IMG/VR virus record: IMGVR_UViG_3300042549_004948 | Coordinates: 98,470-162,469 of that record | Source of the DNA: a virus | DNA: 64,000 nucleotides | Strand: one strand, 5' to 3' | In this document: positions 1-64,000 of the stretch, one piece after another | Layout of the letters: the number at the start of each line of letters is the position of its first letter | Numbering within the stretch: position 1 is the stretch's first letter | Notes under the pieces: generated by a model | The model's database searches: none | Told to the model about the DNA's origin: nothing | The model's input: only the letters and a program-made list of their open reading frames with translations | Translations under genes and position numbers: made by a program

Positions 1-380
1 TCGTCTTCCAACATTTCTGTAAGTCTTGAAGTAGTAATGGTGTCAATATCTATAATAATTAACTTATCTGCTTTATAATACTGTGCTGCTGCTAGAGCTA
101 AGATTAGTTTCTGTACAACAGCGCTATTAACGAACTTGATATCACCAAAAAGCTTAAAGTACTCCTCTAAGTTATTATCATCAATAAAAATAGTCTCTAC
201 GTCTGGATGCCATTTTTTAAAGCTAGCTACTGCACATTTTGCATACTCATCGTATCTACTTTGATCGTTCCCGTAAAGTAACCCCAACTCTGTATACTCT
301 TTTACCTCTTGTACTCGGTCCATAAACTTTTCCGTAGTAACATTGCTAAATACTGCTAAAGTCTTTTTTCTTTCTAACAT
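1..380 (-). CDS. GT-A fold glycosyltransferase, partial (runs off left edge; not in ORF track)
   Basis: ATG at 380 reads MLERKKTLAVFS...CAVASFKKWHPD...KLIIIDIDTITTSRL with a DxD motif; open to position 1; directly downstream of glf. Confidence 0.6.
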   Translation of the reverse strand, partial: MLERKKTLAVFSNVTTEKFMDRVQEVKEYTELGLLYGNDQSRYDEYAKCAVASFKKWHPDVETIFIDDNNLEEYFKLFGDIKFVNSAVVQKLILALAAAQYYKADKLIIIDIDTITTSRLTEMLED

Positions 381-381
381 A

Positions 382-1491
382 TTATTTATTGTTTATTTTA
401 TCTACAAAGTTTAAAGCGGAGTCTATAACTTGATGCATATCGTAGTACTTATACTCTGCTAGTCTACCTCCAAAAATAACATTTTTTTCTTTATCTGCCA
501 ACTGCTTATACTTTAAGTATTTAGTATTATTTTCTAAATCGTTTACAGGGTACATTGGCTCTGTTTCTTCTGGTTTATACTCTGTGGGATATTCCCAAGT
601 TAGGTAAGTCTTATCTGATTCTGTATTTTCGAAATGTTTATGTTCTATTACTCTTGTATGAGATGATTCACTATCGGTATAGTTCATTACAGCTGTTCCT
701 TGATAATTTCTATCATCAAGTATATGATGCTCAAATCTAGTAGTCTTATATTCTAAATCTCCGAACTTGTACTTATAAAAAGTATCTATAGGTCCTGTAT
801 AGATTACTGTATCGTATTCAAAATCAAACTCACTAGTAAAGTAATCATAATCTAATCGCACGTCTACTCCTTCTAACAGCTTTTCAAATATTTGAGTATA
901 CCCTCCTATCGGAATGCCTTGATACTTATCGTTAAAGTAGTTATTATCATAGTTAAAGCGAACTGGAAGGCGTTTAATTATTTCTTTAGGAAGTTGGGTG
1001 CAAGGCTTTCTCCATTGTTTTTCTGTATAGCCTTTAATTAATTTTTCGTAAACATCTACTCCAACTAACTTGATAGCTTGTTCTTCTAAGTTAGTAGGCT
1101 CTCCTATATGTTTACTTTGTTGTCTTATACGCATTTCAGCTTGATTAGGATGTGTAACATTCCATAGCTTAGAGAAGGTCCACATATTAAAAGGAAGAGA
1201 GTAAATCTCTCCGTTATAGTTAGCAACTGGTCTATAAGTAAAATTATTAAACTTTACAAACTGGTTAATCCACTTCCATACCTTTTCGTTAGAGGTATGA
1301 AATATATGTGGACCATAAACATGAACGTTAATTCCTTCTACATTTTTTGTATAGCAATTTCCGCCTATGTGATCTCTTTTCTCAATTACTAAGACTTTGT
1401 AGTCTTTTTTAGTTAATTCATGAGCACAAATAGCTCCAAAGAAACCAGCTCCAACTATTAGATAATCATATTTGTTTTCTGATCCACTCAT
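382..1491 (-). CDS. glf: UDP-galactopyranose mutase
   Basis: FAD motif IVGAGFFG, HIGGNCY, HVYGPHIFHT, C-terminal GRLAEYKYYDMHQ. Confidence 0.95.
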   Translation of the reverse strand: MSGSENKYDYLIVGAGFFGAICAHELTKKDYKVLVIEKRDHIGGNCYTKNVEGINVHVYGPHIFHTSNEKVWKWINQFVKFNNFTYRPVANYNGEIYSLPFNMWTFSKLWNVTHPNQAEMRIRQQSKHIGEPTNLEEQAIKLVGVDVYEKLIKGYTEKQWRKPCTQLPKEIIKRLPVRFNYDNNYFNDKYQGIPIGGYTQIFEKLLEGVDVRLDYDYFTSEFDFEYDTVIYTGPIDTFYKYKFGDLEYKTTRFEHHILDDRNYQGTAVMNYTDSESSHTRVIEHKHFENTESDKTYLTWEYPTEYKPEETEPMYPVNDLENNTKYLKYKQLADKEKNVIFGGRLAEYKYYDMHQVIDSALNFVDKINNK

Positions 1492-2488
1492 AAGTATGTA
1501 TTAAACCTTCGTACAATGAGTAATTTGGTACCCAATCTAATTTCTCTTCAATTAATTTATTATCAGAATTCCTACCTCTAACTCCTGTAGGCCCTGGAAT
1601 ATTCTTAATAGTTATTTTCTTACCGCTAATATCTATTGCATATTGAGCTAATTCATTAATAGTAACCATCTCTTCACTTCCAATGTTAACTGGTCCTTCG
1701 AAGTCTGATCTTATTAACTTTAGTACACCTTTAACACACTCATCTACGTATAAAAAGCTTCTAGTCTGCAAACCATCACCCCATACTTCAATCTCACCTC
1801 CCTCTAAAGTTTCTGCAACTTTACGGCATATAGCAGCAGGTGCTTTTTCTTTGCCTCCTTTATATGTACCTTCTGGTCCAAATATATTATGGAATCTAGC
1901 TATACGAACTTCTAAGCCGTAGTTTCTAGCAAATGCTAAGTACAACCTCTCACTAAATAATTTTTCCCATCCATACTCTGAATCTGGATTAGCTGGATAA
2001 GCTGAACTCTCTTCGCAGTTTGGATTCTCAGGATTTAACTGATTATGTTCAGGATACATACAAGCAGATGAGCTATAGAATACACGCTTTACTTTGTGTC
2101 TTACAGCTGCTTCAACAACATTTAAATTAATTGTAGCAGAGTTATGCATTACATTAGCATCATTCTCACCTGTAAAAATATATCCTGCACCACCCATATC
2201 GGCTGCTAATTGATATACTTCATCCCATTGCATATGCTGTATAAACGGACGAGGTGATTGAATAGAGTACTCTAAAGGATATTCTCCGTTATTCGATTCC
2301 AATAGCATAATATTATTTACTACTCTAGGATCTCTTAAGTCGCCAATAACAAAGTCATCAGCTGCTGTTTTAGAAAACTCAGGATACTTTAAGTCTACAC
2401 CGCGAACCCAAAATCCTTCCTCTTTTAATTTTCTTACTAAATGTGAGCCAATGAATCCACCAGCTCCTAATACTAATGCTGTTTTCAT
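1466..2488 (-). CDS. NAD-dependent nucleotide-sugar epimerase (GDP-mannose 3,5-epimerase-like)
   Basis: GAGGFIG, QLAADMGGAGYI, SSACMYP, YGWEK (YxxxK), EKAPAAICRK. Confidence 0.9.
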   Translation of the reverse strand: MKTALVLGAGGFIGSHLVRKLKEEGFWVRGVDLKYPEFSKTAADDFVIGDLRDPRVVNNIMLLESNNGEYPLEYSIQSPRPFIQHMQWDEVYQLAADMGGAGYIFTGENDANVMHNSATINLNVVEAAVRHKVKRVFYSSSACMYPEHNQLNPENPNCEESSAYPANPDSEYGWEKLFSERLYLAFARNYGLEVRIARFHNIFGPEGTYKGGKEKAPAAICRKVAETLEGGEIEVWGDGLQTRSFLYVDECVKGVLKLIRSDFEGPVNIGSEEMVTINELAQYAIDISGKKITIKNIPGPTGVRGRNSDNKLIEEKLDWVPNYSLYEGLIHTYEWIRKQI

Positions 2489-3472
2489 TTATATAAAATT
2501 TAATATTTTAAACATTTTTCTTTTCCAAGAATCTAATGAATACTCCTTATTATAATAGTGTTTTGCATCTTCACTACATCTATGATAAAAGCTTTTATCT
2601 TCAACAAGTCTTTTAGCTAATTGTCTTGCTGACTCTACATCGGCTATGTCCACAGCTAAGTCTTTTTGACACCGCATTTGAGTATCAACTTCTATATTTC
2701 CTATGCATGGTATACCTAAGTAAGAACAGTTTAAAACGAAAGTACCTGCTGCTACTGTTGGCATTAAGTGTACTGCATATTTAAAGGTACTTAATTGCTG
2801 AATCCATTCTGTCCACATTACTCTAGGTAAGGGTAGTATTAATTGATCTTCCAGGATTTTCTTAGCATGAGAAGTTTGTCCCCAAATAGGTACTTGAAAT
2901 TCTTGAGCTACTACGTAGCTTTCAAACCCTCCATACCATCTTGCAAAGTTACCTCCTATGATAGCTTTATCTTCAGGCTTCCATTCTACATTTAGAATAG
3001 TATCTTCTATCATTAAGCTAGGAATAGTTTTAATAGGAGTATTAGGAACTAAACCCGCGTAATACTTTACATCACTATTATTGTGAGCAAATATCATATC
3101 AACTGATGTAAGCATATTATAGAAATGGATCTGGTCTGATATCTCTAGCTCAGTAAACATCCAATGAGGACCTTCCTGTACGTAATATACTTTTTTATTA
3201 TTAGCTTTTAACTTAAGTAGCCAATCACTAGCAAGTAATTGAGAATGAGGATTAGGTATGTCACCTAACTTAACTCCTATAGTACTGTAATTAATTTGTC
3301 CTTTTGGAAAGATGATGAAAACATGATCATATTCCTGAATCTCTGCATAATGGTAAAGATGTCTGTGATCTGCATCTAGTGCATACATCCAAGCAAACTC
3401 TGTCCTCATATTATAATGATCTACAGGAATCTTTCCTTCAAAACCCATCTCAGTTAAAAAAGCTATTTTCAT
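2489..3472 (-). CDS. putative GT-B glycosyltransferase-like protein
   Basis: C-terminal AGTFVLNCSYLGIPCIG resembles the GT-B nucleotide-binding segment; glycosylation-island context. Confidence 0.5.
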   Translation of the reverse strand: MKIAFLTEMGFEGKIPVDHYNMRTEFAWMYALDADHRHLYHYAEIQEYDHVFIIFPKGQINYSTIGVKLGDIPNPHSQLLASDWLLKLKANNKKVYYVQEGPHWMFTELEISDQIHFYNMLTSVDMIFAHNNSDVKYYAGLVPNTPIKTIPSLMIEDTILNVEWKPEDKAIIGGNFARWYGGFESYVVAQEFQVPIWGQTSHAKKILEDQLILPLPRVMWTEWIQQLSTFKYAVHLMPTVAAGTFVLNCSYLGIPCIGNIEVDTQMRCQKDLAVDIADVESARQLAKRLVEDKSFYHRCSEDAKHYYNKEYSLDSWKRKMFKILNFI

Positions 3473-4782
3473 AATCTGTTAATAAATCTATCTAGAATAA
3501 TTTCTATATAATCAATTTTATCTTTATCAATAACCGGAGATGTTCCTAAGAAGAATGTATCTGTTGTAACTTTTCTTGCAACCGGATACTTCGTAAGTAC
3601 TTCTTGTGGATCCATAAGTCCTTCATAAGCGGGTTGAAGCATAATATTACCTGCGAAGTAAGGTCTAGTTTGTACTTTATTTGCTTCAAAGAATTGACAG
3701 ATATCTGATCTTTTGAATGGTGCTCCATCTCTAACTGTTATTGGAAAAGCAAACCAATCAACATCAGCTCCTGGTTGTGCTTCATGTAAATGAAAATATT
3801 GTTTATACTTACTAAAGGCAGCAAATAGATTTTTGTAATTCTCTCTACGCTTTTGTCCTATTTCTTCAAGCTTCTCCATTTGAACTAATGCGATTGATGC
3901 TTGGAGCTCAATAGGTTTCAAATTATAACCTATTTCTTCATAAACATATTTGTGATCAAACAAATCATTTGGCAGCGATGGTAGCCATGTATTGAAGCGA
4001 CAACCGCAAGATCCTTTCTCTAATAGGTTTTGTTTGCCTATACAATAACAGCCTCTACCCCACTCTCTAAAGCTACGAATAATTCTTTCGGTATTCTCAT
4101 CTTTACATGCAACAAAACCACCTTCACCCATAGTCATATGATGTGCTGGATAGAATGAGCAACTTGCTAATTCGCCGAATGATCCTAAAGGTTTTCCTTC
4201 ATAGTATGATCCTAAAGCATCACAACAATCTTCTAATAGGATTAGTTTATACTTCTCAACTATTTCCATCAATCTATTTATATTAGGAGGATTTCCTAAT
4301 ACGTGAGCAAATGTAATTATTTTAACATCTGGATTGTCTATACAAGCTTTTTCTACTTGGTCTAGATCTAAGTTTAATGTTTCTAATTCGATGTCTACAA
4401 ACACAGGAGTAAATCCTACTTGTAAAATAGGATTGATTGTTGTTGGAAAACCTGCGATAGGTGTAATTACTTTTGTGCCTTTAGGAAGATTTAAACCTCT
4501 CTTAGAAGTCAATGCTAACATCATAAGTAAGTTAGCGCTAGATCCTGAATTGGTCAACAGTCCATAATCTTTACCAAACTTCTTTGGGAATTTAGTTTCA
4601 AACTTATTTGCATCAGCACCTAATACAAGCCACTCACTAAGTAAGCTTTTAACTGCTGCTACATATTCTTTAGAATCAAAGTAAGGTCCTGCATACTGTA
4701 CCCAATCTTCACCAGCTTTCCAAGTTTTTTCTTTATGTTTTTCATTAATGAACTTCTCTACTAATTCTAATAGTTCTTTCAT
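3469..4782 (-). CDS. rfbH: CDP-4-keto-6-deoxyglucose 3-dehydrase (RfbH/DdhC, DegT family)
   Basis: NSGSSANLL, EDCCDALG, SFYPAHHMTMGEGG (His in place of the PLP Lys), Cys-rich WGRGCYC...CGCRF, DHKYVY. Confidence 0.88.
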   Translation of the reverse strand: MKELLELVEKFINEKHKEKTWKAGEDWVQYAGPYFDSKEYVAAVKSLLSEWLVLGADANKFETKFPKKFGKDYGLLTNSGSSANLLMMLALTSKRGLNLPKGTKVITPIAGFPTTINPILQVGFTPVFVDIELETLNLDLDQVEKACIDNPDVKIITFAHVLGNPPNINRLMEIVEKYKLILLEDCCDALGSYYEGKPLGSFGELASCSFYPAHHMTMGEGGFVACKDENTERIIRSFREWGRGCYCIGKQNLLEKGSCGCRFNTWLPSLPNDLFDHKYVYEEIGYNLKPIELQASIALVQMEKLEEIGQKRRENYKNLFAAFSKYKQYFHLHEAQPGADVDWFAFPITVRDGAPFKRSDICQFFEANKVQTRPYFAGNIMLQPAYEGLMDPQEVLTKYPVARKVTTDTFFLGTSPVIDKDKIDYIEIILDRFINRL

Positions 4783-4845
4783 AACTATATTATTTGTGAT
4801 CTTTATTAAATATAAAAAATTTTTTGTTTCATTTAAAATTAATCT

Positions 4846-5463
4846 TTATAGTATAGAGTATAATTCATTTTGGTACTCTTGCCTTTTTATAGTTTTATGA
4901 TGAATGATGCAATATTCTTCATCGAAAGGAAAAAATGAATACTTTGTATGCCCGACTAAAACCTCATGAACCTTGTTAGCCCAATTGATCTTGGGTGAGT
5001 TCTGGAGAATTCTTGGTTGTAGGTCTGGAAAATTTACCCAACCTTTCTCATTTACATTCCACTTCCACTGATTTATATGCTCTTTAGTTATTCCTTCTAC
5101 GGTATTTATTCTTGCTAGTAAAAAAACTTCTACAGTAGGATTCTCATTTAGTATCAAGTGTAGATTTTGTATGAACTCTTCTTTGAAGTATTCATCAGCA
5201 TCAATTTGAAATATCCAATCTCCTAAGCAATTCTTTTTAAGATTGTTTTTGAATTGACCAAAGTTTCCTTTCAAAGGATATTCAATAAGCTTGATTTGAT
5301 TTTTAAATTTATCAATTACTTCATAGACTTCCTTGGTAGTATTTCCTAGATCAGCTTGAACTACGATCTCATCCTCAGGTCTTTTATTATTTGCTAATAG
5401 AGTCAATAATCTATTTAATTCCTCATGCTCATAGCATACAGGAATAGCGTATGAAATTTTCAT
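4846..5463 (-). CDS. GT2 family glycosyltransferase
   Basis: ISYAIPVC, GDWIFQIDADE, KVHE motifs. Confidence 0.85.
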   Translation of the reverse strand: MKISYAIPVCYEHEELNRLLTLLANNKRPEDEIVVQADLGNTTKEVYEVIDKFKNQIKLIEYPLKGNFGQFKNNLKKNCLGDWIFQIDADEYFKEEFIQNLHLILNENPTVEVFLLARINTVEGITKEHINQWKWNVNEKGWVNFPDLQPRILQNSPKINWANKVHEVLVGHTKYSFFPFDEEYCIIHHKTIKRQEYQNELYSIL

Positions 5464-5468
5464 AACAT

Positions 5469-5921
5469 TTAGTTTAGTTGCACATCAAAGAATCCAATAT
5501 AGTCACATGCTTCAAAATAATCTTTACCAAAGTTTTGAAGTGTTTTAGAATCTGACTTGGATGTCTTTCCTTTAAACCTAGTGCTTTCTTTTTCCTCTTC
5601 TGTAAGTGAAACAGATTTGATAGCACTCCACTGCCAATCATCTTTAGAAGATCCATTAGCAAACACCGTGCCTTTGCCTTCTAGATTAATGATATGAGGA
5701 TACCAAACTCTTCCTTCTTCGTCTACGTGTTTAATGTCTTTATATAACTCTGGAAGTTCTTTCTCATACTCATTGAAGTCAAATTCACCTTGACGCATTA
5801 AGTCACTTGTTTGAAAACCACAATTAAAACAAACATATGAATTGTGAAATTCATTTATAGGTATTACGTAGCAAGATTCTTGAACCCCACATTTAGGGCA
5901 TGTTATTAAATTATCAGTCAT
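5469..5921 (-). CDS. hypothetical protein with N-terminal Zn ribbon
   Basis: CPKC...CFNC; start moved to MTDNLITC (5921) to avoid a long overlap. Confidence 0.6.
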   Translation of the reverse strand: MTDNLITCPKCGVQESCYVIPINEFHNSYVCFNCGFQTSDLMRQGEFDFNEYEKELPELYKDIKHVDEEGRVWYPHIINLEGKGTVFANGSSKDDWQWSAIKSVSLTEEEKESTRFKGKTSKSDSKTLQNFGKDYFEACDYIGFFDVQLN

Positions 5922-6291
5922 TGAGTTGTTGTTTTTTATTTTTACTTTCTGCACTACTATTTGTATAATATCCAAAACCGTCTGGGTAATTAGTATAATG
6001 CCAAGCTGCCATTTTATCATTCCAGACCATAGATGTATGAGTATTCGAGACTCCTAAAGATCCTGATGTATTTAAAGATCCTGATGTGTTCATAGATCCA
6101 TTTAGTGGTATGTTGCTTATTGGATTAGGTGTATGATACCAATCATCCCAAGCCTCTTTATCTTCGTCATATGAATCTTCTACGCCACTTAGTGCATCTT
6201 TAATTCTATTCCATTGTTTAGGAGTTGCAGTTAAGCCTTCACAAGCTTCTGTAAAACCTTTTAGCCATAATACAAATTCTATACTATTCAT
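5914..6291 (-). CDS. hypothetical protein
   Basis: Packed in operon; contains short GS(M/L)NTS repeats. Confidence 0.6.
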   Translation of the reverse strand: MNSIEFVLWLKGFTEACEGLTATPKQWNRIKDALSGVEDSYDEDKEAWDDWYHTPNPISNIPLNGSMNTSGSLNTSGSLGVSNTHTSMVWNDKMAAWHYTNYPDGFGYYTNSSAESKNKKQQLND

Positions 6292-7613
6292 TACTTATTA
6301 AGTTTTGGAAGTTCTATCTTATTAAGTTTTGGAAGTTCTATCTTCTTAAGTTGCGGAAGTTTTAAAGGCTCTTGTTTAGGAATAACATCTAAATAAGTTC
6401 CTAATAACTTTTTCATTTCTGTAAAACTAAAGTTTGTTTTTGATAAATGAGATTGTCTTTTAGCTAACTCTTGATACTTTTCATATTTTTCGTAGACATC
6501 TTTTAAATAATGTACAGCTTGATTAATATCAGCGCTAAACCATTTAGACTCTGCTAAGATCATATTTGGTACTTGAGCTGATGGATGTACATTTGTTAGT
6601 TGTCCTTGTACTAAACATGTATATTCTTGATTTAAAAAATCAGTATGTCCTGACCAACCTGATACTATGATCGGTTTTTTAGCCATAGTAAATTCAAGTA
6701 GCGGTCTACCAAAGCCTTCACCTTTAGTTAGATTAAACATAGCTTTAACTTTTCCATGATTGTAAAGATCATTAATATCTTTATCATCTAATTCACCGTG
6801 TAATAAGTATATATTAGGAAGATTTCCTGATACTGTTGATTTTATAATGTCTAATTTTCTTAAGATTTCATCTCGATCCATAATACTTGAGCCTGCACCA
6901 GAAGTCTTTATAATAAGAGCTGGTTTATTCTTTTTATCTTTAAATGTTTCTAAGAATGTTTTGATCATAAGAGGGACATTTTTTCTATCCTCTCCCATAT
7001 CTCCTTGTAACCAATGTCCTACAAACAAATAACAGAACTCTTCTTTTATTTCATCAAGAGCAGATACCAATTCAGTGGCTTCTATGTCTTCATCTTCTAT
7101 ATGAAAATACCGATCTAAATCTAATCCTTCAAATAATACTTCAACAGGTTTTTCTAGTTTAACTAACTGAGTTTGTCCTGTTGCGGTATCTTTCTTTTCA
7201 AATTTAGATGATTCGAATACTGACTTTGCATGTTTTGATGATACTAAAGTAAGATTCATTCTATTTACTCCTTCTATCCAAGTAGCATCGCATATAGTAG
7301 TTTCAATACCTGCAGTTATTCCAATATTATGTTTTCCTAGTGGTTGAAATTCATTAGGTACTGTTATTTGAATCCAAATATCCGGTTGTTTAGGAAGTTG
7401 TGCGCCCGCAAATATCATTGGGATCACCCATCCCCAATCAGCTTTATTATCTTTAATATATCCCCAAGGAGTTGATCCCCAACGTTGGCTTATGACAATA
7501 AATTCATATTCTTCTTTTTTCAATTCATGTAGAGCTTTAAAAAAATCTCTAGCTCTAGCACCATAACCTGAGTATGTGTCAATAGGACACGATATTACGC
7601 ACAACTGTTTCAT
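6291..7613 (-). CDS. GT4-like glycosyltransferase
   Basis: SGYGARARD, RKNV, GEGFGRPLLE, SGWSGHTDF. Confidence 0.85.
   Translation of the reverse strand: MKQLCVISCPIDTYSGYGARARDFFKALHELKKEEYEFIVISQRWGSTPWGYIKDNKADWGWVIPMIFAGAQLPKQPDIWIQITVPNEFQPLGKHNIGITAGIETTICDATWIEGVNRMNLTLVSSKHAKSVFESSKFEKKDTATGQTQLVKLEKPVEVLFEGLDLDRYFHIEDEDIEATELVSALDEIKEEFCYLFVGHWLQGDMGEDRKNVPLMIKTFLETFKDKKNKPALIIKTSGAGSSIMDRDEILRKLDIIKSTVSGNLPNIYLLHGELDDKDINDLYNHGKVKAMFNLTKGEGFGRPLLEFTMAKKPIIVSGWSGHTDFLNQEYTCLVQGQLTNVHPSAQVPNMILAESKWFSADINQAVHYLKDVYEKYEKYQELAKRQSHLSKTNFSFTEMKKLLGTYLDVIPKQEPLKLPQLKKIELPKLNKIELPKLNK
6294..6361. repeat. 24-bp tandem repeat (2 perfect + 1 degenerate copy) encoding KIELPKLN
   Basis: cttattaagttttggaagttctat at 6294-6317 and 6318-6341. 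Confidence 0.9.
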
Positions 7614-7614
7614 A

Positions 7615-9057
7615 TTAGTAGATTAATTTATGTAGAATCTTTTTTCTAGGTAGTTTTTCTGTTTTAATTAATTCAAAGTTATTTCTAGGTTTCCATGTAG
7701 CAAAAGTCTCTTCAAATGTGTCAATTACATTTTTACACATTATTCTAGCACTCATCATGGATTCATCTGAAGTTACCCATTCTCTAGCTTTCATCCCTCT
7801 TACATGTCTTTCTTCTGATCCTAGATTGTAAACTTCTTCTATAGCTTTAGCTACGTCTCTAAAATCGCAACGATCATCAAAGATATAAGGAGTCGGAATG
7901 GATCCTACAATACTTAAGTTAGTAGGAAATACTGGTACCGCCCATTCGCCATGTTGTTTATAAGTTCCGTAATGATTAGAACAGAAGTTATCGTTAAAAT
8001 CAATCCACTTGCCATCCTCATCTACAAATCTCATTTGATCTTGCATTCCTCCAGTAACATTAGCTATGATCATCTTACCTGCCATCATTGCTTCAGTTAA
8101 AGAAAGTCCCCATCCTTCATTAGAAGATATTAATGCCGTTACATCTGATATATTATATAACCTATTAACCTCTTCTGTATTAAGTCTTGCTTCGGAGAAG
8201 TATACTTTTTGATATTCAGGATCACATAATAATTCTGAAACTGCTTTTAAGTCTGTACCGTTCTCATCCATAACTTGAGTATGTAAAAGAAGCGCACACT
8301 TGCTTGCTTTTTCTTTTCCTATTTTATCACAGAATACAGCATACGCTGCCACCAAGTCAGAGGTACATTTACGTCTAATGTTTCTTGCATTATAAAATAC
8401 AATAAACTCAGGATCAAAGTTTCCAAATAATTGTTTTTTCTTTTCTTGAGTAAGCCTATTCTCTTCTACCATAAATTCATTGATAGGAAAGAAAGCTTTT
8501 TCATTAATACCATGCGGTACATACTTTAATATCTTATTTTTTGCAGTATCTCCAAGTACCATTCTATTGATATTGAATGTCTGCTTAGATATGGACATTA
8601 ATGCATCGCAAGATTCATAGTAGGATTTATTATATAAGGGAGCCGGTAGATCATCCCAAATATTCAAATAGACAATAGGAACTTTTTTTCTAATTTCATT
8701 TTCCATTTGAAATAACCAAACCCAATAACGAGGATCTGTGAATATCATTATAGCATCAGGCTTCTCCATTTCTAATAGTTGCCTAACTAACTCTGGAGAT
8801 CCATATCCATTTGTAGGGTATAAAAATATAGACGCGTCAGAAATACCTGCTATAGCATTTGTATCTTGAGAAATATCTAATCTCTTTCCTTGTTCTGGGT
8901 GATTTATTGCGCCACCTACATTGACCCAATTAAATCTATGCGCAGTACCTAAAACTATTTCTCTAGCCATTGTAGAAATTCCAGATGTCATTCTAATGTC
9001 ATCACATAGGAGTAGAATTTTTTTTCTTTCCTCTTTTTTGATATAACCATTTACCAT
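7615..9057 (-). CDS. GT4-like glycosyltransferase
   Basis: VPHGIN, RNIRRK, NEGWGLSLTEAM, TGGMQDQ. Confidence 0.85.
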   Translation of the reverse strand: MVNGYIKKEERKKILLLCDDIRMTSGISTMAREIVLGTAHRFNWVNVGGAINHPEQGKRLDISQDTNAIAGISDASIFLYPTNGYGSPELVRQLLEMEKPDAIMIFTDPRYWVWLFQMENEIRKKVPIVYLNIWDDLPAPLYNKSYYESCDALMSISKQTFNINRMVLGDTAKNKILKYVPHGINEKAFFPINEFMVEENRLTQEKKKQLFGNFDPEFIVFYNARNIRRKCTSDLVAAYAVFCDKIGKEKASKCALLLHTQVMDENGTDLKAVSELLCDPEYQKVYFSEARLNTEEVNRLYNISDVTALISSNEGWGLSLTEAMMAGKMIIANVTGGMQDQMRFVDEDGKWIDFNDNFCSNHYGTYKQHGEWAVPVFPTNLSIVGSIPTPYIFDDRCDFRDVAKAIEEVYNLGSEERHVRGMKAREWVTSDESMMSARIMCKNVIDTFEETFATWKPRNNFELIKTEKLPRKKILHKLIY

Positions 9058-9066
9058 ATTTGTAAC

Positions 9067-9285
9067 TTATTTTATTGCTTCAATAATACTAGATCCAGTA
9101 TAATGCGTGTTGTATTGTTCGTGAATAGTCTGTCTAAATTTTGAATCTGTCAAATACATAAACATAGCTCTTTCAACTATATCCTGTAAATTCATTTTAC
9201 TTCTTATAGAAGTCATTTTAAAATCTTCGTATAGTGTCTGCGGTATTTTTACCGAGGTTATTACTCTTTTTGTTTTATTAATCAT
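9067..9285 (-). CDS. ribbon-helix-helix-like small DNA-binding protein
   Basis: ITSVKIPQTLYEDFK strand-helix pattern; start at 9285 follows an ATATTTAT motif. Confidence 0.55.
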   Translation of the reverse strand: MINKTKRVITSVKIPQTLYEDFKMTSIRSKMNLQDIVERAMFMYLTDSKFRQTIHEQYNTHYTGSSIIEAIK

Positions 9286-9340
9286 ATATTTTATAATAAA
9301 TATATAGAAATACAAAATAAATATGTAAATAAAAAATATT

Positions 9341-10246
9341 TTATTTATTTTTATCACATAGTTCTGGCTTATTGGTATAAGGACAGAATTTGCAACTATT
9401 TAAATTTTTAGGGTATACTCTGTCTATTCTATATTTTGCTTTATCTGTAAAACACTCTCTTATAAAACTAGACATATCTTTGACTGCATCTTCTACTTTC
9501 TTTTTACCATTAGCCGGTATAAACTCTTGAACTCTATATGTAGGAAAGTCTGGGCTATTAAATACTTTTCTTTTTACTATAAAGAATTTGACATCTATTT
9601 TGTCTTCAGGAATATTCATTCCTTTAGAATAGAATCTTTTATATAGTAATATCTGATTCAGTTTAGTTTGATCCTTCTTTTCATAATCGGACCAGCCTTT
9701 AGTACTCGTTTTAATATCATAGATGGTATACCTGTCTACAGCTTTCTCATAAATGATAAAGTCAATAGATCCATTCATTAGAATGTTTGGCATGTCATCT
9801 AAAATAGGAAGCAGAATTGGTATTTCTATCCCTACTAACTCAGATGTTTTTCTTGAGAAGTATTTAGCTCTATTCTTTTTAAACCAATCTAGAGTAGCTT
9901 GTCCGTCTGCTAAGAATTCTTTAAGCTCTTCTTTAGTGCTGAAGTGTTCATTTTTATTCTCAGCTATAGACTCTTTATAATTAGCCACTAGTCTTTCTTC
10001 TAGCATCTTATTAAGATCTAAATCATCAGCAGCTTTTCCTGATTTATCATACATTATTTGCAAATACGATTGTATAACTTCGTGCATACTAGTACCGTAA
10101 ATTAAATATATAGACGGTTTAAAACTACTCTCTTTCTTTATATAAGTTAAGTACCATTGATGTTGGCATTGTTTATATATAGAATACTGAGAATAGCTTA
10201 CTGCTTTTTGATAAGCATAATTGATGTCTATTTTTGGTCTTGGCAT
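9341..10246 (-). CDS. PD-(D/E)XK RecB/Cas4-like nuclease (solo)
   Basis: SYSQ..C, YGTSMHE, GSIDF, IYDIKT, QILLY, C-terminal CKFCPY...C. Confidence 0.85.
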   Translation of the reverse strand: MPRPKIDINYAYQKAVSYSQYSIYKQCQHQWYLTYIKKESSFKPSIYLIYGTSMHEVIQSYLQIMYDKSGKAADDLDLNKMLEERLVANYKESIAENKNEHFSTKEELKEFLADGQATLDWFKKNRAKYFSRKTSELVGIEIPILLPILDDMPNILMNGSIDFIIYEKAVDRYTIYDIKTSTKGWSDYEKKDQTKLNQILLYKRFYSKGMNIPEDKIDVKFFIVKRKVFNSPDFPTYRVQEFIPANGKKKVEDAVKDMSSFIRECFTDKAKYRIDRVYPKNLNSCKFCPYTNKPELCDKNK

Positions 10247-10512
10247 TAGTTCTTTTTACCGTCTATGATTCTTTTCAATTTCTCTATATAATTAACTGCA
10301 TCCATCAACTCTTCTTGGAGGTGCGTAAGCCAATCTGATAAAGATAGATCTTCTCTATCTAGATCTGTATTATACTTTTTCTTTCCTACCCTTGAGCGAC
10401 TAATAAACTTGTCTAGAACTGAATCTACTATTGAATCAGTTTTAAGAATTGTTCTACTGTTCTCAGGTTTATATTCGGTAATTGTTCCCCAGATTTCTTT
10501 ATTCTTGCTCAT
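10246..10512 (-). CDS. small phage protein, possibly MazG-like NTP pyrophosphohydrolase fold
   Basis: GKKKY...WLTHLQEELMDAVNY acidic helix. Confidence 0.45.
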   Translation of the reverse strand: MSKNKEIWGTITEYKPENSRTILKTDSIVDSVLDKFISRSRVGKKKYNTDLDREDLSLSDWLTHLQEELMDAVNYIEKLKRIIDGKKN

Positions 10513-10738
10513 TCTTAGTTAATTCTTTAGGATAAAACTCTTTGTTAACATGCCCACATTTTACACAAGCAAATGTAGCAATAGGCATTACGCCGTCTTG
10601 TGCATCACCAGTTAAAAATCTACTTACTTTACGTAACATTAAAGCTTCTTGAAATGCGCTACTACCGCATTCTTCACATGTAACACCAGTAGTTTTATCT
10701 AGAGGTATTTTAACTTGTACAGGTTTTTGTTGTTGCAT
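10499..10738 (-). CDS. Zn-ribbon hypothetical protein
   Basis: CEEC...CVKC. Confidence 0.65.
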   Translation of the reverse strand: MQQQKPVQVKIPLDKTTGVTCEECGSSAFQEALMLRKVSRFLTGDAQDGVMPIATFACVKCGHVNKEFYPKELTKNEQE

Positions 10739-10739
10739 T

Positions 10740-10997
10740 TTATTTATTTTTAGTGTTCCAATATAATTCTCTGACTTTAGATCCTAGCTCTTGATCATTA
10801 GGTGTATTATATACCAATTCCTCGCTGATTGTGATTAGTCTTCTACTTTTTTCTTGACTACACATATGAGATTGATAACATCCTTGGCCTGAGCCTTCTA
10901 CGTATCCTATTCTCAAATCAATGTGATCATTAAATCTATATGGGGTATCTTTACCACATATTACGCATTTTTCTATGGGATTGTTGTCTGTATTCAT
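10740..10997 (-). CDS. hypothetical Cys-containing protein
   Basis: CVIC, RIGYVEGSGQGC; operon packing. Confidence 0.6.
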   Translation of the reverse strand: MNTDNNPIEKCVICGKDTPYRFNDHIDLRIGYVEGSGQGCYQSHMCSQEKSRRLITISEELVYNTPNDQELGSKVRELYWNTKNK

Positions 10998-11012
10998 AAC
11001 TGTTTATTTTAG

Positions 11013-11096
11013 TACCTAAGATGGGATTCGAACCCATACGGGCTTTCAGCCCATTTGATTTTAAGTCAAACGCGTATACCGTTCCGCCACTAAGGT
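11013..11096 (-). tRNA. tRNA-Leu(UAA)
   Basis: Anticodon arm TTTGA-CTTAAAA-TCAAA, variable stem GGGCT-GAA-AGCCC, T loop TTCGAAT; one acceptor-stem mismatch; CCA not encoded. Confidence 0.92.
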
Positions 11097-11102
11097 ATAA
11101 AG

Positions 11103-11258
11103 CTATCAGAGAAGGATTCGAACCTTCACGCAGTGATTCGGTAAGAGACAAAATAGCCGGCTTGTGGTCAACCCATATCCATTTACCTATTTCAAACTCT
11201 GCGCCCGCGAGACGGGCGGGTGTGTCTGCCATACTCTAGAGTGTTTCACCATCTGATA
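11103..11258 (-). ncRNA. tRNA-like RNA with 76-nt variable arm and GUC at the anticodon position
   Basis: Acceptor TATCAGA/TCTGATA + G, D stem GTG/CAC, anticodon arm CCCGC-CCGTCTC-GCGGG, T arm GAAGG-TTCGAAT-CCTTC. Confidence 0.8.
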
Positions 11259-11336
11259 ATCTATTATCTAAATATAATACTAAATCTTCTAATTTATTAA
11301 ATAGATCTTTTGAGTATATTAATTAATTTGTAAGAG

Positions 11337-11407
11337 ATGTTCCTTTAGGATTCGAACCTAAACTAAGTGGACCAAAACCACTTGTGCTACCGTTACACCA
11401 AGAAACA
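11337..11407 (-). tRNA. tRNA-Gln(UUG)
   Basis: TGTTTCT/AGGAACA acceptor; AGTGG-TTTTGGT-CCACT anticodon arm; TTAGG-TTCGAAT-CCTAA T arm. Confidence 0.92.
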
Positions 11408-11411
11408 GTGT

Positions 11412-11443
11412 AAAAAAATGGGCAGTTCAATTAAGAACCGCCC
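11412..11443 (-). terminator. intrinsic terminator downstream of tmRNA
   Basis: GGGCGGTTC-TTAATT-GAACTGCCC followed by a T7 tract. Confidence 0.75.
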
Positions 11444-11533
11444 TGTTAAAAGACTTAGCCTGGGGCAGAAAACGTAGGGATCTGTGCTAAATACTATTAT
11501 CTATAATTATCTGTAAATTCAGATAATTTTTTG

Positions 11534-11976
11534 TGGACCTGGAGAGATTCGAACTCTCGTCTCCGATAGAGACAATAATACTAACGTATCACATGCTTAG
11601 TACTGCTTGCGCTGCACCGTACATCAGTTGTTTAATAGGTACAACTAATAAAACCTTGATAGCACGGCTTCGCCCCCTGTATACCGTGTCGTAGAATGCT
11701 TGAGGTACGCCTCAACGTAGCTAGGGAGCCACTCATTCCCACAGTCCTTATTTAACGAGTTGATCGTGAATACTCGGAGTAGTTCTGTTCCTAGGTTACT
11801 CACCCGATGCGGACTAAGCTGCTACAGCTAGGTCGGCGCCTACGAAGTCCATAAGGTCTTCGAAGGTGAATGAAGATAATTCTTCAGCGTTTATTGTTTA
11901 GTATCTTCTAAGGCAGTATACTCAAATGCCTGCATGTAGTATTACCTCAACAACCGGATCAATTCCAGTCAGGCCC
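11534..11976 (-). ncRNA. ssrA: tmRNA
   Basis: 5' GGGCCTG pairs with 3' CAGGTCC-A with G3.U Ala determinant; T arm GAGAG-TTCGAAT-CTCTC; GCATG helix; ATAAAC resume context, then tag ORF 11888-11814 AEELSSFTFEDLMDFVGADLAVAA*. Confidence 0.93.
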
Positions 11977-11989
11977 ATAAGTTAAAGAA

Positions 11990-12226
11990 CTACACACTAT
12001 ATTCAGGAGTTGGTTGTTGCGCCCAATAAGCTTCTTCAAGCTCTAGAGTCCATCCGTCTTCTGCTTCTGAAAGTACTGCAAATCTATCATGCGAGAAAGA
12101 TGTATATCCTTCTGGTACTTCTATTTCTTCTAGTAGATAATTACCGTTAGGAGTTAAAGCTGTAACTGTATACGTAGCTCCTTCTGTCAATAGACCTTCA
12201 TGTCCTTTGATACACATAACTTGCAT
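11990..12226 (-). CDS. hypothetical protein
   Basis: Likely start MQVMCIKG at 12226; the upstream extension overlaps a hairpin. Confidence 0.55.
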   Translation of the reverse strand: MQVMCIKGHEGLLTEGATYTVTALTPNGNYLLEEIEVPEGYTSFSHDRFAVLSEAEDGWTLELEEAYWAQQPTPEYSV

Positions 12227-12306
12227 ATAATAAGTATTTGATTTATTTGTAAAAAGGAGTTTCAACGGTATCCTTTCCGAGCGGTGCCCTCGACATCCCA
12301 TGTAAA

Positions 12307-12459
12307 TTACTTAGCAGAAGCCGTATCTACAGCTTGAGCCGTAGTATCCACAGCTACAGTAGAATCTACAGTTGTAGAGTCAGTAGCAATTTGTTCAGCA
12401 GGGGCTCCACAAGCAGCAAACATAAGTGCGGCTGCGATAACGATCATTACTTTTTTCAT
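12307..12459 (-). CDS. 50-aa lipoprotein rich in D-S/T-x motifs (not in ORF track)
   Basis: MKKVMIVIAAALMFAA-C-GAPAEQIATDSTTVDSTVAVDTTAQAVDTASAK*; signal peptide with lipobox. Confidence 0.85.
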   Translation of the reverse strand: MKKVMIVIAAALMFAACGAPAEQIATDSTTVDSTVAVDTTAQAVDTASAK

Positions 12460-12532
12460 GTTCTATTTTGTTTTGTTATAAGGTAAATATAAGACAGATT
12501 TTTAAAACCATTATTATTTATCTTTATAGTAC

Positions 12533-13771
12533 TTATAAATTTAACTTGCTTCCTATCATAAATGAATTAAGAATTGGCAATTCTTTATTTGTGCTGATTA
12601 ATACTTTAAAGTTTACGTTTACTTTAAATTTTCTAGTTAATTTAAAATCAGTAGCAAATCCAGTTAAAAACATGAGGCTCCTATCTCTAAGTTCTGTTTT
12701 GTTAGTAAAAGAATAGCTATATGGAGAACTGATCATAAATATATCCGGGATTATGATTTTTCTTTTAAACTGTATTGGACGCATAGCAAAACATATAATT
12801 GACGGGGCTAAGCTATATTGACCTGTATTTAATAGTGTGCTGTTAAAACTAATATTATATCCAGTGATTAATTTATCGATAGGTTGCACATAGGTATATG
12901 CAGCAAACATCATATGATTTTTAAAATCTGTAAAGTATGTATTACTAAATGTGTGTACTGCTTCTAATTGACCTACGCTATTTGTTTCATTTTTACTATA
13001 TCTAGCTCCAATTGCAATTTTACTAAGGTCCATAAATATAGTTGATGATATACCCCAACTAGACATTCCAGTAAATGATGATTGAGAAATTCCTACATTC
13101 ATAGTAGGTACTATATTTTTTTGTGGAGGTTGTTCTGCAAAAGATAAATCAGCAGATACTATAACAGGATTTATTGATTGAAGTTTTTCTTTTTTGCTAT
13201 CTTTCTTTTCTTCTTTCTTTTCTTCTTGTTTTTGCTCTTCTTTTTTTTCTTCACTTTTAGATTCACTCTTACTTTCACTCTTACTTTCAGTTTTAGATTC
13301 AGAAGATGTACTTTTAGATTCAGAAGATGTTGAACTAGAAGATCCGCTAGAAGATGAACTTGTAGATGGAGAAGCAGAAGGACTAGAAACAGAGGCTGAT
13401 GCGCTAGATGATGCTGAACTAGAAGCGGCGCTTGAGGCGGCTGAACTTGCAGCCGATGATGCAGCCGATGATGCAGCTTGAACTGCAGATTGTGTAACTA
13501 CTTGAGCAGTTTGTTGATTAACAGGACATGGCTTAGAAAATATAGACTTTATCCATAAGTCTACTGAACCAGATCTAAAATCGTTTACTGTAAATATTTT
13601 GCTCTCACTTCTAATTACAATTAGAACTCCAATATTTGTTAGTGGAAAAGATACTGTATAAATCTTATTATCACAAGGATCAACATAGACGTTTGTAATA
13701 GTTTGGCTTTTAGCATTACCGGCTAATAATATTAAAACTAATATTGTTAAACTTGTAATCCATGTTTTCAC
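12533..13771 (-). CDS. exported protein with Ser/Ala/Glu/Lys linker and probable C-terminal outer-membrane beta-barrel
   Basis: Signal peptide; SAAS/SES low-complexity linker; alternating beta-strands ending MIGSKLNL. Confidence 0.6.
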   Translation of the reverse strand: MKTWITSLTILVLILLAGNAKSQTITNVYVDPCDNKIYTVSFPLTNIGVLIVIRSESKIFTVNDFRSGSVDLWIKSIFSKPCPVNQQTAQVVTQSAVQAASSAASSAASSAASSAASSSASSSASASVSSPSASPSTSSSSSGSSSSTSSESKSTSSESKTESKSESKSESKSEEKKEEQKQEEKKEEKKDSKKEKLQSINPVIVSADLSFAEQPPQKNIVPTMNVGISQSSFTGMSSWGISSTIFMDLSKIAIGARYSKNETNSVGQLEAVHTFSNTYFTDFKNHMMFAAYTYVQPIDKLITGYNISFNSTLLNTGQYSLAPSIICFAMRPIQFKRKIIIPDIFMISSPYSYSFTNKTELRDRSLMFLTGFATDFKLTRKFKVNVNFKVLISTNKELPILNSFMIGSKLNL

Positions 13772-13775
13772 TTAA

Positions 13776-14504
13776 CTAGTTTTTGAATATTGCTTTTTTA
13801 ATCATTCTATCTAATATATTTGCGCATGCTATGTCTAAAGCTTTTTTAGTAGCAATAGAAATGGTAGATTGATTAAACTTAATAGGATCTATAGAATCAT
13901 CTGAAAGTAATGTTAACTCTCTAGTAGTTTTTGCTTCGCCTAATCCTGATGCACCAAAGACTATCCCTGTTTCTGCATTAGTAAAACGTACTTGTAAACC
14001 AAGTCTAGTTACCATATTATCTTTAATCCCATCTTTTAAATTAATAGTTTCGTCTTCTGATATAGAATAGTCATAAACTTCAATAGTTACGAAGTATTCA
14101 GCTAAGTTAATTTTACCTCTGCCATCTAATTTATTCTCACTAATACCAGCTTGAGAAGCCTGGAATTGTTTTACCATTCTATTTTTAATCTCAGTTTTAT
14201 CTTCTGTAAATTTAAACCTATTTAAGTTTTCTAAATATTCCATAGAAATATTAGCAACTCCTAAACCAACTCTCTTTTCTTTAAGTTCAGGATACATTTC
14301 GTATATTTCGTCAGAAATACCGCATTTTAATATTTGAATTGGAATCTGAGGTCCTTCGTAATCAAGGTAGGCAGATATATCTTTCTTTTTTTCAAAATCT
14401 GCTTTAAACTCTTCTGTTTTTGTAGATCCTATTACTTGACAGCGTGCTGTTTTATTTAGTAGAAATATGTTTAATAGACATAAAATCACTATAAAGTATT
14501 TCAT
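13776..14504 (-). CDS. CsgG/HfaB-like exported protein
   Basis: Signal peptide; LENLNRFKFTE, KINLAEYFVTIEVYDYS, RLGLQVRFTNAETGIVFGASG match the CsgG/TolB-N-like pattern. Confidence 0.6.
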   Translation of the reverse strand: MKYFIVILCLLNIFLLNKTARCQVIGSTKTEEFKADFEKKKDISAYLDYEGPQIPIQILKCGISDEIYEMYPELKEKRVGLGVANISMEYLENLNRFKFTEDKTEIKNRMVKQFQASQAGISENKLDGRGKINLAEYFVTIEVYDYSISEDETINLKDGIKDNMVTRLGLQVRFTNAETGIVFGASGLGEAKTTRELTLLSDDSIDPIKFNQSTISIATKKALDIACANILDRMIKKAIFKN

Positions 14505-14533
14505 ATTACGTAGTTTTATCTACGTATAAATAT

Positions 14534-14558
14534 AAAAAAAGGGAGTATTTAGCTCCCT
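14534..14558 (-). terminator. intrinsic terminator after TBDR-lipoprotein pair
   Basis: AGGGAG-CTAAATA-CTCCCT followed by a T tract. Confidence 0.7.
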
Positions 14559-14566
14559 AATATTTA

Positions 14567-15769
14567 TTAATGTCCCTTATTTGGGAATCTAGTCCATCCA
14601 ACTGTCCAACCAGGTTTTGACAGTGTTTCCATTTCGTTTTTAGTATAAGACACTTCTTTATTTCCTTGACTCAATGCTTTTGTTTTCATTTCTGATGCAA
14701 TTATTACAGCAGATGTAGATCTAAAATTTTGTAATGGATCAAATGCTTGTACTTCGTTATTTTCAAACTTGCTGACTCCATCTTTATAAGCTTGAGCAGT
14801 TTCATTTGACTCTATACTAAAGCCGCCTTTCATGTAACCTAGTATCTTGGAGTTAGTTATTGTGAATTGGGTGGCTCTCCTCCACCTCAATCCTAAGTTA
14901 TGATTGGTTATTGAGTTAGCATCAAAAGGGCCTACCAGAATCATCCCAATTAGCTTTGGGTGAGTAAATGGCTGCGCGCTTGATCCTGTTCCATCATTAT
15001 CGCATTCTACACCATTACCAGCATCTCCATTATCTACAAATTGAGGATCGCGTTTTGATACTCCGTTTGTTACAGTTCCAGTATATCCAAAGTCAAAGTC
15101 GAAGTCATCGTCTGCTGTAGCATACGCATATAAGTTCTTAGGTGATACTGTGCCTCCAAAAAATTCAAAGGCATCGTCGTTAGCGTAGATAGTTTGGACA
15201 TTTTCGATTGTAGTACCTGATCCTACTGCACCTAAAGTTAATCCATTGATTTCTGAGTTTGGTAGTGCAGCTATGCCTGCATATTCTATACGAATATACT
15301 TTAATATACCACTATTATCATTATCATTCATACCACCATAAGGTCTACCAATACCACCTTCAATAGTTGGTTCAGCCGATCTATTTGTTTTAGCGCGGCC
15401 TAGTATTACAATACCTCCCCAATCTCCAGGAGTTTTTTCTCCTTCAGGTTTTCCTGATGTAAACACGATAGGTTTTGATACGGTTCCTTCTGCAATTATT
15501 TGTGCGCCTCTTTCAATACATAGTGCACCTTTCTCAGCAATATCACTTATTATAGTAGTGCCAGGCTGAATGATTAATCTAGCACCATCAGTTACATACA
15601 CGTATCCTTTGAGTGTCCATACTTTGTCTGATGTTAAAGTAGTTGTAGTATTAATGTTACCACTCAATGTAGTTACAGAAGGTACGTTGATAGGTTGCGC
15701 GTCGCCGCCTAGTTCTTTAGTGCAACTGAAGATACTGGTAGCAATTAGTAATAAGAAAAGCTTTTTCAT
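14567..15769 (-). CDS. beta-helix surface lipoprotein of the type paired with TonB-dependent receptors
   Basis: Lipobox IFSC; PGDWGGIVILG, NSGILKYIRIEYAG, DDAFEFFGG, DDDFDFDFGY. Confidence 0.8.
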   Translation of the reverse strand: MKKLFLLLIATSIFSCTKELGGDAQPINVPSVTTLSGNINTTTTLTSDKVWTLKGYVYVTDGARLIIQPGTTIISDIAEKGALCIERGAQIIAEGTVSKPIVFTSGKPEGEKTPGDWGGIVILGRAKTNRSAEPTIEGGIGRPYGGMNDNDNSGILKYIRIEYAGIAALPNSEINGLTLGAVGSGTTIENVQTIYANDDAFEFFGGTVSPKNLYAYATADDDFDFDFGYTGTVTNGVSKRDPQFVDNGDAGNGVECDNDGTGSSAQPFTHPKLIGMILVGPFDANSITNHNLGLRWRRATQFTITNSKILGYMKGGFSIESNETAQAYKDGVSKFENNEVQAFDPLQNFRSTSAVIIASEMKTKALSQGNKEVSYTKNEMETLSKPGWTVGWTRFPNKGH

Positions 15770-18018
15770 AAGTTTACGTTTAGTGTTAATGAGACTGTTT
15801 GTTCATTGTTTATTTTTATTAAGTCGCCTCTATTCTTTTGATAATATCTAGAAGGCTGAGCTAATACATCTGATATGGCTAATTTTATTTCAGCTTTCTT
15901 TATCTTTCTAAGATACACAATATCTACTACGTCTCTAGAATTTTCAAATATATCTGAATAACCTTGAAAACCTACTGCAGATATTCTATCTCCGACTCTA
16001 TTGTATGTTACATTTAATGTGTTAGAGTTTTTGTGTAAATTTAATCCTCCATTGATAATATAATTAGACTGACCTTGTAGTTGTCTTTTAGATCCATTTA
16101 CATTTACTTGTGATGTCATGATCGATGTATTAGCGTAGAAGTCCATCCAGCAAGTCATTTTCTTTCTTACTTCTATTTCTACACCATACAAATGTGCTTG
16201 ATCTGGGTTCATATAAGTTAACAGTAAGTTTGAAGGAACAGATCCATCTGCTACGATTTGTTCGATAGGTTTTATGAATTGCTTACCAAATACTCCAATA
16301 GATATTGTTTCACCGGCTTTAGGATAGTATTCCCATTTTAGATCTATATTGTAAACATCAGACTTTTCTAATTTCGAGTTACCTAGTAGTTGTGCATTTC
16401 TAATAAAGTCATAGTAAGCAAAGTTAGCTACTTCTCTAAATTCTGGTCTTGCTAAGGTTTTGCTTATAGAAAACCTCTTCTTAATTCTGTCTACTGTTTT
16501 TGATATATTTAATGAAGGTAAAAAGTCTAAATACTTTCTGTCTACATTTACTTTTTGCCCACTAAAATCTGCTGTGTTAACTGTGAATACATTATACTCT
16601 GTTCTTAGGCCCGTGTTTAACTTCCAGTCTCCAAACTCTCTATCGTACATGATATAACCAGTCATCAAATCGAAATCAGCTTTATATCTGTCTGTGTTGT
16701 TTGTTATTTCGTTCATCAAGTCAGAAGCTTCGTATCTAAATACTCTTGCTTGAAACTGTCTAATCTTTTTTAAATAATTAGAACCTATCTTAATATTGTT
16801 AAATTGTTTGTTAACGCTTGCATTGAAACTATTTTCATTCATTACACTCCAAAATCTGTAAGTATCTCTCCAAGCTATGGAATAGTTTTGATTTGTTCCT
16901 AATGATTTAGTAATAGGATTTACTCTATAATCAGGTTGATCTCTCAACATTAAGTTATAACCTATATTAAAATCAACAGTCTTGATCTTAGTATCGAATT
17001 GAGAATTAAGAACAGTCTTTACTATTTTATTACTCGATGTACTTCTAACGTCTTGAACGTTGTCGTAGTTCTCACCGAACCTGGTAAGATAGGATTGTTC
17101 TGTTTGATGATTGAATAAAGTTTTTAGACTATATCTATACTTTCCTATGTAAGTAATATTCAAAAGAGAATTAACAGATTCTATTTGTGTGTAAGAAGTG
17201 TCTCTGTATTTGTACGCAAGCTCTGTAGAAGATTGATAGTCTAATCTATCGATGTAATTTAAAGTGTGAGATCTCCTTCCTGTAGAACTCAATAAAGCAT
17301 TCCATTTATTTTTATTAATTCCAAATGAAAGTGATCCATTATAATTAGGGCTAGATGTAAAACTTTTTGGTTCATAAGATTGAAGCATCTTTGTGTATGC
17401 TCTTCTATCTCCTAAACTACCGACTCTAAAGTTATACGTAGAAGGAAACGCGGAAGGGAATTTAGCTCCTTGTACTAACTTGAAGCCTTTCGAAGTTGAA
17501 ACTAAACCCCAACCGGTTCCTAGAGAAATATTTAAAAAACTATTAGATACATCTTTAGTTGTTATTTGAATTAATCCGCCAGAAAAATCTCCGGGTAGAT
17601 TTGCTGCAGCAGACTTTGCTACAACTATATTGTCTATTAAGTTAGAAGGAACTATATCAAAAGAGAAAGCTCTTCTATCTGGTTCTGTTGATGGAAGCAG
17701 GGTTTTATTTAGTAAGGCTGAATTGTATCTATCCGCTAGCCCTCTAACTAAAACGAATTTATCGTTTTGAATAGTAACTCCGTTAATTCTTTTTAAAGCA
17801 TCACCTACAGTTCTATCAGGAGTCTTTTTTATATACTCTATAGATATTCCGTCTGATACTACAGAACTATTTTTGATGGAGTTAATTACCGCTAAATTAC
17901 TTTCTTTCTTGGCTACTGACTTTACTGTTATCTCTCTTAAATTTTTATTGAAAACTGTATCTTGAGAGTATGCTAAAATAGGAAACAGCGAAACAAAAAT
18001 AAAAAACGACTTAATCAT
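15766..18018 (-). CDS. TonB-dependent outer-membrane receptor
   Basis: Signal peptide; plug motifs VGDALKRINGVTI, VRGLADRYN, FSFDIVPSNLID, GDFSGG; barrel ARPEFRE, GNSKL. Confidence 0.92.
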   Translation of the reverse strand: MIKSFFIFVSLFPILAYSQDTVFNKNLREITVKSVAKKESNLAVINSIKNSSVVSDGISIEYIKKTPDRTVGDALKRINGVTIQNDKFVLVRGLADRYNSALLNKTLLPSTEPDRRAFSFDIVPSNLIDNIVVAKSAAANLPGDFSGGLIQITTKDVSNSFLNISLGTGWGLVSTSKGFKLVQGAKFPSAFPSTYNFRVGSLGDRRAYTKMLQSYEPKSFTSSPNYNGSLSFGINKNKWNALLSSTGRRSHTLNYIDRLDYQSSTELAYKYRDTSYTQIESVNSLLNITYIGKYRYSLKTLFNHQTEQSYLTRFGENYDNVQDVRSTSSNKIVKTVLNSQFDTKIKTVDFNIGYNLMLRDQPDYRVNPITKSLGTNQNYSIAWRDTYRFWSVMNENSFNASVNKQFNNIKIGSNYLKKIRQFQARVFRYEASDLMNEITNNTDRYKADFDLMTGYIMYDREFGDWKLNTGLRTEYNVFTVNTADFSGQKVNVDRKYLDFLPSLNISKTVDRIKKRFSISKTLARPEFREVANFAYYDFIRNAQLLGNSKLEKSDVYNIDLKWEYYPKAGETISIGVFGKQFIKPIEQIVADGSVPSNLLLTYMNPDQAHLYGVEIEVRKKMTCWMDFYANTSIMTSQVNVNGSKRQLQGQSNYIINGGLNLHKNSNTLNVTYNRVGDRISAVGFQGYSDIFENSRDVVDIVYLRKIKKAEIKLAISDVLAQPSRYYQKNRGDLIKINNEQTVSLTLNVNL

Positions 18019-18126
18019 TATTAAGGATTGTTAGTACCTTTATAATTATTAAGCCGCTTTTTAGGTGGGCTATTTATTGTGTTATTAAATTATTAACTAA
18101 TTTTAAAATTTTTATTAATTAACTTT

Positions 18127-18366
18127 TTACTCTCCACTTTTTTTATTTATAAATTTATCAACAGAAGCTATACCAAAGCAAGCGATTGTTAATATTTTAA
18201 ATGAATCAAAAATAAACTCATTTATAAGTAGCGGTTTATTCATAGCTCCTGTTATGATGTCTGTAATAGCAAACATACACATCATTAAGAAAGCTGCGAA
18301 TCCTATAACTGCTTTTTCATTGATAGAATTACTATCATTGAAAAGATCGTGAAAAAATTTTTTCAT
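18127..18366 (-). CDS. small two-TM membrane protein, possible holin
   Basis: Two hydrophobic segments and a charged C-terminus; near the endolysin. Confidence 0.45.
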   Translation of the reverse strand: MKKFFHDLFNDSNSINEKAVIGFAAFLMMCMFAITDIITGAMNKPLLINEFIFDSFKILTIACFGIASVDKFINKKSGE

Positions 18367-18406
18367 TTCAATAATTTTAATTTATTTAATATCGATAACT
18401 TTATTC

Positions 18407-18829
18407 TTACTCTTTTATTTTTCCGCATTTTAAACATTCCAAATCACCATCATTATCAAAATCTCCCCAAACGTGTTCACATTGTCTATGCGCGAAGTAC
18501 TCATCAATTTTACCATCGCCATCGAAATCTAATCCATCCATTACACCATCTCCATCTTCATCAATTTCAACGCACCCTCTTGCTTCGGCACTTACACCCA
18601 CTTCTGCGGTTGCTGCAACAGATGTATCCGTTATCTCAACACCCACACTTGCGTGAGCCTCACCAGTAACCTCAACGGTTAATTCTACACCATCAACAGT
18701 AGTACTTACTGAAGATGAATCTTCAACACTCGCACCATCTTGTGGGTCTGCAGTGATTTGGCCACCACCAGTTTCAAATCCAATTTTTAGACCGTTATCT
18801 TCCTGTGCTTTTTTTACTTCTTCTGACAT
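18407..18829 (-). CDS. acidic protein with DxDGDG Ca-binding-like loops and C-terminal Cys/His cluster
   Basis: DEDGDG, DFDGDG, DNDGD; CEH...CLKC. Confidence 0.6.
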   Translation of the reverse strand: MSEEVKKAQEDNGLKIGFETGGGQITADPQDGASVEDSSSVSTTVDGVELTVEVTGEAHASVGVEITDTSVAATAEVGVSAEARGCVEIDEDGDGVMDGLDFDGDGKIDEYFAHRQCEHVWGDFDNDGDLECLKCGKIKE

Positions 18830-18844
18830 ATTTTTAATATTATA

Positions 18845-19153
18845 TTACCACAGCGGTTCTTTTTCTTTAAATTCGTCTCCTTCTTTTTTCTTAGGTTTAG
18901 CTGTAGCTTCTTTTACTGTTTCTTTTTCTTTAATAATAATAGTTTTCCCTCCAGCTGCTTGCTGCTGTTGTTGAGTATTGTTAATAATAATACTAGGTTG
19001 AGCTTGTACTGGTTGAGCGGTATCGTTTCCGCCACCAAACAATGTTGATCCTAACCAAGCCCCACCGGCTGTTACAACTGTAGCTAACGTACCTACAATA
19101 GTTTTTTTTAGCCCAGTCCAAGTTCCTTCTTGCTGATTTGTTTCTTCTGACAT
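18845..19153 (-). CDS. membrane-anchored hypothetical protein
   Basis: One TM segment, Q-rich linker. Confidence 0.6.
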   Translation of the reverse strand: MSEETNQQEGTWTGLKKTIVGTLATVVTAGGAWLGSTLFGGGNDTAQPVQAQPSIIINNTQQQQQAAGGKTIIIKEKETVKEATAKPKKKEGDEFKEKEPLW

Positions 19154-19155
19154 AG

Positions 19156-19758
19156 TTAACTGTTTAAAAGGTTATAGTATTCTTTAAAATGTTTAATTCT
19201 ATCTGGAAGTCCAATTGTACCTCCATTTACTCTTTTTGTTACTTTAGTAACTACTAAATCACTGGCTCCTTCATCTGCTATTTTATGTAAGCTATTTTTA
19301 TAAAAGAACCACGCTGCAGAAGCTAAAGGATATTTTGTAGCTACTAAATCAGGATTTGCTACACAATCTTCTCCAATAGATTTTGAGAACGCAGTATAGT
19401 TATCTTTTCCTGTAAGTTGTATAAATCCTCTTCCTTTAAATTTAGATCCATCACCAGAAGTTTCAGAACCGTTACCCATTCTACTAGCGTATACTTTATT
19501 TGCTATTTTATCAGGCTGTCTTTGATATTGATTAGCCACTGCTTCTGTAGGAAAATACTTCTTAAATATTCCCATCAAACCTTTACTAGAATAATTTAAA
19601 TTTTCTTTCAAGAATTTAAATCCTCCTGATTCATGTCCGCACTGTGCTAAAAAGTGAGCGAGTCTAATTGGAGTATTTAATTCAAATTTAGCTATTGTGT
19701 CTGGTATTTGGGCTAGTACTTGATCTGGGATATGCCCTTTTAATTTTTGTATATTCAT
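19156..19758 (-). CDS. GH19 (chitinase-class) endolysin
   Basis: AHFLAQCGHESGG, ENLNYS, GRGFIQLTGKDNY, SAAWFF, VNGG. Confidence 0.92.
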   Translation of the reverse strand: MNIQKLKGHIPDQVLAQIPDTIAKFELNTPIRLAHFLAQCGHESGGFKFLKENLNYSSKGLMGIFKKYFPTEAVANQYQRQPDKIANKVYASRMGNGSETSGDGSKFKGRGFIQLTGKDNYTAFSKSIGEDCVANPDLVATKYPLASAAWFFYKNSLHKIADEGASDLVVTKVTKRVNGGTIGLPDRIKHFKEYYNLLNS

Positions 19759-19764
19759 AAATTA

Positions 19765-20124
19765 TTACTTTTTGATTATTATATTTGTTTTATATTCAGT
19801 GCCTTGAATGTCTATAAGTATTAAATTATAGTCGCCATTTTTAAGATCAGAAAAATCTAACTTTTTTGTTACATTAGAACTTTCTGCAGTAAAACCTAAT
19901 ATTTTTAATTCTTTTCCAAGTAAATTTGTTACCTGGAGTGAATACTTGGCGTTTGTAGTTAACGTCATGTCAACTACTATATTTGAGCCATTTGAAACAA
20001 TTGGAGAAACTTTGTTAATAACAGATGCTTTGGGAATAGCACCTAATTCTATTTTTAGAGGCTCAATTTGTATTTTTGTGCATCCAACAAATATAAATAT
20101 CAAGATGTATAGTAGCTTTTTCAT
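19765..20124 (-). CDS. lipoprotein with T9SS C-terminal-domain-like Ig fold
   Basis: Lipobox FVGC; LQVTNLLGKE...LDFSDLKNGDYNLIL...KTNIIIKK. Confidence 0.65.
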   Translation of the reverse strand: MKKLLYILIFIFVGCTKIQIEPLKIELGAIPKASVINKVSPIVSNGSNIVVDMTLTTNAKYSLQVTNLLGKELKILGFTAESSNVTKKLDFSDLKNGDYNLILIDIQGTEYKTNIIIKK

Positions 20125-20125
20125 A

Positions 20126-21895
20126 TTAATTAAAGTTATTGTATCCGGTTAATTTTATGGACTGAGTATTTAAATTGATTCCTAACTGATTGCCATTATT
20201 GTCTGAAGCATCCAGGTTCGAGGTTATTTGTATTTTAGTATTCAGATCTAACCCGTTTTCGAGTGCCGAGAATTTTAGTTTAAATGGTAGTGATGCGCCT
20301 ATTATAGAATTTTTAAGATCTTTGTCTATAGCTCCAAATTTTATTTTACCTTCTTTAGAATTAGCAAATACATACCATGAATTAGGTACTTCAGATTTAA
20401 TATCCTCAAATTTTACTTTAGTATTATCATAGACAAATTCAAATTGTATTGCAGATACATTATTTCCTTTAGTGTCTAAATTTATAGGAATTTCTATATT
20501 GTTTGATGTGATAACTATATTTTTTAAATTAACATCTATATAAGAAACATTTTTAATATCATTAAAACCATATGCAGCATTTGAAAGCCCAGATAATAAC
20601 AAACTATTTTTTGCGGTTGTTATAGTTTGTCCATTTAATACAACTTGAGAAGAGTGAGACCTATTTATATCTCCTGGTACTATATATTTTAAATCAACTG
20701 TATCAGCCACACTTTTAGTTTTGAACTTAACTTTAAAAGAGTTCATATCTGTAAGTGTTAGTTGCAAAGCTTCATCTACACCAACATTGTCAAAATAGTT
20801 TTTTGTGAATATAGGCAAATTAGTAATATTAGAATTAGCTTGGCTATTAAATATAGTGTCCGCTCCTACTGCTTGAGCAAAAAGTAAGGCTAAATCTCCT
20901 CCGTCAAACTTTTGATTTCTATTAACATCTGCTGCAAAAAAACTCATTCCTGATGTCATTGAAATTTTATTAAATGTTCCATCAAGGTTTTGTTTAATAA
21001 ATTCATTTTGTGCTGCTGTGTAATCTGATACTGTTACAGCTCTAGATAGTATGCTCCCTAAACTATCTGAAGGGATCCATGCGGATGCATAATAAGTTGT
21101 ATTAGGCAAAATCTCACTAGATAAATTATAAGATCCATTAGTACCAACTGATCTACTTGCTCTTAGTATATTATTAGTAGAATCTGTAAAAGCTAGTGTA
21201 GGCTTTAAATTACCAAATAAATTTCCGTTGACTTGAAAAGTTCCGCGAATTAGTGCATTTAAATTGGGATCTAGATTAATCCAAGCAGAATTAGGTTTGG
21301 GCATTGTAATTGTCATTTCTTGACCTGAGTTACTCCATCCGTATGCAAAGTTATAATAAATAGAATCATAAGCAAAACCTGCTTGGATATTAACTACTTT
21401 AAAACGAAGATAACAAAGAACACCATTGTTCAGTTGTGTCATATTACCATTAGGAGTGGCAGTATTAATGTTAATACGATTAATAGCTTTAGTTTGTCCT
21501 TGTGCATATTGATACTGCGCATTTTGTGAATTTTGCAAACCATTCTCGGTATTATTGTTTGCATTATTAAACCAATTATATCCTGGATAGTAATTATTAG
21601 AAAACGAAGTTTGAGTTCCAATAGGAATAGCTTCTGTTCCTGATTGTGGAAACACAATTCCTATCATACTGATAGCCGATATTTGATGTTGGAAGTCAAG
21701 ATAAAAGTTTCTTATATTAGAGTTATTATTCTTTAATACAAGAGCGACTTCAACTGTATCATCTTTTTCAATGGCTCCGCCATTAATATCTGTAGTTATT
21801 AAGTTAGGCCAGATTTTAAGTTCTGGTGGTGTATTCTGGCTATAGGATGAAAAAGCAACTATAAAAGTAGCTAAAAGCAAAATTATTTTTTTCAT
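20126..21895 (-). CDS. exported cohesin/dockerin-like domain protein
   Basis: Signal peptide; dockerin/EF-hand-like ADVNRNQKFDGGDL and GDINRS; cohesin-like IEIPINLD...SAIQFEFVYD. Confidence 0.65.
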   Translation of the reverse strand: MKKIILLLATFIVAFSSYSQNTPPELKIWPNLITTDINGGAIEKDDTVEVALVLKNNNSNIRNFYLDFQHQISAISMIGIVFPQSGTEAIPIGTQTSFSNNYYPGYNWFNNANNNTENGLQNSQNAQYQYAQGQTKAINRININTATPNGNMTQLNNGVLCYLRFKVVNIQAGFAYDSIYYNFAYGWSNSGQEMTITMPKPNSAWINLDPNLNALIRGTFQVNGNLFGNLKPTLAFTDSTNNILRASRSVGTNGSYNLSSEILPNTTYYASAWIPSDSLGSILSRAVTVSDYTAAQNEFIKQNLDGTFNKISMTSGMSFFAADVNRNQKFDGGDLALLFAQAVGADTIFNSQANSNITNLPIFTKNYFDNVGVDEALQLTLTDMNSFKVKFKTKSVADTVDLKYIVPGDINRSHSSQVVLNGQTITTAKNSLLLSGLSNAAYGFNDIKNVSYIDVNLKNIVITSNNIEIPINLDTKGNNVSAIQFEFVYDNTKVKFEDIKSEVPNSWYVFANSKEGKIKFGAIDKDLKNSIIGASLPFKLKFSALENGLDLNTKIQITSNLDASDNNGNQLGINLNTQSIKLTGYNNFN

Positions 21896-21899
21896 ATTT

Positions 21900-22565
21900 T
21901 TAATCTAGTAATTTAGTAATCAACGCAACACAGGTTTTCTTAACTGCATTTCTCATGACCGTTGAATTAAATTGACCAGATTCAGAAATCAATAATGTTG
22001 AGGTGGAGATTTCTGAAGACTCATCTGTGACAGTTTGTCTTTTGATGATCTTACCTTTATTGTCTAATAGTACTCCTTCCATTCTAATGATGACAGCGTT
22101 TTCATCTTTGTGGAATATAGACACATTGGTATTAGTTTGTTTTTGATCCATATAAACTATATTTGCACTGATCAAAAACTCGGCGTCTTCTTTGTTTGTT
22201 AAATTATAACCTTTATCTTGAGCAACTTCTTCTATAATATTTTTAACTCCAAAAGCTAGATTTTTGTTACCTGTCATCGGACCTATTTTCACACTATTTA
22301 CAACAGTATTAATGTAGATCGTTTTATATTGCGCAGAGAATGCGCTAGATTTACTAAAAGTTCCGTCAAATTTATGTATATACCAAGTATTAATTGACGT
22401 AGCTATATTTTTAAACCCAGAAAAATCTAAAACTATTAAGCTAATTTGTAAAAATAGTCCTAGAAGGACAAAAGATATAATTAACTTTAGAAATAATTGT
22501 TCTAAAAGAATATATATATACTTATTCACTCTATAATTGGTTATATAAATAAATATCAAAACCAA
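21900..22565 (-). CDS. second CsgG/TolB-N-like membrane-anchored protein (start uncertain)
   Basis: N-terminal TM; LAFGVKNIIEE...AVKKTCVALI pattern parallels the 13776 protein. Confidence 0.45.
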   Translation of the reverse strand: MVLIFIYITNYRVNKYIYILLEQLFLKLIISFVLLGLFLQISLIVLDFSGFKNIATSINTWYIHKFDGTFSKSSAFSAQYKTIYINTVVNSVKIGPMTGNKNLAFGVKNIIEEVAQDKGYNLTNKEDAEFLISANIVYMDQKQTNTNVSIFHKDENAVIIRMEGVLLDNKGKIIKRQTVTDESSEISTSTLLISESGQFNSTVMRNAVKKTCVALITKLLD

Positions 22566-22584
22566 TTATTAATTTATAAAGTAT

Positions 22585-22842
22585 CTATTTAAATTTAGCC
22601 AAAGTTGATTTAAGTTGATCTTTAGACATAACTCCAGAACTTCTGAACAGGGTATTTCCTGCATGATCTACAACTACAATAGTTGGAACTGCGCTAATTT
22701 CATACTTTTGAGAAAAAGTAGTATCATAATCAACGTTAATATCGTTTATAGAAATACCTAAATCTCTTGAAACTTCTTGAACAATAGGCTTAAAAACTTT
22801 ACACGGTCCACACCATGGAGCTGAGAAATACAAAACTTGCAT
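22585..22842 (-). CDS. trxA: thioredoxin
   Basis: WCGPC active site and cis-Pro AVPT. Confidence 0.92.
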   Translation of the reverse strand: MQVLYFSAPWCGPCKVFKPIVQEVSRDLGISINDINVDYDTTFSQKYEISAVPTIVVVDHAGNTLFRSSGVMSKDQLKSTLAKFK

Positions 22843-22843
22843 A

Positions 22844-23488
22844 TTACTTTATTTTAAATTTTAAATTCGTTAACTTTTCTACTTCTTCTATTGTTACTTT
22901 GTTATCTTCTATACCGTTAGGTTTAGATTGATCATTTTGAAAGATATAAGCTAGCCAACTATTAGAACTCTTTATGTATAAAACTTTCCAACACTTTTCA
23001 GGAATAGATAGTCTTCCTACCTTCTTGGCCTCTCCTACTGATCCTGTCCATATTTTTATAGAGTCTTGAGCTTTTGCCCACTCTCTAGTTTTCATCTCTA
23101 GTATCTTCCAGTCTCCTCTATTCAATGATCCGTATTGTGGAGTCATATTTGAAAAGTAGAAAGACTCTTTCATAGCATCAGGCCCAGAACATTGATTATC
23201 GGCTGCTGGGGCCATGTGGCCGCGATCAAAGCCAGATCCAATATAATCTTTAGCTATGTTTGTTTCAGCCTCTAGAAGTGGATCAGGTACAAACTGGTCT
23301 TTTCTTGGTATTGGATTTGTACACGATACTTTTTGCTTGGTTAACCACCACTCCACAAGTACTGGATACTTTAAAGATTTAGAAAATACTGTAGTATACT
23401 CTTTATGATTTAACCTTACTGTATCTTGTGCCTTTAATGACACACTAAAAAAAAGAACTATTGCAATTGAGTATAATAATTTAAACAT
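22844..23488 (-). CDS. exported DNA/RNA non-specific endonuclease (NucA family)
   Basis: Signal peptide; DRGHMAPAAD, FYFSNMTPQ, LNRGDWKILE. Confidence 0.9.
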   Translation of the reverse strand: MFKLLYSIAIVLFFSVSLKAQDTVRLNHKEYTTVFSKSLKYPVLVEWWLTKQKVSCTNPIPRKDQFVPDPLLEAETNIAKDYIGSGFDRGHMAPAADNQCSGPDAMKESFYFSNMTPQYGSLNRGDWKILEMKTREWAKAQDSIKIWTGSVGEAKKVGRLSIPEKCWKVLYIKSSNSWLAYIFQNDQSKPNGIEDNKVTIEEVEKLTNLKFKIK

Positions 23489-23658
23489 TCTTTATTATAA
23501 ATATCGATTGTTCTAATTGTTCTTTTAGGATTAAAGGTATAGGAGTTTTTAGGTTTATTTTTCTTTTGCCACTCTTCGTATTTATCTTCTTGAAGCCAAT
23601 GGTCTGTTTGCTTCTTCATTATTTTTAGAAGCTGGTCTCGTCTTTGTTCGTAACTCAT
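23458..23658 (-). CDS. hypothetical protein
   Basis: Preceded by a TATATTTG box and a terminator. Confidence 0.55.
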   Translation of the reverse strand: MSYEQRRDQLLKIMKKQTDHWLQEDKYEEWQKKNKPKNSYTFNPKRTIRTIDIYNKECLNYYTQLQ

Positions 23659-23662
23659 ATAT

Positions 23663-23670
23663 CAAATATA
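23663..23670 (-). promoter_or_regulatory. Bacteroidota-type -7 promoter box TAnnTTTG
   Basis: TATATTTG 4 nt upstream of the ATG; another copy at 27040-27047. Confidence 0.55.
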
Positions 23671-23722
23671 AAAAAAACCTCTTATTTAGAGGTTATCTTT
23701 ATTTATAGTGATTCACTATTTT

Positions 23723-25177
23723 TTAAACTATGATTCCGTTAACTACTTTACCAGCTACATCGGTAAGTCTATATCTTCTTCCTAAGTGTTTATATGTAAG
23801 CGTTTCGTGATCTATTCCCATCAAGTGTAATATTGTTGCGTGGAAGTCATGAACATCTACAGGATCTTTTATAATATTGTATCCAAATTCATCTGTTTCT
23901 CCATAAACAATACCGGGCTTAATTCCTCCACCTGCCATCCAGATGCTGAAACACTTTGGATGATGATCTCTGCCATAATTTATAGGATCAATTCTTCCTT
24001 GACAAAAGTTTGTTCTTCCAAATTCACCACCCCAGATTACGAGTGTTTCGTCAAGGAGTCCACGTTGCTTCAAGTCTTTTATAAGTGCTGCTGAAGCGCG
24101 GTCTACGTCTTCTGCCTGCATTTTCATATCGTTAACAAGATTGCCATGGGTATCCCATCCTTGGTGATAGAGTTGAACAAAACGAACGCCTGATTCAGTT
24201 AACTTTCTTGCTAGCAAACAATTCGCAGCATATGTTCCAGGAATTAAACAATCTGCTCCATACATTTTAATGACATGGTCAGGTTCTTTATTTAAGTCTG
24301 TTAATTCAGGAACTGCTGTTTGCATACGATAAGACATTTCGTATTGTTGAATTCTGGTATTTATCTCAGGATCTCCAAAATTTTGAAATGCTTCGGTGTT
24401 AAACTTTGCTAGTTGATCTAGCATATCTCTTCTATTTTGCTTATTGTGTCCTTCTGGATTTTTAAGATATAATACTGGATCTTCGCCGCTGCTAAACACA
24501 ACTCCTTGGTGCATACTATCTAAAAAACCATTGCTCCAAAGTTTTGAATATACACCCTGACCATTGCCGCGTCCACGGGAAAGCAAAACCGTATAAGCAG
24601 GAAGATTAGAATTTTCACTTCCAAGTCCATAACTCATCCATGCACCCATACTAGGTCTATTGCCTTGTTGTGCACCTGTTTGGAAAAATGTTAGTGCAGG
24701 ATCGTGGTTAATTGCTTCTGTATTCATACTTCTGATGATACAGATATCGTCTGCTATTGATCCTATATGTGGAAATAAACTTGATATAGAAGCACCTGAT
24801 TGTCCGTACTGATTGAAACCAAATGCAGAGCCTACCAATGGGAACTTATCTTGGTTTGCAGTCATGCCAGTTAACCTTTGCCCATTTCGTATTGAGGCAG
24901 GTAGATCTTGACCATGCATTGTATTCAATAGAGGTTTGTGATCAAAGGTTTCAAGTTGAGACGGTGCTCCATTTTGAAACAAGTATATAACTCGTTTTGC
25001 TTTTGGTGCAAATTGTGCAATACCAAGTGGTAAAGATTTAACTTCTCCACTAGATCCAAACAATTGATCTTTGAATAGCATGGTTCCTAAAGCAGCGCTT
25101 CCGATACCTAGACCTGCCTTTGTTAGAAAATGCCTTCTAGTAATGTTTAGTCTAAACTGTTTTTCTTGGTTTTCCAT
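23723..25177 (-). CDS. DUF1501 family Tat-exported protein (sulfatase-like fold)
   Basis: TRRHFL Tat motif; AKRVIYLFQNGAPSQLETFD, GWDTHG, WGGEFGRT, GRDHHP, RLTDVAG. Confidence 0.88.
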   Translation of the reverse strand: MENQEKQFRLNITRRHFLTKAGLGIGSAALGTMLFKDQLFGSSGEVKSLPLGIAQFAPKAKRVIYLFQNGAPSQLETFDHKPLLNTMHGQDLPASIRNGQRLTGMTANQDKFPLVGSAFGFNQYGQSGASISSLFPHIGSIADDICIIRSMNTEAINHDPALTFFQTGAQQGNRPSMGAWMSYGLGSENSNLPAYTVLLSRGRGNGQGVYSKLWSNGFLDSMHQGVVFSSGEDPVLYLKNPEGHNKQNRRDMLDQLAKFNTEAFQNFGDPEINTRIQQYEMSYRMQTAVPELTDLNKEPDHVIKMYGADCLIPGTYAANCLLARKLTESGVRFVQLYHQGWDTHGNLVNDMKMQAEDVDRASAALIKDLKQRGLLDETLVIWGGEFGRTNFCQGRIDPINYGRDHHPKCFSIWMAGGGIKPGIVYGETDEFGYNIIKDPVDVHDFHATILHLMGIDHETLTYKHLGRRYRLTDVAGKVVNGIIV

Positions 25178-25189
25178 ACTAATAAATAT

Positions 25190-25244
25190 TTAATTAGATA
25201 GTGGAGCTTTGATTGCCGTGTGTGATTGATAGTTCTAACTTTAT
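25190..25244 (-). pseudogene. thyA: relic of thymidylate synthase ThyA C-terminus
   Basis: Intergenic frame reads NYQSHTAIKAPLSN*, preceded out of frame by IKLE; matches the ThyA C-terminal LENYxSHPxIKAPxx pattern. Confidence 0.65.
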
Positions 25245-25292
25245 TATTCTTGTAATTCTAGGATCAGAATAATTTTGCATGCTTATATTTTA

Positions 25293-25643
25293 TTACAATT
25301 CATTTGCATATTTTTTACCGTCTTCTGTAAGAGAATAAAGTATATCTCCATTTTCTCCTACTGAAACTTTTGCTAATCCTTTATCTACTAATCCATCTAG
25401 TAGCTCTTGAGTGTGTTTTAATGATGCTTTTTCGTAACACTTTTTTACATCCTCATCTGTTATTAGATAAGTCTCTTTATTTCCTTTTAGATACTCTACA
25501 TAGCTATCTAGTGCTAGATTATAAACACCGTTGCACCAGTCGTCTAAAAGCTCTGAATCCATGTTTCCTTCTCCTAATTTAGAAATTTCATAAGAGATAT
25601 CCATCGCGTATTCTTCAGGTAAAGTATACTTTTTATTCTGCAT
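25293..25643 (-). CDS. hypothetical protein with winged-helix-like C-terminus
   Basis: LDGLVDKGLAKV...YSLTEDGK; start moved to MQNKKY. Confidence 0.6.
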   Translation of the reverse strand: MQNKKYTLPEEYAMDISYEISKLGEGNMDSELLDDWCNGVYNLALDSYVEYLKGNKETYLITDEDVKKCYEKASLKHTQELLDGLVDKGLAKVSVGENGDILYSLTEDGKKYANEL

Positions 25644-25941
25644 ATTCTGGGTGATTTTGTAACCAATCTGATATTGTAAGTCCATAACAAAGATCGAACC
25701 ATGCCATTTCCGTCTGAGCTGATTTTAGATTAGTTCTAAGTTTAGTTTTTATGAACTTAGTACCCCACTCTTTCCATTCTTTATTCTGAGCTTCTGTCAT
25801 GGTCCATTGTTGATACCAGTTGTCAGTTCTACCTTCAACATCTTTGTATCTAATATCGTGGCCTGCAAACTCAAACATTTTATCAATAAGAGTTATTGCC
25901 ATCTGTTCTTTTGTTTGACGTTTTTTTTCTGGTCTTGTCAT
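25633..25941 (-). CDS. hypothetical protein
   Basis: Operon packing. Confidence 0.6.
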   Translation of the reverse strand: MTRPEKKRQTKEQMAITLIDKMFEFAGHDIRYKDVEGRTDNWYQQWTMTEAQNKEWKEWGTKFIKTKLRTNLKSAQTEMAWFDLCYGLTISDWLQNHPEYAE

Positions 25942-25948
25942 GTAACTT

Positions 25949-26218
25949 TTATTTTAGCATGTATAAAATATCTTCAAACTTTTTAGCTGCTATGGAATCT
26001 TCTTGTTTTAGATTTTCTAGAGTTACTTCGTATCTTTCTAGGTCTATTCTTAAAATATTAATAGAGTCAAGTAACTCTGCTTTATAGATATCCCCGCCTC
26101 CTTCAAGTCCTATTTCAGAACAACTGTAATTTTTTATAATCATATTTTGATAACCTACTAGAATTACTAAAATTGCAACTATAGCAAAGTAAACTAGATA
26201 TCGTAACTTATTTTTCAT
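25949..26218 (-). CDS. membrane-anchored hypothetical protein
   Basis: Start MKNKLRY followed by a TM helix. Confidence 0.55.
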   Translation of the reverse strand: MKNKLRYLVYFAIVAILVILVGYQNMIIKNYSCSEIGLEGGGDIYKAELLDSINILRIDLERYEVTLENLKQEDSIAAKKFEDILYMLK

Positions 26219-26219
26219 A

Positions 26220-26411
26220 TTAAAATATTTCATCATGTAAATTTTCATCCCATCCGTCGCGACCAGCTTTATTGTGGATATCTTTATCCCAATTAAAGAA
26301 ATCTTTTCCTTTCTGTTTTGAAGTTTGCCTTTTGATGTAATCAATACCACCTGATAAAAGCCAAGTAAGAGATGCTGAGATTGCGACGATAAATAAAACT
26401 AAGCCTAACAT
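26220..26411 (-). CDS. small membrane protein
   Basis: N-terminal TM helix. Confidence 0.55.
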   Translation of the reverse strand: MLGLVLFIVAISASLTWLLSGGIDYIKRQTSKQKGKDFFNWDKDIHNKAGRDGWDENLHDEIF

Positions 26412-26451
26412 ATTATATTTTTTAAATTGGTTACATCGCTAATGCCGCTAA

Positions 26452-27033
26452 TCAATCCCACCAGCCTCTTAAATCTGATCCGTCATAATCTTTATACTCC
26501 TTATATTTTTTCCCTTCTATTATCTGCCATAATTCTTTCCACTCTTTTGCTTCTAGTTGATGTGCTTTACTGAAGATCATTTTGTTATGTAACTTCTGTT
26601 CTTCTGTCTCTTCATCGACTAACATATAATTTCCATTATCAGTCTTTTCAAAACCAAAATCTGATAGGTACAATTCTCCAAACTCTTTTTCAATCCTCTC
26701 TAGATAGCTGTCTTGTATCTTATTTTCCAATAACTCTATAGCCCTTCTCATTTTAGCTAGCTTCTTGTTTAGACTCGTAGATTCTTCATTTCCACCTACT
26801 ATCATTCCAGCTTCTTGAATCTCAAGAGATTTTTTTAACACTTCTAAAGTAAACCGATAATCCCACCAGCGGTGAGACCACAATTCACGGCGAAAACTCC
26901 AAACGTTCCTAATGAACCCAGGGAGTCCGTATCGTACGGCATCATAAGCCTTATAAATAGGGCTTTCATGCCATCTTAATTTCCTCAAACTCTTGAAAAA
27001 AGAATCTTCTGCGATAATATTCATAACCTCCAT
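26452..27033 (-). CDS. hypothetical phage protein
   Basis: Trp-rich, ends GWWD; TATATTTG box upstream. Confidence 0.7.
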   Translation of the reverse strand: MEVMNIIAEDSFFKSLRKLRWHESPIYKAYDAVRYGLPGFIRNVWSFRRELWSHRWWDYRFTLEVLKKSLEIQEAGMIVGGNEESTSLNKKLAKMRRAIELLENKIQDSYLERIEKEFGELYLSDFGFEKTDNGNYMLVDEETEEQKLHNKMIFSKAHQLEAKEWKELWQIIEGKKYKEYKDYDGSDLRGWWD

Positions 27034-27085
27034 TTATAACAAATATATGAAAAAAATAAAAAAGAATAAAAACTATGTCTATAGT

Positions 27086-27604
27086 TTAATAAAAATTTTC
27101 AGATGCTAATACTTTAGACATTTTCATGCTATTTGCAAATCTGCCATTTTTTAGCTGTACACAATGAGCATATAGATCCATCACGGTTCCATCAAAATCT
27201 TCCATCATATTTTCAAGATCTTCCTTAGGCATGCCGAATTCCTTACAAAAGTCTTTTTTCATATTCTTTGTAGTCTCTGCTTCATCTTTTAGGAAGTCTT
27301 CATGAAGCTTTTTGTATCTGGCTCTAAATAAGCTAATCTTATCTAGCTTATCATCATAGTGCTTCATGTCTTTTATAGCATCTTCAAGAAGATAGTTCTC
27401 GTGTTCTGCTTGATAGTAGTAGTCTGAGGGTTCATAATCGCCATTAGCTATTTTATCATGTAAACTACTTTTATCTGGTAAGATCTGCCTTTGTTGATAG
27501 CGTCTCCACCAAATAAATTGATTGTAGTTTTTTTTCTGTAGCTTAGAGAGTTTTACCTCTAAGACTTCTCTTGACATTTTTGTTGGAAAAATCATAACCT
27601 TCAT
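27086..27604 (-). CDS. hypothetical protein
   Basis: Operon packing. Confidence 0.65.
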   Translation of the reverse strand: MKVMIFPTKMSREVLEVKLSKLQKKNYNQFIWWRRYQQRQILPDKSSLHDKIANGDYEPSDYYYQAEHENYLLEDAIKDMKHYDDKLDKISLFRARYKKLHEDFLKDEAETTKNMKKDFCKEFGMPKEDLENMMEDFDGTVMDLYAHCVQLKNGRFANSMKMSKVLASENFY

Positions 27605-27794
27605 TTATTTTTTTACAATAATCTTTAGCAAATTTAATCTTCCATTCTCCTGTATGCCCGTCTTCATCTAGAGTGTACATAATAGCTTTTATTAGCTGCT
27701 GCTCTTCTTCCATTTTAAACCACTCTTTCATCTCTGCTAGATCTGATATTTTGCCATCAGAAAGCAGGTTGTATATTTTGTCTACTACTGTCAT
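27543..27794 (-). CDS. hypothetical protein
   Basis: Starts 5 nt after the TS-family stop. Confidence 0.55.
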   Translation of the reverse strand: MTVVDKIYNLLSDGKISDLAEMKEWFKMEEEQQLIKAIMYTLDEDGHTGEWKIKFAKDYCKKINEGYDFSNKNVKRSLRGKTL

Positions 27795-27799
27795 AGATA

Positions 27800-28447
27800 T
27801 TAATTAAACATGTCGTAATGTCTTGGATAGATATGTAAGTTTGTTATAAAGAAATGCATTTGACCTACAGGATATCCGGTTCTGTAAGATACGTGTTCCA
27901 TAAGTTTAGCAAATGTGTATTGATCATTACAGAAGCCAAAGACAAGATCGATAGATCTAGCAAATATAGTTAATTCTAGCTTACCGTCTTTAATATAAAA
28001 ATTAAGTACATCATTACACGGTGTATCATATTTGTATCTGTCTAACTCATGCAAAATGTAGTGAACTATAATAGCTCGTCTAGTTTCTTTATTTAGCTTT
28101 AGATCATTGACAACGCGATTAAGTTGATCGTTGTAATTCCAAAAGTATCCATAATTAGAATTAACTTCTGTAGTACCTGGTACCATCATTTGATTCCAGA
28201 TCTTGGCACGTTCACCTATTTCTTTTGCATCACGATCTCCTTTACGATACCATTCCCATTCGTATTCTGCATAGTCTTGATTAAACTTACGCTTTGGTGA
28301 AGTAATTACTTTTTGTGTAGGATCTTGTATAGTGAATGATGAATTAAATATTGCTTTGGTACCTGCAAAGTCTTCACCTTTGTCAATGATGTAGTGAAAC
28401 AGATTCTCGAATGCACTGGTTGGTGTAATGTATTTTTTAGTCTCCAT
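27800..28447 (-). CDS. thymidylate-synthase-family enzyme of dCMP hydroxymethylase type (T4 gp42-like)
   Basis: NSNYG, ETRRA, catalytic TPC, RSIDLVFGFCND (Asp at the ThyA Asn177 position), NLHIY. Confidence 0.82.
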   Translation of the reverse strand: METKKYITPTSAFENLFHYIIDKGEDFAGTKAIFNSSFTIQDPTQKVITSPKRKFNQDYAEYEWEWYRKGDRDAKEIGERAKIWNQMMVPGTTEVNSNYGYFWNYNDQLNRVVNDLKLNKETRRAIIVHYILHELDRYKYDTPCNDVLNFYIKDGKLELTIFARSIDLVFGFCNDQYTFAKLMEHVSYRTGYPVGQMHFFITNLHIYPRHYDMFN

Positions 28448-28838
28448 ATTGTTCTACTTCTATAAACTGTTTAAGAAAGTTAACGCCTTCTAAATTACGA
28501 TACTGATTCAAATATACAACTCTTTTTATTCCTGATTGCAAAATAACTTTGGAGCAGTCTAAACAAGGACTAAGTGTTAAGTACAAAGTGGAACCATCTA
28601 CAGAGTTGCCTGTCTTGGCTGCTTTAATAATTACATTTATTTCAGCATGGATAACATGAGGTAGAGTGACATTATCTCTCTCGCAACAATTGTCCATACC
28701 AGAAGGAGTCCCATTATATCCAAAACTTATCAAGTTGCCGTCTTTAACTAAAACTGCGCCTACCTTAGATCGAACGCAGTGTGACAGAGTAGATGTTTCT
28801 TTTGCTATGTTTATAAATACTTTGTCTAGTTTATTCAT
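28437..28838 (-). CDS. dCMP deaminase
   Basis: KVGAVLV, GYNGTP, HAEIN, SPCLDC; start at MNKLDK. Confidence 0.92.
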   Translation of the reverse strand: MNKLDKVFINIAKETSTLSHCVRSKVGAVLVKDGNLISFGYNGTPSGMDNCCERDNVTLPHVIHAEINVIIKAAKTGNSVDGSTLYLTLSPCLDCSKVILQSGIKRVVYLNQYRNLEGVNFLKQFIEVEQYGD

Positions 28839-28839
28839 A

Positions 28840-29268
28840 TTATAATCCAGTTGAACCGAACCCTCCTGAACCTCTTTCTGTATTTCTAGATTGTAATTCT
28901 TCAACTTCCTCTACATCAAAATAAGCAACAGGAATTAATACAAACTGAACTAATTTTTGTCCTGTGGCAATTATTTGAGGCATATCTGAAGTATTAATCA
29001 TGTGTAAATGAACTTCTCCTTCATAATCTTCATCAACAACACAAGCGCCAACAGAGAGACCTTGTTTTACTGCTACTCCTGATTTATTAAATGCAATCAA
29101 TGCATAACCTCTAGGAACTTGAACTTTAATTCCTGATGGAATTAATACTGACTCTCCTGGTTTTAGTGACACTGTTTCAAAATCTTCTGGCACATAGAAG
29201 TCTATTCCTGCTGATGAAGATGTTCCTCTATTTGGTGTTTTTACGTTTCGTAACTTTTGTAGTTTCAT
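28840..29268 (-). CDS. dut: trimeric dUTPase
   Basis: SAGIDF, KSG, VVDEDYEGE, RGSGGFGSTG. Confidence 0.92.
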   Translation of the reverse strand: MKLQKLRNVKTPNRGTSSSAGIDFYVPEDFETVSLKPGESVLIPSGIKVQVPRGYALIAFNKSGVAVKQGLSVGACVVDEDYEGEVHLHMINTSDMPQIIATGQKLVQFVLIPVAYFDVEEVEELQSRNTERGSGGFGSTGL

Positions 29269-29533
29269 TTTGTAAATCATTTTGGTAATCATTTAGTGAA
29301 GCCATATATGCAACACAATCTAGGAGATTGTCCTGTTTATGGTTATAAGCCTGTCTCGACAACTTAAGTGCAATCATACAGTTGTACATATCAACTGCAG
29401 TTAACTCTTTACGGCTTAATAACGATGCAATCTTGGCAGCTTCTTGCATACCGTCTTGCATTGGCCCATATTGACGGGCCTTTTCTTCAGATCTCTTGTA
29501 GATGATCTCGTTTGCTTGTTCAAGTATATTCAT
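29228..29533 (-). CDS. DUF6378-like small helical protein (nucleotide-modification associated)
   Basis: ILEQANEII..R...YG, MIALKLSR, DNLLDCVAY. Confidence 0.7.
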   Translation of the reverse strand: MNILEQANEIIYKRSEEKARQYGPMQDGMQEAAKIASLLSRKELTAVDMYNCMIALKLSRQAYNHKQDNLLDCVAYMASLNDYQNDLQNETTKVTKRKNTK

Positions 29534-29569
29534 AGGATAAATATAAAAAATAATATCGAAATGGTAAAA

Positions 29570-30457
29570 CTAAAGTCCTAAGTACCTAGTAATATCAGAT
29601 TTATCGCCCCACTCTCTTTGAGAATCAACATCACTTGCTTTAATTGTAGGCTTGGGCATATTTCTAGCCACATTCCAGAACCAATCTCCTAAGTGGCCGT
29701 ATTTTTTCATGAGTTCCCAACCTTTAGCGTCATAAGTTTGTATGCAATCAAATGGCGGAATTATTCTAGACTCTTTTAAAAATGCTCTATCATGAGTATA
29801 AAACTTAGCTCTGCCTAATTCACCAGGTTGTACATTTCTTGCAACTGCTACTGCATTAAACTTTGTGTTAGGTAAAGCAATCTGAAGTGTTCTAGATAGC
29901 ACTCCTGTGGAAAATACTGACCACATATTTGGAATTCTTTTATCTTTAAATGCTTCATGAAATATTCTAACTCCTCCGGCTACAACTTGCTCATGCTTAA
30001 GGCCGAATGGTAGATATTTTGCGCCAATCTTTTCTGCAAAGTTTTTTGCCCAGGCATTAATAGTCGGCATAGCAGGAGTCTTTAAAAATATTGGCGTTGC
30101 CCCATCTTCAATAACTCTTAACTGATGTTCAGATGCTTCTTTAGACGCGGGCATAAATAGTATAAGCTTCTTGTTATATTTTTTTGCAAGATACGTAAGT
30201 GAATAAGGAGCATATCCTGTTCTTGGTGCTACGTAAACTAAAGTGTCTTCTTTTACTTGGCTGATCATGAAGTCTCCCATCTTGGCTTTACTACCATATT
30301 GAAATTCTCCATCATCGACTATTGTAAAACCTTCTGCTTGTTTTAGCATGAATTCAAAATCAGGCTTATAGTCTTTTGTCATTTCTAGATAGTAGTTTAG
30401 ATCTCTACCACCTGACATGTCTAAGTTCGATTGATCTGTCGCTTTGTTTAAAAACAT
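29570..30457 (-). CDS. PLP-dependent enzyme, fold-type-II-like
   Basis: GSKAK candidate Schiff-base Lys, VYVAPRTGYA, WSVFSTGVLSR phosphate loop, YDAKGW. Confidence 0.65.
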   Translation of the reverse strand: MFLNKATDQSNLDMSGGRDLNYYLEMTKDYKPDFEFMLKQAEGFTIVDDGEFQYGSKAKMGDFMISQVKEDTLVYVAPRTGYAPYSLTYLAKKYNKKLILFMPASKEASEHQLRVIEDGATPIFLKTPAMPTINAWAKNFAEKIGAKYLPFGLKHEQVVAGGVRIFHEAFKDKRIPNMWSVFSTGVLSRTLQIALPNTKFNAVAVARNVQPGELGRAKFYTHDRAFLKESRIIPPFDCIQTYDAKGWELMKKYGHLGDWFWNVARNMPKPTIKASDVDSQREWGDKSDITRYLGL

Positions 30458-30465
30458 CAGTTTTT

Positions 30466-31149
30466 TTATTTATTTTTTTCTTCTTTTTGAAGTTCTTTGC
30501 TTAATTCAATAATAGGCACAGGAGTTCCTACAGGATATGGAAAACTATCTTTAGCCGCAGTAATAGATTTCATTCCAGATGTAACAGGAACAGCTTTACG
30601 AAGTGGAACTGCTGCTTCATTAAGTGGTCCGTATACTCTTGCTAATATAATACCTGTAGATGTTGTATCAAAGATAATACCTGGCATAGCAAACATATTA
30701 CTTTCGCTTGTGCTTGGATGATCAAGATTTACAATAAATGCACGATTTACTGGTGGTAATAATTCCCACTCCTTAGATGCTGGATTAAATTGAGGTACTG
30801 TAGTTGCTGAATCATAGTACCAAAATAAAGACCAGACAGTAGTGTCAGTTCCGTCAGGAGTTTGGAAGTTTTCGTTTACATTAAACTTTCCGTAAGTTCC
30901 GCTAATACCTTCCATTGCTAAATTAGAAATAGATGGTCCTGTTAATACAGGGCATATTGCGCATCCTTCATCATATTCTACTCCTTGAACAACAATCTTT
31001 TTTCCGGTAGGAATTGCGGCTGATGCACCACAGAAAGCAAAAGATCCTTGGTGAATCTTTACAGCTTTATCAGATTTAATATCTTCATTTGTCTTACAAC
31101 TAACTAATACTGTTAGTAGACTAACTACTATGAGTGCGATTTTTTTCAT
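30466..31149 (-). CDS. lipoprotein of unknown function
   Basis: Lipobox LVSC; FCGASAA, CAICP. Confidence 0.7.
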   Translation of the reverse strand: MKKIALIVVSLLTVLVSCKTNEDIKSDKAVKIHQGSFAFCGASAAIPTGKKIVVQGVEYDEGCAICPVLTGPSISNLAMEGISGTYGKFNVNENFQTPDGTDTTVWSLFWYYDSATTVPQFNPASKEWELLPPVNRAFIVNLDHPSTSESNMFAMPGIIFDTTSTGIILARVYGPLNEAAVPLRKAVPVTSGMKSITAAKDSFPYPVGTPVPIIELSKELQKEEKNK

Positions 31150-31159
31150 TTTTTTTGTT

Positions 31160-32203
31160 TTATTTTAATTTGCGAGCGAAGTCATAATATTTGTCATGAC
31201 CCCACGTTTGTTTAAGAATTGTGTTATTGCTCATCCTACGACCGTTGTTTTTTATAATGTGATCGTCTGATTGATATTCTTGAAAATAGCGTACTACGTC
31301 ACATGCTCTGCTATCTTCACAATCAATAGGATTTAAGTTATATCTATTAGATAAGAATTGAAGTACTTCGTTAATGTATTCAAACTCTTTTACTTTAGGA
31401 CTAACTTTAGGAAATATAGCTTTAATACAACGAACCGCGTTAGTGCCTGCATAAACCCAGCCTTTAGGATTAACATACTGTGGAAAATACTCTGCTAGAT
31501 CTGCTGCAAATGCTGTTACAACAAAGTTTTGTCTTTTGAATCCTATATTATTTAAGTACTCATTACCTAAGTCTGTTACTTGGTAGATGTCAAGCTTCTT
31601 TTTAGTAACTGCATCATAAAGATGTCTAACTAAACCTTCTGCATGTTCAAGAATAAAACGTCTCAAGTGACCTCTTGTTTCTCCTTCAAAAGTAAATTGA
31701 GGAAGTAAGTACCCTTTGTTGTCTGTAAATGGCGTGATCCTATTATAAAGGTCCTGCTTCCATTCTGGCCATGTGTAATGTTCTTTCAATATAGAATCCA
31801 CAATCCAGAAATTACCGAAGCCATGCGTACCCAGGATGTCCTTGATATGATCTGTCTTATATCTAGGCACATAATTGATACCAGAACCACAGAGTCTGAA
31901 TAAGTAAAATAACATGAACCAATCGAAGTCATCTTTAATGTTATGATGTGTAAAGTGATTACCCATTCCTCTTAAGTCTTTCTCTTTATACCATACAGCT
32001 TCAGTGAATGCACAGAATGCAGCAAATCTACGGTGCGCCGTATCATAAATAGGCACATGATAAATCAAGTCGTCATTTACATCTTTGTATAGGTCTCCAT
32101 CATAAGGAAGCTTTAGGCTTCCATGCTGTTGCATTAAGAGGCTACGTTTATCGTATTCATCTAAGGCCTCAAGTAACTTTTCATTAATTATAAATTTCTG
32201 CAT
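31160..32203 (-). CDS. aGPT-Pplase clade 1 / HMUDK-helical-like DNA base-modification enzyme
   Basis: Ordered motifs DDLIYHVPIYDTAHR, YLFRL, FVVTAFAADLAEY, VYAGTNAVRCI, IDCEDSRACDVVRY follow the family pattern (DPIL..Y.F.N..R / FR / F.AY....DL / GPGA..G / D....CE..KY). Confidence 0.65.
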   Translation of the reverse strand: MQKFIINEKLLEALDEYDKRSLLMQQHGSLKLPYDGDLYKDVNDDLIYHVPIYDTAHRRFAAFCAFTEAVWYKEKDLRGMGNHFTHHNIKDDFDWFMLFYLFRLCGSGINYVPRYKTDHIKDILGTHGFGNFWIVDSILKEHYTWPEWKQDLYNRITPFTDNKGYLLPQFTFEGETRGHLRRFILEHAEGLVRHLYDAVTKKKLDIYQVTDLGNEYLNNIGFKRQNFVVTAFAADLAEYFPQYVNPKGWVYAGTNAVRCIKAIFPKVSPKVKEFEYINEVLQFLSNRYNLNPIDCEDSRACDVVRYFQEYQSDDHIIKNNGRRMSNNTILKQTWGHDKYYDFARKLK

Positions 32204-32204
32204 A

Positions 32205-33140
32205 TTATTTTATAAATTCGTTTGCGAACATATAGTATTTAGGTTTCAAATGCACTGACTGTTTAGGCTCCATATACTCAAACATCTTCATGCCATCTTC
32301 ATCAATCCATTCGTCTGGCCATTGAATTGTTTTAAGGCCTGAGTTATTCATTATCCTATTTGCCGCGTCTCTTAAATCCATTCTTTCTTGTCTAGTACCA
32401 AAGTATGGTTGTTTGAGATATAAACCTGTACCTGGTAATTTACGACTTTCGTGCTCAATAGGTAATAAATTAACTAGAGTTGCATTATTTAATTTCTTAG
32501 CAAACTCTATATATCTTCTAAATAGATCTCCTACTGCTGCTCTTGGATTTTCTTGTCTCATTAAGTGAAAGCGAAGATCAATATTACCAAAGTATAAAAT
32601 GACTTCGTCATACTTTTCATTCCAAACATCAACTAAAGAGTCTGCGTCTTTTAAGAAGCCGAATAGAGTTTTACCGTCGGTTCTATCAAGACCAAAACCA
32701 GGCTTCCAAACACTAAGTGAGTGAGAGTCACCTCTTACTAGCTTTCTAGTATCTTCTCCATATAGTCTAGCATATGGTATAGTATTGATAGCCGAGAATT
32801 GATGATCAACCCCAAACCTCTTATTGAAAACATTCATATCAATAGGAGTGTTGACTGCTATAGGAAGCCCAGTATATTTTGCCATGGCTTCTAGCTTTTC
32901 TTTGTGTTCAGGTTGAGGCCCTCCAATAAAGTTAAAGATGTTCTCTTGATAGTTGACTCCTTCTAAAATATAGAGTCTTTCATATTCATTCCAAGTAGAA
33001 GGTTCAGGATTAACAGTCAATCCTTCAGGATGATAACTTCTTAGTATACTTAACATAACGTGGTAGTAGCCTCCACCATGGTGAGAAGTAGAGTTACCAA
33101 CATTGTTGAGCATTCCTATAACAGCTGCTTTCATAACCAT
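32205..33140 (-). CDS. protein with C-terminal SGNH-hydrolase-like domain
   Basis: GDSHS, YFGNIDLRFH, SVHL blocks. Confidence 0.6.
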   Translation of the reverse strand: MVMKAAVIGMLNNVGNSTSHHGGGYYHVMLSILRSYHPEGLTVNPEPSTWNEYERLYILEGVNYQENIFNFIGGPQPEHKEKLEAMAKYTGLPIAVNTPIDMNVFNKRFGVDHQFSAINTIPYARLYGEDTRKLVRGDSHSLSVWKPGFGLDRTDGKTLFGFLKDADSLVDVWNEKYDEVILYFGNIDLRFHLMRQENPRAAVGDLFRRYIEFAKKLNNATLVNLLPIEHESRKLPGTGLYLKQPYFGTRQERMDLRDAANRIMNNSGLKTIQWPDEWIDEDGMKMFEYMEPKQSVHLKPKYYMFANEFIK

Positions 33141-33199
33141 ATTTTCTATAAATTTAAGCTATTCTATAGGATCTAGGAAATCTATCTAGCAAGTAGAAT

Positions 33200-33222
33200 A
33201 AAAAAGCCCTCCGAAGAGGGCT
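33200..33222 (-). terminator. UUCG terminator, copy 1 of 3
   Basis: AGCCCTC-TTCG-GAGGGCT followed by a T tract. Confidence 0.85.
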
Positions 33223-33232
33223 ATTTTACTTT

Positions 33233-33460
33233 TTATTTTGAGTGTTTAGCTGCCAAAACTAAATCTTCTATTGCATTTATTAATTTAGCGTTAGATTCTA
33301 ATTTTACGCCAGATTTTCTCAATTCTTTTTCTAATTTTTCACCAGCATCTACTACAGCATCTGGTAAAAAATTTAGAATCCTAGAAAGAACATTTATTTG
33401 TTTATCATCTATGCCAGCTCTTTTACGTAGTACTTCTATTTCTAATAATTCTTTTTTCAT
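33233..33460 (-). CDS. small hypothetical protein with LRKRAGI leader motif
   Basis: Has its own ATATTTAT motif and terminator. Confidence 0.65.
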   Translation of the reverse strand: MKKELLEIEVLRKRAGIDDKQINVLSRILNFLPDAVVDAGEKLEKELRKSGVKLESNAKLINAIEDLVLAAKHSK

Positions 33461-33475
33461 ATGAATAAATATTAT

Positions 33476-33497
33476 AAAAACCCCACTTTAGTGGGGC
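33476..33497 (-). terminator. intrinsic terminator
   Basis: CCCCAC-TAAA-GTGGGG-TTTTT. Confidence 0.8.
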
Positions 33498-33522
33498 TTT
33501 ATTTTGAAATTTTTATTTAGGA

Positions 33523-34296
33523 TTAATAGTATTTTATACCTAATTTACGTAATTCTTCACCAGCATTCTCATCATCACCAGCAAATGCAACACGTAAATA
33601 ATTTTTTCCGTTACTTGCACTTACTCTAAATTTGGCATCTATACCCCTTTTTTGTAATCTTTTAATTACTTTGTCTTTTAATTTATCGTCAATTTTACTT
33701 TTTATTTCTATATCAACACCTTGATCCCAATCATTAGCATCAGAAGATCCTGGACTATACGAAGGTGTGCCTTGATATCCTTCATTTTGTGTATCTATTT
33801 TTTCAAAAGATATACCTTCTTCAAATTGCGGATATGCTAAAGTACCAATTTTTTGTGTCATATTTGGATCTTTATAGCATTGAATCCACCAGCCAGGAAT
33901 TTTATTTGGCTTAATGTCTCCTTCGAATCCATGACTTCCTTTCATTACTATATCCTTAACAATTTTTCCAAAAACTTGTTTATTTACAGATTTAGCATAA
34001 ACTTTAACTGAGTCTCCTACTTTTACAGTTGGACCAGTAGACTCTACTTTATTAAACCAATCTTCAGCATCTTTAAGATACTCTTGATGATCTTCGTAAT
34101 CTCCTGACACATCTATATCACCCCAATCATCTTGTTTTTCATATTCGTCTTCAAAATCAGCTAAAACAGATTCTTTACTATATCCTGGATTTAGTTTTTC
34201 CATTTTTGATAGGAATGTCTCTTCATTTAATTGACTTTCTTTCAATATGCCAGCTAATTGCTGCAATCTTTTACTTTCGTTTAGTTGCTGTTTCAT
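33523..34296 (-). CDS. acidic protein with RLQQLAGI/LNE leader, putative internal virion protein
   Basis: MKQQLNESKRLQQLAGILKESQLNEE. Confidence 0.6.
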   Translation of the reverse strand: MKQQLNESKRLQQLAGILKESQLNEETFLSKMEKLNPGYSKESVLADFEDEYEKQDDWGDIDVSGDYEDHQEYLKDAEDWFNKVESTGPTVKVGDSVKVYAKSVNKQVFGKIVKDIVMKGSHGFEGDIKPNKIPGWWIQCYKDPNMTQKIGTLAYPQFEEGISFEKIDTQNEGYQGTPSYSPGSSDANDWDQGVDIEIKSKIDDKLKDKVIKRLQKRGIDAKFRVSASNGKNYLRVAFAGDDENAGEELRKLGIKYY

Positions 34297-34300
34297 GCTA

Positions 34301-34308
34301 ATAAATAT
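34301..34308 (-). promoter_or_regulatory. recurrent ATATTTAT motif, putative phage promoter (representative copy)
   Basis: The same octamer precedes many starts; see findings. Confidence 0.65.
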
Positions 34309-34311
34309 AGT

Positions 34312-34334
34312 AAAAAAGCCCTCCGAAGAGGGCT
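34312..34334 (-). terminator. UUCG terminator after groEL, copy 2 of 3
   Basis: AGCCCTC-TTCG-GAGGGCT followed by a T tract. Confidence 0.85.
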
Positions 34335-34343
34335 CTTTATTTT

Positions 34344-35960
34344 TTACATTCCCATACCCATCATAGGGTCGGCTTTTTCATCTTTGTCTTTTTTTTCAAA
34401 TACAACTGATTCTGTAGTTAGAATTGTTCCGGCAACGGATGCAGCATTCTTGAGGGCGGTAATAACCACCTTTGCTGGATCAATGATACCTGCTTCAAGA
34501 GCATTCACTATTTTGTGACTCTTTGCATCGTATACTTGGCCTTCGCCTGGGATATTCTCGAACCAGTTTTCTACTCCGGCATTACTCAAGATCTTCTTGA
34601 ATGGTGATTGAAGTGCGGTTCTTACAATGTCTCTAGCAATAGCAACATTTGAATTGCTCTCTGCTCTATGGTTTAATGATACTCTGTAAAGAGTTGCACC
34701 ACCACCTGGAACAATGCCGTCTGCAAGTGCAGCTTTAGTTGCGAACAAGGCGTCTTCTACACGATCTTTCTTTTCTTTGATCTCAATATCACTATTTCCA
34801 CCAACAGAAATGATCGCAACACCACCGACTAGTTTACCTAATCTCTCTTGTAGCTTTTCTCTCTCATAGAAAGAGGTTGCCTTTTCTATTTGCTCTTTAA
34901 TTTCTATCGCTCTATTAGCCAAAGCTGTTTCATCACCTTTACCATCAATGATAGTAGTCTCTTCTTTAGAAACCGTGATAAGTCTAGTTGATCCAAGATA
35001 CTGAGCTAGTTGTTGCGTAGATAGTTTATCAAGCTTTAAACCTTTGTCTTTAGAGATAACTTGGCCGCCGGTCAAGATAGCAATGTCTTCAAGGATCAAA
35101 GTCTTACGCTCACCAAAGTCTGGTGCTTTAACTGCGCAAACTTGTACGATGCCACGCATCTTATTAACAATGAGTGTAGCAAGTGCTTCATCTCCAATGT
35201 CTTCAGCGATGATCAACAAAGGTCTATTCTCAGAGTTAGCTTTAGTTAGTACTTGTAGTAGCTCTTGAGCTGTAGAAATACGACCATCATAAAGTAGTAC
35301 ATAAGGATTGTCAAGCACGGCTTGCATCGTTGTGTTATTAGTCACAAAATAAGGTGACTTATAACCACGATCAAACTGCATACCTTCTACGATCTCGAGT
35401 GTTGTTTCACCAGACTTAGACTCTTCAATAGTAACCACACCTTCACGACCTACTTTATCAATAGCTTCGCTGATAAGGTTACCTACTTCTGAATCGTTAT
35501 TACCTGATATAGTTGCAACTTGTTTGATTTGCTCTTCTGAAGATATTTCGATTGCCATATCTTTTATTTCTTGCACGATTTCATTTACAATCTTATCGAT
35601 CTCATTCTTGATCTCTACTGCATTAGATCCTTGACGAATCTCTTTCAAGCCTGCTTTAACAAGCTCTGTAGCGATCAATGTAGATGTTGTTGTACCATCA
35701 CCTGCTTCATTTGCACTTTTAATACTAACTTGTTTAACTAGCTGCGCTCCAAGGTCTTCGATATCATCTTCTAACTTGTGGAATGCTTTTGCAACTGTTA
35801 CTCCGTCCTTAGTAACTTTAACTTCACCAGATTGTTCTCTGATTAAAACAGTTCTACCACCTGGACCTAATGTAGATGTAACTGACGCATTTAGCTTTTC
35901 TATGCCTGACAGAAGCTTTTCTTTAAGCTCTGTTCCGAAAACATTTTTTGTTGTACTCAT
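34344..35960 (-). CDS. groEL: chaperonin GroEL
   Basis: TLGPGGR, TKDGVTVA, AGDGTTT, EGMQFDRGY, GIVPGGG, MMGMGM tail. Confidence 0.97.
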   Translation of the reverse strand: MSTTKNVFGTELKEKLLSGIEKLNASVTSTLGPGGRTVLIREQSGEVKVTKDGVTVAKAFHKLEDDIEDLGAQLVKQVSIKSANEAGDGTTTSTLIATELVKAGLKEIRQGSNAVEIKNEIDKIVNEIVQEIKDMAIEISSEEQIKQVATISGNNDSEVGNLISEAIDKVGREGVVTIEESKSGETTLEIVEGMQFDRGYKSPYFVTNNTTMQAVLDNPYVLLYDGRISTAQELLQVLTKANSENRPLLIIAEDIGDEALATLIVNKMRGIVQVCAVKAPDFGERKTLILEDIAILTGGQVISKDKGLKLDKLSTQQLAQYLGSTRLITVSKEETTIIDGKGDETALANRAIEIKEQIEKATSFYEREKLQERLGKLVGGVAIISVGGNSDIEIKEKKDRVEDALFATKAALADGIVPGGGATLYRVSLNHRAESNSNVAIARDIVRTALQSPFKKILSNAGVENWFENIPGEGQVYDAKSHKIVNALEAGIIDPAKVVITALKNAASVAGTILTTESVVFEKKDKDEKADPMMGMGM

Positions 35961-35971
35961 AATGATTTTGT

Positions 35972-36265
35972 TTATTCGATAACTGCAAATATATCTGATT
36001 CTTTACAAATGAAATAGTCTTGTCCATCAAGTACTACTCTTTGTGATCCTAGTTTAGGAATCAACACGACATCTCCAACTTGTAGAGTTGAAATAACTAG
36101 CTTGTCTGTGTTATAGTTGTAGACATCAGATGTTCCAACTACTTCTCCCATTTCAGGTCTTTCTTTACCAAGGTCTGGAATAATTATATTACCAAACGTT
36201 TCTTCTTCTGTTTCTATAGGCTTCAATAATATAAAGCCATTTAGAGGGGTTATTTTTTTATCCAT
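35972..36265 (-). CDS. groES: co-chaperonin GroES
   Basis: ITPLNG, GNIIIPD, KERPEMGEVV, ESDIFAVI. Confidence 0.9.
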   Translation of the reverse strand: MDKKITPLNGFILLKPIETEEETFGNIIIPDLGKERPEMGEVVGTSDVYNYNTDKLVISTLQVGDVVLIPKLGSQRVVLDGQDYFICKESDIFAVIE

Positions 36266-36269
36266 AATG

Positions 36270-36464
36270 TTAATTTACAATTTCTAATTCATTTATTTTA
36301 ACACAAAAATAGAGTAGGCCATCTTTTTTGAAGACACCTTCTACTCCATACCAAATTTTAAAGTCGTCTAGGTTTTTGCCGTTTACGAACTCTTCTCTTA
36401 GGATTTTTTTGACTTCAAATAAGTCACCATTGATGTCAATAAAATTTCTGTGCAGTTGAAACAT
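36270..36464 (-). CDS. hypothetical protein
   Basis: Lies between hsp20 and groES. Confidence 0.6.
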   Translation of the reverse strand: MFQLHRNFIDINGDLFEVKKILREEFVNGKNLDDFKIWYGVEGVFKKDGLLYFCVKINELEIVN

Positions 36465-36468
36465 AACT

Positions 36469-36980
36469 AAGGTTGTGAGTAGGCCTTTTTTTTTACTTAA
36501 TTTTTATTTGCTTTACAGCCGTACCTTCTGCTGTAGGAACTGTTATAATTAGCAGTCCTCTATCTAAGGAAGCTTCTAGTTTGTTTAGATCAAACTTAGT
36601 TGAAATTTTCCAAGTAAGATTAAAAGATGATCTCTTAATACCTCTGTATATTGGAGACTCTTCAGGCTTATTTGGTTTCTCGTATGTAATTCGTAATTGA
36701 TCACCGTCGACAATGATATCTATATCGTTCTTGTCTAGGCCTACTGCGGCTACTTCAAATCGAATGCCGTCTTCTGTTTCAAAAATGTCTACTGGATGTG
36801 ATATCTTCTGCGTAATTGCAGAAAAGTGTGGTGCTGATTCAAAGAGATCTTTCCAGAGCAAGTCAAATGGATCGAGCTCGAATGGTCTTAATATTCCCAT
36901 ATTGTTTTGTTTTGTGTTCCCTTACGGTGAACGGTTTATAAATGTTTATTTCATAACTAAAGGCCTACTCACAGTACCTT
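36469..36980. repeat. inverted repeat flanking hsp20
   Basis: tgtgagtaggccttt (36474-36488) is the exact reverse complement of aaaggcctactcaca (36959-36973); a further 5 bp aaggt/acctt lies beyond a 2-nt bulge. Confidence 0.9.
36493..36900 (-). CDS. Hsp20/alpha-crystallin small heat shock protein
   Basis: PVDIFE, AVGLDKNDIDI, RGIKRSSF, ASLDRGLLIITVP, IKIK. Confidence 0.92.
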   Translation of the reverse strand: MGILRPFELDPFDLLWKDLFESAPHFSAITQKISHPVDIFETEDGIRFEVAAVGLDKNDIDIIVDGDQLRITYEKPNKPEESPIYRGIKRSSFNLTWKISTKFDLNKLEASLDRGLLIITVPTAEGTAVKQIKIK

Positions 36981-37025
36981 TTATATAAATATATACAATT
37001 ATTGAAGAGAGATAAAATTAATCTT

Positions 37026-37628
37026 TTAAGTAGCATAAGACCACTTATAACCTCCGGTTTGGTTTCTAATACCTTTACATACTTTGCTAATATGCTGATG
37101 AATTACTCCTAGAGATCTTTCGGCCTCTATTATAGAATCCCACCTTTTTATAAACTCACCGTCTAATGTATATTGATTAACTTTAACTGCGGATGAACTA
37201 AGTGATCCTAAATGCTTGCCTTTTTGTACTTCTTTCATTTTATTAATAGTCTGTTCACTAAAAGGTTTATTATATCTAGGATTACCTGATCCCGTCATTC
37301 TTTTACTATGATCAGGCTTTTTTATGCCTTTTAAATGGCCCTTATCTGTTCCACCATCTCCTATCTCTTTTTTCATATTTGCCCATTTATTACTTTTAGC
37401 GACATTAAAAAGATCTGAGTATATTCTACATATTAACTCTAAGTTTTGCCTGTCTATTGTTTTATGCAATATGTATGTTTTAATTTGATCTGAGCTTATG
37501 TTATTCTCTATCAGATGCTGTTTCCATTCTTTACCTGATCCTTTGTACTTAAAAGGATCTTGCTCAGTTTTACCTAAATATAATAGTCCTAATGGACTTT
37601 GTTTAACATATATGTATATTAATTTCAT
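37026..37628 (-). CDS. free-standing GIY-YIG (Seg-like) homing endonuclease with NUMOD3/NUMOD1 domains
   Basis: YIYVK...YLGKT...YKGSG; FSEQTINKMKE; VNQYTLDGEFIKRWDS...GGYKW; start at MKLIYIY. Confidence 0.82.
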   Translation of the reverse strand: MKLIYIYVKQSPLGLLYLGKTEQDPFKYKGSGKEWKQHLIENNISSDQIKTYILHKTIDRQNLELICRIYSDLFNVAKSNKWANMKKEIGDGGTDKGHLKGIKKPDHSKRMTGSGNPRYNKPFSEQTINKMKEVQKGKHLGSLSSSAVKVNQYTLDGEFIKRWDSIIEAERSLGVIHQHISKVCKGIRNQTGGYKWSYAT

Positions 37629-37638
37629 AAAATAAAAA

Positions 37639-37737
37639 TGGACCCAGAGGAAGTAAAGGTCCCGGAATGACCGATACTCCATGAGTCCAATAAGTTATTA
37701 TAGATAGCTGATTCCGGCAACTTTCTATCTATAATAA
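37639..37737 (-). ncRNA. two-hairpin kissing-loop RNA structure upstream of the GIY-YIG gene
   Basis: Two long stems with 7-nt loops CCGGAAT and ATTCCGG that are exact complements. Confidence 0.7.
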
Positions 37738-37755
37738 ATATTACGCATTTATTAA

Positions 37756-40062
37756 TTAGGCATGACCGTCTCTAAGATTCTTTGCTATCTGAGGAATAGC
37801 GTACAAAGGTACATTTAGTTTAGTCGTATTTTCCATGCAATCCTGGACGATACTGGCCGCTTCTTTTGCTTTTGCGTGTTCTACCTCAATTACTAGCTGA
37901 TCATGGATCTGGGCGCATACCCAGCCATTTATGCCTGATTGCTTAAATCTCCTATTAATAGCAAGCGCAGCTCTATTAACTATTGATGCTGCTAGACCTT
38001 GTATTTGTACGTTGCATCCATTATTTAGACCATTAATATAGTCTCTTGATAAGCTCTTTATTTGATCTACGCCGTATTGTCTTTCCATTTCTTTCTTGAT
38101 ATTCCAGTCAAGTAAGTCATCACCAATTTTATCATAGATGGCTTTTACTTTAGGAAGGTGCCTTATCCTACCAACCTGTGTTTTAATATAGCCGTTCTTT
38201 TTAACAAACTCTTTTGATTTAAGCATCCACTTTTTAAGCTCAGGAAACCCATTAAGATATCCATCTATTAGTACCTTAGCTTCTTTTGTTGAAACTCCTA
38301 GATTCATACCTAGTGCATAAGCTCCCATACCATAAGGAATACCTAGGGCATATGCCTTTGCCTTATTACGAACTTTAGGCAGATGCTTTCTCAAAAAGTT
38401 AGGAGCATTTTTATCAGGAGAGTAATCGCTATATCCTTCAGTTTTAATTGCGATAGTAGAATAGAAGTCCCAGTTATTACGGAATATATCCATAAGACCT
38501 TCATCACCAGATACGTGAGCAAACGCACTCGGTTCTAGAGAAGAGTAATCATCATCTATAAACACATTATGTTCTTCATGAATAAAGAACGCTCTAATCA
38601 AGTTATTATACTCGATAACTATCGGATCATCGTCGCCTTCTTCTTTAGGTCTAGGAAGCTGTTGTGCATCAGAACCATAACGGCCTGATACTGTGCCATG
38701 TTGTTTATAATAGAAGTAATATCTACCGTCTTCTTGAGCATCTAAGAAACGATCCATGTACGTACTCTTGATCTTAAGTAGCCTATTGTAAATACGTAGG
38801 CTTTTTGCCCAGTCATATTTGCCGGCAATTGATTGCACAGTGTCATCATCAAACTGAGGTTTGCCGGTCTTAGTGGTAGACAGAGGTTTAATACCTAGAA
38901 CACCGAAAGCGATTTCACCCATTTGATCTTTAGATTGAATGTTAAAATAGTCTCCGTCATTATCTTCTTTCCACAATCTCATACTAATTTTCATTGACAC
39001 ATCTTTATCAAGTACTGAGGGATCTCCGTGTATTAAGAAGTGTTTAGTAGAACATTCAGGAAGTCTCATTAAAGATGACTTAGTAATACTATATTTGCCA
39101 GTCTTTTCAGACTGCTCTAGATCAAACTTCATTTCTTTTACAAGCTCTTGAGCAAATGTGCCTTTGTTATTAGGAGGGTAAGCTTCAGTTGCTTTCATAA
39201 CAACCCAAGCTCTTACATCAGGCTTTTGTAACAACTCTTTTGTAACGAGAGTTTCATATTCTCGTAGCTTTTCTATAATTTTGGCACGACTAGATTTTAT
39301 AATTTCCATGTCAAGCTTTATGCCAACTTGTTCCATAGGAATAGTAACCTCTTTATACAAAGGCATCACCTCATCTTCAAAGAAGAATTGTTCTAGATTC
39401 TCTTCTTTCAATATAGCCATGAAGTGGTGATACACTCTGAGTGTTAAATCGGTATCTGCTGATGCGTATTCTGATAATAATTCAAGATCTGCTTTCCAGA
39501 TCTCGTAGTTCTCTCTTGTAATTGTGCCACCATTATTTTTGATAGACTCTTTCATTTTGATTTGCTCTTCATTTGCAGCCATTTCAACATCTAGACCAAT
39601 ATGTTTTTGAATCATTTTGGCAATGTCTTTAAGACCGAATGCAGAACCTCCCATAAAGCCGGCGCCTTCCTCTTTTACTGTATGAACGAGTAACATTGTA
39701 TCTACATGGAGTGAAGGAAGTAAATCTATATCATAGAAACATTTGACAAATCTAACGTCAAAGGATGCGTTGTGCATCACAAGCTTTTTTCCAATAAGTA
39801 GTAAGATTGTTTTCTTAGCAAGATCATGAGCAAGCTGCCCTTCGATATGAGCGTCTTGAAGTAGCTCATCTTTGAATATCATTGTAGGCATGTAATAGCC
39901 TTTGCCAACTTCTCCAGATACGGAGAAGCCAATGATTTTACCCTTTCTAGGATTAAGACTATTAGTCTCTGTATCGAATGCGATTATCTCATTGTCTTTG
40001 ATATGCTGGACCATGTCTTTCAGCTTATCAATAGTGTCTACTGTAACATAACTTTTATTCAT
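37756..40062 (-). CDS. polA: family A DNA polymerase (3'-5' exonuclease + polymerase)
   Basis: FDTET, HNASFD, YASAD, TVSGRY, DYSSLE, RNKAKAYALGIPYG, QIHDQ. Confidence 0.93.
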   Translation of the reverse strand: MNKSYVTVDTIDKLKDMVQHIKDNEIIAFDTETNSLNPRKGKIIGFSVSGEVGKGYYMPTMIFKDELLQDAHIEGQLAHDLAKKTILLLIGKKLVMHNASFDVRFVKCFYDIDLLPSLHVDTMLLVHTVKEEGAGFMGGSAFGLKDIAKMIQKHIGLDVEMAANEEQIKMKESIKNNGGTITRENYEIWKADLELLSEYASADTDLTLRVYHHFMAILKEENLEQFFFEDEVMPLYKEVTIPMEQVGIKLDMEIIKSSRAKIIEKLREYETLVTKELLQKPDVRAWVVMKATEAYPPNNKGTFAQELVKEMKFDLEQSEKTGKYSITKSSLMRLPECSTKHFLIHGDPSVLDKDVSMKISMRLWKEDNDGDYFNIQSKDQMGEIAFGVLGIKPLSTTKTGKPQFDDDTVQSIAGKYDWAKSLRIYNRLLKIKSTYMDRFLDAQEDGRYYFYYKQHGTVSGRYGSDAQQLPRPKEEGDDDPIVIEYNNLIRAFFIHEEHNVFIDDDYSSLEPSAFAHVSGDEGLMDIFRNNWDFYSTIAIKTEGYSDYSPDKNAPNFLRKHLPKVRNKAKAYALGIPYGMGAYALGMNLGVSTKEAKVLIDGYLNGFPELKKWMLKSKEFVKKNGYIKTQVGRIRHLPKVKAIYDKIGDDLLDWNIKKEMERQYGVDQIKSLSRDYINGLNNGCNVQIQGLAASIVNRAALAINRRFKQSGINGWVCAQIHDQLVIEVEHAKAKEAASIVQDCMENTTKLNVPLYAIPQIAKNLRDGHA

Positions 40063-40105
40063 ACTACTAATTTACAATAAGAAAATGAAAGGAAAAAATA
40101 AAATT

Positions 40106-41125
40106 CTACAGTAATTCGTCTTTGAGCATTAATTTCTTAGCTTCTTCGTAGTCTACTTGATACTCTTTTCTTCTAGACCTTACTTCTTTTATAATACCTA
40201 GCTCAGAACACAATACTATAAAGTTTCTTACTTCGGACTGAGTGCATCCTAACTTTTGATTTTTTACTACAGAAATTAATTTACTAGCAGATATGGTTTG
40301 ATCTCCCTTTAATTTTTTCCCTGCTTGAAAATATAGTTTTAGGAATTTTAAGTTTAGTTCTAGTTGCTTGTATTTAGGAGTTGATAACAGTTGTTTAGTT
40401 TCATTATAAGAGCCTAATAAATAGAATGAATTAAAGCCTACGCCTAAAATGATAATGAACTCTAGAAAGAAAGTCATGAATACAAATGCAGTGCCGTTCT
40501 CTTCATTCTTATCTATAACTAATTTAGATTTATCTTCTGTTTTAACTTCTATCTTACTTAACTTTTGATCTTTAGTAATTTGTAAGGCAGCTACAATAGA
40601 ATCTCTATATTTTCTATCTTGTCTGGTTTTTGCAGGCTGTATTCTATAATACTGTATTTCTTGATCGTAGTATCTAGCTATCGAGTCTGCTTTTATTGAT
40701 ACACTCTGATCTATTGTTTGTTGAATTTGTTCTGTTGAATCAACTAGTCTATGAGCACCGTTCAAAGAAAGATAAAATGATCCCGCTACAAGACCTATAG
40801 ATGCTATTAAACCGAAAAGTAATCCATAGGTGAACTTTCTAATCTGTAGAGCAGAGATAGTAAATTGCTGTACTACAAATCTTTTAGTTAGTTCATACCC
40901 TGTAAGGAATAACCCTATAAAGATTGCTAAGAAAATATCTTGATATGGAAATAAATCAGGGAGTGTATCTGTAATAGATTTAATAAAGAAGTATCCAAAG
41001 TAAATCAAAAAGATATTACCTAGAAAAGAGAAATAGTATAAGACTCTATCTAGCGTAAAAAAGTTTTTCTCTAACTTAAGGACTTCAAATTTAACTTTAA
41101 GCTTTTCAAATTGTTCTATTTTCAT
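40106..41125 (-). CDS. multi-TM membrane protein with coiled-coil
   Basis: Three N-terminal TM segments, a soluble loop, then a fourth TM. Confidence 0.65.
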   Translation of the reverse strand: MKIEQFEKLKVKFEVLKLEKNFFTLDRVLYYFSFLGNIFLIYFGYFFIKSITDTLPDLFPYQDIFLAIFIGLFLTGYELTKRFVVQQFTISALQIRKFTYGLLFGLIASIGLVAGSFYLSLNGAHRLVDSTEQIQQTIDQSVSIKADSIARYYDQEIQYYRIQPAKTRQDRKYRDSIVAALQITKDQKLSKIEVKTEDKSKLVIDKNEENGTAFVFMTFFLEFIIILGVGFNSFYLLGSYNETKQLLSTPKYKQLELNLKFLKLYFQAGKKLKGDQTISASKLISVVKNQKLGCTQSEVRNFIVLCSELGIIKEVRSRRKEYQVDYEEAKKLMLKDELL

Positions 41126-41127
41126 AA

Positions 41128-41310
41128 CTATTTTTTATTTTTATCATAGGGAACCATCTTATTTAGTTTTGTTCGCCTTCTATCGCAACCGCAATCTTCT
41201 TTACCTAATAATTTAGCTATTTTATCTGCTAGAATATCTAAGCCTGTAAAATGTGTAAATTTTGCTATGGTATCACCTAAACCCTCAGATTTTTTTATCT
41301 TCTTTTGCAT
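41128..41310 (-). CDS. small conserved phage protein
   Basis: GLGDTIAK...DCGCDRRR..LN. Confidence 0.65.
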   Translation of the reverse strand: MQKKIKKSEGLGDTIAKFTHFTGLDILADKIAKLLGKEDCGCDRRRTKLNKMVPYDKNKK

Positions 41311-41494
41311 CTATCTTTTTTTCCATTTTTTCTAATATAGTGCCAGATGAAACAGCAATTATGCTTACTTGAGTCCACATGCTAGATATCTCTTTTTTAA
41401 GTTTAGATATAGATATCCATTGAAAAACCTGAATTAGCATAAGAATTAAAACTACGCCTAGATACACATATTCAGGATTAATTGTTATTGTCAT
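41285..41494 (-). CDS. small membrane protein
   Basis: N-terminal TM helix. Confidence 0.55.
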   Translation of the reverse strand: MTITINPEYVYLGVVLILMLIQVFQWISISKLKKEISSMWTQVSIIAVSSGTILEKMEKKIDAKEDKKI

Positions 41495-41517
41495 AATATT
41501 ATTTTATTAAATATAAA

Positions 41518-41697
41518 CTATTCTTCTGATTCTTTTTCATTTATTTTTGTAGTACCTTTTATATACTTTGGATAAAAAGGACAATGGCGACATTTATTTC
41601 CACAGCAAAATCCTCTATCTAAATGAAATTGTTGAGTAAATATTACTTTGCCTTTCTCTAGATAGTAATGAATACCATCTATTAACTCTTTTTTCAA
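41518..41697 (-). CDS. DUF5522-like Cys-rich small protein (not in ORF track)
   Basis: TTG start, 59 aa: ...HYYLEKGKVIFTQQFHLDRGFCCGNKCRHCPF... Confidence 0.8.
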   Translation of the reverse strand: MKKELIDGIHYYLEKGKVIFTQQFHLDRGFCCGNKCRHCPFYPKYIKGTTKINEKESEE

Positions 41698-41724
41698 CTT
41701 GATAAAATTTGATTAAAAAATAAG

Positions 41725-42609
41725 TTAGTAGTTTAAAACTTGCTTTACTAAAGAAACATAGTTATCTACTACAGTTTTAATATCACTATCTGGAATTGCT
41801 AATGACGATGTTCTACTTAATAAAGTAACCATAGCTAGTATTTCACTAGAGGATCCTGTAGCATATAAAGCAGCTCCTTGCAATTGAGTTCCGACTAGAG
41901 AGCTAGATACTACTGTACCGAATACAGATCCCCAATTAGGATGTCCTAGTAAAACATACACATCACATATTGATGGGTCTGCTGATTGTCCATGTGTCTG
42001 GCGGTAGGTTGCGTAAGTTGTAAACCCATTAACTACTGAGCCAGAATATATGCTTCCTGATATTAGAAATCCAAGGCCGTCAGCTCCAATATTCCCTGCT
42101 TTTTGAAATCCTATCGGTCCTGATCCACTTCTAGCCCCTATTAATGTTAATGGGTGAAATCTTCCATTTTGGTTTCCGCTTGGGAACGAACCAGTTGATT
42201 GACTGTATCCTAAAGACGCATAATAAAAATTTGTATCAGTTAAAGTAGCAGATTGAGAACTATAGTTTAATGCAGGGCTTGGTATAGGTATAGTACTACC
42301 ATTTGTATAGTTTGTGTTATTACGTAACCATGGCGCTGTATAATTGCCATTATCAAACATGTCATTACCTCCATCACTTATTTGGTAAGCATTTCCGTCT
42401 AAGAAATATGTAAAGAAATTTGGGTTTCTTAAGCTACCACTATTAGCTCTTAAATAAGGTATGATAGTATCTATTTGAGTATAAACAGATCCTGTAACAG
42501 AAGGAAGACTCGACGTTATACTTGCATACAAAGCAAAACTTCCTCCTATGCCTAGATTTTGAAGTGATATCTGTCCTTGGTTATTATTATTTATAAAGCT
42601 TATAGGCAT
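41725..42609 (-). CDS. putative virion structural/fibre-associated protein
   Basis: Ser/Gly/Thr/Asn-rich with many (S/T)GS motifs; ATATTTAT upstream. Confidence 0.5.
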   Translation of the reverse strand: MPISFINNNNQGQISLQNLGIGGSFALYASITSSLPSVTGSVYTQIDTIIPYLRANSGSLRNPNFFTYFLDGNAYQISDGGNDMFDNGNYTAPWLRNNTNYTNGSTIPIPSPALNYSSQSATLTDTNFYYASLGYSQSTGSFPSGNQNGRFHPLTLIGARSGSGPIGFQKAGNIGADGLGFLISGSIYSGSVVNGFTTYATYRQTHGQSADPSICDVYVLLGHPNWGSVFGTVVSSSLVGTQLQGAALYATGSSSEILAMVTLLSRTSSLAIPDSDIKTVVDNYVSLVKQVLNY

Positions 42610-42624
42610 GTAAGAATAAATATT

Positions 42625-42647
42625 AAAAAAGCCCTCCGAAGAGGGCT
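42625..42647 (-). terminator. UUCG terminator, copy 3 of 3
   Basis: AGCCCTC-TTCG-GAGGGCT followed by a T tract. Confidence 0.85.
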
Positions 42648-42668
42648 CTTATTCTTTTTTTATATTAA

Positions 42669-43853
42669 TTATACTAATCTTATCTGTATGGCATTTCCAT
42701 TTCTATATAGACCTCCTAATGGAACTCCGCCGGATGCTGCTGCTGCATCGTCCAAAAAGTTTAAACTAGATGATACGTTAGTTAAAATAGTATATCCTCC
42801 TGTATGTGTGAAAGATCCTGATGTGTTCAAAGAACCCGTTATATTAGCAGATCCAGTTATGCGTAGGTTTCCTGTTATTCTAGTATAATTATTTATATTT
42901 GTACCTAGATTTGTATTATCTCTAGATAAGAAACTGCCTGTTACTGTTAAAGCGTGGTAAGTTCCAAACTGGAAAGACCAATCTGTAGCAGCTTCAAGGT
43001 TACTCAAATTACGATTATTAGTAACAATCGTAGAATATCCTGCTTCGTATATATTTGTGCTTGAATTAAATTCAGATATACTAGAATTAAAGGCTATTTT
43101 TATTGCTGGAGAAGCTTTTGCAGGAGATTGAAAATTATTATACTCCAGTCCTATGCCAAGATCGCTTGTTACGTACTTGGTATTTTGAAATATTCCCGAT
43201 CCAACTACTGCATAAGATACAGTCCAATCTGTTGAAATAACTGGTTGAATACTACCTGTAGTGAACCCCGGATTAAAAATACCTCTATATGTAGGAGTGC
43301 CCGCTAAATATCTACCTGATATATAATCGGCTCCATAAAGACTTGTATTTAAAGAATCTACAAAACCAATACTACCAGAAATATCAAGATTTCCAGATAC
43401 TATAGAATTTCCTAACTGTAATCCGCCTGATACCGAAGACAGAGTACCTTGAACAATACCTGCTCCATTTATAAAATTTATAGTTCCATCAGAAACGTAG
43501 ATATCTTTCCACGCATTAGTTGCAGAACCTAAATTAAATGAAGACGTAGAAGATACTCCACTTACCGCTGGTATAATAGATCCACTTATTAAAAGAGATC
43601 CTGATATAGATTGGGTAGACGACGCACTACCTGTGGTAATAAATGAAGACGTATTAATAGTGTTTCCACCGCCTAAAACATAGCTAGCTGTTATTGCAAA
43701 AGATGCGCTTATAGATGAACTTACTTGAGTTAGTGAATCTGCTAAATTTTTTGTAGTTATTTTTGATGTAGTTGATCCTGCTACAGTAGGAAATATGTCT
43801 GATGAAACTACTGAAGTTACTGCTGGTAATGCACTAATTTTTATGTCTGCCAT
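42669..43853 (-). CDS. tail-fibre-like protein
   Basis: MADIKISALP N-terminus, NLGSATNAWKDIY trimeric-fibre motif, C-terminal AASGGVPLGGLYRNG. Confidence 0.65.
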   Translation of the reverse strand: MADIKISALPAVTSVVSSDIFPTVAGSTTSKITTKNLADSLTQVSSSISASFAITASYVLGGGNTINTSSFITTGSASSTQSISGSLLISGSIIPAVSGVSSTSSFNLGSATNAWKDIYVSDGTINFINGAGIVQGTLSSVSGGLQLGNSIVSGNLDISGSIGFVDSLNTSLYGADYISGRYLAGTPTYRGIFNPGFTTGSIQPVISTDWTVSYAVVGSGIFQNTKYVTSDLGIGLEYNNFQSPAKASPAIKIAFNSSISEFNSSTNIYEAGYSTIVTNNRNLSNLEAATDWSFQFGTYHALTVTGSFLSRDNTNLGTNINNYTRITGNLRITGSANITGSLNTSGSFTHTGGYTILTNVSSSLNFLDDAAAASGGVPLGGLYRNGNAIQIRLV

Positions 43854-44116
43854 TATTCTATTATTAATTTATTATCGTTCTCTGCAGTCAGAACATCATT
43901 AGATTCTGTATTAAGATACGTAGATATTACCGGAGTCGGAGGAGCACTTTCATTTGTTCCAGGAAGTATATTATTTACCTGTTGGTTTGCAAATGAAAAA
44001 TTAGATGTTATACTAGGGGCATCTTCTCTTTTGCCTCTAATATAATACTGAGTTTGAGAACCGACTGGTTTTGCTAATCTGGTTTTCTTAAGTAGATCTA
44101 TTAAAAAGTCTGTCAC
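43853..44116 (-). CDS. small hypothetical protein (probable paralogue of 46105-46329)
   Basis: FLIDLLKK...NNILPG. Confidence 0.55.
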   Translation of the reverse strand: MTDFLIDLLKKTRLAKPVGSQTQYYIRGKREDAPSITSNFSFANQQVNNILPGTNESAPPTPVISTYLNTESNDVLTAENDNKLIIE

Positions 44117-44142
44117 TACAAGATTTATAATAAATATCTAAC

Positions 44143-45999
44143 TTAGACTATTTCACATGCCCCGCCAGCACAGGCTAATTCTCCTTTTTGGTCTGTATTG
44201 TCTACAAATTCAATAACTTTAGATAGATCTACTGAATGTAATGTACTTATCATTTCATTAAACTTCTCTTCGGTTATAGTCTCAAAAGGTGCTTGAACAT
44301 AAGATCCGTTGTCGTGAGGAAGACAAGACAGGGCAGTATAGTTGTTTCTATTTGCCCAGGCCCATTCTCCTACCTCTGGCCACTCTTCTGGCTTTAAGCT
44401 AATGGTAACTGATACATTGTGGGTATTGCGGCCGGTTCTATGCCCAGGTTTAATCCATTCTTTGTGAAGCTTTTCTACTCTACGAAGTAGATCCATTGCA
44501 GATTCAGATCTAGTGATTGCCTCTTCTGGTGCCTTTTGTGGTACGGATACTACTGCTTGTGATTGTGGCTTGAAGTATTCATCTTCAACTAACTCTGGAT
44601 GGTTTACTATTAGATGCGTATATAATGCTTCATTTTTACCTAGTCTCATTCTACGAACATAGAAGTTATCATGCCAGGCGTGAACACCGGATGATGTGCC
44701 TAAAACCATAGATGTAGTTCCAGAAGGTTTTACTGTTGTACAACGAGCAGCTTTATTAATGCCTAAAATTTTAGCGACTCTTTCATTTTCTTCTTTAACA
44801 ATAGTCGCTGCTTCTTTCATGTTTAATTTAAGCACTGCTCCTGAAGCAATACCTGTCATACCGACTCCAATCAATGCATCTTTTTCAGTTGTTTTTTTCC
44901 ATATATCACGAAGATAGTGGAAGTCTGTATAAGAGGCTTGTAAAGTTCCGATGAATGCAGCTGTTTTAACTCTATAATTTAAATCTTCTTGAGATTCAAG
45001 ATTTGATACATTAACTTCACACAAGTTACAAAATTGAAATGGCTTAAGTGCAATTTCAGCGCATGGATTAGTTCCCCAATCTTTGTCATTGGTTAAGAAG
45101 AAGCCAGGTTCACCAGCATTAGATAATTCAATCTTTTTCCAAAGATCCATAAACTCTTCTTTTTGAATACGATCACGAAGTATTACGGCTGAATTATTAG
45201 CTCTGCCTCTTTGTGGATTTGCTTCCCACCAACTTCCAAACTTAGATGTAAGCATCTCGTCATCGTTGAAAGAAAATAGGCTAATCAAAGCTGCACGACG
45301 AATACCTCCAGACAATACCGCATCTGCAATATAGCAAATGATGTCATGGCATTCAATAGGAGTTAGTTTATCTCCGGTATCTTTACGGTCGAGTATCTTT
45401 TGTATTTGAAACAAACACTCTTTTAATGGCTCAGGCCCAGGGGCTTTACCTCCGGCTGTGATCAACATAGATCCTTTTGGTCTAACATCACGAAAATCAA
45501 ATTTAGGTTTGGCTCCACCTACTAAGTAAGACTTCATCAACAGTTTTACTGCATCAGCCCAACCTTCAATAGAGTCTCCGACCAAGAAGCGCTTTTCTTT
45601 AATTGGCTTGATAACTTCAGGAAGTTTATCTACATGGTGTTTTTGTACAGAGTAGCCAACGCCGCAGCCTCCTAAAAGAAGAAACATTACTTCTGAAAAT
45701 ATACGCCAATCATCAACAGGAGCAAAAGAACAATTAAATATACGAGCATTATTAATTTCAATGGGCTTGCCTGCAAATTGCATGGAGCGCATAGACGGTA
45801 AAATCTTTTTATCATAGACTAATTTATAAGCTTCTTGAATTTCGTTAAACAGAAGAGGAAACTTGTTTTGATGCATCTCTTTATTTCTTGTAACAATTTC
45901 ATCCCACGTTTCACGCCTTTTGGATTCCGGTAAATATTTGGCGTATTTATTGTACACCGTAATTTCCGATAGAATTTGCTGCGTGATGTCCATTTTCAT
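44143..45999 (-). CDS. nrdJ: class II (adenosylcobalamin-dependent) ribonucleotide reductase, monomeric type
   Basis: LPSMRSMQFAG, FNC, GGIRRAA, TNPCAEI, QFCNL, VKPSGT, ACAGGACEI; no small subunit nearby. Confidence 0.92.
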   Translation of the reverse strand: MKMDITQQILSEITVYNKYAKYLPESKRRETWDEIVTRNKEMHQNKFPLLFNEIQEAYKLVYDKKILPSMRSMQFAGKPIEINNARIFNCSFAPVDDWRIFSEVMFLLLGGCGVGYSVQKHHVDKLPEVIKPIKEKRFLVGDSIEGWADAVKLLMKSYLVGGAKPKFDFRDVRPKGSMLITAGGKAPGPEPLKECLFQIQKILDRKDTGDKLTPIECHDIICYIADAVLSGGIRRAALISLFSFNDDEMLTSKFGSWWEANPQRGRANNSAVILRDRIQKEEFMDLWKKIELSNAGEPGFFLTNDKDWGTNPCAEIALKPFQFCNLCEVNVSNLESQEDLNYRVKTAAFIGTLQASYTDFHYLRDIWKKTTEKDALIGVGMTGIASGAVLKLNMKEAATIVKEENERVAKILGINKAARCTTVKPSGTTSMVLGTSSGVHAWHDNFYVRRMRLGKNEALYTHLIVNHPELVEDEYFKPQSQAVVSVPQKAPEEAITRSESAMDLLRRVEKLHKEWIKPGHRTGRNTHNVSVTISLKPEEWPEVGEWAWANRNNYTALSCLPHDNGSYVQAPFETITEEKFNEMISTLHSVDLSKVIEFVDNTDQKGELACAGGACEIV

Positions 46000-46104
46000 T
46001 TTAATTTTAAAAAGTTAAAAAAATAGTTTAGCACTTAGACGGCACTCTGGCCTTCTAGCGTAGTTCAAAACCTATTATAGTAAGATCTGTGTTGTTGCCC
46101 CTAA

Positions 46105-46329
46105 TTACTTAGATCCGGGAAGGATGTTATTAGTAGAGCTGTTTTGAGTTAAAACAGAATTTCCAGTCTTCTGGATCTTAGAGATCGTAGAAGTATTGAT
46201 CTTATTGTACTGATTAGGAGCTTGAGTATTAAGCTGCGCAATTTTATCATTGTACTTAATAGGAGTTGGTGCTGTTCTAAAGTTGTCTCCTTTAAATGCT
46301 TTCTTAAATAGATCAATCAAAAAGTTCAT
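46105..46329 (-). CDS. small hypothetical protein (probable paralogue of 43853-44116)
   Basis: FLIDLFKK...NNILPG. Confidence 0.55.
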   Translation of the reverse strand: MNFLIDLFKKAFKGDNFRTAPTPIKYNDKIAQLNTQAPNQYNKINTSTISKIQKTGNSVLTQNSSTNNILPGSK

Positions 46330-46371
46330 ATCGTCTGTTTTACTGTAATAAATATAGGCTTTTTAGTTAAT

Positions 46372-47757
46372 TTAAAGACCTAATTCAAAAAATTTACTTG
46401 CCAGATAAGCTTTCTCGTCTTTATCCAATCCAGAATTAAAAGGTTTATTAGATCCAGTTGCAGGTGTGCCGGTATCAAATGTCAGTTCGTCATCATCTAG
46501 ACTGTCTGGATTGATTTCTATACTACCATTGTTTGTACTTATCTTGGCTGCATATGTCATTCCGTCCATACCGTATCTATTTTTCATGATATGCATACGA
46601 CCTGTTCCATTTACCTTGTCTTGTCTTTTTCTTGATAGAGACATAGCAAAGTCTGCAATCATCATCTTATTATAAGATCCGGCAGCCTTGTCTCCTTCAA
46701 TTACATCATCCTTTGCACCTGCCCTATTTACCTGAGATACTGTCCAGACAGGAACTTTAAGTTCTCTTGCCATACCTTTAGTTGCAGTATAAACATCATC
46801 AATTGCGTCTTTAGGATCTATTGATTTAGTTTTACTTTTTAACAAGTCAACATAGTCGATAATAACTAAGTCAGGAGGATATCCTAGATCTCTACATTTC
46901 TGAATATGTGATTCTATAGTATGGATTGTTGTTTTTCCCATAGGGAATTCTTTAATGATCAACTTACCTTTAACTTTAGATATTGCCTCTTCAATTGCGC
47001 CTCTATGTTTTTGTACACTCTGTACGTCAATTCCTGTAAATAGTGCGTCATAACGTTTACCAATATAATACTCAGATAGTTCTAATGTGTAGTGACAAAC
47101 AGTATATCCTCTTTGAACGGCCATGGCTCCTATATTAACTAGGATCCATGATTTACCGCCGCCAGGATTTCCGAATATAATACCAAGGTCTCCACAACCA
47201 AGGCCGCCCATGAGTAGCTCATTGATATGTGGCCATGCTGTAGGTATGGCAGATCTTTCTTCTTCACGATATCTTGTTTCAATATCCTTTTCATATTCGT
47301 GTCCAATAGATTTATCTTGACCTGCTTTTAAAGCCTGATCCATCATATACTTGATGTCATCATATTGGCCTTTCTCTAATAAAGATACTGAATTAAGGAT
47401 TGCTTTCTTAATTTGTTGATTTTTACAGAAGCTACTAAACTCTTGCTCAACATAATCACGATCTTCGTTAGAGCTCTTTAATGCTTCTTTTAATTGCTCT
47501 ACGACACTTACCTTCAATACTTCATTTTCGATCTTTCTTACCTCGACTTGTAAAGCATCAGTAGACTGCGTAGTATTGTACTTATAATAGTACCTTAATA
47601 TCTCACCAACAATCCACTTGTGTGCAGGATTGTCAAACATTTCAGTATCAAGAATATCATTGATGTTTTGTAGAAACTCTTTGTGCTTTAACAAACTAGA
47701 TAATACTTTAATCTGAAATGATATTCCGTATTGTTGTAACTGATTTAATGACGACAT
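46372..47757 (-). CDS. replicative DnaB/T4 gp41-like helicase
   Basis: Walker A GNPGGGKS, YTLEL, IIDYVDLL, TVSQVNR, KNRYG. Confidence 0.92.
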   Translation of the reverse strand: MSSLNQLQQYGISFQIKVLSSLLKHKEFLQNINDILDTEMFDNPAHKWIVGEILRYYYKYNTTQSTDALQVEVRKIENEVLKVSVVEQLKEALKSSNEDRDYVEQEFSSFCKNQQIKKAILNSVSLLEKGQYDDIKYMMDQALKAGQDKSIGHEYEKDIETRYREEERSAIPTAWPHINELLMGGLGCGDLGIIFGNPGGGKSWILVNIGAMAVQRGYTVCHYTLELSEYYIGKRYDALFTGIDVQSVQKHRGAIEEAISKVKGKLIIKEFPMGKTTIHTIESHIQKCRDLGYPPDLVIIDYVDLLKSKTKSIDPKDAIDDVYTATKGMARELKVPVWTVSQVNRAGAKDDVIEGDKAAGSYNKMMIADFAMSLSRKRQDKVNGTGRMHIMKNRYGMDGMTYAAKISTNNGSIEINPDSLDDDELTFDTGTPATGSNKPFNSGLDKDEKAYLASKFFELGL

Positions 47758-47759
47758 AA

Positions 47760-48773
47760 CTATTTATATTTTTGTAACTGATTGAAATTATTAAATAACC
47801 ACATGCTGACGTTAGAAATAGAATTTCCTAACTCATCCTCATGATATAAATCTAAGAATTCCTGTGAATTAAATGTCTTTTTTGGATCTAGTAGAACACT
47901 ATTTATTTCTTCTATGGCTTCTTCAGGAATATTAGGATTCTTTAGATCCATCAACTTTTGATTTATTCTAAGTTGAAACTCATAGTTAGAAATAGATTGG
48001 AGTATCTTCTTATTTCCATCTTTACATTTTTCAAGAATATTATCTAGAGTAATTTCTGCCTCTGAACCTAGTTCAGGAAACTCTTTAATCATAGTCTTTT
48101 CACCAAGGCCTTTTACTCCAGGCACATTATCTCCAGAGTCTCCTAACAAGATTTTTTGCGTTAAAAAGTTTTTTGCTGTTACTTTATATTCATTCAATAC
48201 TAAATCTCTGTCATAGAACTTCTTTTTAGTAGGAGAGTATACTGTTATTTTATCTGAAACTAATTGTAGATAATCTCTATCTGAAGACATGATAGTCATT
48301 TCACCATCTAATTGCCCTGCAATATATCCAATCACATCGTCTGCTTCTATTTTATCGATCGATATAAGATCTACAGGAAGAGTTTTTAGATAGAAGATTA
48401 ATCTTACAAGTTGAGATGTAATTGCTTCAGACTCGTCTTGTTGTGATTCGAATGAATCCCAGTTAGTAACTCTACTAATTCCTCTATTTGCTTTATAATC
48501 TGGATAGATATATCTTTTATTAGTTGATGAACCTTGGCCATCAAACATAATAATCACTCTAGTCGGTCTAACAAGCTTAATAATGTATCCTAAGGATCTT
48601 AAAAAGCCTGTTAAACCTCCTACGTGAGATAAATCTTTGTTAACCCAGCCTATAGCAGTAAATGCTCTTAGAAATGTGTTCAGTCCGTCTATCAATAATA
48701 CTCGACTATTAATAGACTCTTCGATTTTCTCTTCTTTGAGTGAATCGAATATTTTTTTATATTCTTCGTTCAT
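47760..48773 (-). CDS. 5'-3' exonuclease / T4 RNase H-like flap nuclease
   Basis: LIDGLN, YKANR, EADDVI, SSDRD, GDSGDNVPGVKGLG. Confidence 0.92.
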   Translation of the reverse strand: MNEEYKKIFDSLKEEKIEESINSRVLLIDGLNTFLRAFTAIGWVNKDLSHVGGLTGFLRSLGYIIKLVRPTRVIIMFDGQGSSTNKRYIYPDYKANRGISRVTNWDSFESQQDESEAITSQLVRLIFYLKTLPVDLISIDKIEADDVIGYIAGQLDGEMTIMSSDRDYLQLVSDKITVYSPTKKKFYDRDLVLNEYKVTAKNFLTQKILLGDSGDNVPGVKGLGEKTMIKEFPELGSEAEITLDNILEKCKDGNKKILQSISNYEFQLRINQKLMDLKNPNIPEEAIEEINSVLLDPKKTFNSQEFLDLYHEDELGNSISNVSMWLFNNFNQLQKYK

Positions 48774-49834
48774 TAATCTTCGGTATCAAATATATCTGGT
48801 GATAAGGCCGTTTCTTCTTCTACGATATCGAATGTATTAGATCCAAGAACTTTTGTCCATTGATCAGAATACTTCTTTTTGTAATCGTCTAACTCTTTCT
48901 TATCATCATTTATGAAACCGTGTACTGTCATAATAACTTTGTTGACAGCAGTAACTCCTGTTACGTGATTTTTATCACAACTAATTCTTGTTCTCTTAGC
49001 AAACTCAACTTCTTTACCATTTTTAGTTGCTTTGATTTTATTTGTACCAGCTCTAGCAATGTTACCAAATGTAACAACTAATGAAGAGTCAAAGTACATC
49101 GTGTTACCACCTTTATTATTTAAGGTTGGTTGACCCATAGGTGAATCAGGTTTTGCAACCCACACTTTATTTACAGCAACTAATGAATTAGTATAAGGCT
49201 GAGATGCTTTTCTTGACAGTACAACTCTTTGATTAATAAAATTACCAAACTGTTGAGACATTGCTCCTGCGTTCCACTCATTATTGTTAGTTGATTTTTC
49301 AATCGACATTCTACAAGGAATAGATCCTACAGAATCCCAGAAAAAACAAACATCATGAGGAAGAGTTCCTCTCTTTTGCTCATCTAGAATATCAGCGATA
49401 AAGCCTGCAACGTCTTCAATACAATCAAGTCTTTCACGATCGATATATAAGAAAAAGCCTTTATAATCTATAACTTCACCACTATTTGGATCTGCTACTT
49501 CTTCAAATTCAAAACCCATTTCTCGAGCGTGTTTCCAATCCCATTTCATTTCTGTAATAATAAACACAGGAAGAACTCCCATTTTTTGTGCGCTTACTGC
49601 AGCTTCAAGAAGTGCTGTAGTTTTACCTGTATCAGAGTGTCCTCTTAACAATGTAATATGGCCAATAGGAATACCTGGGATTTGAAGCGTATCTTGAAAT
49701 GCTTGAGAAAGTGGTATCCACCTTTGCTCTTTAAAAACTACTCCAGAAGAAAGGTTTTTACCCTTCTTAAATTTTTCTAAATCTACTGTGCCTTTTATTG
49801 CGCTAGACACGGCGCTATTAAGTGATTTTGCCAT
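48773..49834 (-). CDS. uvsX: RecA/UvsX recombinase
   Basis: GIPIGHI, GHSDTGKT, WDSVGS, KGG. Confidence 0.85.
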   Translation of the reverse strand: MAKSLNSAVSSAIKGTVDLEKFKKGKNLSSGVVFKEQRWIPLSQAFQDTLQIPGIPIGHITLLRGHSDTGKTTALLEAAVSAQKMGVLPVFIITEMKWDWKHAREMGFEFEEVADPNSGEVIDYKGFFLYIDRERLDCIEDVAGFIADILDEQKRGTLPHDVCFFWDSVGSIPCRMSIEKSTNNNEWNAGAMSQQFGNFINQRVVLSRKASQPYTNSLVAVNKVWVAKPDSPMGQPTLNNKGGNTMYFDSSLVVTFGNIARAGTNKIKATKNGKEVEFAKRTRISCDKNHVTGVTAVNKVIMTVHGFINDDKKELDDYKKKYSDQWTKVLGSNTFDIVEEETALSPDIFDTED

Positions 49835-49850
49835 ACAAAACTATTAGGTT

Positions 49851-49874
49851 AAAAAACCCCAACCGAAGTTGGGG
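49851..49874 (-). terminator. UUCG intrinsic terminator
   Basis: CCCCAAC-TTCG-GTTGGGG-TTTTTT. Confidence 0.85.
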
Positions 49875-49882
49875 AATTTATG

Positions 49883-50686
49883 TTAGATATCAAATAAGCT
49901 GTCAATTTCTGAGTCTACACTTGCTTTTGTAGTATTCAGACTGTATCCTTGTTTAGGGGCAGATTGTTCCCAAGGAAGATCAGATTTTGTTTGCACTACA
50001 TCTGCTTGTTCTTTAATGTCCTCTTCAGGATTTAGATGCTTGAGAAGTGCCTCTTTCATTTCATCGTAAGAATACCTCTTGAATTGAGTTAGAGGATCTG
50101 GCTGGGTTTCAAGCCATAATTTAACTTTTGTAGCATCTTCTGATAAAGGAGTAGCCTTTGTTCTAACTCTTACGGTAGATGTATTATACATCAAACCTGT
50201 GGTTTCTTTACCAGCAGTTTCGACTGTAATGTCACGACCAGTAATAGGATCAGTGTAATCTCCTACGTCCTCATCTTCAGCAATGCTTAACAAGTCCATG
50301 TAAACTTGCTTACCAAATTCCCAAAGGCGAACACCTTTGTCTTCTTCTCCACGAACAATGACTGGAGCGAAAACTCTCATCTTTGGTTCAAGCTTCTTAG
50401 CTAACTGCCAATTGTCTTTTTCACTTGACTTTCTCAAGCCTTGTGCAAATTCAACAATAGGATCTTTTTCGTTAAAATTAGTCAAGCCCATCATGGTTCT
50501 GTTGTTGATACCATAATGCATGTAGACTTCTTTAAACGGGTTTGATTTGTTAAACACAGAAGGTACAATACGTACTGAGTGTTTACCCACGGTTGGCCTC
50601 CAAATAGTTTGGCTTAGGTCTTTCTTCTGTCCTCCACGTGGATTTTGTAGAGCCGACAGTCTCGATTTTAAAACAGATATATCCAT
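49883..50686 (-). CDS. T4 gp32-like single-stranded DNA-binding protein
   Basis: VRIVP, DPIVE, GVRLWEFGK, DPITGRD, acidic tail IDSLFDI. Confidence 0.85.
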   Translation of the reverse strand: MDISVLKSRLSALQNPRGGQKKDLSQTIWRPTVGKHSVRIVPSVFNKSNPFKEVYMHYGINNRTMMGLTNFNEKDPIVEFAQGLRKSSEKDNWQLAKKLEPKMRVFAPVIVRGEEDKGVRLWEFGKQVYMDLLSIAEDEDVGDYTDPITGRDITVETAGKETTGLMYNTSTVRVRTKATPLSEDATKVKLWLETQPDPLTQFKRYSYDEMKEALLKHLNPEEDIKEQADVVQTKSDLPWEQSAPKQGYSLNTTKASVDSEIDSLFDI

Positions 50687-50748
50687 AATGTAACTAATTT
50701 GAATAAATGTAAGACAAACAAAAGATAGAGAAAAATCGTTCTCTAAAG

Positions 50749-51183
50749 TTACACGGCGACTATCTTATGGATAGTTGTGTTTAATCTTCTTAAGTCGTCT
50801 CCTTGAGTCAATAGAACACTATTCTTATAGTCGTTCCAATTGATAATGTAAGAAGTATCTAGGACTCCTCCATTTAGACTCTTGATCAAAGTATTGAGAG
50901 CATTGATTGTATACAGGGTATTTGACTCCTTTTTTCTGTGGAGTAGGATCGTATTTGGAAGGATCTTAGTAGGGCCTCCCTCAATCTCTATATTATATGT
51001 ACAAAGGAACTCTTCAGAATCTTTAGACTCCAAAACAAATATCTTTTTATATAAAATTGTATACTCTCTATTTATTTCCCTAAGGGTATCATCTAATCTA
51101 TCCTTAGGCGAGAACGTACAGAATAATTTATTCATAATCAACTCTGCTGTTATTTCTGTTATTTTTTCACTCAACATAACCAT
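50749..51183 (-). CDS. conserved hypothetical phage protein
   Basis: LFCTF...HRKKESNTLYTINALN; replication-module context. Confidence 0.7.
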   Translation of the reverse strand: MVMLSEKITEITAELIMNKLFCTFSPKDRLDDTLREINREYTILYKKIFVLESKDSEEFLCTYNIEIEGGPTKILPNTILLHRKKESNTLYTINALNTLIKSLNGGVLDTSYIINWNDYKNSVLLTQGDDLRRLNTTIHKIVAV

Positions 51184-51213
51184 TTTTTACTATTTATAAA
51201 TATTGTCATAATA

Positions 51214-52509
51214 CTAGAAAGCATAATTAATGCCGTATTTGTGTTTTACTACCATATTATCGCCTTCTAGAATGTCTTTTATCTTTTTTAAAAGTGTTTT
51301 ACCATCCTCTTGAGAAAAGTCAAATAAGAAGGAGTCGTAGGTAATTAGGATTAGCTTAGTCTTCTTCTTACTAAGAAGTTTATTAACCTCTATGATCTTG
51401 TATATATTTTCTTTGGTCTCTAGGTTCTGGATTATATAGTTAAACAACTTTAGCTTATTCATGCCTGGAAGCTTCTTCAAGATCCTACCGGTCGGAAGTA
51501 TCAAGGCTTTGTGAGCATTATACTTCTTCCACTCTTGTTCTATGAACTGGTTTAGTGACTTAAAGAACTCTATATCCTCGTATTTCTTTTCTATCCCGCC
51601 GTAGAGCTGCTTAAAGGTAATGGCCTTTGATTCTTTATACTGCTCAGGTGTAAGCTCGTCTACGTGGAAGTACGCGCGTCCTAGATAGTTGTGCATTGAC
51701 TCTTTTGGCGGATCAAAACCTATCAACCTAGATATTAGTCTTAGGTGGTAAGCATCGAAGTCAAATTCTACTAAGAAGTCATTTTTAGGGATGAAACACT
51801 TCCTAAAGTCTTGATCTTTAGGTATTGCTAAAAAGTTAACTCCATTAAAAGAGTTAGTAGGCCTTCCAGTCAAATTATAAAGATTGTAGTATGAATAAAT
51901 AGTGTCTCCTAATAGAGAGTATTCTTTATTATGAAATTGGAATTTATCTCCAAAACATTTGAGATCTATCTTTATCCCGGCCTCTTCTACTTTCTTATAT
52001 GCTTCTACTAACTTTTCTTGGAGTTCTATATCCATCTCAAGTTCAAAGTAGTCTTTGACTAGTTGATACAAGCACTCACATCTTTCATAGTGTTTTGAGA
52101 TAGGTATTATCTCATTAACAGTAGGAAGCACATTATACTTGATATAAAAGTCTTTATGGACTGGTGTGTTACATTCGAAAGAACTATACTCGTTATTTTT
52201 ATCTAGACAGATGAACTGTACATCAATAGAGTTAGGCAAATCTATAAAATAAGAATGAAGCTTTTTATCCAAGAGATAAATCTTATCGTGCTTTTGTAAG
52301 AAGGCTTCAATTAATTTAAGATCTAGACTAAATCCTTCAGAGTGGTTAACTACAAAGACATAACCCTTTTTAGAGTTATTATAGTAGATCAAACTTACTC
52401 TAGCTAACTTAGGATGGTAATAATCGTTAGAAGTGACTATTTGTATAAAAGCCTGGTCAGAGACTTCTAAACGATCTAATTGCTCTTTATCTTCAATAAT
52501 GAAATACAT
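51214..52509 (-). CDS. second, reduced family-A polymerase-like protein
   Basis: TGRPTN, EFDFDAYHLRL (motif A), SKAITFKQLYG (motif B), ITYDSFLFD (motif C). Confidence 0.75.
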   Translation of the reverse strand: MYFIIEDKEQLDRLEVSDQAFIQIVTSNDYYHPKLARVSLIYYNNSKKGYVFVVNHSEGFSLDLKLIEAFLQKHDKIYLLDKKLHSYFIDLPNSIDVQFICLDKNNEYSSFECNTPVHKDFYIKYNVLPTVNEIIPISKHYERCECLYQLVKDYFELEMDIELQEKLVEAYKKVEEAGIKIDLKCFGDKFQFHNKEYSLLGDTIYSYYNLYNLTGRPTNSFNGVNFLAIPKDQDFRKCFIPKNDFLVEFDFDAYHLRLISRLIGFDPPKESMHNYLGRAYFHVDELTPEQYKESKAITFKQLYGGIEKKYEDIEFFKSLNQFIEQEWKKYNAHKALILPTGRILKKLPGMNKLKLFNYIIQNLETKENIYKIIEVNKLLSKKKTKLILITYDSFLFDFSQEDGKTLLKKIKDILEGDNMVVKHKYGINYAF

Positions 52510-52563
52510 AACCTTTTATTAGTATGTAATATAACAAATAAATTGTTATAAAATGAAGTTATT

Positions 52564-53190
52564 CTACATAGTAGGTCTTGCGAACTTTGAATATTCGCCA
52601 TTAATAAAATCAACTATGCCTAAAAAAGTTTTATTAGCAGACTCTGTCAATCTTTTATTTGTGTCTATAATACCTGGAATGACATTATATTGTGACATTC
52701 TAGTACTATTCAAAGGGCCTGTTAACTTCCAAAGTATAGTAGTGGTTTGGTATATTGTTATATCATAGTCTGCAGTACCATTTATTATGGTATTATATTC
52801 GTCTTGGCTGATTTCTGTTATAAAACCTTTCTCATTTTCTTTTTTAGTGAAGTATCTTATTACATATCCTTTTTTATAATCTTGATCAGTTGGTTGAGGA
52901 TAGTATGCGTTAGGTTTTCCAGAAACTCTATTAATTACATTTGTTTTATTTGTTAATTCTTTTTTACTAGCGTTAGAAAGATTTAGTGCGTCTAAGCCAG
53001 GTGCAGATTCAATTGCAGTAATTTTAGTTAGAAGATTACTAGGTCCAACTTCAGGACTAGGTCCAGAAAATGCACGGCCATCATAAGTTAAATAGTATTT
53101 TCCTACATAGGGTTTATCATTAAGCAAGAACTCTTGCCCAATACTATTTAGATTATTTATTATTTTAAATGATGGATAGTATCTTAACAT
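52564..53190 (-). CDS. hypothetical protein, probably baseplate-associated
   Basis: Last gene of the tail operon; PYVGKYY, YYPQPT..DY..G. Confidence 0.6.
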   Translation of the reverse strand: MLRYYPSFKIINNLNSIGQEFLLNDKPYVGKYYLTYDGRAFSGPSPEVGPSNLLTKITAIESAPGLDALNLSNASKKELTNKTNVINRVSGKPNAYYPQPTDQDYKKGYVIRYFTKKENEKGFITEISQDEYNTIINGTADYDITIYQTTTILWKLTGPLNSTRMSQYNVIPGIIDTNKRLTESANKTFLGIVDFINGEYSKFARPTM

Positions 53191-53194
53191 AGTT

Positions 53195-56100
53195 CTAAGA
53201 TAAATATAGTGTTGCTTCTTCTTTTCTTCTTGTTTCCAATGCTTTTATATAACCGCTTACTTTTCCTGTTTTAGGTCCTAGAGTTATGGCAGATGCGACA
53301 GCGGTAGATCCTGTATTTGATTTTATTGCAGTTACTACTGATTCAGTCAGGCTTCCTGCATTATATGTAAAGCTTACTAGCGATGCTTTTTGTTTATCAT
53401 TTAAACTGTTCCAGTTTTGTTGTCCTATTTGAAAAATAACTCTTGGTGCAAAAGTTGTTTTTATTTGATATACTAAAGTTCTTTTAGCATCTTCTCTACT
53501 AAATACAGTGTCAGATCCTACATTTTTAATTGTTCCGTCTGCTAATACAATCTTGTCTGTACCATAACCAGCTCTTAATGTACCTTCATCTGGTCTTGGT
53601 CTCTCTAAAAATCCTTCTTTTTTAGATATGAAATCAAAAGCTATTTGTTCCCAAATCTCATTAATATTGAGATTGGCTATAGACGTTTGACCTGCAGGAG
53701 TTGATGGATTATTTTGATTTTCTGTAAATACACCAGCTCTATTATCTGTTTGAACTACACTTCCTGAAAACTCTGTTTTATCTTTCAAGAAAATCATATT
53801 AGCTCTTACATTAGTAGTCCACTGATTATTCTCTAATGTATGTCCTAATCCTACAACAACAAATCCAACTTTATTAATATGATCTTGTTGTAAGCCTTTC
53901 TCTCCTGGAACTACTCTTGCATTATAAGTATAAGGAAGCAGTTCATCAGGAATAGTAAAAGCTTGGCCCATTAAAAATCCAGAAATACCATCGGTACTAA
54001 AATTAACTGATACTGGTATCATAGCAGACGCTCTAGTAGGATACTCGTCATTTTTAATTTTAGTCATTTTATCTATAAAATAATTTGTTGCATGATCAAC
54101 ACTTGTTTCTGATGGATTTATCTTACTATAAAAATCAGAAATAGTTTGATTAAATTGAACAGCTGAATTTATAATAGAATCAAGATTAACATCTGCTTTA
54201 CTTCCGGTATTTGTATTTTGAACTTCTAATCTATTAACAATGTATCTATCTTGATAACTTGTATTAATATATCCATAATTGTCTCCATTTTTAGATAGAG
54301 ATGCTTTTGATCCAACGTCTGCATTAGCAGATATAGCTAGTGTATTTGATAATTTACTAGATATGTCTGATTTTATATCTAGAGTCTTAGCTATAGAATA
54401 TTTACCAATTAAAGGAAGTTCTGTAGTATTAGATCTAGATAAAATAGTTCCTGTCGTTTTAACATCGTTAGGTCCAATTTGATCTTCTTCATCTTTAACA
54501 GGAATAAATTGATCATCTATAATTTGAAGAGTATTTCCTTTATCATTATAAGAAAGTCTAAATACATTTATTTTTCCAAGATATTTGTTAACATCAGTTA
54601 ATATTTGCTCTATAAATTCTTTTAGATAAATACTATTAGTGCCATCTTTATAGCTAAAGTCTTTTATTATTTTTATTAAATAATCTACATTAAGTAAAAT
54701 ATTCATCATTTTACCTCTATAGATATTATTATCAGTTCCATCAAATTTTATCCGAGGAATTTGTCCAGTCAAAACATCTTGAGTTGCTGGATTAAATAAA
54801 GGTATGACTTCTTGACTTCCACTAGGAGGCTTTATATTATCTCCATTTAAAATACTAGGATCAAATAATTTTTTATAATCATTAAAACTTCCTTCAAAAC
54901 GAATTAATGTAACCCAAGGATTGGTGCTAAGTTGTTTTGTATTACTTAAAAAATAATTATGAGCTGTGTTGAAATCTATGTATACTAAAGGAGTTTGAGT
55001 TTTGTCTGCCTCTTTAGAATCATATATAGTACAACAGTGATTTAATACCATCAGCAATAATCCTAGAGGGATATATACAGGGTGATTAGTAGACGTTCCT
55101 TTAATTATTTCCTGATTAATTTGATAAGGTACAACAAATGCTTTTAATAGAGAATCAAAATCACAAGCTTGTAGTGTATTAATATCTGCAGAATTACCCA
55201 TTAAACTACTCGCAAATCCATACTTAGATTGTATTTTTAATCTTTGTAAACGATTTAATGCTTTTATATTATCATTATATCCAGTATTTTCAATTTGTTC
55301 TGGTACTATCAATTCATTTATAAAATCACTAAATATGCCATTAGAAAATATTTGATTTAAAAATATTTTTTCATTGGCATCTGTCATTTTTAAAGCAAAA
55401 ACAGATTTTCCTATGTCTAAGTTTCCTGTTAAAGTTATAGCTCTATTAAGAGCATGGAGTTGTATAGCCCTTAAAGTGAGTTCTAGAGCTGATTGGGAAT
55501 TTAAAGCTTCTGATATTTGTGTTTCAAGAGCTTTTTGTTGTATTGCTTGATCTTCTTTAGAAGTTGTTTGTGTTTGGTTTTGATCTACTATTCTTTTTTG
55601 AGTTGCTAAATAATCTGGTGAATTGTTTCCTTTAGCTATAGCAGATATCAGATCTGTGTCTGTTAATTTAATTTGTACGGTTACAGGAATTGATACTGTA
55701 CCTTGTTGTGTAACAGTTATAGTTCTTTCTGTAGTAAAGTTTTCTACTAAAACAGTTCCAGGAACAACTACATCTATAGTAGTTGCTAAAGTTACAACAG
55801 GATAAAAATTTATGCCGTTTAAATTTGTAGAATTTGTATCTGAGGAAACTGTTGAAAACGGTTTTGATGTTACTGCAAATTCTGTAGTTTCATTTACATT
55901 TCTTGCTTCAAATGCTATTTCTGTAAATTCTATATTGTCAGATGATTTTAACTGTTTAATAGCTGTTTCATAAACAAGTTGTTGATTTATTATTTCTTTT
56001 TTATAATTAGGATTATTCCTACCAAATTCAGTTATTATAGAAGCATAATATGTTTTTTTATTTTGCCCTAAATAATTTATATTAACTTTTATTTGTTGTG

Positions 56101-57484
56101 TATTACTAGGATTAGTCCTATCAAAAAACATCTTAGTTTCTAAATCAAGAGAAGCTAAAGAACTTTGTATTTGTTGTTGAACATTACCTATTTGATTTTG
56201 CGTATTTTGATTAACTGGCGATGTTATAGCCGCTTGATTAGAATTTGCAGGTCTATAATACTCTGTTAATTTTTCAAATAAGTGTTTTGTATCTATAGTT
56301 ATAGAAGATACTAATTGATTTATATTTTTAGTAGGTATAACGGCTCCTAAAGTAGGAAAAAATAAAGACTTTCCTCTATCGAATTTTATATCATATAAAA
56401 AATCATATTCATTAATATTAGTAGTTTTTGAACCAATATATGCAGCCTGATTTACTATGTTTTGTAATTCTGATTGGTTAGGATCTTTATCTTTTCCGTT
56501 AATTTGTTTATTAAGATCTCTTAATATAGAAACTCTTTTAGAATCTTCTAATTCTTGTTTTGCTAATTCTTCTTGTCTTTGTTTTTGTAAAAGAGCCGCT
56601 TGTTCTGCATTAGAAATTTCAATTAGCGTGTTACTTAAAATTCTAATCTCTTCTTGCACGATACCAGGTAAAGTTCCTACGTTATTAATCTTTAATGAGT
56701 CTGCTAAAACACCTAGCGCCATCAATCTTAATTGACAATCAAAGCCACCATCTTGAGTATATGTAAATGAAAAATTAGTAACTATGCCAAGCATTCCATC
56801 ATAATTGCCTTCAGACTGTCTAGAGTTTTTAGCTACTTGTATGTATATCTCTTCTTTAGATAAATCTGCTTGAAATGGGTCTACGCTATATAATTCACTA
56901 GATTGTATTCTATTTGGATCTTCAGAACTATAAAATGCCGTATTTCCCCATTCTAAAAACATTGTGAAGCCTAATTTAAAATACAGCGCATCCATAATAT
57001 CAAGCTGCGCTTTATCCCAACATTTAAAATTAATTGTAGCAGATCTAACAGAACCTAAGCGGCCTTGTGTTTCAATAGCTACATTTGTGATACCTGGCAT
57101 TGGCTTATAGCCATATCTTTGTATTTCATCTTTTCCTAATGTGCCATAAGCACCGCCTGCACCAATACCAGATCTTAATTGATAAGAATTTTTGTCTAGG
57201 TATTTTGATGTTCCTCCAAAGAGTACAAACTGTTTTGCTAAATCAGATTTGCTAGTTATAGAATCTCCAACTATCCTGTTAAAATAATTTAAGTCAGATT
57301 GATTAACTAAATCTATAGAAGATACTAATCTTACCCATGCTGATTTATTTGTAAGGTATAAGATGTTACTATTATCTCTTGAATCTCTTGCCCCATTTAT
57401 AGATCTAGTTTGAATTTGGCTTAATAGCCATTGAGGAAGCTTAGTTCCTATAATATTAGATATTTTGTTGTCTAGACCTGCCAT
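53195..57484 (-). CDS. baseplate hub-like protein with C-terminal GH24-type lysozyme domain
   Basis: 1429 aa; PMPGIT, LEWG; C-terminal FISKKEGF...AGYGT, LVSFTYNAG, RRKEEA. Confidence 0.7.
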   Translation of the reverse strand: MAGLDNKISNIIGTKLPQWLLSQIQTRSINGARDSRDNSNILYLTNKSAWVRLVSSIDLVNQSDLNYFNRIVGDSITSKSDLAKQFVLFGGTSKYLDKNSYQLRSGIGAGGAYGTLGKDEIQRYGYKPMPGITNVAIETQGRLGSVRSATINFKCWDKAQLDIMDALYFKLGFTMFLEWGNTAFYSSEDPNRIQSSELYSVDPFQADLSKEEIYIQVAKNSRQSEGNYDGMLGIVTNFSFTYTQDGGFDCQLRLMALGVLADSLKINNVGTLPGIVQEEIRILSNTLIEISNAEQAALLQKQRQEELAKQELEDSKRVSILRDLNKQINGKDKDPNQSELQNIVNQAAYIGSKTTNINEYDFLYDIKFDRGKSLFFPTLGAVIPTKNINQLVSSITIDTKHLFEKLTEYYRPANSNQAAITSPVNQNTQNQIGNVQQQIQSSLASLDLETKMFFDRTNPSNTQQIKVNINYLGQNKKTYYASIITEFGRNNPNYKKEIINQQLVYETAIKQLKSSDNIEFTEIAFEARNVNETTEFAVTSKPFSTVSSDTNSTNLNGINFYPVVTLATTIDVVVPGTVLVENFTTERTITVTQQGTVSIPVTVQIKLTDTDLISAIAKGNNSPDYLATQKRIVDQNQTQTTSKEDQAIQQKALETQISEALNSQSALELTLRAIQLHALNRAITLTGNLDIGKSVFALKMTDANEKIFLNQIFSNGIFSDFINELIVPEQIENTGYNDNIKALNRLQRLKIQSKYGFASSLMGNSADINTLQACDFDSLLKAFVVPYQINQEIIKGTSTNHPVYIPLGLLLMVLNHCCTIYDSKEADKTQTPLVYIDFNTAHNYFLSNTKQLSTNPWVTLIRFEGSFNDYKKLFDPSILNGDNIKPPSGSQEVIPLFNPATQDVLTGQIPRIKFDGTDNNIYRGKMMNILLNVDYLIKIIKDFSYKDGTNSIYLKEFIEQILTDVNKYLGKINVFRLSYNDKGNTLQIIDDQFIPVKDEEDQIGPNDVKTTGTILSRSNTTELPLIGKYSIAKTLDIKSDISSKLSNTLAISANADVGSKASLSKNGDNYGYINTSYQDRYIVNRLEVQNTNTGSKADVNLDSIINSAVQFNQTISDFYSKINPSETSVDHATNYFIDKMTKIKNDEYPTRASAMIPVSVNFSTDGISGFLMGQAFTIPDELLPYTYNARVVPGEKGLQQDHINKVGFVVVGLGHTLENNQWTTNVRANMIFLKDKTEFSGSVVQTDNRAGVFTENQNNPSTPAGQTSIANLNINEIWEQIAFDFISKKEGFLERPRPDEGTLRAGYGTDKIVLADGTIKNVGSDTVFSREDAKRTLVYQIKTTFAPRVIFQIGQQNWNSLNDKQKASLVSFTYNAGSLTESVVTAIKSNTGSTAVASAITLGPKTGKVSGYIKALETRRKEEATLYLS

Positions 57485-57486
57485 AA

Positions 57487-57795
57487 CTATCTTGTTGCGT
57501 TTACTAGTTTGTATTCATTGATTATTGCTGAAAGATCTACTGGGATTCTTAGTTGCATTCCTGGTTCTGTATATAGAGAATCTCCTGGTAATGAATTAGC
57601 TGACGCTATTACCCACCAAAAGCTTGTGTCACCATAAAAATCAAAAGCTAATAGATCTAATCTGTCTCCTAATACTGTTATAACATAATTATCCTCATTA
57701 GACAATGGAATATCAGGATAGATATTATTTAAATAGTATTGGCTACCTGTTGCTTGAAGCTTTGTGACTTGTATATTTTGATATCTATAGTTCAT
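57487..57795 (-). CDS. LysM/gp53-like baseplate wedge protein
   Basis: GDRLDLLAFDFYGDTSFWWVIASAN...GMQLRIP. Confidence 0.85.
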   Translation of the reverse strand: MNYRYQNIQVTKLQATGSQYYLNNIYPDIPLSNEDNYVITVLGDRLDLLAFDFYGDTSFWWVIASANSLPGDSLYTEPGMQLRIPVDLSAIINEYKLVNATR

Positions 57796-57796
57796 T

Positions 57797-59641
57797 TTAT
57801 ATTCTTATTCCAGGTGTTGTAGTTGTAAACGACTGTAAATCTTGCCTCTGCCTCTCTTCTAAAATTGCCTCTTCATTTGCCTGTTCTACAGCTCTTCTTT
57901 CAGATACACTATTTTCAGTTACGCTAAATGCAGTTCTATTTGCATCTACTCTCCTTATAAAGTCTTGAGGAATATTTGCTATTAAAGCTGTCGAGTTTGA
58001 TTGCGCTATTTCTTCATTTGTAGTTATCTCAGTATCTGCAACTACAGGGTCTCTAAAAGTTGAAGTAGTTGATCTTATATCTCCTACTGAACTTCTCTTA
58101 GGTAGTATGTCAAATACAGGTTTAAATGAAATAGAAATGTCTATTACTTGAGGAAGTTGCGCAATATCTCCTGTTTGACTCTTTTCTAAATTAATTTCCC
58201 AAGGATAGTTATTATCGACTGTTATATTAACGCTTTCTAAAAATCCAGGAACTCTATAGAAATAGTCACCTATAGTTAATCTTACTATAGGAGCTCTCAT
58301 AATTCCTTGATTAGGGCTATAATCAGGATATACTTGACTAACTAAATTATTAACCCTATTATACATAGGTTTTAATTCTTCTTTAGATCCTGCATAAACT
58401 CTGAACGAAAAAGATACACTTCTATCAAATCCTTGGTATACATAAAAATTCTCACCTCTACCCATATATTTGAAAGCATTCCATTGAGCAGAATTATTAT
58501 CAGTTATTCCTGCTGTTAAAAAAGCTCTAAAGAATATGGCCGTTGAATAACTTGGATCATCATTTGAAATAGCTTCAAATACAAACTTAATTAAATCGTC
58601 TGTTTTACCATCGTTAATTTCCCATGGAGCTACATCATTTTTAAATACAAAAGGATATAGTTGATTAAGTTTATCTTTTTTATTAACAAAAAATCTATAA
58701 TCTGTAGATTGCTCTTTATTCCATGCATTAGGAAAAATGACTGAGTTTGCTGATTGATTAATTTTTGCTCTAAAATCTTGGATATTTGTAGTAGCTACTC
58801 CGTCTGTAATATTATTTACATTTTGAGACAATAATAGATTATATGTCATTGCATTTCTAGAACTTAATCTAGTCGTGTCAACTGATCTTCTAATAGTTGT
58901 AGTTCCTATACCATAAACAGAACCAGGACCTCCTAGATATTGAAATATCAAGTTTCTATTTAATGATATTCCTAAAGTATTAACTAAGTTTATATCTGGG
59001 ATATTTTCTGTGTTTACAATAGGACTTGTTCCTGTGGACATCTTAAGAGAATTCAGCAAGAGAAGCCTATTAGTAGCTTTCTCATTATCTACATTCTGCT
59101 TATTAACTATGTCGTAATATGTTTTTTGAAAAGGATTAAAAGGAACTAGACCATGCCTAATAGCGTGAGTCCCTGTTCCAGAAGCACCTACTTGAGCTAA
59201 TGTATTTATTCCTCTATTATAAACTCTTGTATTTTCTAATAGGCCGGGTATAGAAAAACCTTGAGGAATTCCTGATAAGGTATTTCCTGTTTCTATTTTT
59301 GGGTTACTTAATTGAAGGCCAATTTGTTTTTGTATAAATGCTGTGCCTCTAGGCTTATCTTCAAAAAATTTCTTAATTCTAGTTCTATCTACTTTTCCTG
59401 ATAGAGTAAAAGTTTGAGTTCCTATATCAAATGTAAGTTCACCTCCTCTAATAGGATAGTCAACATTTCCAGTAGAACCAGGTCTGAATATAGGATTAGT
59501 ATTGCCAGTTAACGAGCCTATAGAGTTGCCCGTATTAGGCATAATAGTTTGGATATAAGGAAGACCTGATGAACCATAACCTAGTTGATCTCCTTGATAT
59601 CTTAAACTCTTAAGGCTTGTTTTTAAATTTATTAATGGCAT
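57797..59641 (-). CDS. baseplate/tail-tube initiator protein
   Basis: FRAFL, YMGRGENFYVYQGFDRSVSFSF, PIVRLTIGD; lies between TMP and LysM genes. Confidence 0.65.
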   Translation of the reverse strand: MPLINLKTSLKSLRYQGDQLGYGSSGLPYIQTIMPNTGNSIGSLTGNTNPIFRPGSTGNVDYPIRGGELTFDIGTQTFTLSGKVDRTRIKKFFEDKPRGTAFIQKQIGLQLSNPKIETGNTLSGIPQGFSIPGLLENTRVYNRGINTLAQVGASGTGTHAIRHGLVPFNPFQKTYYDIVNKQNVDNEKATNRLLLLNSLKMSTGTSPIVNTENIPDINLVNTLGISLNRNLIFQYLGGPGSVYGIGTTTIRRSVDTTRLSSRNAMTYNLLLSQNVNNITDGVATTNIQDFRAKINQSANSVIFPNAWNKEQSTDYRFFVNKKDKLNQLYPFVFKNDVAPWEINDGKTDDLIKFVFEAISNDDPSYSTAIFFRAFLTAGITDNNSAQWNAFKYMGRGENFYVYQGFDRSVSFSFRVYAGSKEELKPMYNRVNNLVSQVYPDYSPNQGIMRAPIVRLTIGDYFYRVPGFLESVNITVDNNYPWEINLEKSQTGDIAQLPQVIDISISFKPVFDILPKRSSVGDIRSTTSTFRDPVVADTEITTNEEIAQSNSTALIANIPQDFIRRVDANRTAFSVTENSVSERRAVEQANEEAILEERQRQDLQSFTTTTPGIRI

Positions 59642-59654
59642 TTAGATTAATTTA

Positions 59655-61907
59655 TTACTTCGTTTGTTTTTCAGCGAATCCACCCATGCTATAGTGACTT
59701 TCCGCGTCAGCACTTGACTGCACAATATTTGCTTTAACACTTATATTTAAAGATTGTGGACCTTTCATCATATTATTATCAGATGCTGCTGGGGCTGGTT
59801 GTGGCGTTCCATTAGATTTTACTGCAGAATTAACCGCATTATCTTTTACAGATACTGTTTCCATATTACCACCTAAGCCTCTTATTTTTTGAGGTGCTGA
59901 TTTTGCAAAGGCCTCAAATTTACGTTCAAGATTTTCATCAATTGCACCAAAAGTTACAAAATCTAAAACATCAATTATTCCATTAGTAATAGTAAGAGCT
60001 ATTTCAGCTATACTAGCAAATACATCTCTGATCTTTACAATAACTGAGCTAATATTTTCAGGTTTAGATATATACTCAATAAAACTTTCTATCTTATCTA
60101 TAATACCACTGCTCTCTACAAAATCTGCTATTGACTGCTTTATTTTTTCTATAAATGCCGCTATTTTTTCTTGAGCAGATGCATTAATTAAGTTTTGATA
60201 TGCTTCTTCGCCAATTGCCGCTGTTAATTCTTTTTGATTTTTATACCTTGCTAGACCTAGTTGTAATTGTTGTTTTGCGCTGTCTCCTTGTTTAGCACCT
60301 AAAGTAGAAAGTAGTTCTTGCTGTTTAAGCATCTCTCCCATTTGGTCTCTAGACATGCCAAATGCTGAGGCTAGGGATTCTGCTTGTATACGATTTAATT
60401 TCAAAAAGTCATTAGCAGATCCTACTTGGCTTGTTATTTCTTGTGCGGCTGTTGCTAAATCATTATTTAAGAAAGCTTCACGAGCTTTATTTAAATTAAT
60501 TTCTTTTCCTGTTAATAATTGTGCTTCAAATTCTTTTGATATAGAAGACTCAAAATCTAAGAATGAATCTGCAATTGAATCTAATTGCTTTAATTCCATT
60601 CCCATCGCTTTAACAGTAACAAGCGATTTAGTTAACTGAGCAGGATATTTTGCAAATGATAAACCTAGATAGCCTCCTAAATTAGAAGCTTCTTTTAATA
60701 TTTTTTGATATTGAAAACTAACACCTGTTGCTTGTTTTAATCCAACTACTTGAGCCAATACTGATTTAGTTACGATATCAGAGTTTTGCCCTGTTATAGT
60801 TGCCGTTTCTGCTATACTTTTTCTTGTTTCTAAATCAAGACCTGCTATATCTTTTAGCTTAATATTAGTTGCTAATTGTTCGTTAGTTAATCTATTTGTA
60901 ACTCCTAAAGCATCAACTAATTCCATCTGAGATTCAACCATTTTCTGGCTGTTGATAAATAAATCTCCTGAGGATACACTCAAGCTTGCAAAGTCCATTT
61001 TAATTGCTCTAGCTTCACCTGTTGAAAGGTTCATAGCTCTAGCAAACTTCACTGTTTGATCTTGAATACCTAATATGTAATCAAACGCAGCTTTTAATCC
61101 ATTAATTAAAGCCCCTCCCATTCCTAATAAAGCCACGGGATCTGTTAATGAAGAGAACGCAGATTTCATAATAGAACCTAAACCTGTAAAAGCAACCTGT
61201 AATCCTCCGGTTAGTTTAGAGAACGTCCTTCCTAAGAAGTTCATCTTCTCTTGTTCTTTAACTAAATTTCTAGCTCTAAATGCCATTGCTTCATATGCCT
61301 GTTCACCAACTCCTAATTTATCAGCAAAAATCTTTGCAAGATTTCCTGTGATTCCCATTTGCTTAGAAACCTTCTTTTCATTTTCTAGTATACTAACACC
61401 TGTTTTAGTTTCCTCTTTTGCAATGTCCGCAGATACCTTTGCGTATTCTAGATTTTGAAGTTCTATATTAGCCTCTCTTATAAGAGCATTTTCTTGTAAT
61501 TTTTTATTTACTAAATTTATCTGAGATTGTGTGGTAGCTTTTGATAATAATTTATTTAATTTATCCTGCTCTTTTAATAAGTCTCTACTTTCTGCTGAAA
61601 GTCCTTCTTGTAAATCTAATACTTTTTGTTTACTTATATACTCTTTTTGAGTTAGTCTAGCTAATTCTTGTTGTACTTGTTTAACATTTATTGATCCTTT
61701 ATTAAGAGATTCTATTTTAGCAGATATTCTAGTATATGCCTTTTGCATACTATCTAGATCTCTCAAAGAAGACTTAAGTAAATTATTATAATCTCCTTGA
61801 TCATCTATAAGTTCTCTTAATGCTTGTTTTGCATCTAGAATACTTTTTTTAGATTCTTGAGGATTTCCTGATAATCCAGGTCCTGTATTTTGATTTTCGT
61901 TGGCCAT
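59655..61907 (-). CDS. tape measure protein
   Basis: Long helical Ala/Gln/Leu-rich protein after the tail chaperones; LDFESSI..EFEAQLLTG. Confidence 0.75.
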   Translation of the reverse strand: MANENQNTGPGLSGNPQESKKSILDAKQALRELIDDQGDYNNLLKSSLRDLDSMQKAYTRISAKIESLNKGSINVKQVQQELARLTQKEYISKQKVLDLQEGLSAESRDLLKEQDKLNKLLSKATTQSQINLVNKKLQENALIREANIELQNLEYAKVSADIAKEETKTGVSILENEKKVSKQMGITGNLAKIFADKLGVGEQAYEAMAFRARNLVKEQEKMNFLGRTFSKLTGGLQVAFTGLGSIMKSAFSSLTDPVALLGMGGALINGLKAAFDYILGIQDQTVKFARAMNLSTGEARAIKMDFASLSVSSGDLFINSQKMVESQMELVDALGVTNRLTNEQLATNIKLKDIAGLDLETRKSIAETATITGQNSDIVTKSVLAQVVGLKQATGVSFQYQKILKEASNLGGYLGLSFAKYPAQLTKSLVTVKAMGMELKQLDSIADSFLDFESSISKEFEAQLLTGKEINLNKAREAFLNNDLATAAQEITSQVGSANDFLKLNRIQAESLASAFGMSRDQMGEMLKQQELLSTLGAKQGDSAKQQLQLGLARYKNQKELTAAIGEEAYQNLINASAQEKIAAFIEKIKQSIADFVESSGIIDKIESFIEYISKPENISSVIVKIRDVFASIAEIALTITNGIIDVLDFVTFGAIDENLERKFEAFAKSAPQKIRGLGGNMETVSVKDNAVNSAVKSNGTPQPAPAASDNNMMKGPQSLNISVKANIVQSSADAESHYSMGGFAEKQTK

Positions 61908-61934
61908 TATTTAGTATTACCTACGAATAAATAT

Positions 61935-62189
61935 TTACTTTTTCGTTTTTACTTTAGAAACGAAGGTCGATTCTTCTTTAGGCTTGGCAAAGTCAGGAAT
62001 TTTAATTTTACTAGGATCTGTCTTCTCTGTTATTTTTTGACTATTTTGATTTCTAACCTCTTCTACTTTTTCAAGATACTGATTAATCTTTCTTAGATTA
62101 AATCTCCTAGTAGTAACTGGCATGTTCCATACCTCGGACCAACTAAAGCCACCTCCGCCGTGATAAGTAAGCTCAAAGCACTCTGTCAT
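61935..62189 (-). CDS. tail assembly chaperone C-terminal ORF (probably reached by frameshift)
   Basis: GGFSWSEVWNMPV..RRF; lies in the +1 frame across the upstream stop. Confidence 0.7.
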   Translation of the reverse strand: MTECFELTYHGGGGFSWSEVWNMPVTTRRFNLRKINQYLEKVEEVRNQNSQKITEKTDPSKIKIPDFAKPKEESTFVSKVKTKK

Positions 62190-62193
62190 GAAT

Positions 62194-62226
62194 GCCGACC
62201 TGTAGTCGGCGTTAGGGAAAAAAGAA
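62194..62226 (-). other. predicted programmed +1 (or -2) ribosomal frameshift site
   Basis: TTC TTT TTT CCC TAA followed by hairpin GCCGAC-TACAG-GTCGGC. Confidence 0.7.
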
Positions 62227-62967
62227 CTCTGCGGTCATAGGTAATACTGTATTTACCTCTGTGCCATCTTTCATAGAAAATGAAATATTCATATCGATAT
62301 CCGGCGTTGTTCTTTCGATCTCTTTACGGAGTTCAATAGAATCTCTAGACAGTAGTGCCCCGGATTCAATAAAGTCTCTAATGGTTTTTGTAGAATATTC
62401 ACCATTTATAGATGTTATCTGATGTTTAAGTCTTGTGGAAATTCCTCCGGCATCTTGATTTAAATTCTTTTTTACGCCTTTTATTTCCTCGTCTATCTTT
62501 TTATCATCTGATACACTTAATACTTTGAATGTAACTACATTCTTAGTATATGGGAATGTAAACTCAAACTCGTTTTTATTGTTGAACTTAGACCAGTCTA
62601 ATTCTTTATATTTTAAAGTTTGAAGATCGATATCTACCCGCTCTTTTTCTCCTGTTGTTGGATTAGGATATTCGAAAGAATAGTCTTTACCATAAGCTAG
62701 AATCCTAGCCGCGATCAGTAAGCCATTCCTGTCACCTAAGGTTAGGTCTTCGTAATTGATTGGTGATTTTATTAGGCTCTTCAACATCTTCTCGATGGCG
62801 ATACCCTGGCGCAGCAGGTTAACGTTTGTGAGGATGTCTTCCTCTCTGGCTGTCATATACTTCATTTCAACTTGTCCTGAAGATAATGCGTTTTCTTTTG
62901 GGTAGATAAGGCCTTTACTTGGCAGGTCTATTAACTCTGTTGGTACTGTAAACTTTTGTTCTGACAT
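62212..62967 (-). CDS. T4 gp26-like baseplate hub assembly / tail chaperone protein
   Basis: LPSKG, MTAREEDIL, GDR..LLIAARILAYG; ends EFFFP. Confidence 0.75.
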   Translation of the reverse strand: MSEQKFTVPTELIDLPSKGLIYPKENALSSGQVEMKYMTAREEDILTNVNLLRQGIAIEKMLKSLIKSPINYEDLTLGDRNGLLIAARILAYGKDYSFEYPNPTTGEKERVDIDLQTLKYKELDWSKFNNKNEFEFTFPYTKNVVTFKVLSVSDDKKIDEEIKGVKKNLNQDAGGISTRLKHQITSINGEYSTKTIRDFIESGALLSRDSIELRKEIERTTPDIDMNISFSMKDGTEVNTVLPMTAEFFFP

Positions 62968-63124
62968 AAACTATTGTATTTTATATATAAATATAAGAAT
63001 AAGTAATTTTATAAAATAATTAAAAACTAGAGTAATAGAAAAAGGCCCCAAGAATGAGGCCCTTTTTAACTCCTATATTTACTTCTAAATATTGTATAAA
63101 TTGATAATTAAGTACTCAATACTA

Positions 63125-63610
63125 CTAGTAGTTGAGCACGCAATAATCCATTCCGATTGACAAAGTCAATTCAGTAGGATCAGATGTAGACCAGTCATAT
63201 GTTCCGAAAGTTGCTTCTTTAATGAAAGCGCCTTTGATAATCCACTCACTTACGATGTCACCTACAGGGCCTAAGATAGATAGGTTAAGATCTTTCTTAT
63301 AAAAATCAGAGTATCCATCACGACCTGTTACAGACTCATGGTGAAGACGAACCCACTCAATCACAGCTTGTTGGCCAGAAGGAGATACTGGGTTGTAAAG
63401 GCTTAAGCTCATGTCTCTCCATTCTGCTTTACCTTTGATCTTACGATAAACGTTGATGTGATCTAATTTGATTTCATTTAAAGTAACGCCAGGAGCGTCT
63501 GCTTTTTTAATCATATAAGATGGAATACCATCAATGTACATCACGAAGCGGTTTGATACTGTAGGTTCAAACGCCGTAAACATTATCTCATTCGGATCTA
63601 ATACTGGCAT
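63125..63610 (-). CDS. tail tube protein (T4 gp19-like)
   Basis: FEP..NRF, GKAEW, EWVR, YKKD, EWIIKGAF, MDY. Confidence 0.85.
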   Translation of the reverse strand: MPVLDPNEIMFTAFEPTVSNRFVMYIDGIPSYMIKKADAPGVTLNEIKLDHINVYRKIKGKAEWRDMSLSLYNPVSPSGQQAVIEWVRLHHESVTGRDGYSDFYKKDLNLSILGPVGDIVSEWIIKGAFIKEATFGTYDWSTSDPTELTLSIGMDYCVLNY

Positions 63611-63659
63611 TGTATTTCTAGTTTAATTTCTTACTTATAAATATTCGATAACGAATTTA

Positions 63660-64000
63660 TTATTTACCCATTGCAGTTTCAATAGAATCCGATGCTTTAG
63701 CAAATACCGCTTTCTTCTCTTCTGGAGATTTAGCTTTTTTCAAATCTTTAACTAGTGCAGTAACTAAAGTACCGCCTACTCCAAGAAGTGTAGCAAGGCC
63801 TGCGATAAAATTAGGATCCATAAAAGAGCCAATTTCGGCTTCTTCCATTTTGTTTGCTTCATCTTTACCTTGCATTTCTTGAATTTTCTTTTCAAGCTTA
63901 TCTTTAGCTGCTTTTAATTCGTCTAATGTACGAGTTTTCATTTCCATTTTATTATCTGTTTCTTCTATATTGTTTATTTCTTCTACTTTTTTAATCCCGT
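63660..64000 (-). CDS. hypothetical protein, partial (frame open to right edge)
   Basis: Upstream of 63947 the frame continues ...GIKKVEEINNIEETDNKMEMK with no stop. Confidence 0.6.
   Translation of the reverse strand, partial: GIKKVEEINNIEETDNKMEMKTRTLDELKAAKDKLEKKIQEMQGKDEANKMEEAEIGSFMDPNFIAGLATLLGVGGTLVTALVKDLKKAKSPEEKKAVFAKASDSIETAMGK

Follow-up and report, generated by a model that had tools for sequence, protein, structure and literature searches.

In the 64,000-nt stretch of viral DNA analysed here, referred to below as the window, two ordinary tRNA genes flank a 156-nt segment that has the shape of a tRNA with a variable region of 76 nt. The question raised by this locus is whether the segment is a tRNA gene that decayed or acquired an intron, or the gene of a structured RNA in its own right and, if so, what such an RNA may do for a phage. 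The source virus record in IMG/VR spans 162,469 bp at 33% G+C, and DNA near-identical to the window is present in lake-water metagenomes.

Genomic context of the tRNA-like gene

The gene lies on the minus strand (11258-11103), with RNA position 1 at 11258 and the discriminator base G73 at 11103. Its neighbours on the same strand are a tRNA-Gln(UUG) (11336..11407) and a tRNA-Leu(UAA) (11012..11096), which begins 6 nt past G73, both identified by ARAGORN and Rfam, as well as a phage tmRNA of 446 nt (11531..11976, minus strand; Rfam RF00023, 56 bits), located 273 nt upstream of the RNA and followed on its 3' side by a terminator-like hairpin found in a terminator scan (11420-11443). An exonuclease gene is encoded 860 nt downstream of the RNA gene. 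Apart from the giant-armed RNA and the tmRNA, the phage has two tRNAs only, both reading A-ending codons. On the tRNA cluster, ARAGORN calls tRNA-Leu and tRNA-Gln and not the 156-nt RNA, for which Rfam 15 returns no match either, RF00005 included, even at E-values up to 10.

A promoter scan upstream of the RNA returned one sigma-70-like site, which is below chance expectation and carries no weight. When metatranscriptome contigs were compared with positions 10900-12100, one of 152 nt was informative, with 34 nt matched in the arm of a relative; such contigs match over small shares, their ends are not visible and DNA carry-over is possible. Most of the RNA has no contig over it, to which no weight attaches. 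Conserved parts of the tmRNA were matched by metatranscriptome contigs from four studies, mostly at less than 95% identity, so that these contigs stem from relatives.

Architecture of the window copy

The acceptor stem is formed by UAUCAGA (11252..11258, minus strand), which starts with U1, and UCUGAUA (11104..11110, minus strand), which contains A72; its seven pairs are perfect (TATCAGA/TCTGATA), six of them covary among homologues, and G73 is followed by a C, CCA not being encoded. U8 and G9 come after the 5' strand and lead into the D arm (11222..11249, minus strand), which has a 3-bp stem (GUG at 11247-11249 with CAC at 11222-11224), changing in homologues from U11-A24 to C11-G24 and from G10-C25 to A10-U25, and G18 G19 at 11229-11230. 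The D loop is enlarged by the perfect palindrome ACTCTAGAGT (RNA ACUCUAGAGU; 11233..11242, minus strand), which precedes G18 G19; this insert is optional, and many family members do without it. The anticodon-type arm (11204..11220, minus strand) combines a covarying stem, CCCGC/GCGGG, with the loop CCGUCUC (11209-11215), i.e., C33, G34 U35 C36, U37 and C38. The T arm GAAGG-UUCGAAU-CCUUC (11111..11127, minus strand) has a canonical T loop, and three of its five pairs covary. The 7-bp acceptor, the 5-bp T stem and a T loop of the type UUCRANY make this the cloverleaf of a canonical tRNA, and the 3-bp D stem, the long helical variable arm and a Levitt pair of the A15-U48 type, as read from sequence, place its body in class II. 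Among the pairs of the window copy are A2-U71, U3-A70 and U11-A24.

The variable arm (11128..11203, minus strand; 76 nt) consists of three helices, an internal loop, further weak pairing and an apical domain. P1 (GCAG 11199-11202 with CUGC 11130-11133), P2 (UGA 11192-11194 with UCA 11134-11136) and P3 (GGUAA 11183-11187 with UUACC 11140-11144), all on the minus strand, each show both-side changes in homologues. The internal loop AAUA/GAA is placed between P2 and P3; readings of it as a K-turn, a loop E or a UAA/GAN motif were each considered and dropped. The apical domain holds the motif GGGUUGACCAC (11164..11174, minus strand), probably GG[GUUGA]CC and then AC, and by comparison this invariant element is followed by a short A linker, the self-complementary arm tip AGCCGGCU (11155..11162, minus strand) and the 3' strand of the arm. 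The motif is present in 24 of 26 homologues located through the neighbouring protein, independently of the motif itself, and is carried by the bacterial copies described below as well. Since it is invariant, pairing inside it lies beyond a covariation test. A pairing of ACCAC with GUGGU of positions 7-11 was rejected, as covariation backs the canonical D stem, and the idea that GUU or UUG of the GGGUUGACC motif serves as a second anticodon is unsupported.

Much of this had been foreseen in the original prediction: the perfect acceptor and T arms (GAAGG-TTCGAAT-CCTTC), the D loop enlarged by a palindrome, the loop CCGTCTC with C33 and a pyrimidine at 37, and the 76-nt variable region at 11128-11203 are all borne out. 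Of the helices proposed for the arm, those corresponding to P1 (CGCAG/CTGCG) and P3 (GGTAA/TTACC) covary, and the apical pairing GGTTG/CGGCT with ACCA in its loop is not supported.

Comparative evidence for a structured RNA

The folding energy of the single RNA sequence is no better than that of shuffles (z = -0.89), and the case for the RNA therefore rests on comparison. From 80 related phage loci, collected through the exonuclease gene downstream of the RNA, blastn retrieved 24 full-length homologues with 68-89% identity, and a covariance model added two. For 20 distinct copies aligned with MAFFT, RNAalifold predicts a cloverleaf with a long variable arm, comprising 38 pairs, 25 of which show changes on both sides. 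Paired cells make up 98.4%, compared to 39-51% after a shift of the 3' strands by 1-3 columns; none of 500 shuffles reached the observed values for paired cells, both-side-changed pairs or cells, or covariation score, and only one of 500 did so for further pair types. Compensation is seen in every helix that varies, including the three arm helices.

The 156-nt RNA is thus almost certainly the product of a functional gene, with a class II (Leu-like) body, a GUC loop of a non-decoding type and a structured 76-nt arm, as judged by its conservation. Compensatory changes in 25 of 38 pairs mark it as a real RNA gene rather than a decayed or intron-bearing tRNA, as had been argued from the window alone. 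That the segment is a decayed or element-disrupted tRNA, or one spliced to an ordinary tRNA-Asp, would fit its place inside a tRNA cluster and the silence of ARAGORN and Rfam; the arm, however, covaries and has been retained in phages and bacterial chromosomes alike, its excision would still leave a non-canonical loop with U37, and neither a flanking duplication nor a splice structure is seen in the sequence, which leaves this reading a negligible probability.

A family shared by phages and Bacteroidota

A pattern combining the arm motif and the T arm was run on IMG/VR contigs and on a collection of species-representative genomes. The viral scan gave at least 120 matches; in 80 loci fetched from these, on contigs as long as 321 kb, about 75 copies scored above 70 bits (73-179) with the covariance model R1, which scores the window copy at 159 bits. 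The genome collection also gave at least 120 matches and, among the matches listed, nearly all are from Bacteroidota and R1 scores range from 58 to 119 bits, with carriers in Chitinophaga, Pedobacter, Spirosoma, Aquirufa, Flectobacillus, Arcicella, Larkinella, Saprospiraceae and Cytophagaceae. The bacterial copies, one or two per genome, sit amid housekeeping genes (feoB, frr, pyrH, trmB-like) and not in prophages. In an even sample of the phylum, the RNA is carried by 13 of 151 genomes. Homologues retain the long arm, which measures 72-91 nt in phage copies and is longer in some bacterial ones.

Neither the phage copy nor a bacterial copy matches a described family in Rfam, and a full-text literature search found no description of the RNA family. 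A blastn query with the 421-nt cluster recovered from GenBank phages only the tRNA-Gln and tRNA-Leu on either side; the sole record matching near the T arm, MT836074.1, has an ordinary tRNA-Ser(UGA) there. Viral contigs contained no exact match to a 22-mer.

From this distribution, the RNA in the window is almost certainly the phage version of an uncatalogued family of RNAs that Bacteroidota encode on their chromosomes, and the earlier view of it as a phage invention gives way to that of a phage copy of a cellular family. The family is widespread and strongly structured, spans at least four Bacteroidota orders and at least 120 viral matches, and is absent from Rfam.

Other tRNA-like RNAs were observed in the same material. 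Many bacterial genomes contain a shorter tandem paralogue of 108-120 nt, with the same acceptor end and GUCUC loop and a short arm without GGGUUGACCAC (L231:5234-5341; L238:4041-4160; L282:6171-6286). A 187-nt phage variant of 35% G+C (L022:1866-2052) has a cloverleaf, the loop UAGUCUC and a retained arm base, together with a 30-nt D-loop hairpin, and likewise does without GGGUUGACCAC. Related phages encode further tRNA-like RNAs missed by ARAGORN (L030:1035-1145; L036:5002-5099; L039:5012-5109), among them one of 111 nt with the loop CAGACAA and another of 98 nt in which AGAC-GAAA-GUCU replaces the anticodon arm; in each of the two, the hairpin of the D loop presents eight loop nucleotides that include a 6-nt palindrome (G-CGUACG-A or G-CAUAUG-A), resembling a kissing loop. 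The tRNA clusters of related phages also include Leu-like sequences of tRNA shape, 96-115 nt long and irregular in the middle (L043:2399-2494; L034:2227-2341; L004:3016-3116), which score 19-32 bits with R1. In two loci of related phages, ARAGORN predicts tRNAs with four-base anticodons (aaat, aaaa) adjoining tRNA-Met or tRNA-Gln (L036:4846-4919; L039:4129-4202). Finally, a 3.6-kb contig of an uncultured Bacteroidetes MAG, probably phage DNA in a bacterial bin, carries a copy of the phage type (L217:1998-2167) that has a hairpin in its D loop and a GCUUGCAAGC palindrome.

Identity elements and decoding

Conservation was counted over 170 distinct members, 76 from phages and 94 from bacteria. 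At the acceptor end, U1-A72 is kept in 75/76 phage and 94/94 bacterial copies, G2-C71 in 71/76 and 94/94, U3-A70 in 68/76 and 93/94, and G73 in all of them (76/76 and 94/94). The loop of the family reads N32-N33-G-U-C-U-C, with G34 U35 C36 in every full-length member and C38 in nearly every one. Position 37 is U in all except three members (two phage copies with CAGUCAC and one bacterial copy with CUGUCCC), while position 33 is U in 74/94 bacterial copies and C in 16/94, with A and G also occurring in the family. U33 and a purine at 37 never occur together in a member (0/170). GatCAB substrates of the tRNA-Asn and tRNA-Gln type have no extra D-loop nucleotide U20A; in this family, with a D loop of the class II type that often has an insert, the numbering of position 20A is ambiguous. 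G10 is unconserved, being A in 69/94 bacterial copies.

The strong determinants of aspartate identity are G73, G34, U35, C36 and C38 (PMC9976931), all of which are found in the window copy and conserved throughout the family. At the first base pair, bacterial tRNA-Asp strictly retains G1-C72 (PMC9976931), and here the family departs from it with U1-A72, as does the window copy at the second pair with A2-U71 instead of G2-C71. [quoted passage not shown] In line with this, in one carrier genome, the Chitinophaga genome G001, tRNA-Asp has G1-C72 and both tRNA-Gln have U1-A72. Because the aspartate determinants and U1-A72 are conserved together, the RNA joins the anticodon and discriminator of an aspartate tRNA to an acceptor end of the kind that GatCAB acts on. 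In the same genome, a tRNA-Asn(GUU) (C1:5912845-5912950, minus strand; L404) seems, by hand reading, to have an irregular acceptor, with U1/G72 and C2/A71.

The original prediction had instead named the long arm and G73 as SerRS determinants. Serine identity in E. coli depends on a long variable arm, G73, G2-C71 and C11-G24; the window copy has the arm and G73, but it pairs A2-U71 and U11-A24. What the family keeps appears to be the AspRS set plus U1-A72 rather than a serine element, and the bases of the anticodon loop are invariant although SerRS ignores them, so their conservation points elsewhere and a serine identity is less likely.

As to translation, decoding tRNAs carry U33 together with a purine 37 in a loop of seven nucleotides; the window copy has C33 and U37. 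Over the 170 members, any base may stand at 33 and U stands at 37 with few exceptions, so the RNA is very unlikely to decode, which agrees with its first description as a non-decoding tRNA mimic. The contrary reading, that it is an isoacceptor of tRNA-Asp that tolerates a giant arm and reads GAY as Asp, or as Asn if amidated, could appeal to the 7-nt loop with GUC at 34-36 and to the prevalence of U33 in bacteria, and tRNAs engineered to bear an aptamer hairpin in an extended variable arm are reported to remain able to translate (PMC7590224). Yet U37 is nearly invariant where decoders have a purine, position 33 takes all four bases without U33 and a purine 37 ever meeting in one member, hosts already possess normal tRNA-Asp genes, and U1-A72 would expose the RNA to GatCAB and thus cause Asp-to-Asn errors. 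We regard a decoding role of this kind as highly improbable.

Association with an AsnC-like regulator and asparagine genes

In E. coli, asnC is divergent from asnA. An AsnC-like gene is likewise found divergent from the RNA in 59 of 75 assessable bacterial loci, its start lying 125-350 nt (median 159) from the RNA 5' end; the loci without it are mostly from Saprospiraceae. The best NCBIfam model for this regulator is AsnC of the E. coli type, matched over its full length with 180 bits, which is well above the next model (72 bits) and below the curated NCBI cut-off of 227 bits. Where a genome has no copy of the RNA, its AsnC-like orthologue adjoins HemD, saccharopine dehydrogenase, amidohydrolase and other unrelated genes, and in none of the four sampled Bacteroidota that have asnA does an AsnC-like gene lie beside it.

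All 13 carrier genomes encode gatB and asnS, and none encodes asnA. With gatB in 126 of the 151 sampled genomes, its presence in 13/13 speaks for compatibility only, and asnA is rare in the sample (4/151). In 10 of 13 carriers, genes of the AsnB family score above the curated cut-off, and such genes are not depleted, so a replacement of asparagine synthetase by the RNA is not apparent, although the sole AsnB-family gene of one carrier (G139) lies inside a glycosyltransferase cluster. A search of the phage's own genes found no Asn synthase and no gatB, so the phage must lean on host enzymes for either activity. Asn makes up 6.65% of residues in the long ORFs of the phage, compared to 4.92% in the bacterial loci.

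Palindromes specific to the phage copies

At the tip of the arm, directly after GACCAC, a perfect even palindrome of at least 6 nt is found in 69 of 75 phage copies and one of at least 8 nt in 56 of 75, the corresponding proportions in shuffles being 27% and 6.6%. In the bacterial copies, arm-tip palindromes remain at shuffle level. The phage palindromes comprise 26 different sequences, e.g., AGCCGGCU, GCUUGCAAGC, GCGCGC, GUGCAC, GCUAGC and GCUUCCGGAAGC. Those of six nucleotides are incapable of forming a hairpin, and close relatives differ by symmetric double changes, as in AGCCGGCU and GCGCGCGC, a combination that would be expected if one molecule pairs with another. The inserts in the D loop show a similar enrichment, with 31 of 45 phage inserts being perfect palindromes of at least 6 nt (22% in shuffles); as the remaining ones are ordinary hairpins, a hairpin stays a fair reading of this insert. 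The restriction of palindromes to phages suggests that these RNAs may pair with themselves, and makes them a simple natural test case for RNA self-pairing.

Such a pattern might also indicate that the phage copy supplies no metabolite at all and is a self-pairing, dominant competitor that sequesters AspRS, GatCAB, Tgt or a tRNA-cleaving defence nuclease. Besides the palindromes at both sites, the frequency of C33 in phage copies (40/76, vs 16/94 in bacteria) would agree with this, and phage tRNAs that counter anticodon nucleases exist. On the other side, the whole identity set is under constraints like those in hosts, beyond what a decoy needs, we know of no nuclease specific for tRNA-Asp, and the host origin and the link to AsnC favour a metabolic role. 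We consider this competitor role unlikely. The decoy for anticodon nucleases that was first proposed is weakened in the same way, because bacterial chromosomes carry the same RNA beside an AsnC-like regulator; among the options then listed, an amino-acid donor fits best, and the RNA is probably an aminoacyl carrier, of an aspartate rather than a serine type.

A possible role in asparagine supply

We tentatively propose that the RNA is an aminoacyl carrier held off the ribosome, on which aspartate is turned into asparagine and which has been borrowed by phages; to this we give somewhat less than an even chance. The host AspRS would charge the RNA with aspartate, reading G73, G34, U35, C36 and C38, and the host GatCAB could then convert the bound aspartate to asparagine, as pair 1-72 is U-A, as in tRNA-Asn and tRNA-Gln, and not the G-C of tRNA-Asp. 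U37, the free position 33 and the giant arm would block reading of the product at Asp codons, and asparagine would be released or handed on from the RNA, although we know of no step by which it could be released from such an RNA. In bacteria, the gene may be expressed divergently from the AsnC-like regulator, as asnA is in E. coli, so that asparagine is made when AsnC signals need. An AT-rich and Asn-rich phage carrying its own copy would obtain more asparagine during infection by means of host enzymes, and the arm-tip and D-loop palindromes would probably let two RNAs pair, perhaps, more speculatively, in a way that fits the dimeric AspRS. The unconserved G10, a minor aspartate determinant, and A2-U71 in the window copy are points against this proposal, as is the conserved arm motif, for which it offers no binding partner.

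A related and rather doubtful possibility does without GatCAB: the RNA could be a chargeable tRNA mimic in an amino-acid-responsive circuit, as an aspartate donor or as a sensor or regulator whose arm docks a protein, and the phage copy would tap or perturb that circuit. It draws on the same conserved aspartate determinants and the same link to a regulator of the Lrp/AsnC family; moreover, GGGUUGACCAC and the internal loop are conserved although no pairing role is visible for them, which would suit a site of protein binding, and AsnB-family genes coexist with the RNA. It leaves unexplained, however, the invariance of U1-A72 in the face of the strict G1-C72 of bacterial tRNA-Asp, and no candidate partner gene was found beside the RNA in bacteria or phages.

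Returning to the carrier of aspartate and asparagine, a borrowed cofactor that raises the asparagine supply could plausibly count as an auxiliary metabolic gene of the phage. The most complete version of the proposal, in which a dedicated non-decoding cofactor with a hybrid identity (anticodon and discriminator of tRNA-Asp, U1-A72 end of the tRNA-Asn/Gln type) has asparagine made on it by AspRS and GatCAB under AsnC-type control, with phage versions that self-assemble, seems to us unlikely as a whole. If true, it would be the first case of an amino acid being synthesised on an RNA that does not itself serve translation as a substrate. A carrier role would extend tRNA-dependent amino-acid synthesis beyond ribosome-bound tRNAs, and would mean that a cell keeps a separate RNA cofactor for metabolism and that phages steal an auxiliary metabolic RNA gene. 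Even if it is wrong, the family stands as a finding, with a clear regulatory partner and testable determinants.

Comparison with known RNAs

The RNA belongs among tRNA-derived, non-decoding RNAs and is uncatalogued. Its body is closest to tRNA-Leu and class II tRNAs in general (RF00005), with which it shares the 7-bp acceptor and 5-bp T arms, U8, A14, G18 G19 and the canonical T loop, as well as a 3-bp D stem in the Leu-like context GGUG...GGCAGAC and a variable arm between the anticodon and T arms; indeed, R1 cross-matches tRNA-Leu genes at 30-41 bits. It differs from them in an arm of 72-91 nt (phage copies) instead of about 13-21 nt, with conserved motifs of its own, and in U37, the free position 33 and the discriminator G73.

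Judged by its determinants, the RNA stands between tRNA-Asp and tRNA-Asn. With tRNA-Asp it shares the five strong determinants (PMC9976931) and, in nearly all members, G2-C71, while U1-A72, U37, the class II body and the giant arm set it apart. With the tRNA-Asn that is served by a non-discriminating AspRS and GatCAB (PMC1635274) it shares U1-A72, G73 and G34-U35, and by analogy with it the RNA could in principle be a substrate for AspRS and then GatCAB. The differences are C36, as in the Asp anticodon, with which a discriminating AspRS would suffice, the giant arm, the separate gene beside an AsnC-like regulator, and an amidated product that would be unusable in translation without miscoding.

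For the self-complementary elements, the nearest parallel is the dimerisation initiation site (DIS) of HIV-1, a loop-loop dimerisation site with AAGCGCGCA. As in the DIS, phage copies show variable, perfectly self-complementary 6-12-mers, flanked by A, in an unpaired region. Precedents for RNA-only assemblies are found in the phage-associated RNAs ROOL and GOLLD (PMC12286853) and in manA (bioRxiv 10.64898/2026.07.01.735769). Pairing between molecules is putative for the elements described here, the D-loop inserts of phages are in part ordinary hairpins, and the feature is lacking in bacterial copies.

The use of a tRNA shape beyond ordinary decoding is familiar from tmRNA, YrlA and the cell-wall tRNA-Gly of Staphylococcus, some of which are carried by phages. 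From tmRNA, the RNA is distinguished by U3-A70 in place of G3-U70, an anticodon-type arm, a helical and covarying variable arm and the absence of a tag reading frame. In YrlA, the 5' and 3' ends form a Ro-binding stem and the tRNA-like module is internal, whereas the ends of the giant-armed RNA form an acceptor stem. Neither the phage nor the bacterial copy has an Rfam match to tmRNA or YrlA. Compared with the Staphylococcus tRNA-Gly, the giant-armed RNA has a large added domain.

What the first reader, a model, noticed from the sequence alone, without database searches (positions are those of the whole stretch)
27800..33140. DNA hypermodification cluster pairing a cytosine-type hydroxymethylase with thymidine-hypermodification enzymes
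Seen in transcription order: SGNH-like, aGPT-Pplase1-like, (lipoprotein), PLP enzyme, DUF6378, dUTPase, dCMP deaminase, TS-family enzyme. The TS motif RSIDLVFGFCND has Asp where dUMP-specific enzymes have Asn, as in T4 dCMP hydroxymethylase. Known: aGPT-Pplase-family and PLP enzymes build amino-substituted bases on 5-hydroxymethyluracil in phiW-14/ViI/M6-type pathways, which use dUMP hydroxymethylase and a kinase. No such kinase is visible in this window, and an SGNH acyl-enzyme is added. Inference: either an amino- or acyl-substituted cytosine made from 5hmC, or a route dCMP to hm-dCMP to hm-dUMP through the adjacent deaminase. Either would be a new pathway, probably for anti-restriction.
Basis: partly seen in the sequence, partly recalled or inferred. 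Interest (0 to 1): 0.85.

Follow-up and report, generated by a model that had tools for sequence, protein, structure and literature searches.

The report
Kinase-free hydroxymethylcytosine DNA decoration cassette
This uncultured T4-like lake phage has an enzyme of the type that makes T4's modified cytosine. Next to it sits a conserved trio of enzymes related to those that hang amino acids on thymine in other phages, so its DNA probably carries a decorated cytosine that nobody has described chemically.

Summary
Eight tightly packed minus-strand genes (33140 to 27800) encode:
- a two-domain protein, with an N-terminus like T4 beta-glucosyltransferase and an SGNH acyl-enzyme fold;
- a helical protein with a DNA-glycosylase-like fold, like amino-acid:DNA transferases (AADT), with an invariant Cys;
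- an inserted lipoprotein;
- a PLP enzyme homologous to M6 gp52, the proven DNA decarboxylase;
- DUF6378, dUTPase and dCMP deaminase;
- the genome's only thymidylate-synthase homologue.

That homologue has the full T4 dCMP-hydroxymethylase signature: Asp at ThyA positions 143, 169 and 177, and Cys at 146.

The SGNH, helical and PLP genes keep the same order in 83 related loci. The first two are fused in at least eight metagenomic proteins. Every neighbouring synthase homologue examined is the cytosine (Asp177) type.

No 5-hmU DNA kinase, ThyX, HD enzyme, T4 gp1 or gp56 homologue was found in this genome.

Best reading (0.6): 5-hydroxymethylcytosine is made and then decorated, most likely on DNA, with an amino-acid-derived group. 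The SGNH protein stands where the kinase stands in thymine pathways. The chemistry is inferred.

The helical protein is not a sequence member of Pfam ADDT. I found no paper describing this system. The scan has noted the same cassette before on other DNA (41 notes, at least 33 genomes).

The parts
32205..33140 (-). Two-domain protein (311 aa; likely start at 33134). The N-terminal ~100 aa are homologous to the N-terminus of T4 beta-glucosyltransferase. Residues 123-306 have an SGNH/GDSL acyl-enzyme fold with GDSHS (Ser136), Gly158, GNID (Asn183) and SVH (His294). Proposed to act on the 5-hydroxymethyl group of cytosine in DNA.
   Evidence: No Pfam hit. phrog_13881/17781. AF2 pLDDT 87. SGNH fold: Foldseek E 6e-5, VIA Z 10-12. 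hhalign against T4 b-gt: Prob 88.9%, E 2.4e-6 over residues 1-97. Conserved residues. Fused to the next gene's product in 8 metagenomic proteins.
31160..32203 (-). 347-aa all-helical protein with a DNA-glycosylase (HhH)-like, AADT-like fold. It has an invariant Cys301 in the motif E-D-S-R-x-C-D. Proposed base-flipping, Cys-dependent group transferase at C5-methylene of the modified cytosine.
   Evidence: No Pfam hit at E<=10. AF2 pLDDT 92. BFVD hit to an 'Amino acid:DNA transferase domain' protein, E 6.7e-12, TM 0.71, then Pplase1 and HMUDK-helical proteins. PDB VIA: QNG1/DUF2419 Z 9.0, PaMx11 gp46 PUGT Z 8.7, AGOG/OGG/Nth Z 5-8. Conserved residues. PaMx11 motif E243-T-x-x-C247 versus D297-S-x-x-C301.
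30466..31149 (-). 227-aa lipoprotein (signal peptide, lipobox Cys18). It is an insertion within the cassette and probably not part of the pathway.
   Evidence: Sequence. No family hit. Present between the helical and PLP genes in only 18 of 83 loci, all close relatives.
29570..30457 (-). 295-aa fold-type-II PLP enzyme. It is a homologue of M6 gp52, the PLP-dependent decarboxylase that acts on amino-acid-modified bases in DNA. Lys56 is the candidate PLP lysine.
   Evidence: phrog_7093 E 1.4e-27. M6 gp52 is phrog_7093, E 2e-159. hhalign against gp52: Prob 86%, E 4.9e-6, with shared PFxC..YDxKxW...FWN motifs. Lys56 aligns with the PLP lysine of cysteine synthase, but weakly, E 0.045. Relatives carry Pfam PALP.
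29228..29533 (-). DUF6378 protein (101 aa). It is a conserved companion of the cassette and its function is unknown.
   Evidence: PF19905 E 3.4e-13. Present in 74 of 83 loci. No PDB, T4 gp56 or literature clue.
28840..29292 (-). Trimeric-type dUTPase (150 aa).
   Evidence: PF00692 E 1.3e-24, phrog_135. No similarity to T4 gp56.
28437..28904 (-). dCMP deaminase (HAE and PCxxC zinc motifs). The probable true start is the ATG at 28838.
   Evidence: PF00383 E 9.4e-25, phrog_174 E 1.8e-55. Sequence.
27800..28447 (-). The genome's only thymidylate-synthase homologue (215 aa), of the T4 gp42 dCMP-hydroxymethylase type. At the E. coli ThyA positions it has Asp at 143, Cys at 146, Asp at 169 and Asp at 177.
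   Evidence: PF00303, 85 bits. Best PDB hit is T4 dCMP hydroxymethylase 1B49. Signature DCRDD, interpreted with PMC13326640. Only one TS-family gene and no ThyX in the genome.
33205..33222 (-). Terminator-like hairpin (AGCCCTCTTCGGAGGGCT followed by a T run) just upstream of the cassette. No comparable terminator lies inside 27800-33140, so the cassette reads as one transcription unit.
   Evidence: Gene gaps of 1-36 nt or overlaps.

Best explanation
The cluster is a two-stage system for a modified cytosine.

Stage 1 (nucleotide pool). The synthase homologue converts dCMP to 5-hydroxymethyl-dCMP, as T4 gp42 does. The dUTPase and dCMP deaminase do ordinary pool work, and host ThyA makes dTMP. 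5hmC then enters phage DNA through the nearby T4-type polymerase.

Stage 2 (most likely on DNA). The two-domain protein uses its glucosyltransferase-like N-terminal domain to address 5hmC. Its SGNH Ser-His site forms or transfers an acyl group on the hydroxymethyl oxygen, so it takes the place held by the 5-hmU DNA kinase in thymine pathways. The helical AADT-like protein flips the base. Its invariant Cys301 attacks C6, expels the leaving group, and lets an amino acid add to the exocyclic methylene. The gp52-like PLP enzyme then decarboxylates the appended amino acid, which leaves an amino-alkyl-type substituent on cytosine.

Shown here: gene identities, folds, active-site signatures, conserved linkage, fusions and absence of a kinase.

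Inferred: that 5hmC is made and incorporated, that the trio acts on DNA, the order of steps, the acyl activation, and the nature of the final group.
For: - TS homologue. T4 gp42 is the best PDB hit, with an identical VFGFxND motif. The signature is Asp143, Cys146, Asp169 and Asp177 in this gene and in all 66 complete neighbouring homologues. L002, L003 and L100 carry the same signature. L102 has Asp169 and Asp177 but Met at position 143. The meaning of these residues comes from PMC13326640.
- PLP protein. Same PHROG family as M6 gp52, and hhalign Prob 86%. gp52 and ViI gp226 are proven DNA decarboxylases (PMC8989533).
- Helical protein. Its fold matches ADDT-domain and HMUDK-helical viral proteins and the solved PaMx11 glycinyltransferase. 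It has an invariant Cys in an acidic-hydroxyl-x-x-Cys context like E243-T-x-x-C247 of PaMx11 gp46.
- SGNH protein. It has the fold and a Ser/Gly/Asn/His set. Its N-terminus is homologous to T4 beta-glucosyltransferase, an enzyme that acts on 5hmC in DNA.
- Linkage. The order SGNH, helical, PLP is invariant in 83 loci. Natural SGNH::helical fusions keep every conserved residue.
- A distant operon (L100) reads dCMP deaminase, dimeric dUTPase, fusion, PLP, Tmk-like kinase, Asp-type synthase.
- No HMUDK, ADDT, ThyX or HD domain is found in the genome.
- The cassette lies downstream of the DNA polymerase, where T4 has genes 42 and b-gt.
Against: - No chemistry was measured.
- The helical protein fails every sequence test for ADDT membership. 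Its PDB fold scores (Z about 9) are no higher for the transferase than for the queuine-salvage glycosylase QNG1, and they are modest for an all-helical protein.
- The equivalence of Cys301 to PaMx11 Cys247 rests on motif and position, not on a superposition.
- This genome shows no gp1/Tmk-type dNMP kinase and no gp56-type dCTPase. How hm-dCMP reaches the triphosphate, and how fully C is replaced, is therefore open. Only a Zeta-toxin-like kinase lies elsewhere.
- No acyl donor is identified, and no SGNH enzyme is known to act on DNA bases.
- The hhalign links to gp52 and b-gt have probabilities of 86-89%, not over 95%.
Confidence: 0.6

Rival explanations
1. Thymine route. hm-dCMP, or dCMP via dUMP, is turned by the adjacent deaminase into hm-dUMP. 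The trio then decorates 5-hydroxymethyluracil, as in M6 and ViI, and the final base is a modified thymine.
For: All characterised AADT and gp52-type enzymes act on hmU derivatives (PMC8989533). A dCMP deaminase lies next to the synthase homologue. The phage has no dTMP synthase of its own.
Against: The deaminase is absent within 10 kb in 34 of 83 loci, including the whole 60-65% identity group, whereas the Asp-type synthase stays. T4 itself combines cd with gene 42 without making hmU. No HD-type dTTP- or dTMP-removing enzyme and no hmU DNA kinase is found. The SGNH protein's N-terminus is related to an enzyme that recognises 5hmC. The thymine-pathway synthases of M6 and PaMx11 keep Asn in this motif.
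Confidence: 0.12
2. Ester-type or simpler decoration. The BGT-like/SGNH protein alone, guided by the helical partner as a non-catalytic base-flipping module, puts an acyl or aminoacyl ester on 5hmC. The PLP enzyme edits that group or supplies the donor. There is no AADT-type substitution.
For: The helical domain is fused to SGNH just as the non-kinase helical domain is fused to the kinase in 5-HMUDK. Aeromonas phages of the 44RR type have gene 42 and no glucosyltransferase (PMC2993671). They carry the SGNH module with a different C-terminal region and no PLP or helical-family gene.
Against: Cys301 and its acidic neighbours are invariant down to about 25% identity, which suggests catalysis rather than mere binding. 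A gp52-type decarboxylase needs a free alpha-amino acid, which a carboxyl ester would not offer.
Confidence: 0.15
3. The trio does not touch DNA. It works on free nucleotides, on RNA or tRNA, or in amino-acid metabolism, and it is only a neighbour of an ordinary T4-like hmC/nucleotide cluster.
For: The top PDB fold match of the helical protein is the queuosine-nucleotide glycosylase QNG1/DUF2419. Fold-II PLP enzymes and SGNH esterases are mostly small-molecule enzymes. No dNMP kinase for hm-dCMP is seen in this genome.
Against: Linkage to Asp-type synthases holds in every context examined, with otherwise different neighbours. The PLP protein is specifically related to the DNA-acting gp52 family, and relatives are fused to a DNA methylase. 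The N-terminal domain is BGT-like. The viral structural neighbours are DNA-modification proteins.
Confidence: 0.08
4. The synthase homologue makes something other than hm-dCMP (5-methyl-dCMP or 5-hydroxy-dCMP), and the cassette builds on that base.
For: The family includes dCMP methylases and the newly found 5-hydroxy-dCMP synthases (PMC13326640). One distant cassette (L102) has Met instead of Asp at position 143.
Against: Here position 169 is Asp, not the Asn that is diagnostic of 5-hydroxy-dCMP synthases. Position 143 is Asp, as in hydroxymethylases.
Confidence: 0.05

Closest known systems
Thymidine hypermodification pathways of phages M6, ViI, PaMx11 and PhiW-14 (dUMP hydroxymethylase, 5-hmdU DNA kinase, amino-acid:DNA transferase, PLP decarboxylase; Lee et al. 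2018 and 2021, PMC5889632 and PMC8989533; PaMx11 gp46 structure, PMC11472151)
   Same: - A TS-family hydroxymethylase supplies a 5-hydroxymethylpyrimidine.
- A helical, DNA-glycosylase-like protein has a conserved Cys.
- A PLP enzyme is in the same family as M6 gp52 (phrog_7093).
- The genes are clustered near the replication genes.
- Fusions occur between the 'activating' enzyme and the helical domain.
   Different: - The hydroxymethylase is the cytosine (Asp177) type, not the uracil (Asn) type.
- There is no P-loop 5-HMUDK and no HMUDK_hel domain.
- A BGT-N/SGNH acyl-enzyme protein stands in the kinase's place.
- The helical protein has no detectable sequence similarity to Pfam ADDT.
- There is no radical-SAM, FAD or acetyltransferase partner, and no HD nucleotidase.
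T4 hydroxymethylcytosine system (gp42, gp56, gp1, alpha- and beta-glucosyltransferases)
   Same: - The synthase is gp42-type with the same active-site signature.
- It sits downstream of the DNA polymerase.
- A dCMP deaminase is present.
- The first ~100 residues of the SGNH protein are homologous to T4 beta-glucosyltransferase.
   Different: - There is no UDP-glucose-binding domain or glucosyltransferase.
- No gp56 or gp1 homologue is detected.
- Decoration is predicted to be derived from an amino acid or acyl group rather than a sugar.
Aeromonas phages 44RR2.8t, 31 and 25 (Biquartavirus) ORF233c, a 795-aa protein of unknown function (phrog_17781)
   Same: - The N-terminal 330 aa are homologous over the full length to the BGT-N/SGNH protein, with all catalytic residues.
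- These phages encode a gp42 with the hydroxymethylase signature and lack glucosyltransferases (PMC2993671).
   Different: - The C-terminal 460 aa are not recognisably the same helical family; there is only a weak, sub-threshold HMUDK_hel hit.
- No gp52-like PLP gene is found in those genomes.
5-hydroxycytosine arabinosylation systems of RB69 and DLP3 (PMC13326640)
   Same: A TS homologue with Asp177 and an acidic residue at 143 provides a modified dCMP that is then decorated on DNA.
   Different: Those synthases carry Asn at position 169 and bind flavin, and decoration is by glycosyltransferases. Here position 169 is Asp and no DNA glycosyltransferase is linked.

Membership tests
T4-type dCMP hydroxymethylase (gp42; thymidylate synthase superfamily, PF00303) | Significant match to the TS family model | tested here: met
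   PF00303, 85.3 bits against a cut-off of 24.3. T4 dCMP hydroxymethylase is the best PDB hit, E 7.7e-17.
T4-type dCMP hydroxymethylase (gp42; thymidylate synthase superfamily, PF00303) | Catalytic Cys (ThyA C146), and Asp instead of Asn at ThyA 177 (dCMP specificity) | tested here: met
   DTPCND and RSIDLVFGFCND. The columns are aligned to T4 and scored. The rule comes from PMC13326640.
T4-type dCMP hydroxymethylase (gp42; thymidylate synthase superfamily, PF00303) | Acidic residue at ThyA 143 (hydroxymethyl rather than methyl product), and Asp kept at ThyA 169 (not the Asn of 5-hydroxy-dCMP synthases) | tested here: met
   Asp at both positions in the window gene and in 66 of 66 complete neighbours.
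T4-type dCMP hydroxymethylase (gp42; thymidylate synthase superfamily, PF00303) | Formation of 5-hydroxymethyl-dCMP from dCMP and methylene-tetrahydrofolate | not testable with these tools
   Needs an enzyme assay or in vivo expression followed by LC-MS.
Amino-acid:DNA transferase (Pfam PF18724 ADDT, formerly aGPT-Pplase; PaMx11 gp46, M6 gp51, ViI gp247) | Match to the family HMM or profile | tested here: not met
   No Pfam hit at E<=10. No PF18724 match in the genome. Only 1 of 51 distant relatives reaches E 0.001. hhalign of A1 and A4 against the gp46 family gives Prob about 1%.
Amino-acid:DNA transferase (Pfam PF18724 ADDT, formerly aGPT-Pplase; PaMx11 gp46, M6 gp51, ViI gp247) | Two-bundle helical, DNA-glycosylase-like fold | tested here: met
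   Foldseek BFVD hit to an ADDT-domain protein, E 6.7e-12, TM 0.71/0.65, then Pplase1 and HMUDK-helical proteins. VIA Z 8.7 to PaMx11 gp46 (8z2m), within a list made up of HhH glycosylases. For a helical protein, the Z value alone would not be decisive.
Amino-acid:DNA transferase (Pfam PF18724 ADDT, formerly aGPT-Pplase; PaMx11 gp46, M6 gp51, ViI gp247) | Catalytic Cys that attacks C6 (PaMx11 Cys247 in E243-T244-x-x-C247) | tested here: inconclusive
   Cys301 is invariant in D297-S298-x-x-C301, at a similar distance from the C-terminus. No residue-level superposition could be made.
Amino-acid:DNA transferase (Pfam PF18724 ADDT, formerly aGPT-Pplase; PaMx11 gp46, M6 gp51, ViI gp247) | Works downstream of a 5-hmdU DNA kinase and a dUMP (Asn-type) hydroxymethylase | tested here: not met
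   No HMUDK_hel in the genome. All linked synthases are Asp-type, in contrast to M6 and PaMx11.
PLP-dependent DNA decarboxylases of the M6 gp52 / ViI gp226 type (phrog_7093, fold type II) | Sequence homology to gp52 | tested here: met
   phrog_7093 E 1.4e-27 over profile positions 34-278 of 279. gp52 itself scores E 2e-159. hhalign Prob 86%, E 4.9e-6.
PLP-dependent DNA decarboxylases of the M6 gp52 / ViI gp226 type (phrog_7093, fold type II) | PLP-binding lysine | tested here: inconclusive
   Lys56 is invariant and aligns with the PLP lysine of cysteine synthase, but at E 0.045. The hhalign to gp52 does not cover gp52 Lys36.
PLP-dependent DNA decarboxylases of the M6 gp52 / ViI gp226 type (phrog_7093, fold type II) | Decarboxylation of an amino acid attached to a base in DNA | not testable with these tools
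   Needs biochemistry.
SGNH/GDSL hydrolase-acyltransferase superfamily | Fold | tested here: met
   Residues 123-306: Foldseek PDB E 6e-5 with prob 1.0, and VIA Z 10-12 to many GDSL esterases and to the PatB/OatA O-acetyltransferases.
SGNH/GDSL hydrolase-acyltransferase superfamily | Ser, Gly, Asn and His catalytic/oxyanion residues | tested here: met
   GDSHS, Gly158, GNID and SVH are invariant in 16 homologues, in 8 fusions and in 44RR ORF233c. The Asp of the usual DxxH block is Gln here.
SGNH/GDSL hydrolase-acyltransferase superfamily | Match to a curated SGNH family model | tested here: not met
   No Pfam family at E<=10.
T4 beta-glucosyltransferase (BGT) | N-terminal domain homology | tested here: met
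   hhalign of A2 against T4 b-gt: Prob 88.9%, E 2.4e-6, residues 1-97 against 1-101, with shared MKxxIxxxxNN, NDYDxL and INFFGG motifs. An HMM search of PDB did not recover it.
T4 beta-glucosyltransferase (BGT) | C-terminal UDP-glucose-binding domain | tested here: not met
   The alignment stops at BGT residue 101, and the rest of the protein is an SGNH fold.
5-hmdU DNA kinase (5-HMUDK: P-loop kinase plus HMUDK_hel) | P-loop kinase domain with the PF18723 helical domain | tested here: not met
   No PF18723 match in the genome. The only small P-loop proteins are a PhoH and a Zeta-toxin-like kinase far from the cassette.

The most novel reading that the evidence does not exclude
An SGNH acyl-enzyme, aimed at DNA by a glucosyltransferase-derived domain, O-acylates 5-hydroxymethylcytosine, so that a carboxylate rather than a phosphate is the leaving group. 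A new Cys-dependent family of base-flipping transferases then installs an amino acid, which a gp52-type PLP enzyme decarboxylates. The result would be a cytosine counterpart of the ViI/M6 bases, for example an aminoethoxymethyl- or aminoalkyl-cytosine, in many aquatic T4-like phages. This would be the first acyl-enzyme step in DNA base modification and the first amino-acid-derived hypermodified cytosine.
Probability: 0.3. Interest if true: 0.9.

Novelty: new variant of a known kind. Interest (0 to 1): 0.8.

Why it matters
Known hypermodified cytosines in phage DNA are sugar adducts, apart from a few recent exceptions. Amino-acid-derived groups are known only on thymine and adenine.

This cassette would extend the amino-acid chemistry to cytosine and bring in a new way of activating the hydroxymethyl group without a DNA kinase. 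It also defines two unnamed protein families. One is a helical, Cys-bearing transferase-like family. The other is a glucosyltransferase-N/SGNH chimera. Both are abundant in lake and marine phages.

Such bases shape phage resistance to restriction and CRISPR, they confound sequencing, and their enzymes are useful tools for labelling 5hmC. The Aeromonas phages 44RR2.8t, 31 and 25 have long been known to have gene 42 without glucosyltransferases. They offer a cultured entry point for the SGNH part.

Tried and rejected
- Pfam at E<=10 for the four unnamed proteins gave nothing useful, apart from a weak PALP hit.
- PF18724 and PF18723 searched across the genome: none.
- blastn and tblastn of the region and of the 347-aa protein against 50,697 cultured phage records found no homologue of the helical protein.
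- Profile search of PDB with the helical family (A1) found nothing. Foldseek against PDB had no hit below E 1.
- hhalign of A1/A4 against PaMx11 gp46, alone or as a 29-sequence family, and against the C-terminus of 44RR ORF233c, was not significant.
- DUF6378 against PDB, T4 gp56 and the literature gave no clue.
- T4 gp1, Tmk, gp56 and HD domain in the own genome: none found.
- The Walker-A scan found only PhoH and a Zeta-toxin-like kinase, unlinked to the cassette.
- ESM Atlas on the N-terminal domain gave no usable hit.
- HMM search of PDB with A2 did not recover BGT.
- A3 and A4 profiles against the 44RR2.8t and PTm1 genomes: none.
- Considered and rejected: the synthase as a dTMP synthase (Asp177), the synthase as a 5-hydroxy-dCMP synthase (Asp169), and the lipoprotein as a pathway member (18 of 83 loci).

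Full report
**Setting**

The window is bases 98470-162469 of a 162,469-bp IMG/VR phage record, estimated 95% complete. It has about 33% G+C. Earlier notes of this scan describe it as a T4-like freshwater phage. All genes of the finding lie on the minus strand, separated by 1-36 nt or overlapping. A T4-type DNA polymerase gene lies 4.6 kb upstream, after GroES/GroEL and Hsp20 genes. A terminator-like hairpin at 33205-33222 precedes the first gene, and no comparable one lies inside the block.

**The observation**

Pfam and PHROGs confirm four assignments:
- a TS-family protein at 27800-28447;
- a dCMP deaminase at 28437-28904;
- a trimeric dUTPase at 28840-29292;
- DUF6378 at 29228-29533.

The other four proteins have no Pfam family, even at E<=10. 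The protein at 30466-31149 has a signal peptide and a lipobox cysteine.

**The synthase homologue**

It is the only TS-family gene in the genome, and there is no ThyX. Its best match among solved structures is T4 dCMP hydroxymethylase. Its RSIDLVFGFCND aligns to T4 RSNDVVFGFRND, and EYEWEWY aligns to T4 QRELEWY.

A 2026 paper gives the residue rules at the E. coli ThyA positions (PMC13326640):
- Asp at 177 selects dCMP.
- An acidic residue at 143 goes with a hydroxymethyl rather than a methyl product.
- Asn at 169 marks the newly found 5-hydroxy-dCMP synthases.

The window protein has Asp143, Cys146, Arg166, Asp169 and Asp177. This is the T4 gp42 signature and not the 5-hydroxy-dCMP one.

**The PLP protein**

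It hits phrog_7093 at E 1.4e-27. M6 gp52 was shown biochemically to decarboxylate a glycine-modified base in DNA (PMC8989533). It is a full-length member of phrog_7093, at E 2e-159.

A profile of 17 homologues aligns to gp52 with 86% probability (E 4.9e-6). The two share distinctive C-terminal motifs: PFxC..YDxKxW and FWN. An invariant Lys56 aligns with the PLP lysine of cysteine synthase, though weakly. Relatives carry Pfam PALP. In Erythrobacter phage ZS04 the domain is fused to a DNA methylase domain.

**The helical protein**

An AF2 model (pLDDT 92.4) matches viral predicted structures:
- an 'Amino acid:DNA transferase domain' protein, at E 6.7e-12 and TM 0.71;
- then Pplase1 and 5-hmdU-DNA-kinase helical-domain proteins.

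Against solved structures, a Foldseek-independent search ranks these:
- the queuine-salvage glycosylase QNG1, Z 9.0;
- the PaMx11 5-PmdU glycinyltransferase gp46, Z 8.7;
- AGOG, OGG, Nth and AlkA glycosylases, Z 5-8.

All belong to one structural superfamily. For a helical protein, however, these Z values are modest.

Sequence tests for membership in Pfam ADDT all fail. I therefore call it AADT-like by fold, not a member.

An exhaustive profile search found only 116 representative clusters, none with a Pfam name. Across them Cys301 and the preceding acidic residues are conserved. In PaMx11 gp46 the proposed nucleophile is Cys247 within E243-T244-x-x-C247 (PMC11472151). The window protein has D297-S298-x-x-C301 at a similar distance from its C-terminus. 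I could not test this by superposition.

**The SGNH protein**

An AF2 model (pLDDT 87) gives an SGNH fold for residues 123-306. The matches include the PatB and OatA O-acetyltransferases. GDSHS, Gly158, GNID and SVH are invariant.

Following a lead from earlier notes, I compared the family with T4 beta-glucosyltransferase. The first 97 residues align to BGT 1-101 with 88.9% probability (E 2.4e-6) and shared motifs. The protein is therefore a chimera. It joins the N-terminal part of an enzyme that acts on 5hmC in DNA to an acyl-enzyme domain in place of the UDP-glucose domain.

**Linkage**

In 83 related loci (52-95% identity for the helical protein), the order SGNH, helical, PLP is invariant. 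Other genes are found nearby as follows:

| Gene | Loci out of 83 |
|---|---|
| DUF6378 | 74 |
| TS homologue | 67 |
| dCMP deaminase | 49 |
| dUTPase | 48 |
| Lipoprotein | 18 |

Several loci are short or truncated. All 66 complete TS homologues carry the Asp/Cys/Arg/Asp/Asp signature.

More distant contexts agree:
- L002 and L003.
- L100, which reads dCMP deaminase, dimeric dUTPase, SGNH::helical fusion, PLP, Tmk-like kinase, Asp-type TS.
- L102, which has Asp177 but Met at position 143.

By contrast, the synthases of the thymine-modifying phages M6 and PaMx11 keep Asn in this motif.

At least eight metagenomic proteins fuse the SGNH and helical proteins with every conserved residue intact. 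Thymine systems show a parallel arrangement: the kinase is fused to a helical domain, and kinase-PLP-AADT triple fusions are reported.

**Cultured relatives**

No cultured phage has the helical protein.

The SGNH protein has full-length homologues in Aeromonas phages of the 44RR2.8t, 31 and 25 type, where it forms the N-terminus of the 795-aa ORF233c. It also has homologues in Tenacibaculum phages PTm1/PTm5 and, by the organism tally alone, in Stenotrophomonas phages. The C-terminus of ORF233c gives only a sub-threshold HMUDK_hel hit.

44RR2.8t has a normal TS and a gp42 with the hydroxymethylase signature. A 2010 review notes that 44RR, 31 and 25 have genes 42 and 56 but no glucosyltransferase, and asks whether they modify hmC otherwise (PMC2993671). 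They lack the PLP and helical families.

**What is missing**

The genome has none of the following: HMUDK, ADDT, T4 gp1, Tmk, gp56 homologue or HD domain. The only small kinase-like protein is a Zeta-toxin-like P-loop protein 97 kb away. Phosphorylation of hm-dCMP and exclusion of dCTP are therefore unexplained in this genome, although relatives encode kinases in the cassette.

**Interpretation**

The best-supported reading has two stages. The phage first makes 5hmC. It then decorates it, most likely after replication, with machinery that works like the M6/ViI thymine pathways but is built differently. A BGT-N/SGNH acyl-enzyme takes the kinase's place. A new helical Cys family takes the place of AADT. 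A gp52-type PLP decarboxylase completes the set.

From my own knowledge, C5-cytosine methyltransferases can exchange the hydroxyl of 5hmC for thiols through the same C6-Cys chemistry. An AADT-like substitution on cytosine is therefore chemically reasonable.

The order of steps, the donor and the product are inferences. Rivals that remain open are the thymine route via the deaminase, an ester-only decoration, a non-DNA substrate, and a different synthase product.

**Novelty**

Full-text searches found no paper linking AADT-like or gp52-like enzymes, or any SGNH enzyme, to 5hmC. The library does not cover all journals. This scan has noted the same cassette repeatedly on other genomes, with similar readings. 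I treated those notes as leads only.

Noticed in passing
window 30466-31149 (-): A 227-aa lipoprotein gene sits between the helical and PLP genes, in only 18 of 83 related loci. It looks like a moron-type insertion into the cassette. Its function is unknown.
   Followed up: partly
own genome G000:C1:29275-30060 (-), outside the window (L095): A 261-aa Zeta-toxin-like P-loop kinase starts with MIKLLDLLLE, the capsid-targeting-like leader noted by another reader. It is the only candidate small-molecule kinase in a genome that lacks gp1 and Tmk.
   Followed up: partly
L104:2326-4764 (Erythrobacter phage ZS04 gp7); also Erythrobacter phage vB_EliS_R6L and Microcystis phage Mae-JY30: An 812-aa protein annotated as a DNA methyltransferase contains an N6_N4 methylase domain followed by a PALP domain homologous to the cassette's PLP protein. 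This is a possible further DNA-acting PLP enzyme.
   Followed up: partly
L086:4408-8388 (Aeromonas phage 44RR2.8t ORF234c-ORF233c): The 795-aa BGT-N/SGNH protein of 44RR2.8t lies directly after a phage-encoded sodium:solute symporter gene. This hints at import of a small-molecule donor.
   Followed up: no
L102:5552-6433: A distant cassette has a TS homologue with Asp at position 177 but Met at position 143. It lies next to a MazG-like dGTP_diPhyd_N protein. This may be a methyl-dCMP rather than a hydroxymethyl-dCMP variant of the system.
   Followed up: no
L003:965-1957: A 330-aa fusion of a Tmk-like P-loop kinase with a UDG-like domain lies directly upstream of an Asp-type TS homologue, in a phage carrying the same trio.
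   Followed up: no
window 33205-33222 and 34317-34334: Two terminator-like hairpins share the identical stem-loop AGCCCTCTTCGGAGGGCT. One follows the GroEL gene and one precedes the cassette. A third strong hairpin lies at 33477-33500.
   Followed up: no
window 34344-36900 (-): Phage-encoded GroEL (538 aa), GroES (97 aa) and an Hsp20-like protein lie between the DNA polymerase gene and the cassette.
   Followed up: no

What the first reader, a model, noticed from the sequence alone, without database searches (positions are those of the whole stretch)
37026..37741. Kissing-loop RNA at the 5' end of a free-standing GIY-YIG endonuclease gene
The ~100 nt between polA and the nuclease fold into two long hairpins on the coding strand. 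H1 is TTATTATAGATAG/CTATCTATAATAA (13 bp) with inner GTTG/CAG pairing and loop CCGGAAT. H2 is TGGACTC/GGGTCCA, GGAGTA/TACTTC, GGTC/GACC with loop ATTCCGG. The two 7-nt loops are exact complements. H1 overlaps the ATATTTAT motif and H2 ends about 10 nt before the ATG. Known: simple promoter-overlapping hairpins delay translation of T4 homing endonucleases. I know of no described loop-loop architecture of this kind. Inference: a timing switch, or an RNA partner or mobility element of the nuclease.
Basis: partly seen in the sequence, partly recalled or inferred. Interest (0 to 1): 0.75.

Follow-up and report, generated by a model that had tools for sequence, protein, structure and literature searches.

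The report
Kissing-loop leader RNA of homing endonucleases
The two hairpins in front of this phage's selfish DNA-cutting-enzyme gene are one copy of a widespread folded RNA leader that I did not find in Rfam or in the papers searched; its two loops always pair with each other through matched mutations, and it most likely keeps nuclease production low.

Summary
On the coding (-) strand, a 13-bp hairpin H1 (37737-37695) overlaps the phage's promoter-like motif. A long hairpin H2 (37689-37639) is followed by a U-run and then the ATG. Their 7-nt loops are exact complements.

One locus could be chance, but the family is not. In IMG/VR relatives I found 30 distinct copies with 13 different loop sequences. 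The loop-loop helix is 97-100% paired, and 6 of its 7 pairs show changes on both sides. Both stems also covary, and G-U exceeds A-C 49:14, which points to the sense RNA.

The leader precedes homing endonucleases of several families (GIY-YIG, HNH, NUMOD-bearing). The same loop code occurs with different families, so a nuclease-specific RNA partner is unlikely. Rfam has no match, and neither the papers searched nor the T4 review read describe it. This scan has already found the same kind of leader on other DNA.

Best reading: a cis-acting expression-control leader. H2 plus the U-run (6-7 U in 8 nt in 30/30 copies) is terminator-like and abuts a poor start context; the kissing contact locks it to H1. 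The predicted transcription start lies inside H1, so a T4-like two-transcript switch is possible. The mechanism is inferred, not shown.

The parts
37734..37741 (-). Promoter-like motif ATATTTAT, the 5' edge of the element
   Evidence: The motif occurs 51 times on the coding strand against 13 on the other. It mostly lies 3-30 nt upstream of ATGs and often directly after terminator hairpins. It is the first conserved block of all 30 leaders.
37695..37737 (-). Hairpin H1: outer 13-bp stem (37737-37725 / 37707-37695), 4-nt bulge, inner 3-bp stem (37720-37718 / 37710-37708), 7-nt loop (37717-37711)
   Evidence: RNAfold. Inner stem 100% paired, with changes on both sides at all 3 pairs. Outer stem 93.6% paired, with changes on both sides at 3 pairs.
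37711..37717 (-). H1 loop CCGGAAT, 5' half of the kissing helix
37690..37694 (-). Conserved 5-nt linker between H1 and H2 (part of a conserved unpaired block)
   Evidence: Alignments A2 and A3.
37639..37689 (-). Hairpin H2: 8 + 6 + 4 bp with two internal loops and a 7-nt loop (37668-37662); terminator-like
   Evidence: RNAfold. Changes on both sides at 16 of 18 pairs. Free energy -15 to -25 kcal/mol in all 30 copies.
37662..37668 (-). H2 loop ATTCCGG, 3' half of the kissing helix
37629..37638 (-). U-rich tract between H2 and the start codon
   Evidence: 6-7 T in the first 8 nt after H2 in 30 of 30 copies.
37026..37628 (-). Free-standing homing endonuclease gene (200 aa): GIY-YIG-like N-domain, NUMOD / I-HmuI-like DNA-binding C-domain
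   Evidence: Pfam NUMOD families just under the cut-off. PHROG 'homing endonuclease' and 'HNH endonuclease' hits. Foldseek hit to I-HmuI at 4e-4. It is the only such gene found in the genome.
37756..40062 (-). Family A DNA polymerase, the upstream neighbour; the cassette starts right after its stop codon
   Evidence: Pfam. HEG-less relatives join polA directly to the next gene's promoter motif.
36985..36992 (-). Resident promoter-like motif of the next gene (hsp20), just past the 3' end of the cassette
   Evidence: The spacer after the nuclease stop resembles the polA-hsp20 spacer of HEG-less relatives such as L022 and L030.

Best explanation
The region is a cis-acting, structured 5' leader RNA. 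It belongs to a mobile cassette of promoter, leader and homing-endonuclease ORF, inserted right after the polA stop codon.

The sense transcript folds into two hairpins, and their 7-nt loops pair with each other (a kissing complex, either within one RNA or between two copies). H2 is stable, G+C-rich at its base and directly followed by a U-run, so it behaves like an intrinsic terminator or attenuator. It sits 10 nt from a start codon in a U-rich, A-poor context.

I propose that the kissing contact with H1 locks this structure, so that only a small fraction of transcripts gives nuclease. This would hold both for read-through from polA and for transcripts from the cassette's own promoter.

Shown: the structure, the loop-loop pairing, the strand, and the link with nuclease genes of many families. 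Inferred: termination or translation damping, and the role of the lock.
For: Structure: z = -3.6 at this locus.

Family: 30 distinct copies carrying 13 loop codes.

Kissing helix: 100% paired on A2, with 5 of 7 pairs changed on both sides. On A3 it is 97.3% paired with 6 of 7 pairs changed on both sides, 0 of 500 shuffles reach the observed values, and slid controls pair at 27-41%. The covariance model that made A3 contains no pseudoknot, so this is an independent test.

Sense strand: G-U 49 against A-C 14 in the stems.

Terminator-like H2: -15 to -25 kcal/mol, then 6-7 U in 8 nt, in 30 of 30 copies. The spacing from H2 to the ATG is constant.

Association: the downstream ORFs are homing endonucleases of several Pfam families, and this genome has one leader and one such gene.

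Cassette: HEG-less relatives join polA directly to the next promoter motif, with no hairpins.

Host biology: the nearest cultured relative infects Flavobacterium. In F. johnsoniae, initiation is tuned by mRNA structure and favoured by A at -3 (PMC6847099); here positions -1 to -4 are U.

Precedent: T-even nuclease genes are held down by terminators (mobE, segF) and by leader hairpins (PMC2988022).
Against: No transcript ends have been mapped. The tool's simple terminator scan does not call H2, because its stem is interrupted.

Neither hairpin covers the AUG or the 10 nt before it, so direct occlusion is not evident.

A terminator alone would not need a covarying loop-loop contact; the role I give it is a guess.

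Full 7-bp kissing between two 16-18-bp hairpins joined by 5 nt may be sterically strained. It may require bending at the conserved bulges, or dimer formation.

Some nuclease genes in the same phage group have plain short leaders (L043, L074, L075).

The leader persists at one locus where the nuclease gene is gone (L052).
Confidence: 0.55

Rival explanations
1. T4-like two-transcript timing switch. Read-through RNA from polA contains the full H1 and is silent. RNA started at the cassette's own promoter begins inside the H1 5' arm, lacks the outer 7 bp, and is the translatable form.
For: The motif overlaps the H1 5' arm. The F. johnsoniae -7 element lies 4-5 nt from the start site (PMC6847099), which puts the predicted start at about 37729-37730, inside H1. 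The outer H1 pairs show some changes on both sides, so RNA that includes the promoter region matters. The precedent is I-TevI/II/III, segB and Aeh1 mobE (PMC2988022).
Against: H1 does not touch the start region. H2 and the kissing loops are present in both transcript forms. No alternative pairing of the freed H1 3' arm with the start region is evident by inspection; this was not computed. The start site is predicted, not mapped. The phage motif lacks the T at -12 and the G at -5 of the host consensus.
Confidence: 0.2
The nuclease is made only by read-through.
For: The layout of promoter, structured RNA and terminator-like end is that of a small-RNA gene. The leader survives intact at loci where the nuclease gene is broken or lost (L029, L093, L052). 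Two complementary loops in one RNA, joined by a short linker, favour intermolecular pairing on geometric grounds (inference).
Against: The spacing from H2 to the ATG and the U-rich start region are conserved as part of the module, whichever ORF follows. The same loop code goes with unrelated nucleases, so specific RNA-protein recognition through the loops is unlikely. There is no trans target: the loop 7-mers occur at chance frequency in the genome.
Confidence: 0.13
3. A DNA-level element: a recombination or shuffling module like the promoter-plus-stem-loop cassettes of T4-type phages, or hairpins formed in single-stranded DNA during homing repair. On this view RNA folding is incidental.
For: The cassette is bounded by copies of the promoter motif. 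The leader is shared by unrelated ORFs, which implies recombination within or at the edges of the leader.
Against: Covariation in three helices, including a loop-loop helix, is what selection on a folded single strand gives. The G-U over A-C bias points to the sense strand. Duplex DNA has no use for loop complementarity.
Confidence: 0.07
4. Chance complementarity of two unrelated hairpin loops.
For: The loop 7-mer itself is not over-represented in the window (3 matches against 2.1 expected). Loose two-hairpin candidates also occur elsewhere in the genome.
Against: 13 different loop codes are all complementary in 30 copies.
Confidence: 0.01

Closest known systems
Leader hairpins with an embedded late or middle promoter in T-even homing-endonuclease genes (I-TevI, I-TevII, I-TevIII, segB, Aeh1 mobE), reviewed in PMC2988022
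   Same: A structured leader lies directly upstream of a selfish nuclease ORF. A promoter overlaps the 5' arm of a hairpin. The presumed purpose is to hold nuclease expression down or delay it.
   Different: Those are single hairpins that sequester the ribosome-binding site. Here there are two hairpins joined by a covarying 7-bp loop-loop helix, and the start codon is left free. The host lineage does not use Shine-Dalgarno sites. One homologous leader serves many nuclease families.
Intrinsic terminators that limit T4 mobE and segF transcripts, and the stable hairpin just upstream of the RBS of seg43(25) in Aeromonas phage 25 (PMC2988022)
   Same: A stable hairpin plus U-run lies at the 5' side of a free-standing nuclease gene, and a downstream promoter restores expression of the neighbouring gene. 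As in seg43(25), the hairpin abuts the start region but does not cover it.
   Different: The T4 terminators lie inside the coding region and have no partner hairpin. Termination at H2 has not been shown.
   Same: Two hairpins pair through complementary loops. As in pRNA, both loops sit in one molecule and covary.
   Different: The loops here have no conserved nucleotides, so a ligand pocket like that of guanidine-II is unlikely. There is no antisense partner gene and no packaging context.
Promoter-early stem-loop (PeSL) mobile regulatory cassettes of T4-type phages (recalled from memory)
   Same: A promoter plus stem-loop module is repeated in a phage genome group and flanks shuffled ORFs.
   Different: PeSLs have one stem-loop, no loop-loop covariation, and are not tied to nuclease genes.

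Membership tests
T4-type RBS-sequestering nuclease leader with embedded promoter | The hairpin pairs with the ribosome-binding site or start codon | tested here: not met
   In the MFE and centroid folds, the AUG and the 10 nt before it are unpaired. H2 ends at -11. The same holds in all 30 copies.
T4-type RBS-sequestering nuclease leader with embedded promoter | A promoter inside the hairpin, so that the shorter transcript cannot form it | tested here: inconclusive
   The motif overlaps the H1 5' arm. The start site predicted from the -7 element spacing (PMC6847099) falls inside H1. No transcript data exist.
Intrinsic (Rho-independent) terminator | A stable G+C-rich stem directly followed by a U-run | tested here: inconclusive
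   H2 is -15 to -25 kcal/mol and is followed by 6-7 U in 8 nt in 30 of 30 copies. The consensus scan does not call it, because the stem is interrupted and encloses a long upper part.
Any Rfam 15 family | A match to a covariance model | tested here: not met
   Nothing relevant at E up to 10 over 36500-38300, both strands.
Guanidine-II-type kissing-hairpin riboswitch | Conserved ACGR loop nucleotides that form the ligand site | tested here: not met
   13 unrelated loop sequences; only one loop column is invariant.
GIY-YIG nuclease (the gene behind the leader) | A match to the GIY-YIG catalytic domain | tested here: inconclusive
   There is no Pfam PF01541 hit for this protein and no PDB sequence hit. 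The N-terminus carries IYV...YLG motifs. The AlphaFold model has the strand-strand-helix-strand-helix order expected of the fold. The I-TevI catalytic domain is only a weak Foldseek hit (rank 27, E 2.3).
Homing endonuclease DNA-binding module (NUMOD / I-HmuI-like) | A match to NUMOD-type domains | tested here: met
   PF22083 scores 25.6 bits (cut-off 27) and PF07453 scores 22.1 bits (cut-off 22.8), both just under the cut-off. PHROG homing-endonuclease and HNH-endonuclease families match. Foldseek to I-HmuI 1u3e gives E 4e-4, probability 1.00.

The most novel reading that the evidence does not exclude
On this reading the leader is a new kind of RNA device for selfish nuclease genes. Its loop-loop contact would do more than stiffen the fold. 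It could set whether RNA polymerase stops at H2, as a tertiary-structure-controlled attenuator. Each copy would have its own private loop code, so that copies in one genome do not cross-talk.
Probability: 0.2. Interest if true: 0.85.

Novelty: new variant of a known kind. Interest (0 to 1): 0.72.

Why it matters
Homing endonucleases are the main selfish genes of large phages. How they are kept harmless is known only from T-even phages, where single hairpins hide a Shine-Dalgarno site.

This is a different solution, shared by many nuclease families in phages of a host lineage that ignores Shine-Dalgarno sites. It has one of the clearest covariation signals one can ask for: 13 loop codes, all matched.

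It offers three things. It is a compact, portable expression-control module. It is a natural set of orthogonal kissing-loop pairs. It is also a handle for finding nuclease cassettes in metagenomes. The RNA family appears to be missing from Rfam.

Tried and rejected
Searches that found nothing or gave no decision:
- Rfam scan at E up to 10: only noise.
- blastn against cultured phages: no match.
- Covariance-model search of Flavobacterium phage immuto: nothing convincing (E 0.35).
- H1-specific pattern in 185,579 bacterial and archaeal species genomes: one unrelated palindrome in Acinetobacter nectaris with no second hairpin. The element was therefore seen only on phage contigs.
- The simple terminator scan did not call H2.
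- PDB sequence search for the nuclease: no GIY-YIG hit.
- Paper search for homing endonuclease + kissing loop + bacteriophage: 3 papers, none on this subject.

Technical points:
- MAFFT alone misaligned H2 of the more distant copies. I replaced it with a covariance-model alignment.
- My first descriptor scan missed the true locus because of too strict a loop-size filter. This was fixed.

Ideas rejected:
- Hammerhead or other ribozyme: no core motifs in the linker by inspection, and no Rfam hit.
- tRNA-like anticodon arm: by inspection, the H1 loop lacks U33.
- Loop code matched to nuclease family or to insertion site: not so. One code goes with several families, and four codes occur at the polA site.
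- 'Different code in every copy of a genome' as evidence of selection: 3 of 3 two-copy contigs differ, but with 13 codes that is expected by chance.

Full report
**Observation.** The genes of this window run on the - strand. polA (768 aa, Pfam DNA_pol_A plus 3'-5' exonuclease) ends at 37756. A 200-aa nuclease gene starts at 37628. Read on the - strand, the 127-nt spacer contains, in order:
- the motif ATATTTAT (37741-37734);
- hairpin H1 (37737-37695: a 13-bp outer stem, a 4-nt bulge, a 3-bp inner stem, and the 7-nt loop CCGGAAT);
- a 5-nt linker;
- hairpin H2 (37689-37639: 8 + 6 + 4 bp, loop ATTCCGG);
- ten U-rich bases, then the ATG.

RNAfold gives exactly these two hairpins, at -37 kcal/mol, z = -3.6, with 0 of 200 shuffles as stable. 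The loops are exact complements.

Taken alone the locus is not overwhelming. The 7-mer is not enriched. My own scan of the whole 162-kb genome for two adjacent hairpins with complementary loops returned a few other loose candidates, although none was as stable.

**What the genome is.** The window is the last 64 kb of a 162,469-bp, 33% G+C virus record. Its polA is 54.6% identical to that of Flavobacterium phage vB_FspM_immuto. No other cultured phage comes close. It also carries groEL and hsp20.

ATATTTAT occurs 51 times on the coding strand and 13 times on the other. It usually lies 3-30 nt before an ATG and often directly after a G+C-rich hairpin with a T-run. I therefore read it as the phage's promoter element. 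It resembles the Bacteroidetes -7 element TAHHTTTG, which lies 4-5 nt from the start site in F. johnsoniae (PMC6847099, read). By that spacing the start site would be at about 37729-37730, inside the 5' arm of H1. This is a prediction.

**Relatives.** Protein-guided searches of IMG/VR with the nuclease and with the polA C-terminus gave 85 loci.

Most relatives join the polA stop codon directly to the promoter motif of the next gene, with no hairpins. The relatives that carry a nuclease gene after polA also carry the two-hairpin leader. Their loops differ but stay complementary. For example, CTACTAC pairs with GTAGTAG in L038, and TTGCGAC pairs with GTCGCAA in L050.

The spacer after the nuclease stop in the window resembles the polA-hsp20 spacer of HEG-less relatives such as L022. 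The inserted unit is therefore a short spacer + promoter motif + leader + ORF, placed right after the polA stop.

A pattern scan for the conserved 5' block gave many more copies at other genome positions. A covariance model built from 13 copies was searched over all 203 loci, the window and the whole genome. It found 30 distinct leaders with 13 loop codes. In this genome it found exactly one.

**Covariation.** On the 13-sequence alignment the loop-loop helix is 100% paired, and 5 of its 7 pairs show changes on both sides.

On the 30-sequence alignment it is 97.3% paired, with 6 of 7 pairs changed on both sides. The few exceptions are rows with an 8-nt pairing that the model put out of register. 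For the whole structure, 0 of 500 shuffles reach the observed values, and sliding the partners drops pairing from 92.6% to 27-41%. That alignment was fitted by a model that contains no pseudoknot, so the loop-loop result is not circular.

The stems covary too: the H1 inner stem at 3 of 3 pairs, and H2 at 16 of 18 pairs. The outer H1 stem is nearly invariant, with changes on both sides at 3 pairs. That fits a 5' arm constrained as promoter DNA and a 3' arm constrained to pair with it.

In the stems G-U outnumbers A-C 49 to 14, so the folded strand is the sense strand. The loop-loop helix is almost purely Watson-Crick (176 of 182 cells).

**Association.** The ORFs behind the leaders match the following Pfam families (27 scanned):

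| Pfam family | ORFs matched |
|---|---|
| NUMOD3 | 10 |
| I-HmuI NUMOD-like | 7 |
| GIY-YIG | 6 |
| NUMOD1 | 6 |
| HNH_3 | 3 |
| HNH | 1 |
| HNH_5 | 1 |
| T5orf172 | 1 |

- One loop code can precede several families. The window's code also precedes an HNH_3 gene in L132.
- One insertion site can hold several codes; four occur after polA.
- Contigs with two leaders carry two codes (L039, L138, L182).
- The pairing is therefore within each element, and the loops do not encode a match to the protein or to the site.
- This genome has one leader and one detectable nuclease gene of these families.
- Three loci keep an intact leader with a decayed gene: a nonsense codon in L029, a 38-aa remnant in L093, and a solo leader in L052.
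- Some nuclease genes of the group have plain short leaders (L043, L074, L075).

**The nuclease.** Pfam finds only NUMOD-type domains, just under their cut-offs. PHROGs calls it a homing endonuclease. An AlphaFold model (mean pLDDT 67) has an N-domain with the strand-strand-helix-strand-helix order of GIY-YIG. Its well-predicted C-domain matches I-HmuI by Foldseek at E 4e-4. The I-TevI catalytic domain is only a weak hit. 'Homing endonuclease' is safe; 'GIY-YIG' is likely but unconfirmed.

**Mechanism.** H2 is always stable (-15 to -25 kcal/mol), has a G+C-rich base, and is followed by 6-7 U within 8 nt in all 30 copies. The distance to the ATG is constant. That is the signature of an intrinsic terminator, although the tool's simple scan does not call an interrupted stem.

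The start codon is not paired, so the T4 scheme of hiding the ribosome site does not apply. The likely host lineage does not use Shine-Dalgarno sites; it tunes initiation by mRNA structure and by A at -3 (PMC6847099). Here positions -1 to -4 are U, and a 20-kcal hairpin ends at -11.

I therefore favour an attenuator and damper. Most RNA, whether read-through from polA or started at the cassette promoter, stops or is poorly translated at H2. The next gene is served by its own promoter, as in T4 mobE (PMC2988022). In this reading the kissing contact holds H2 and H1 in one compact fold.

Three points remain open. First, why a lock is needed. Second, whether the 7-bp helix forms within one RNA, which would need bending at the conserved bulges because the linker is only 5 nt, or between two RNAs. 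Third, whether the predicted start inside H1 creates two transcript forms, as in T4.

**Known or new.** Rfam 15 has no match. The paper search returned no description, and the T4 review lists only single hairpins and terminators. The element was not found in bacterial species genomes or in phage immuto.

This scan's own notebook shows that the same kind of leader has been noted and followed up on other phage genomes, including a Flavobacterium-type phage with six copies. I repeated the central claims independently on this family: two hairpins, covarying loops, several nuclease families, and absence from Rfam. In my 30 copies I did not see the leader in front of non-nuclease genes.

Noticed in passing
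window 36901-36992 (-), and the same region in L009, L012, L017, L028 and others: The hsp20 leader is strongly conserved across relatives and contains two small hairpins, which could be a heat-responsive or other regulatory leader. In L068, L070 and L071 a nuclease-like ORF (starting MAIVYQHKRKD) sits directly behind this hsp20 leader in place of hsp20.
   Followed up: no
whole genome G000; window examples at 42623, 34308, 33472, 14533 (-): ATATTTAT is a strand-biased (51 against 13) promoter-like motif. It often abuts a terminator hairpin and lies as little as 3-4 nt from the ATG, which suggests that many genes of this phage have leaderless or near-leaderless mRNAs.
   Followed up: partly
L052:884-998 and L139:7415-7524: The same insertion site upstream of polA holds leader + HNH_3 gene in L139, but a solo leader followed by ATG-TAG in L052. 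This looks like a clean loss of the nuclease ORF that left the leader behind.
   Followed up: partly
L029:1235-1840 versus L031:3880-4482: The nuclease gene of L029 is 93.5% identical to that of L031 but carries an in-frame stop after codon 81. Its leader keeps perfect loop complementarity, although H1 is weakened.
   Followed up: partly
window 37682 (-): An in-frame ATG inside H2 would extend the ORF by 18 codons. It is absent in L002 and L003 (CAC in its place), so it is not the conserved start.
   Followed up: yes
L209:5711-5754 (Acinetobacter nectaris): This is the only bacterial-genome match to the H1 pattern. It is an unrelated long perfect palindrome with no second hairpin.
   Followed up: yes
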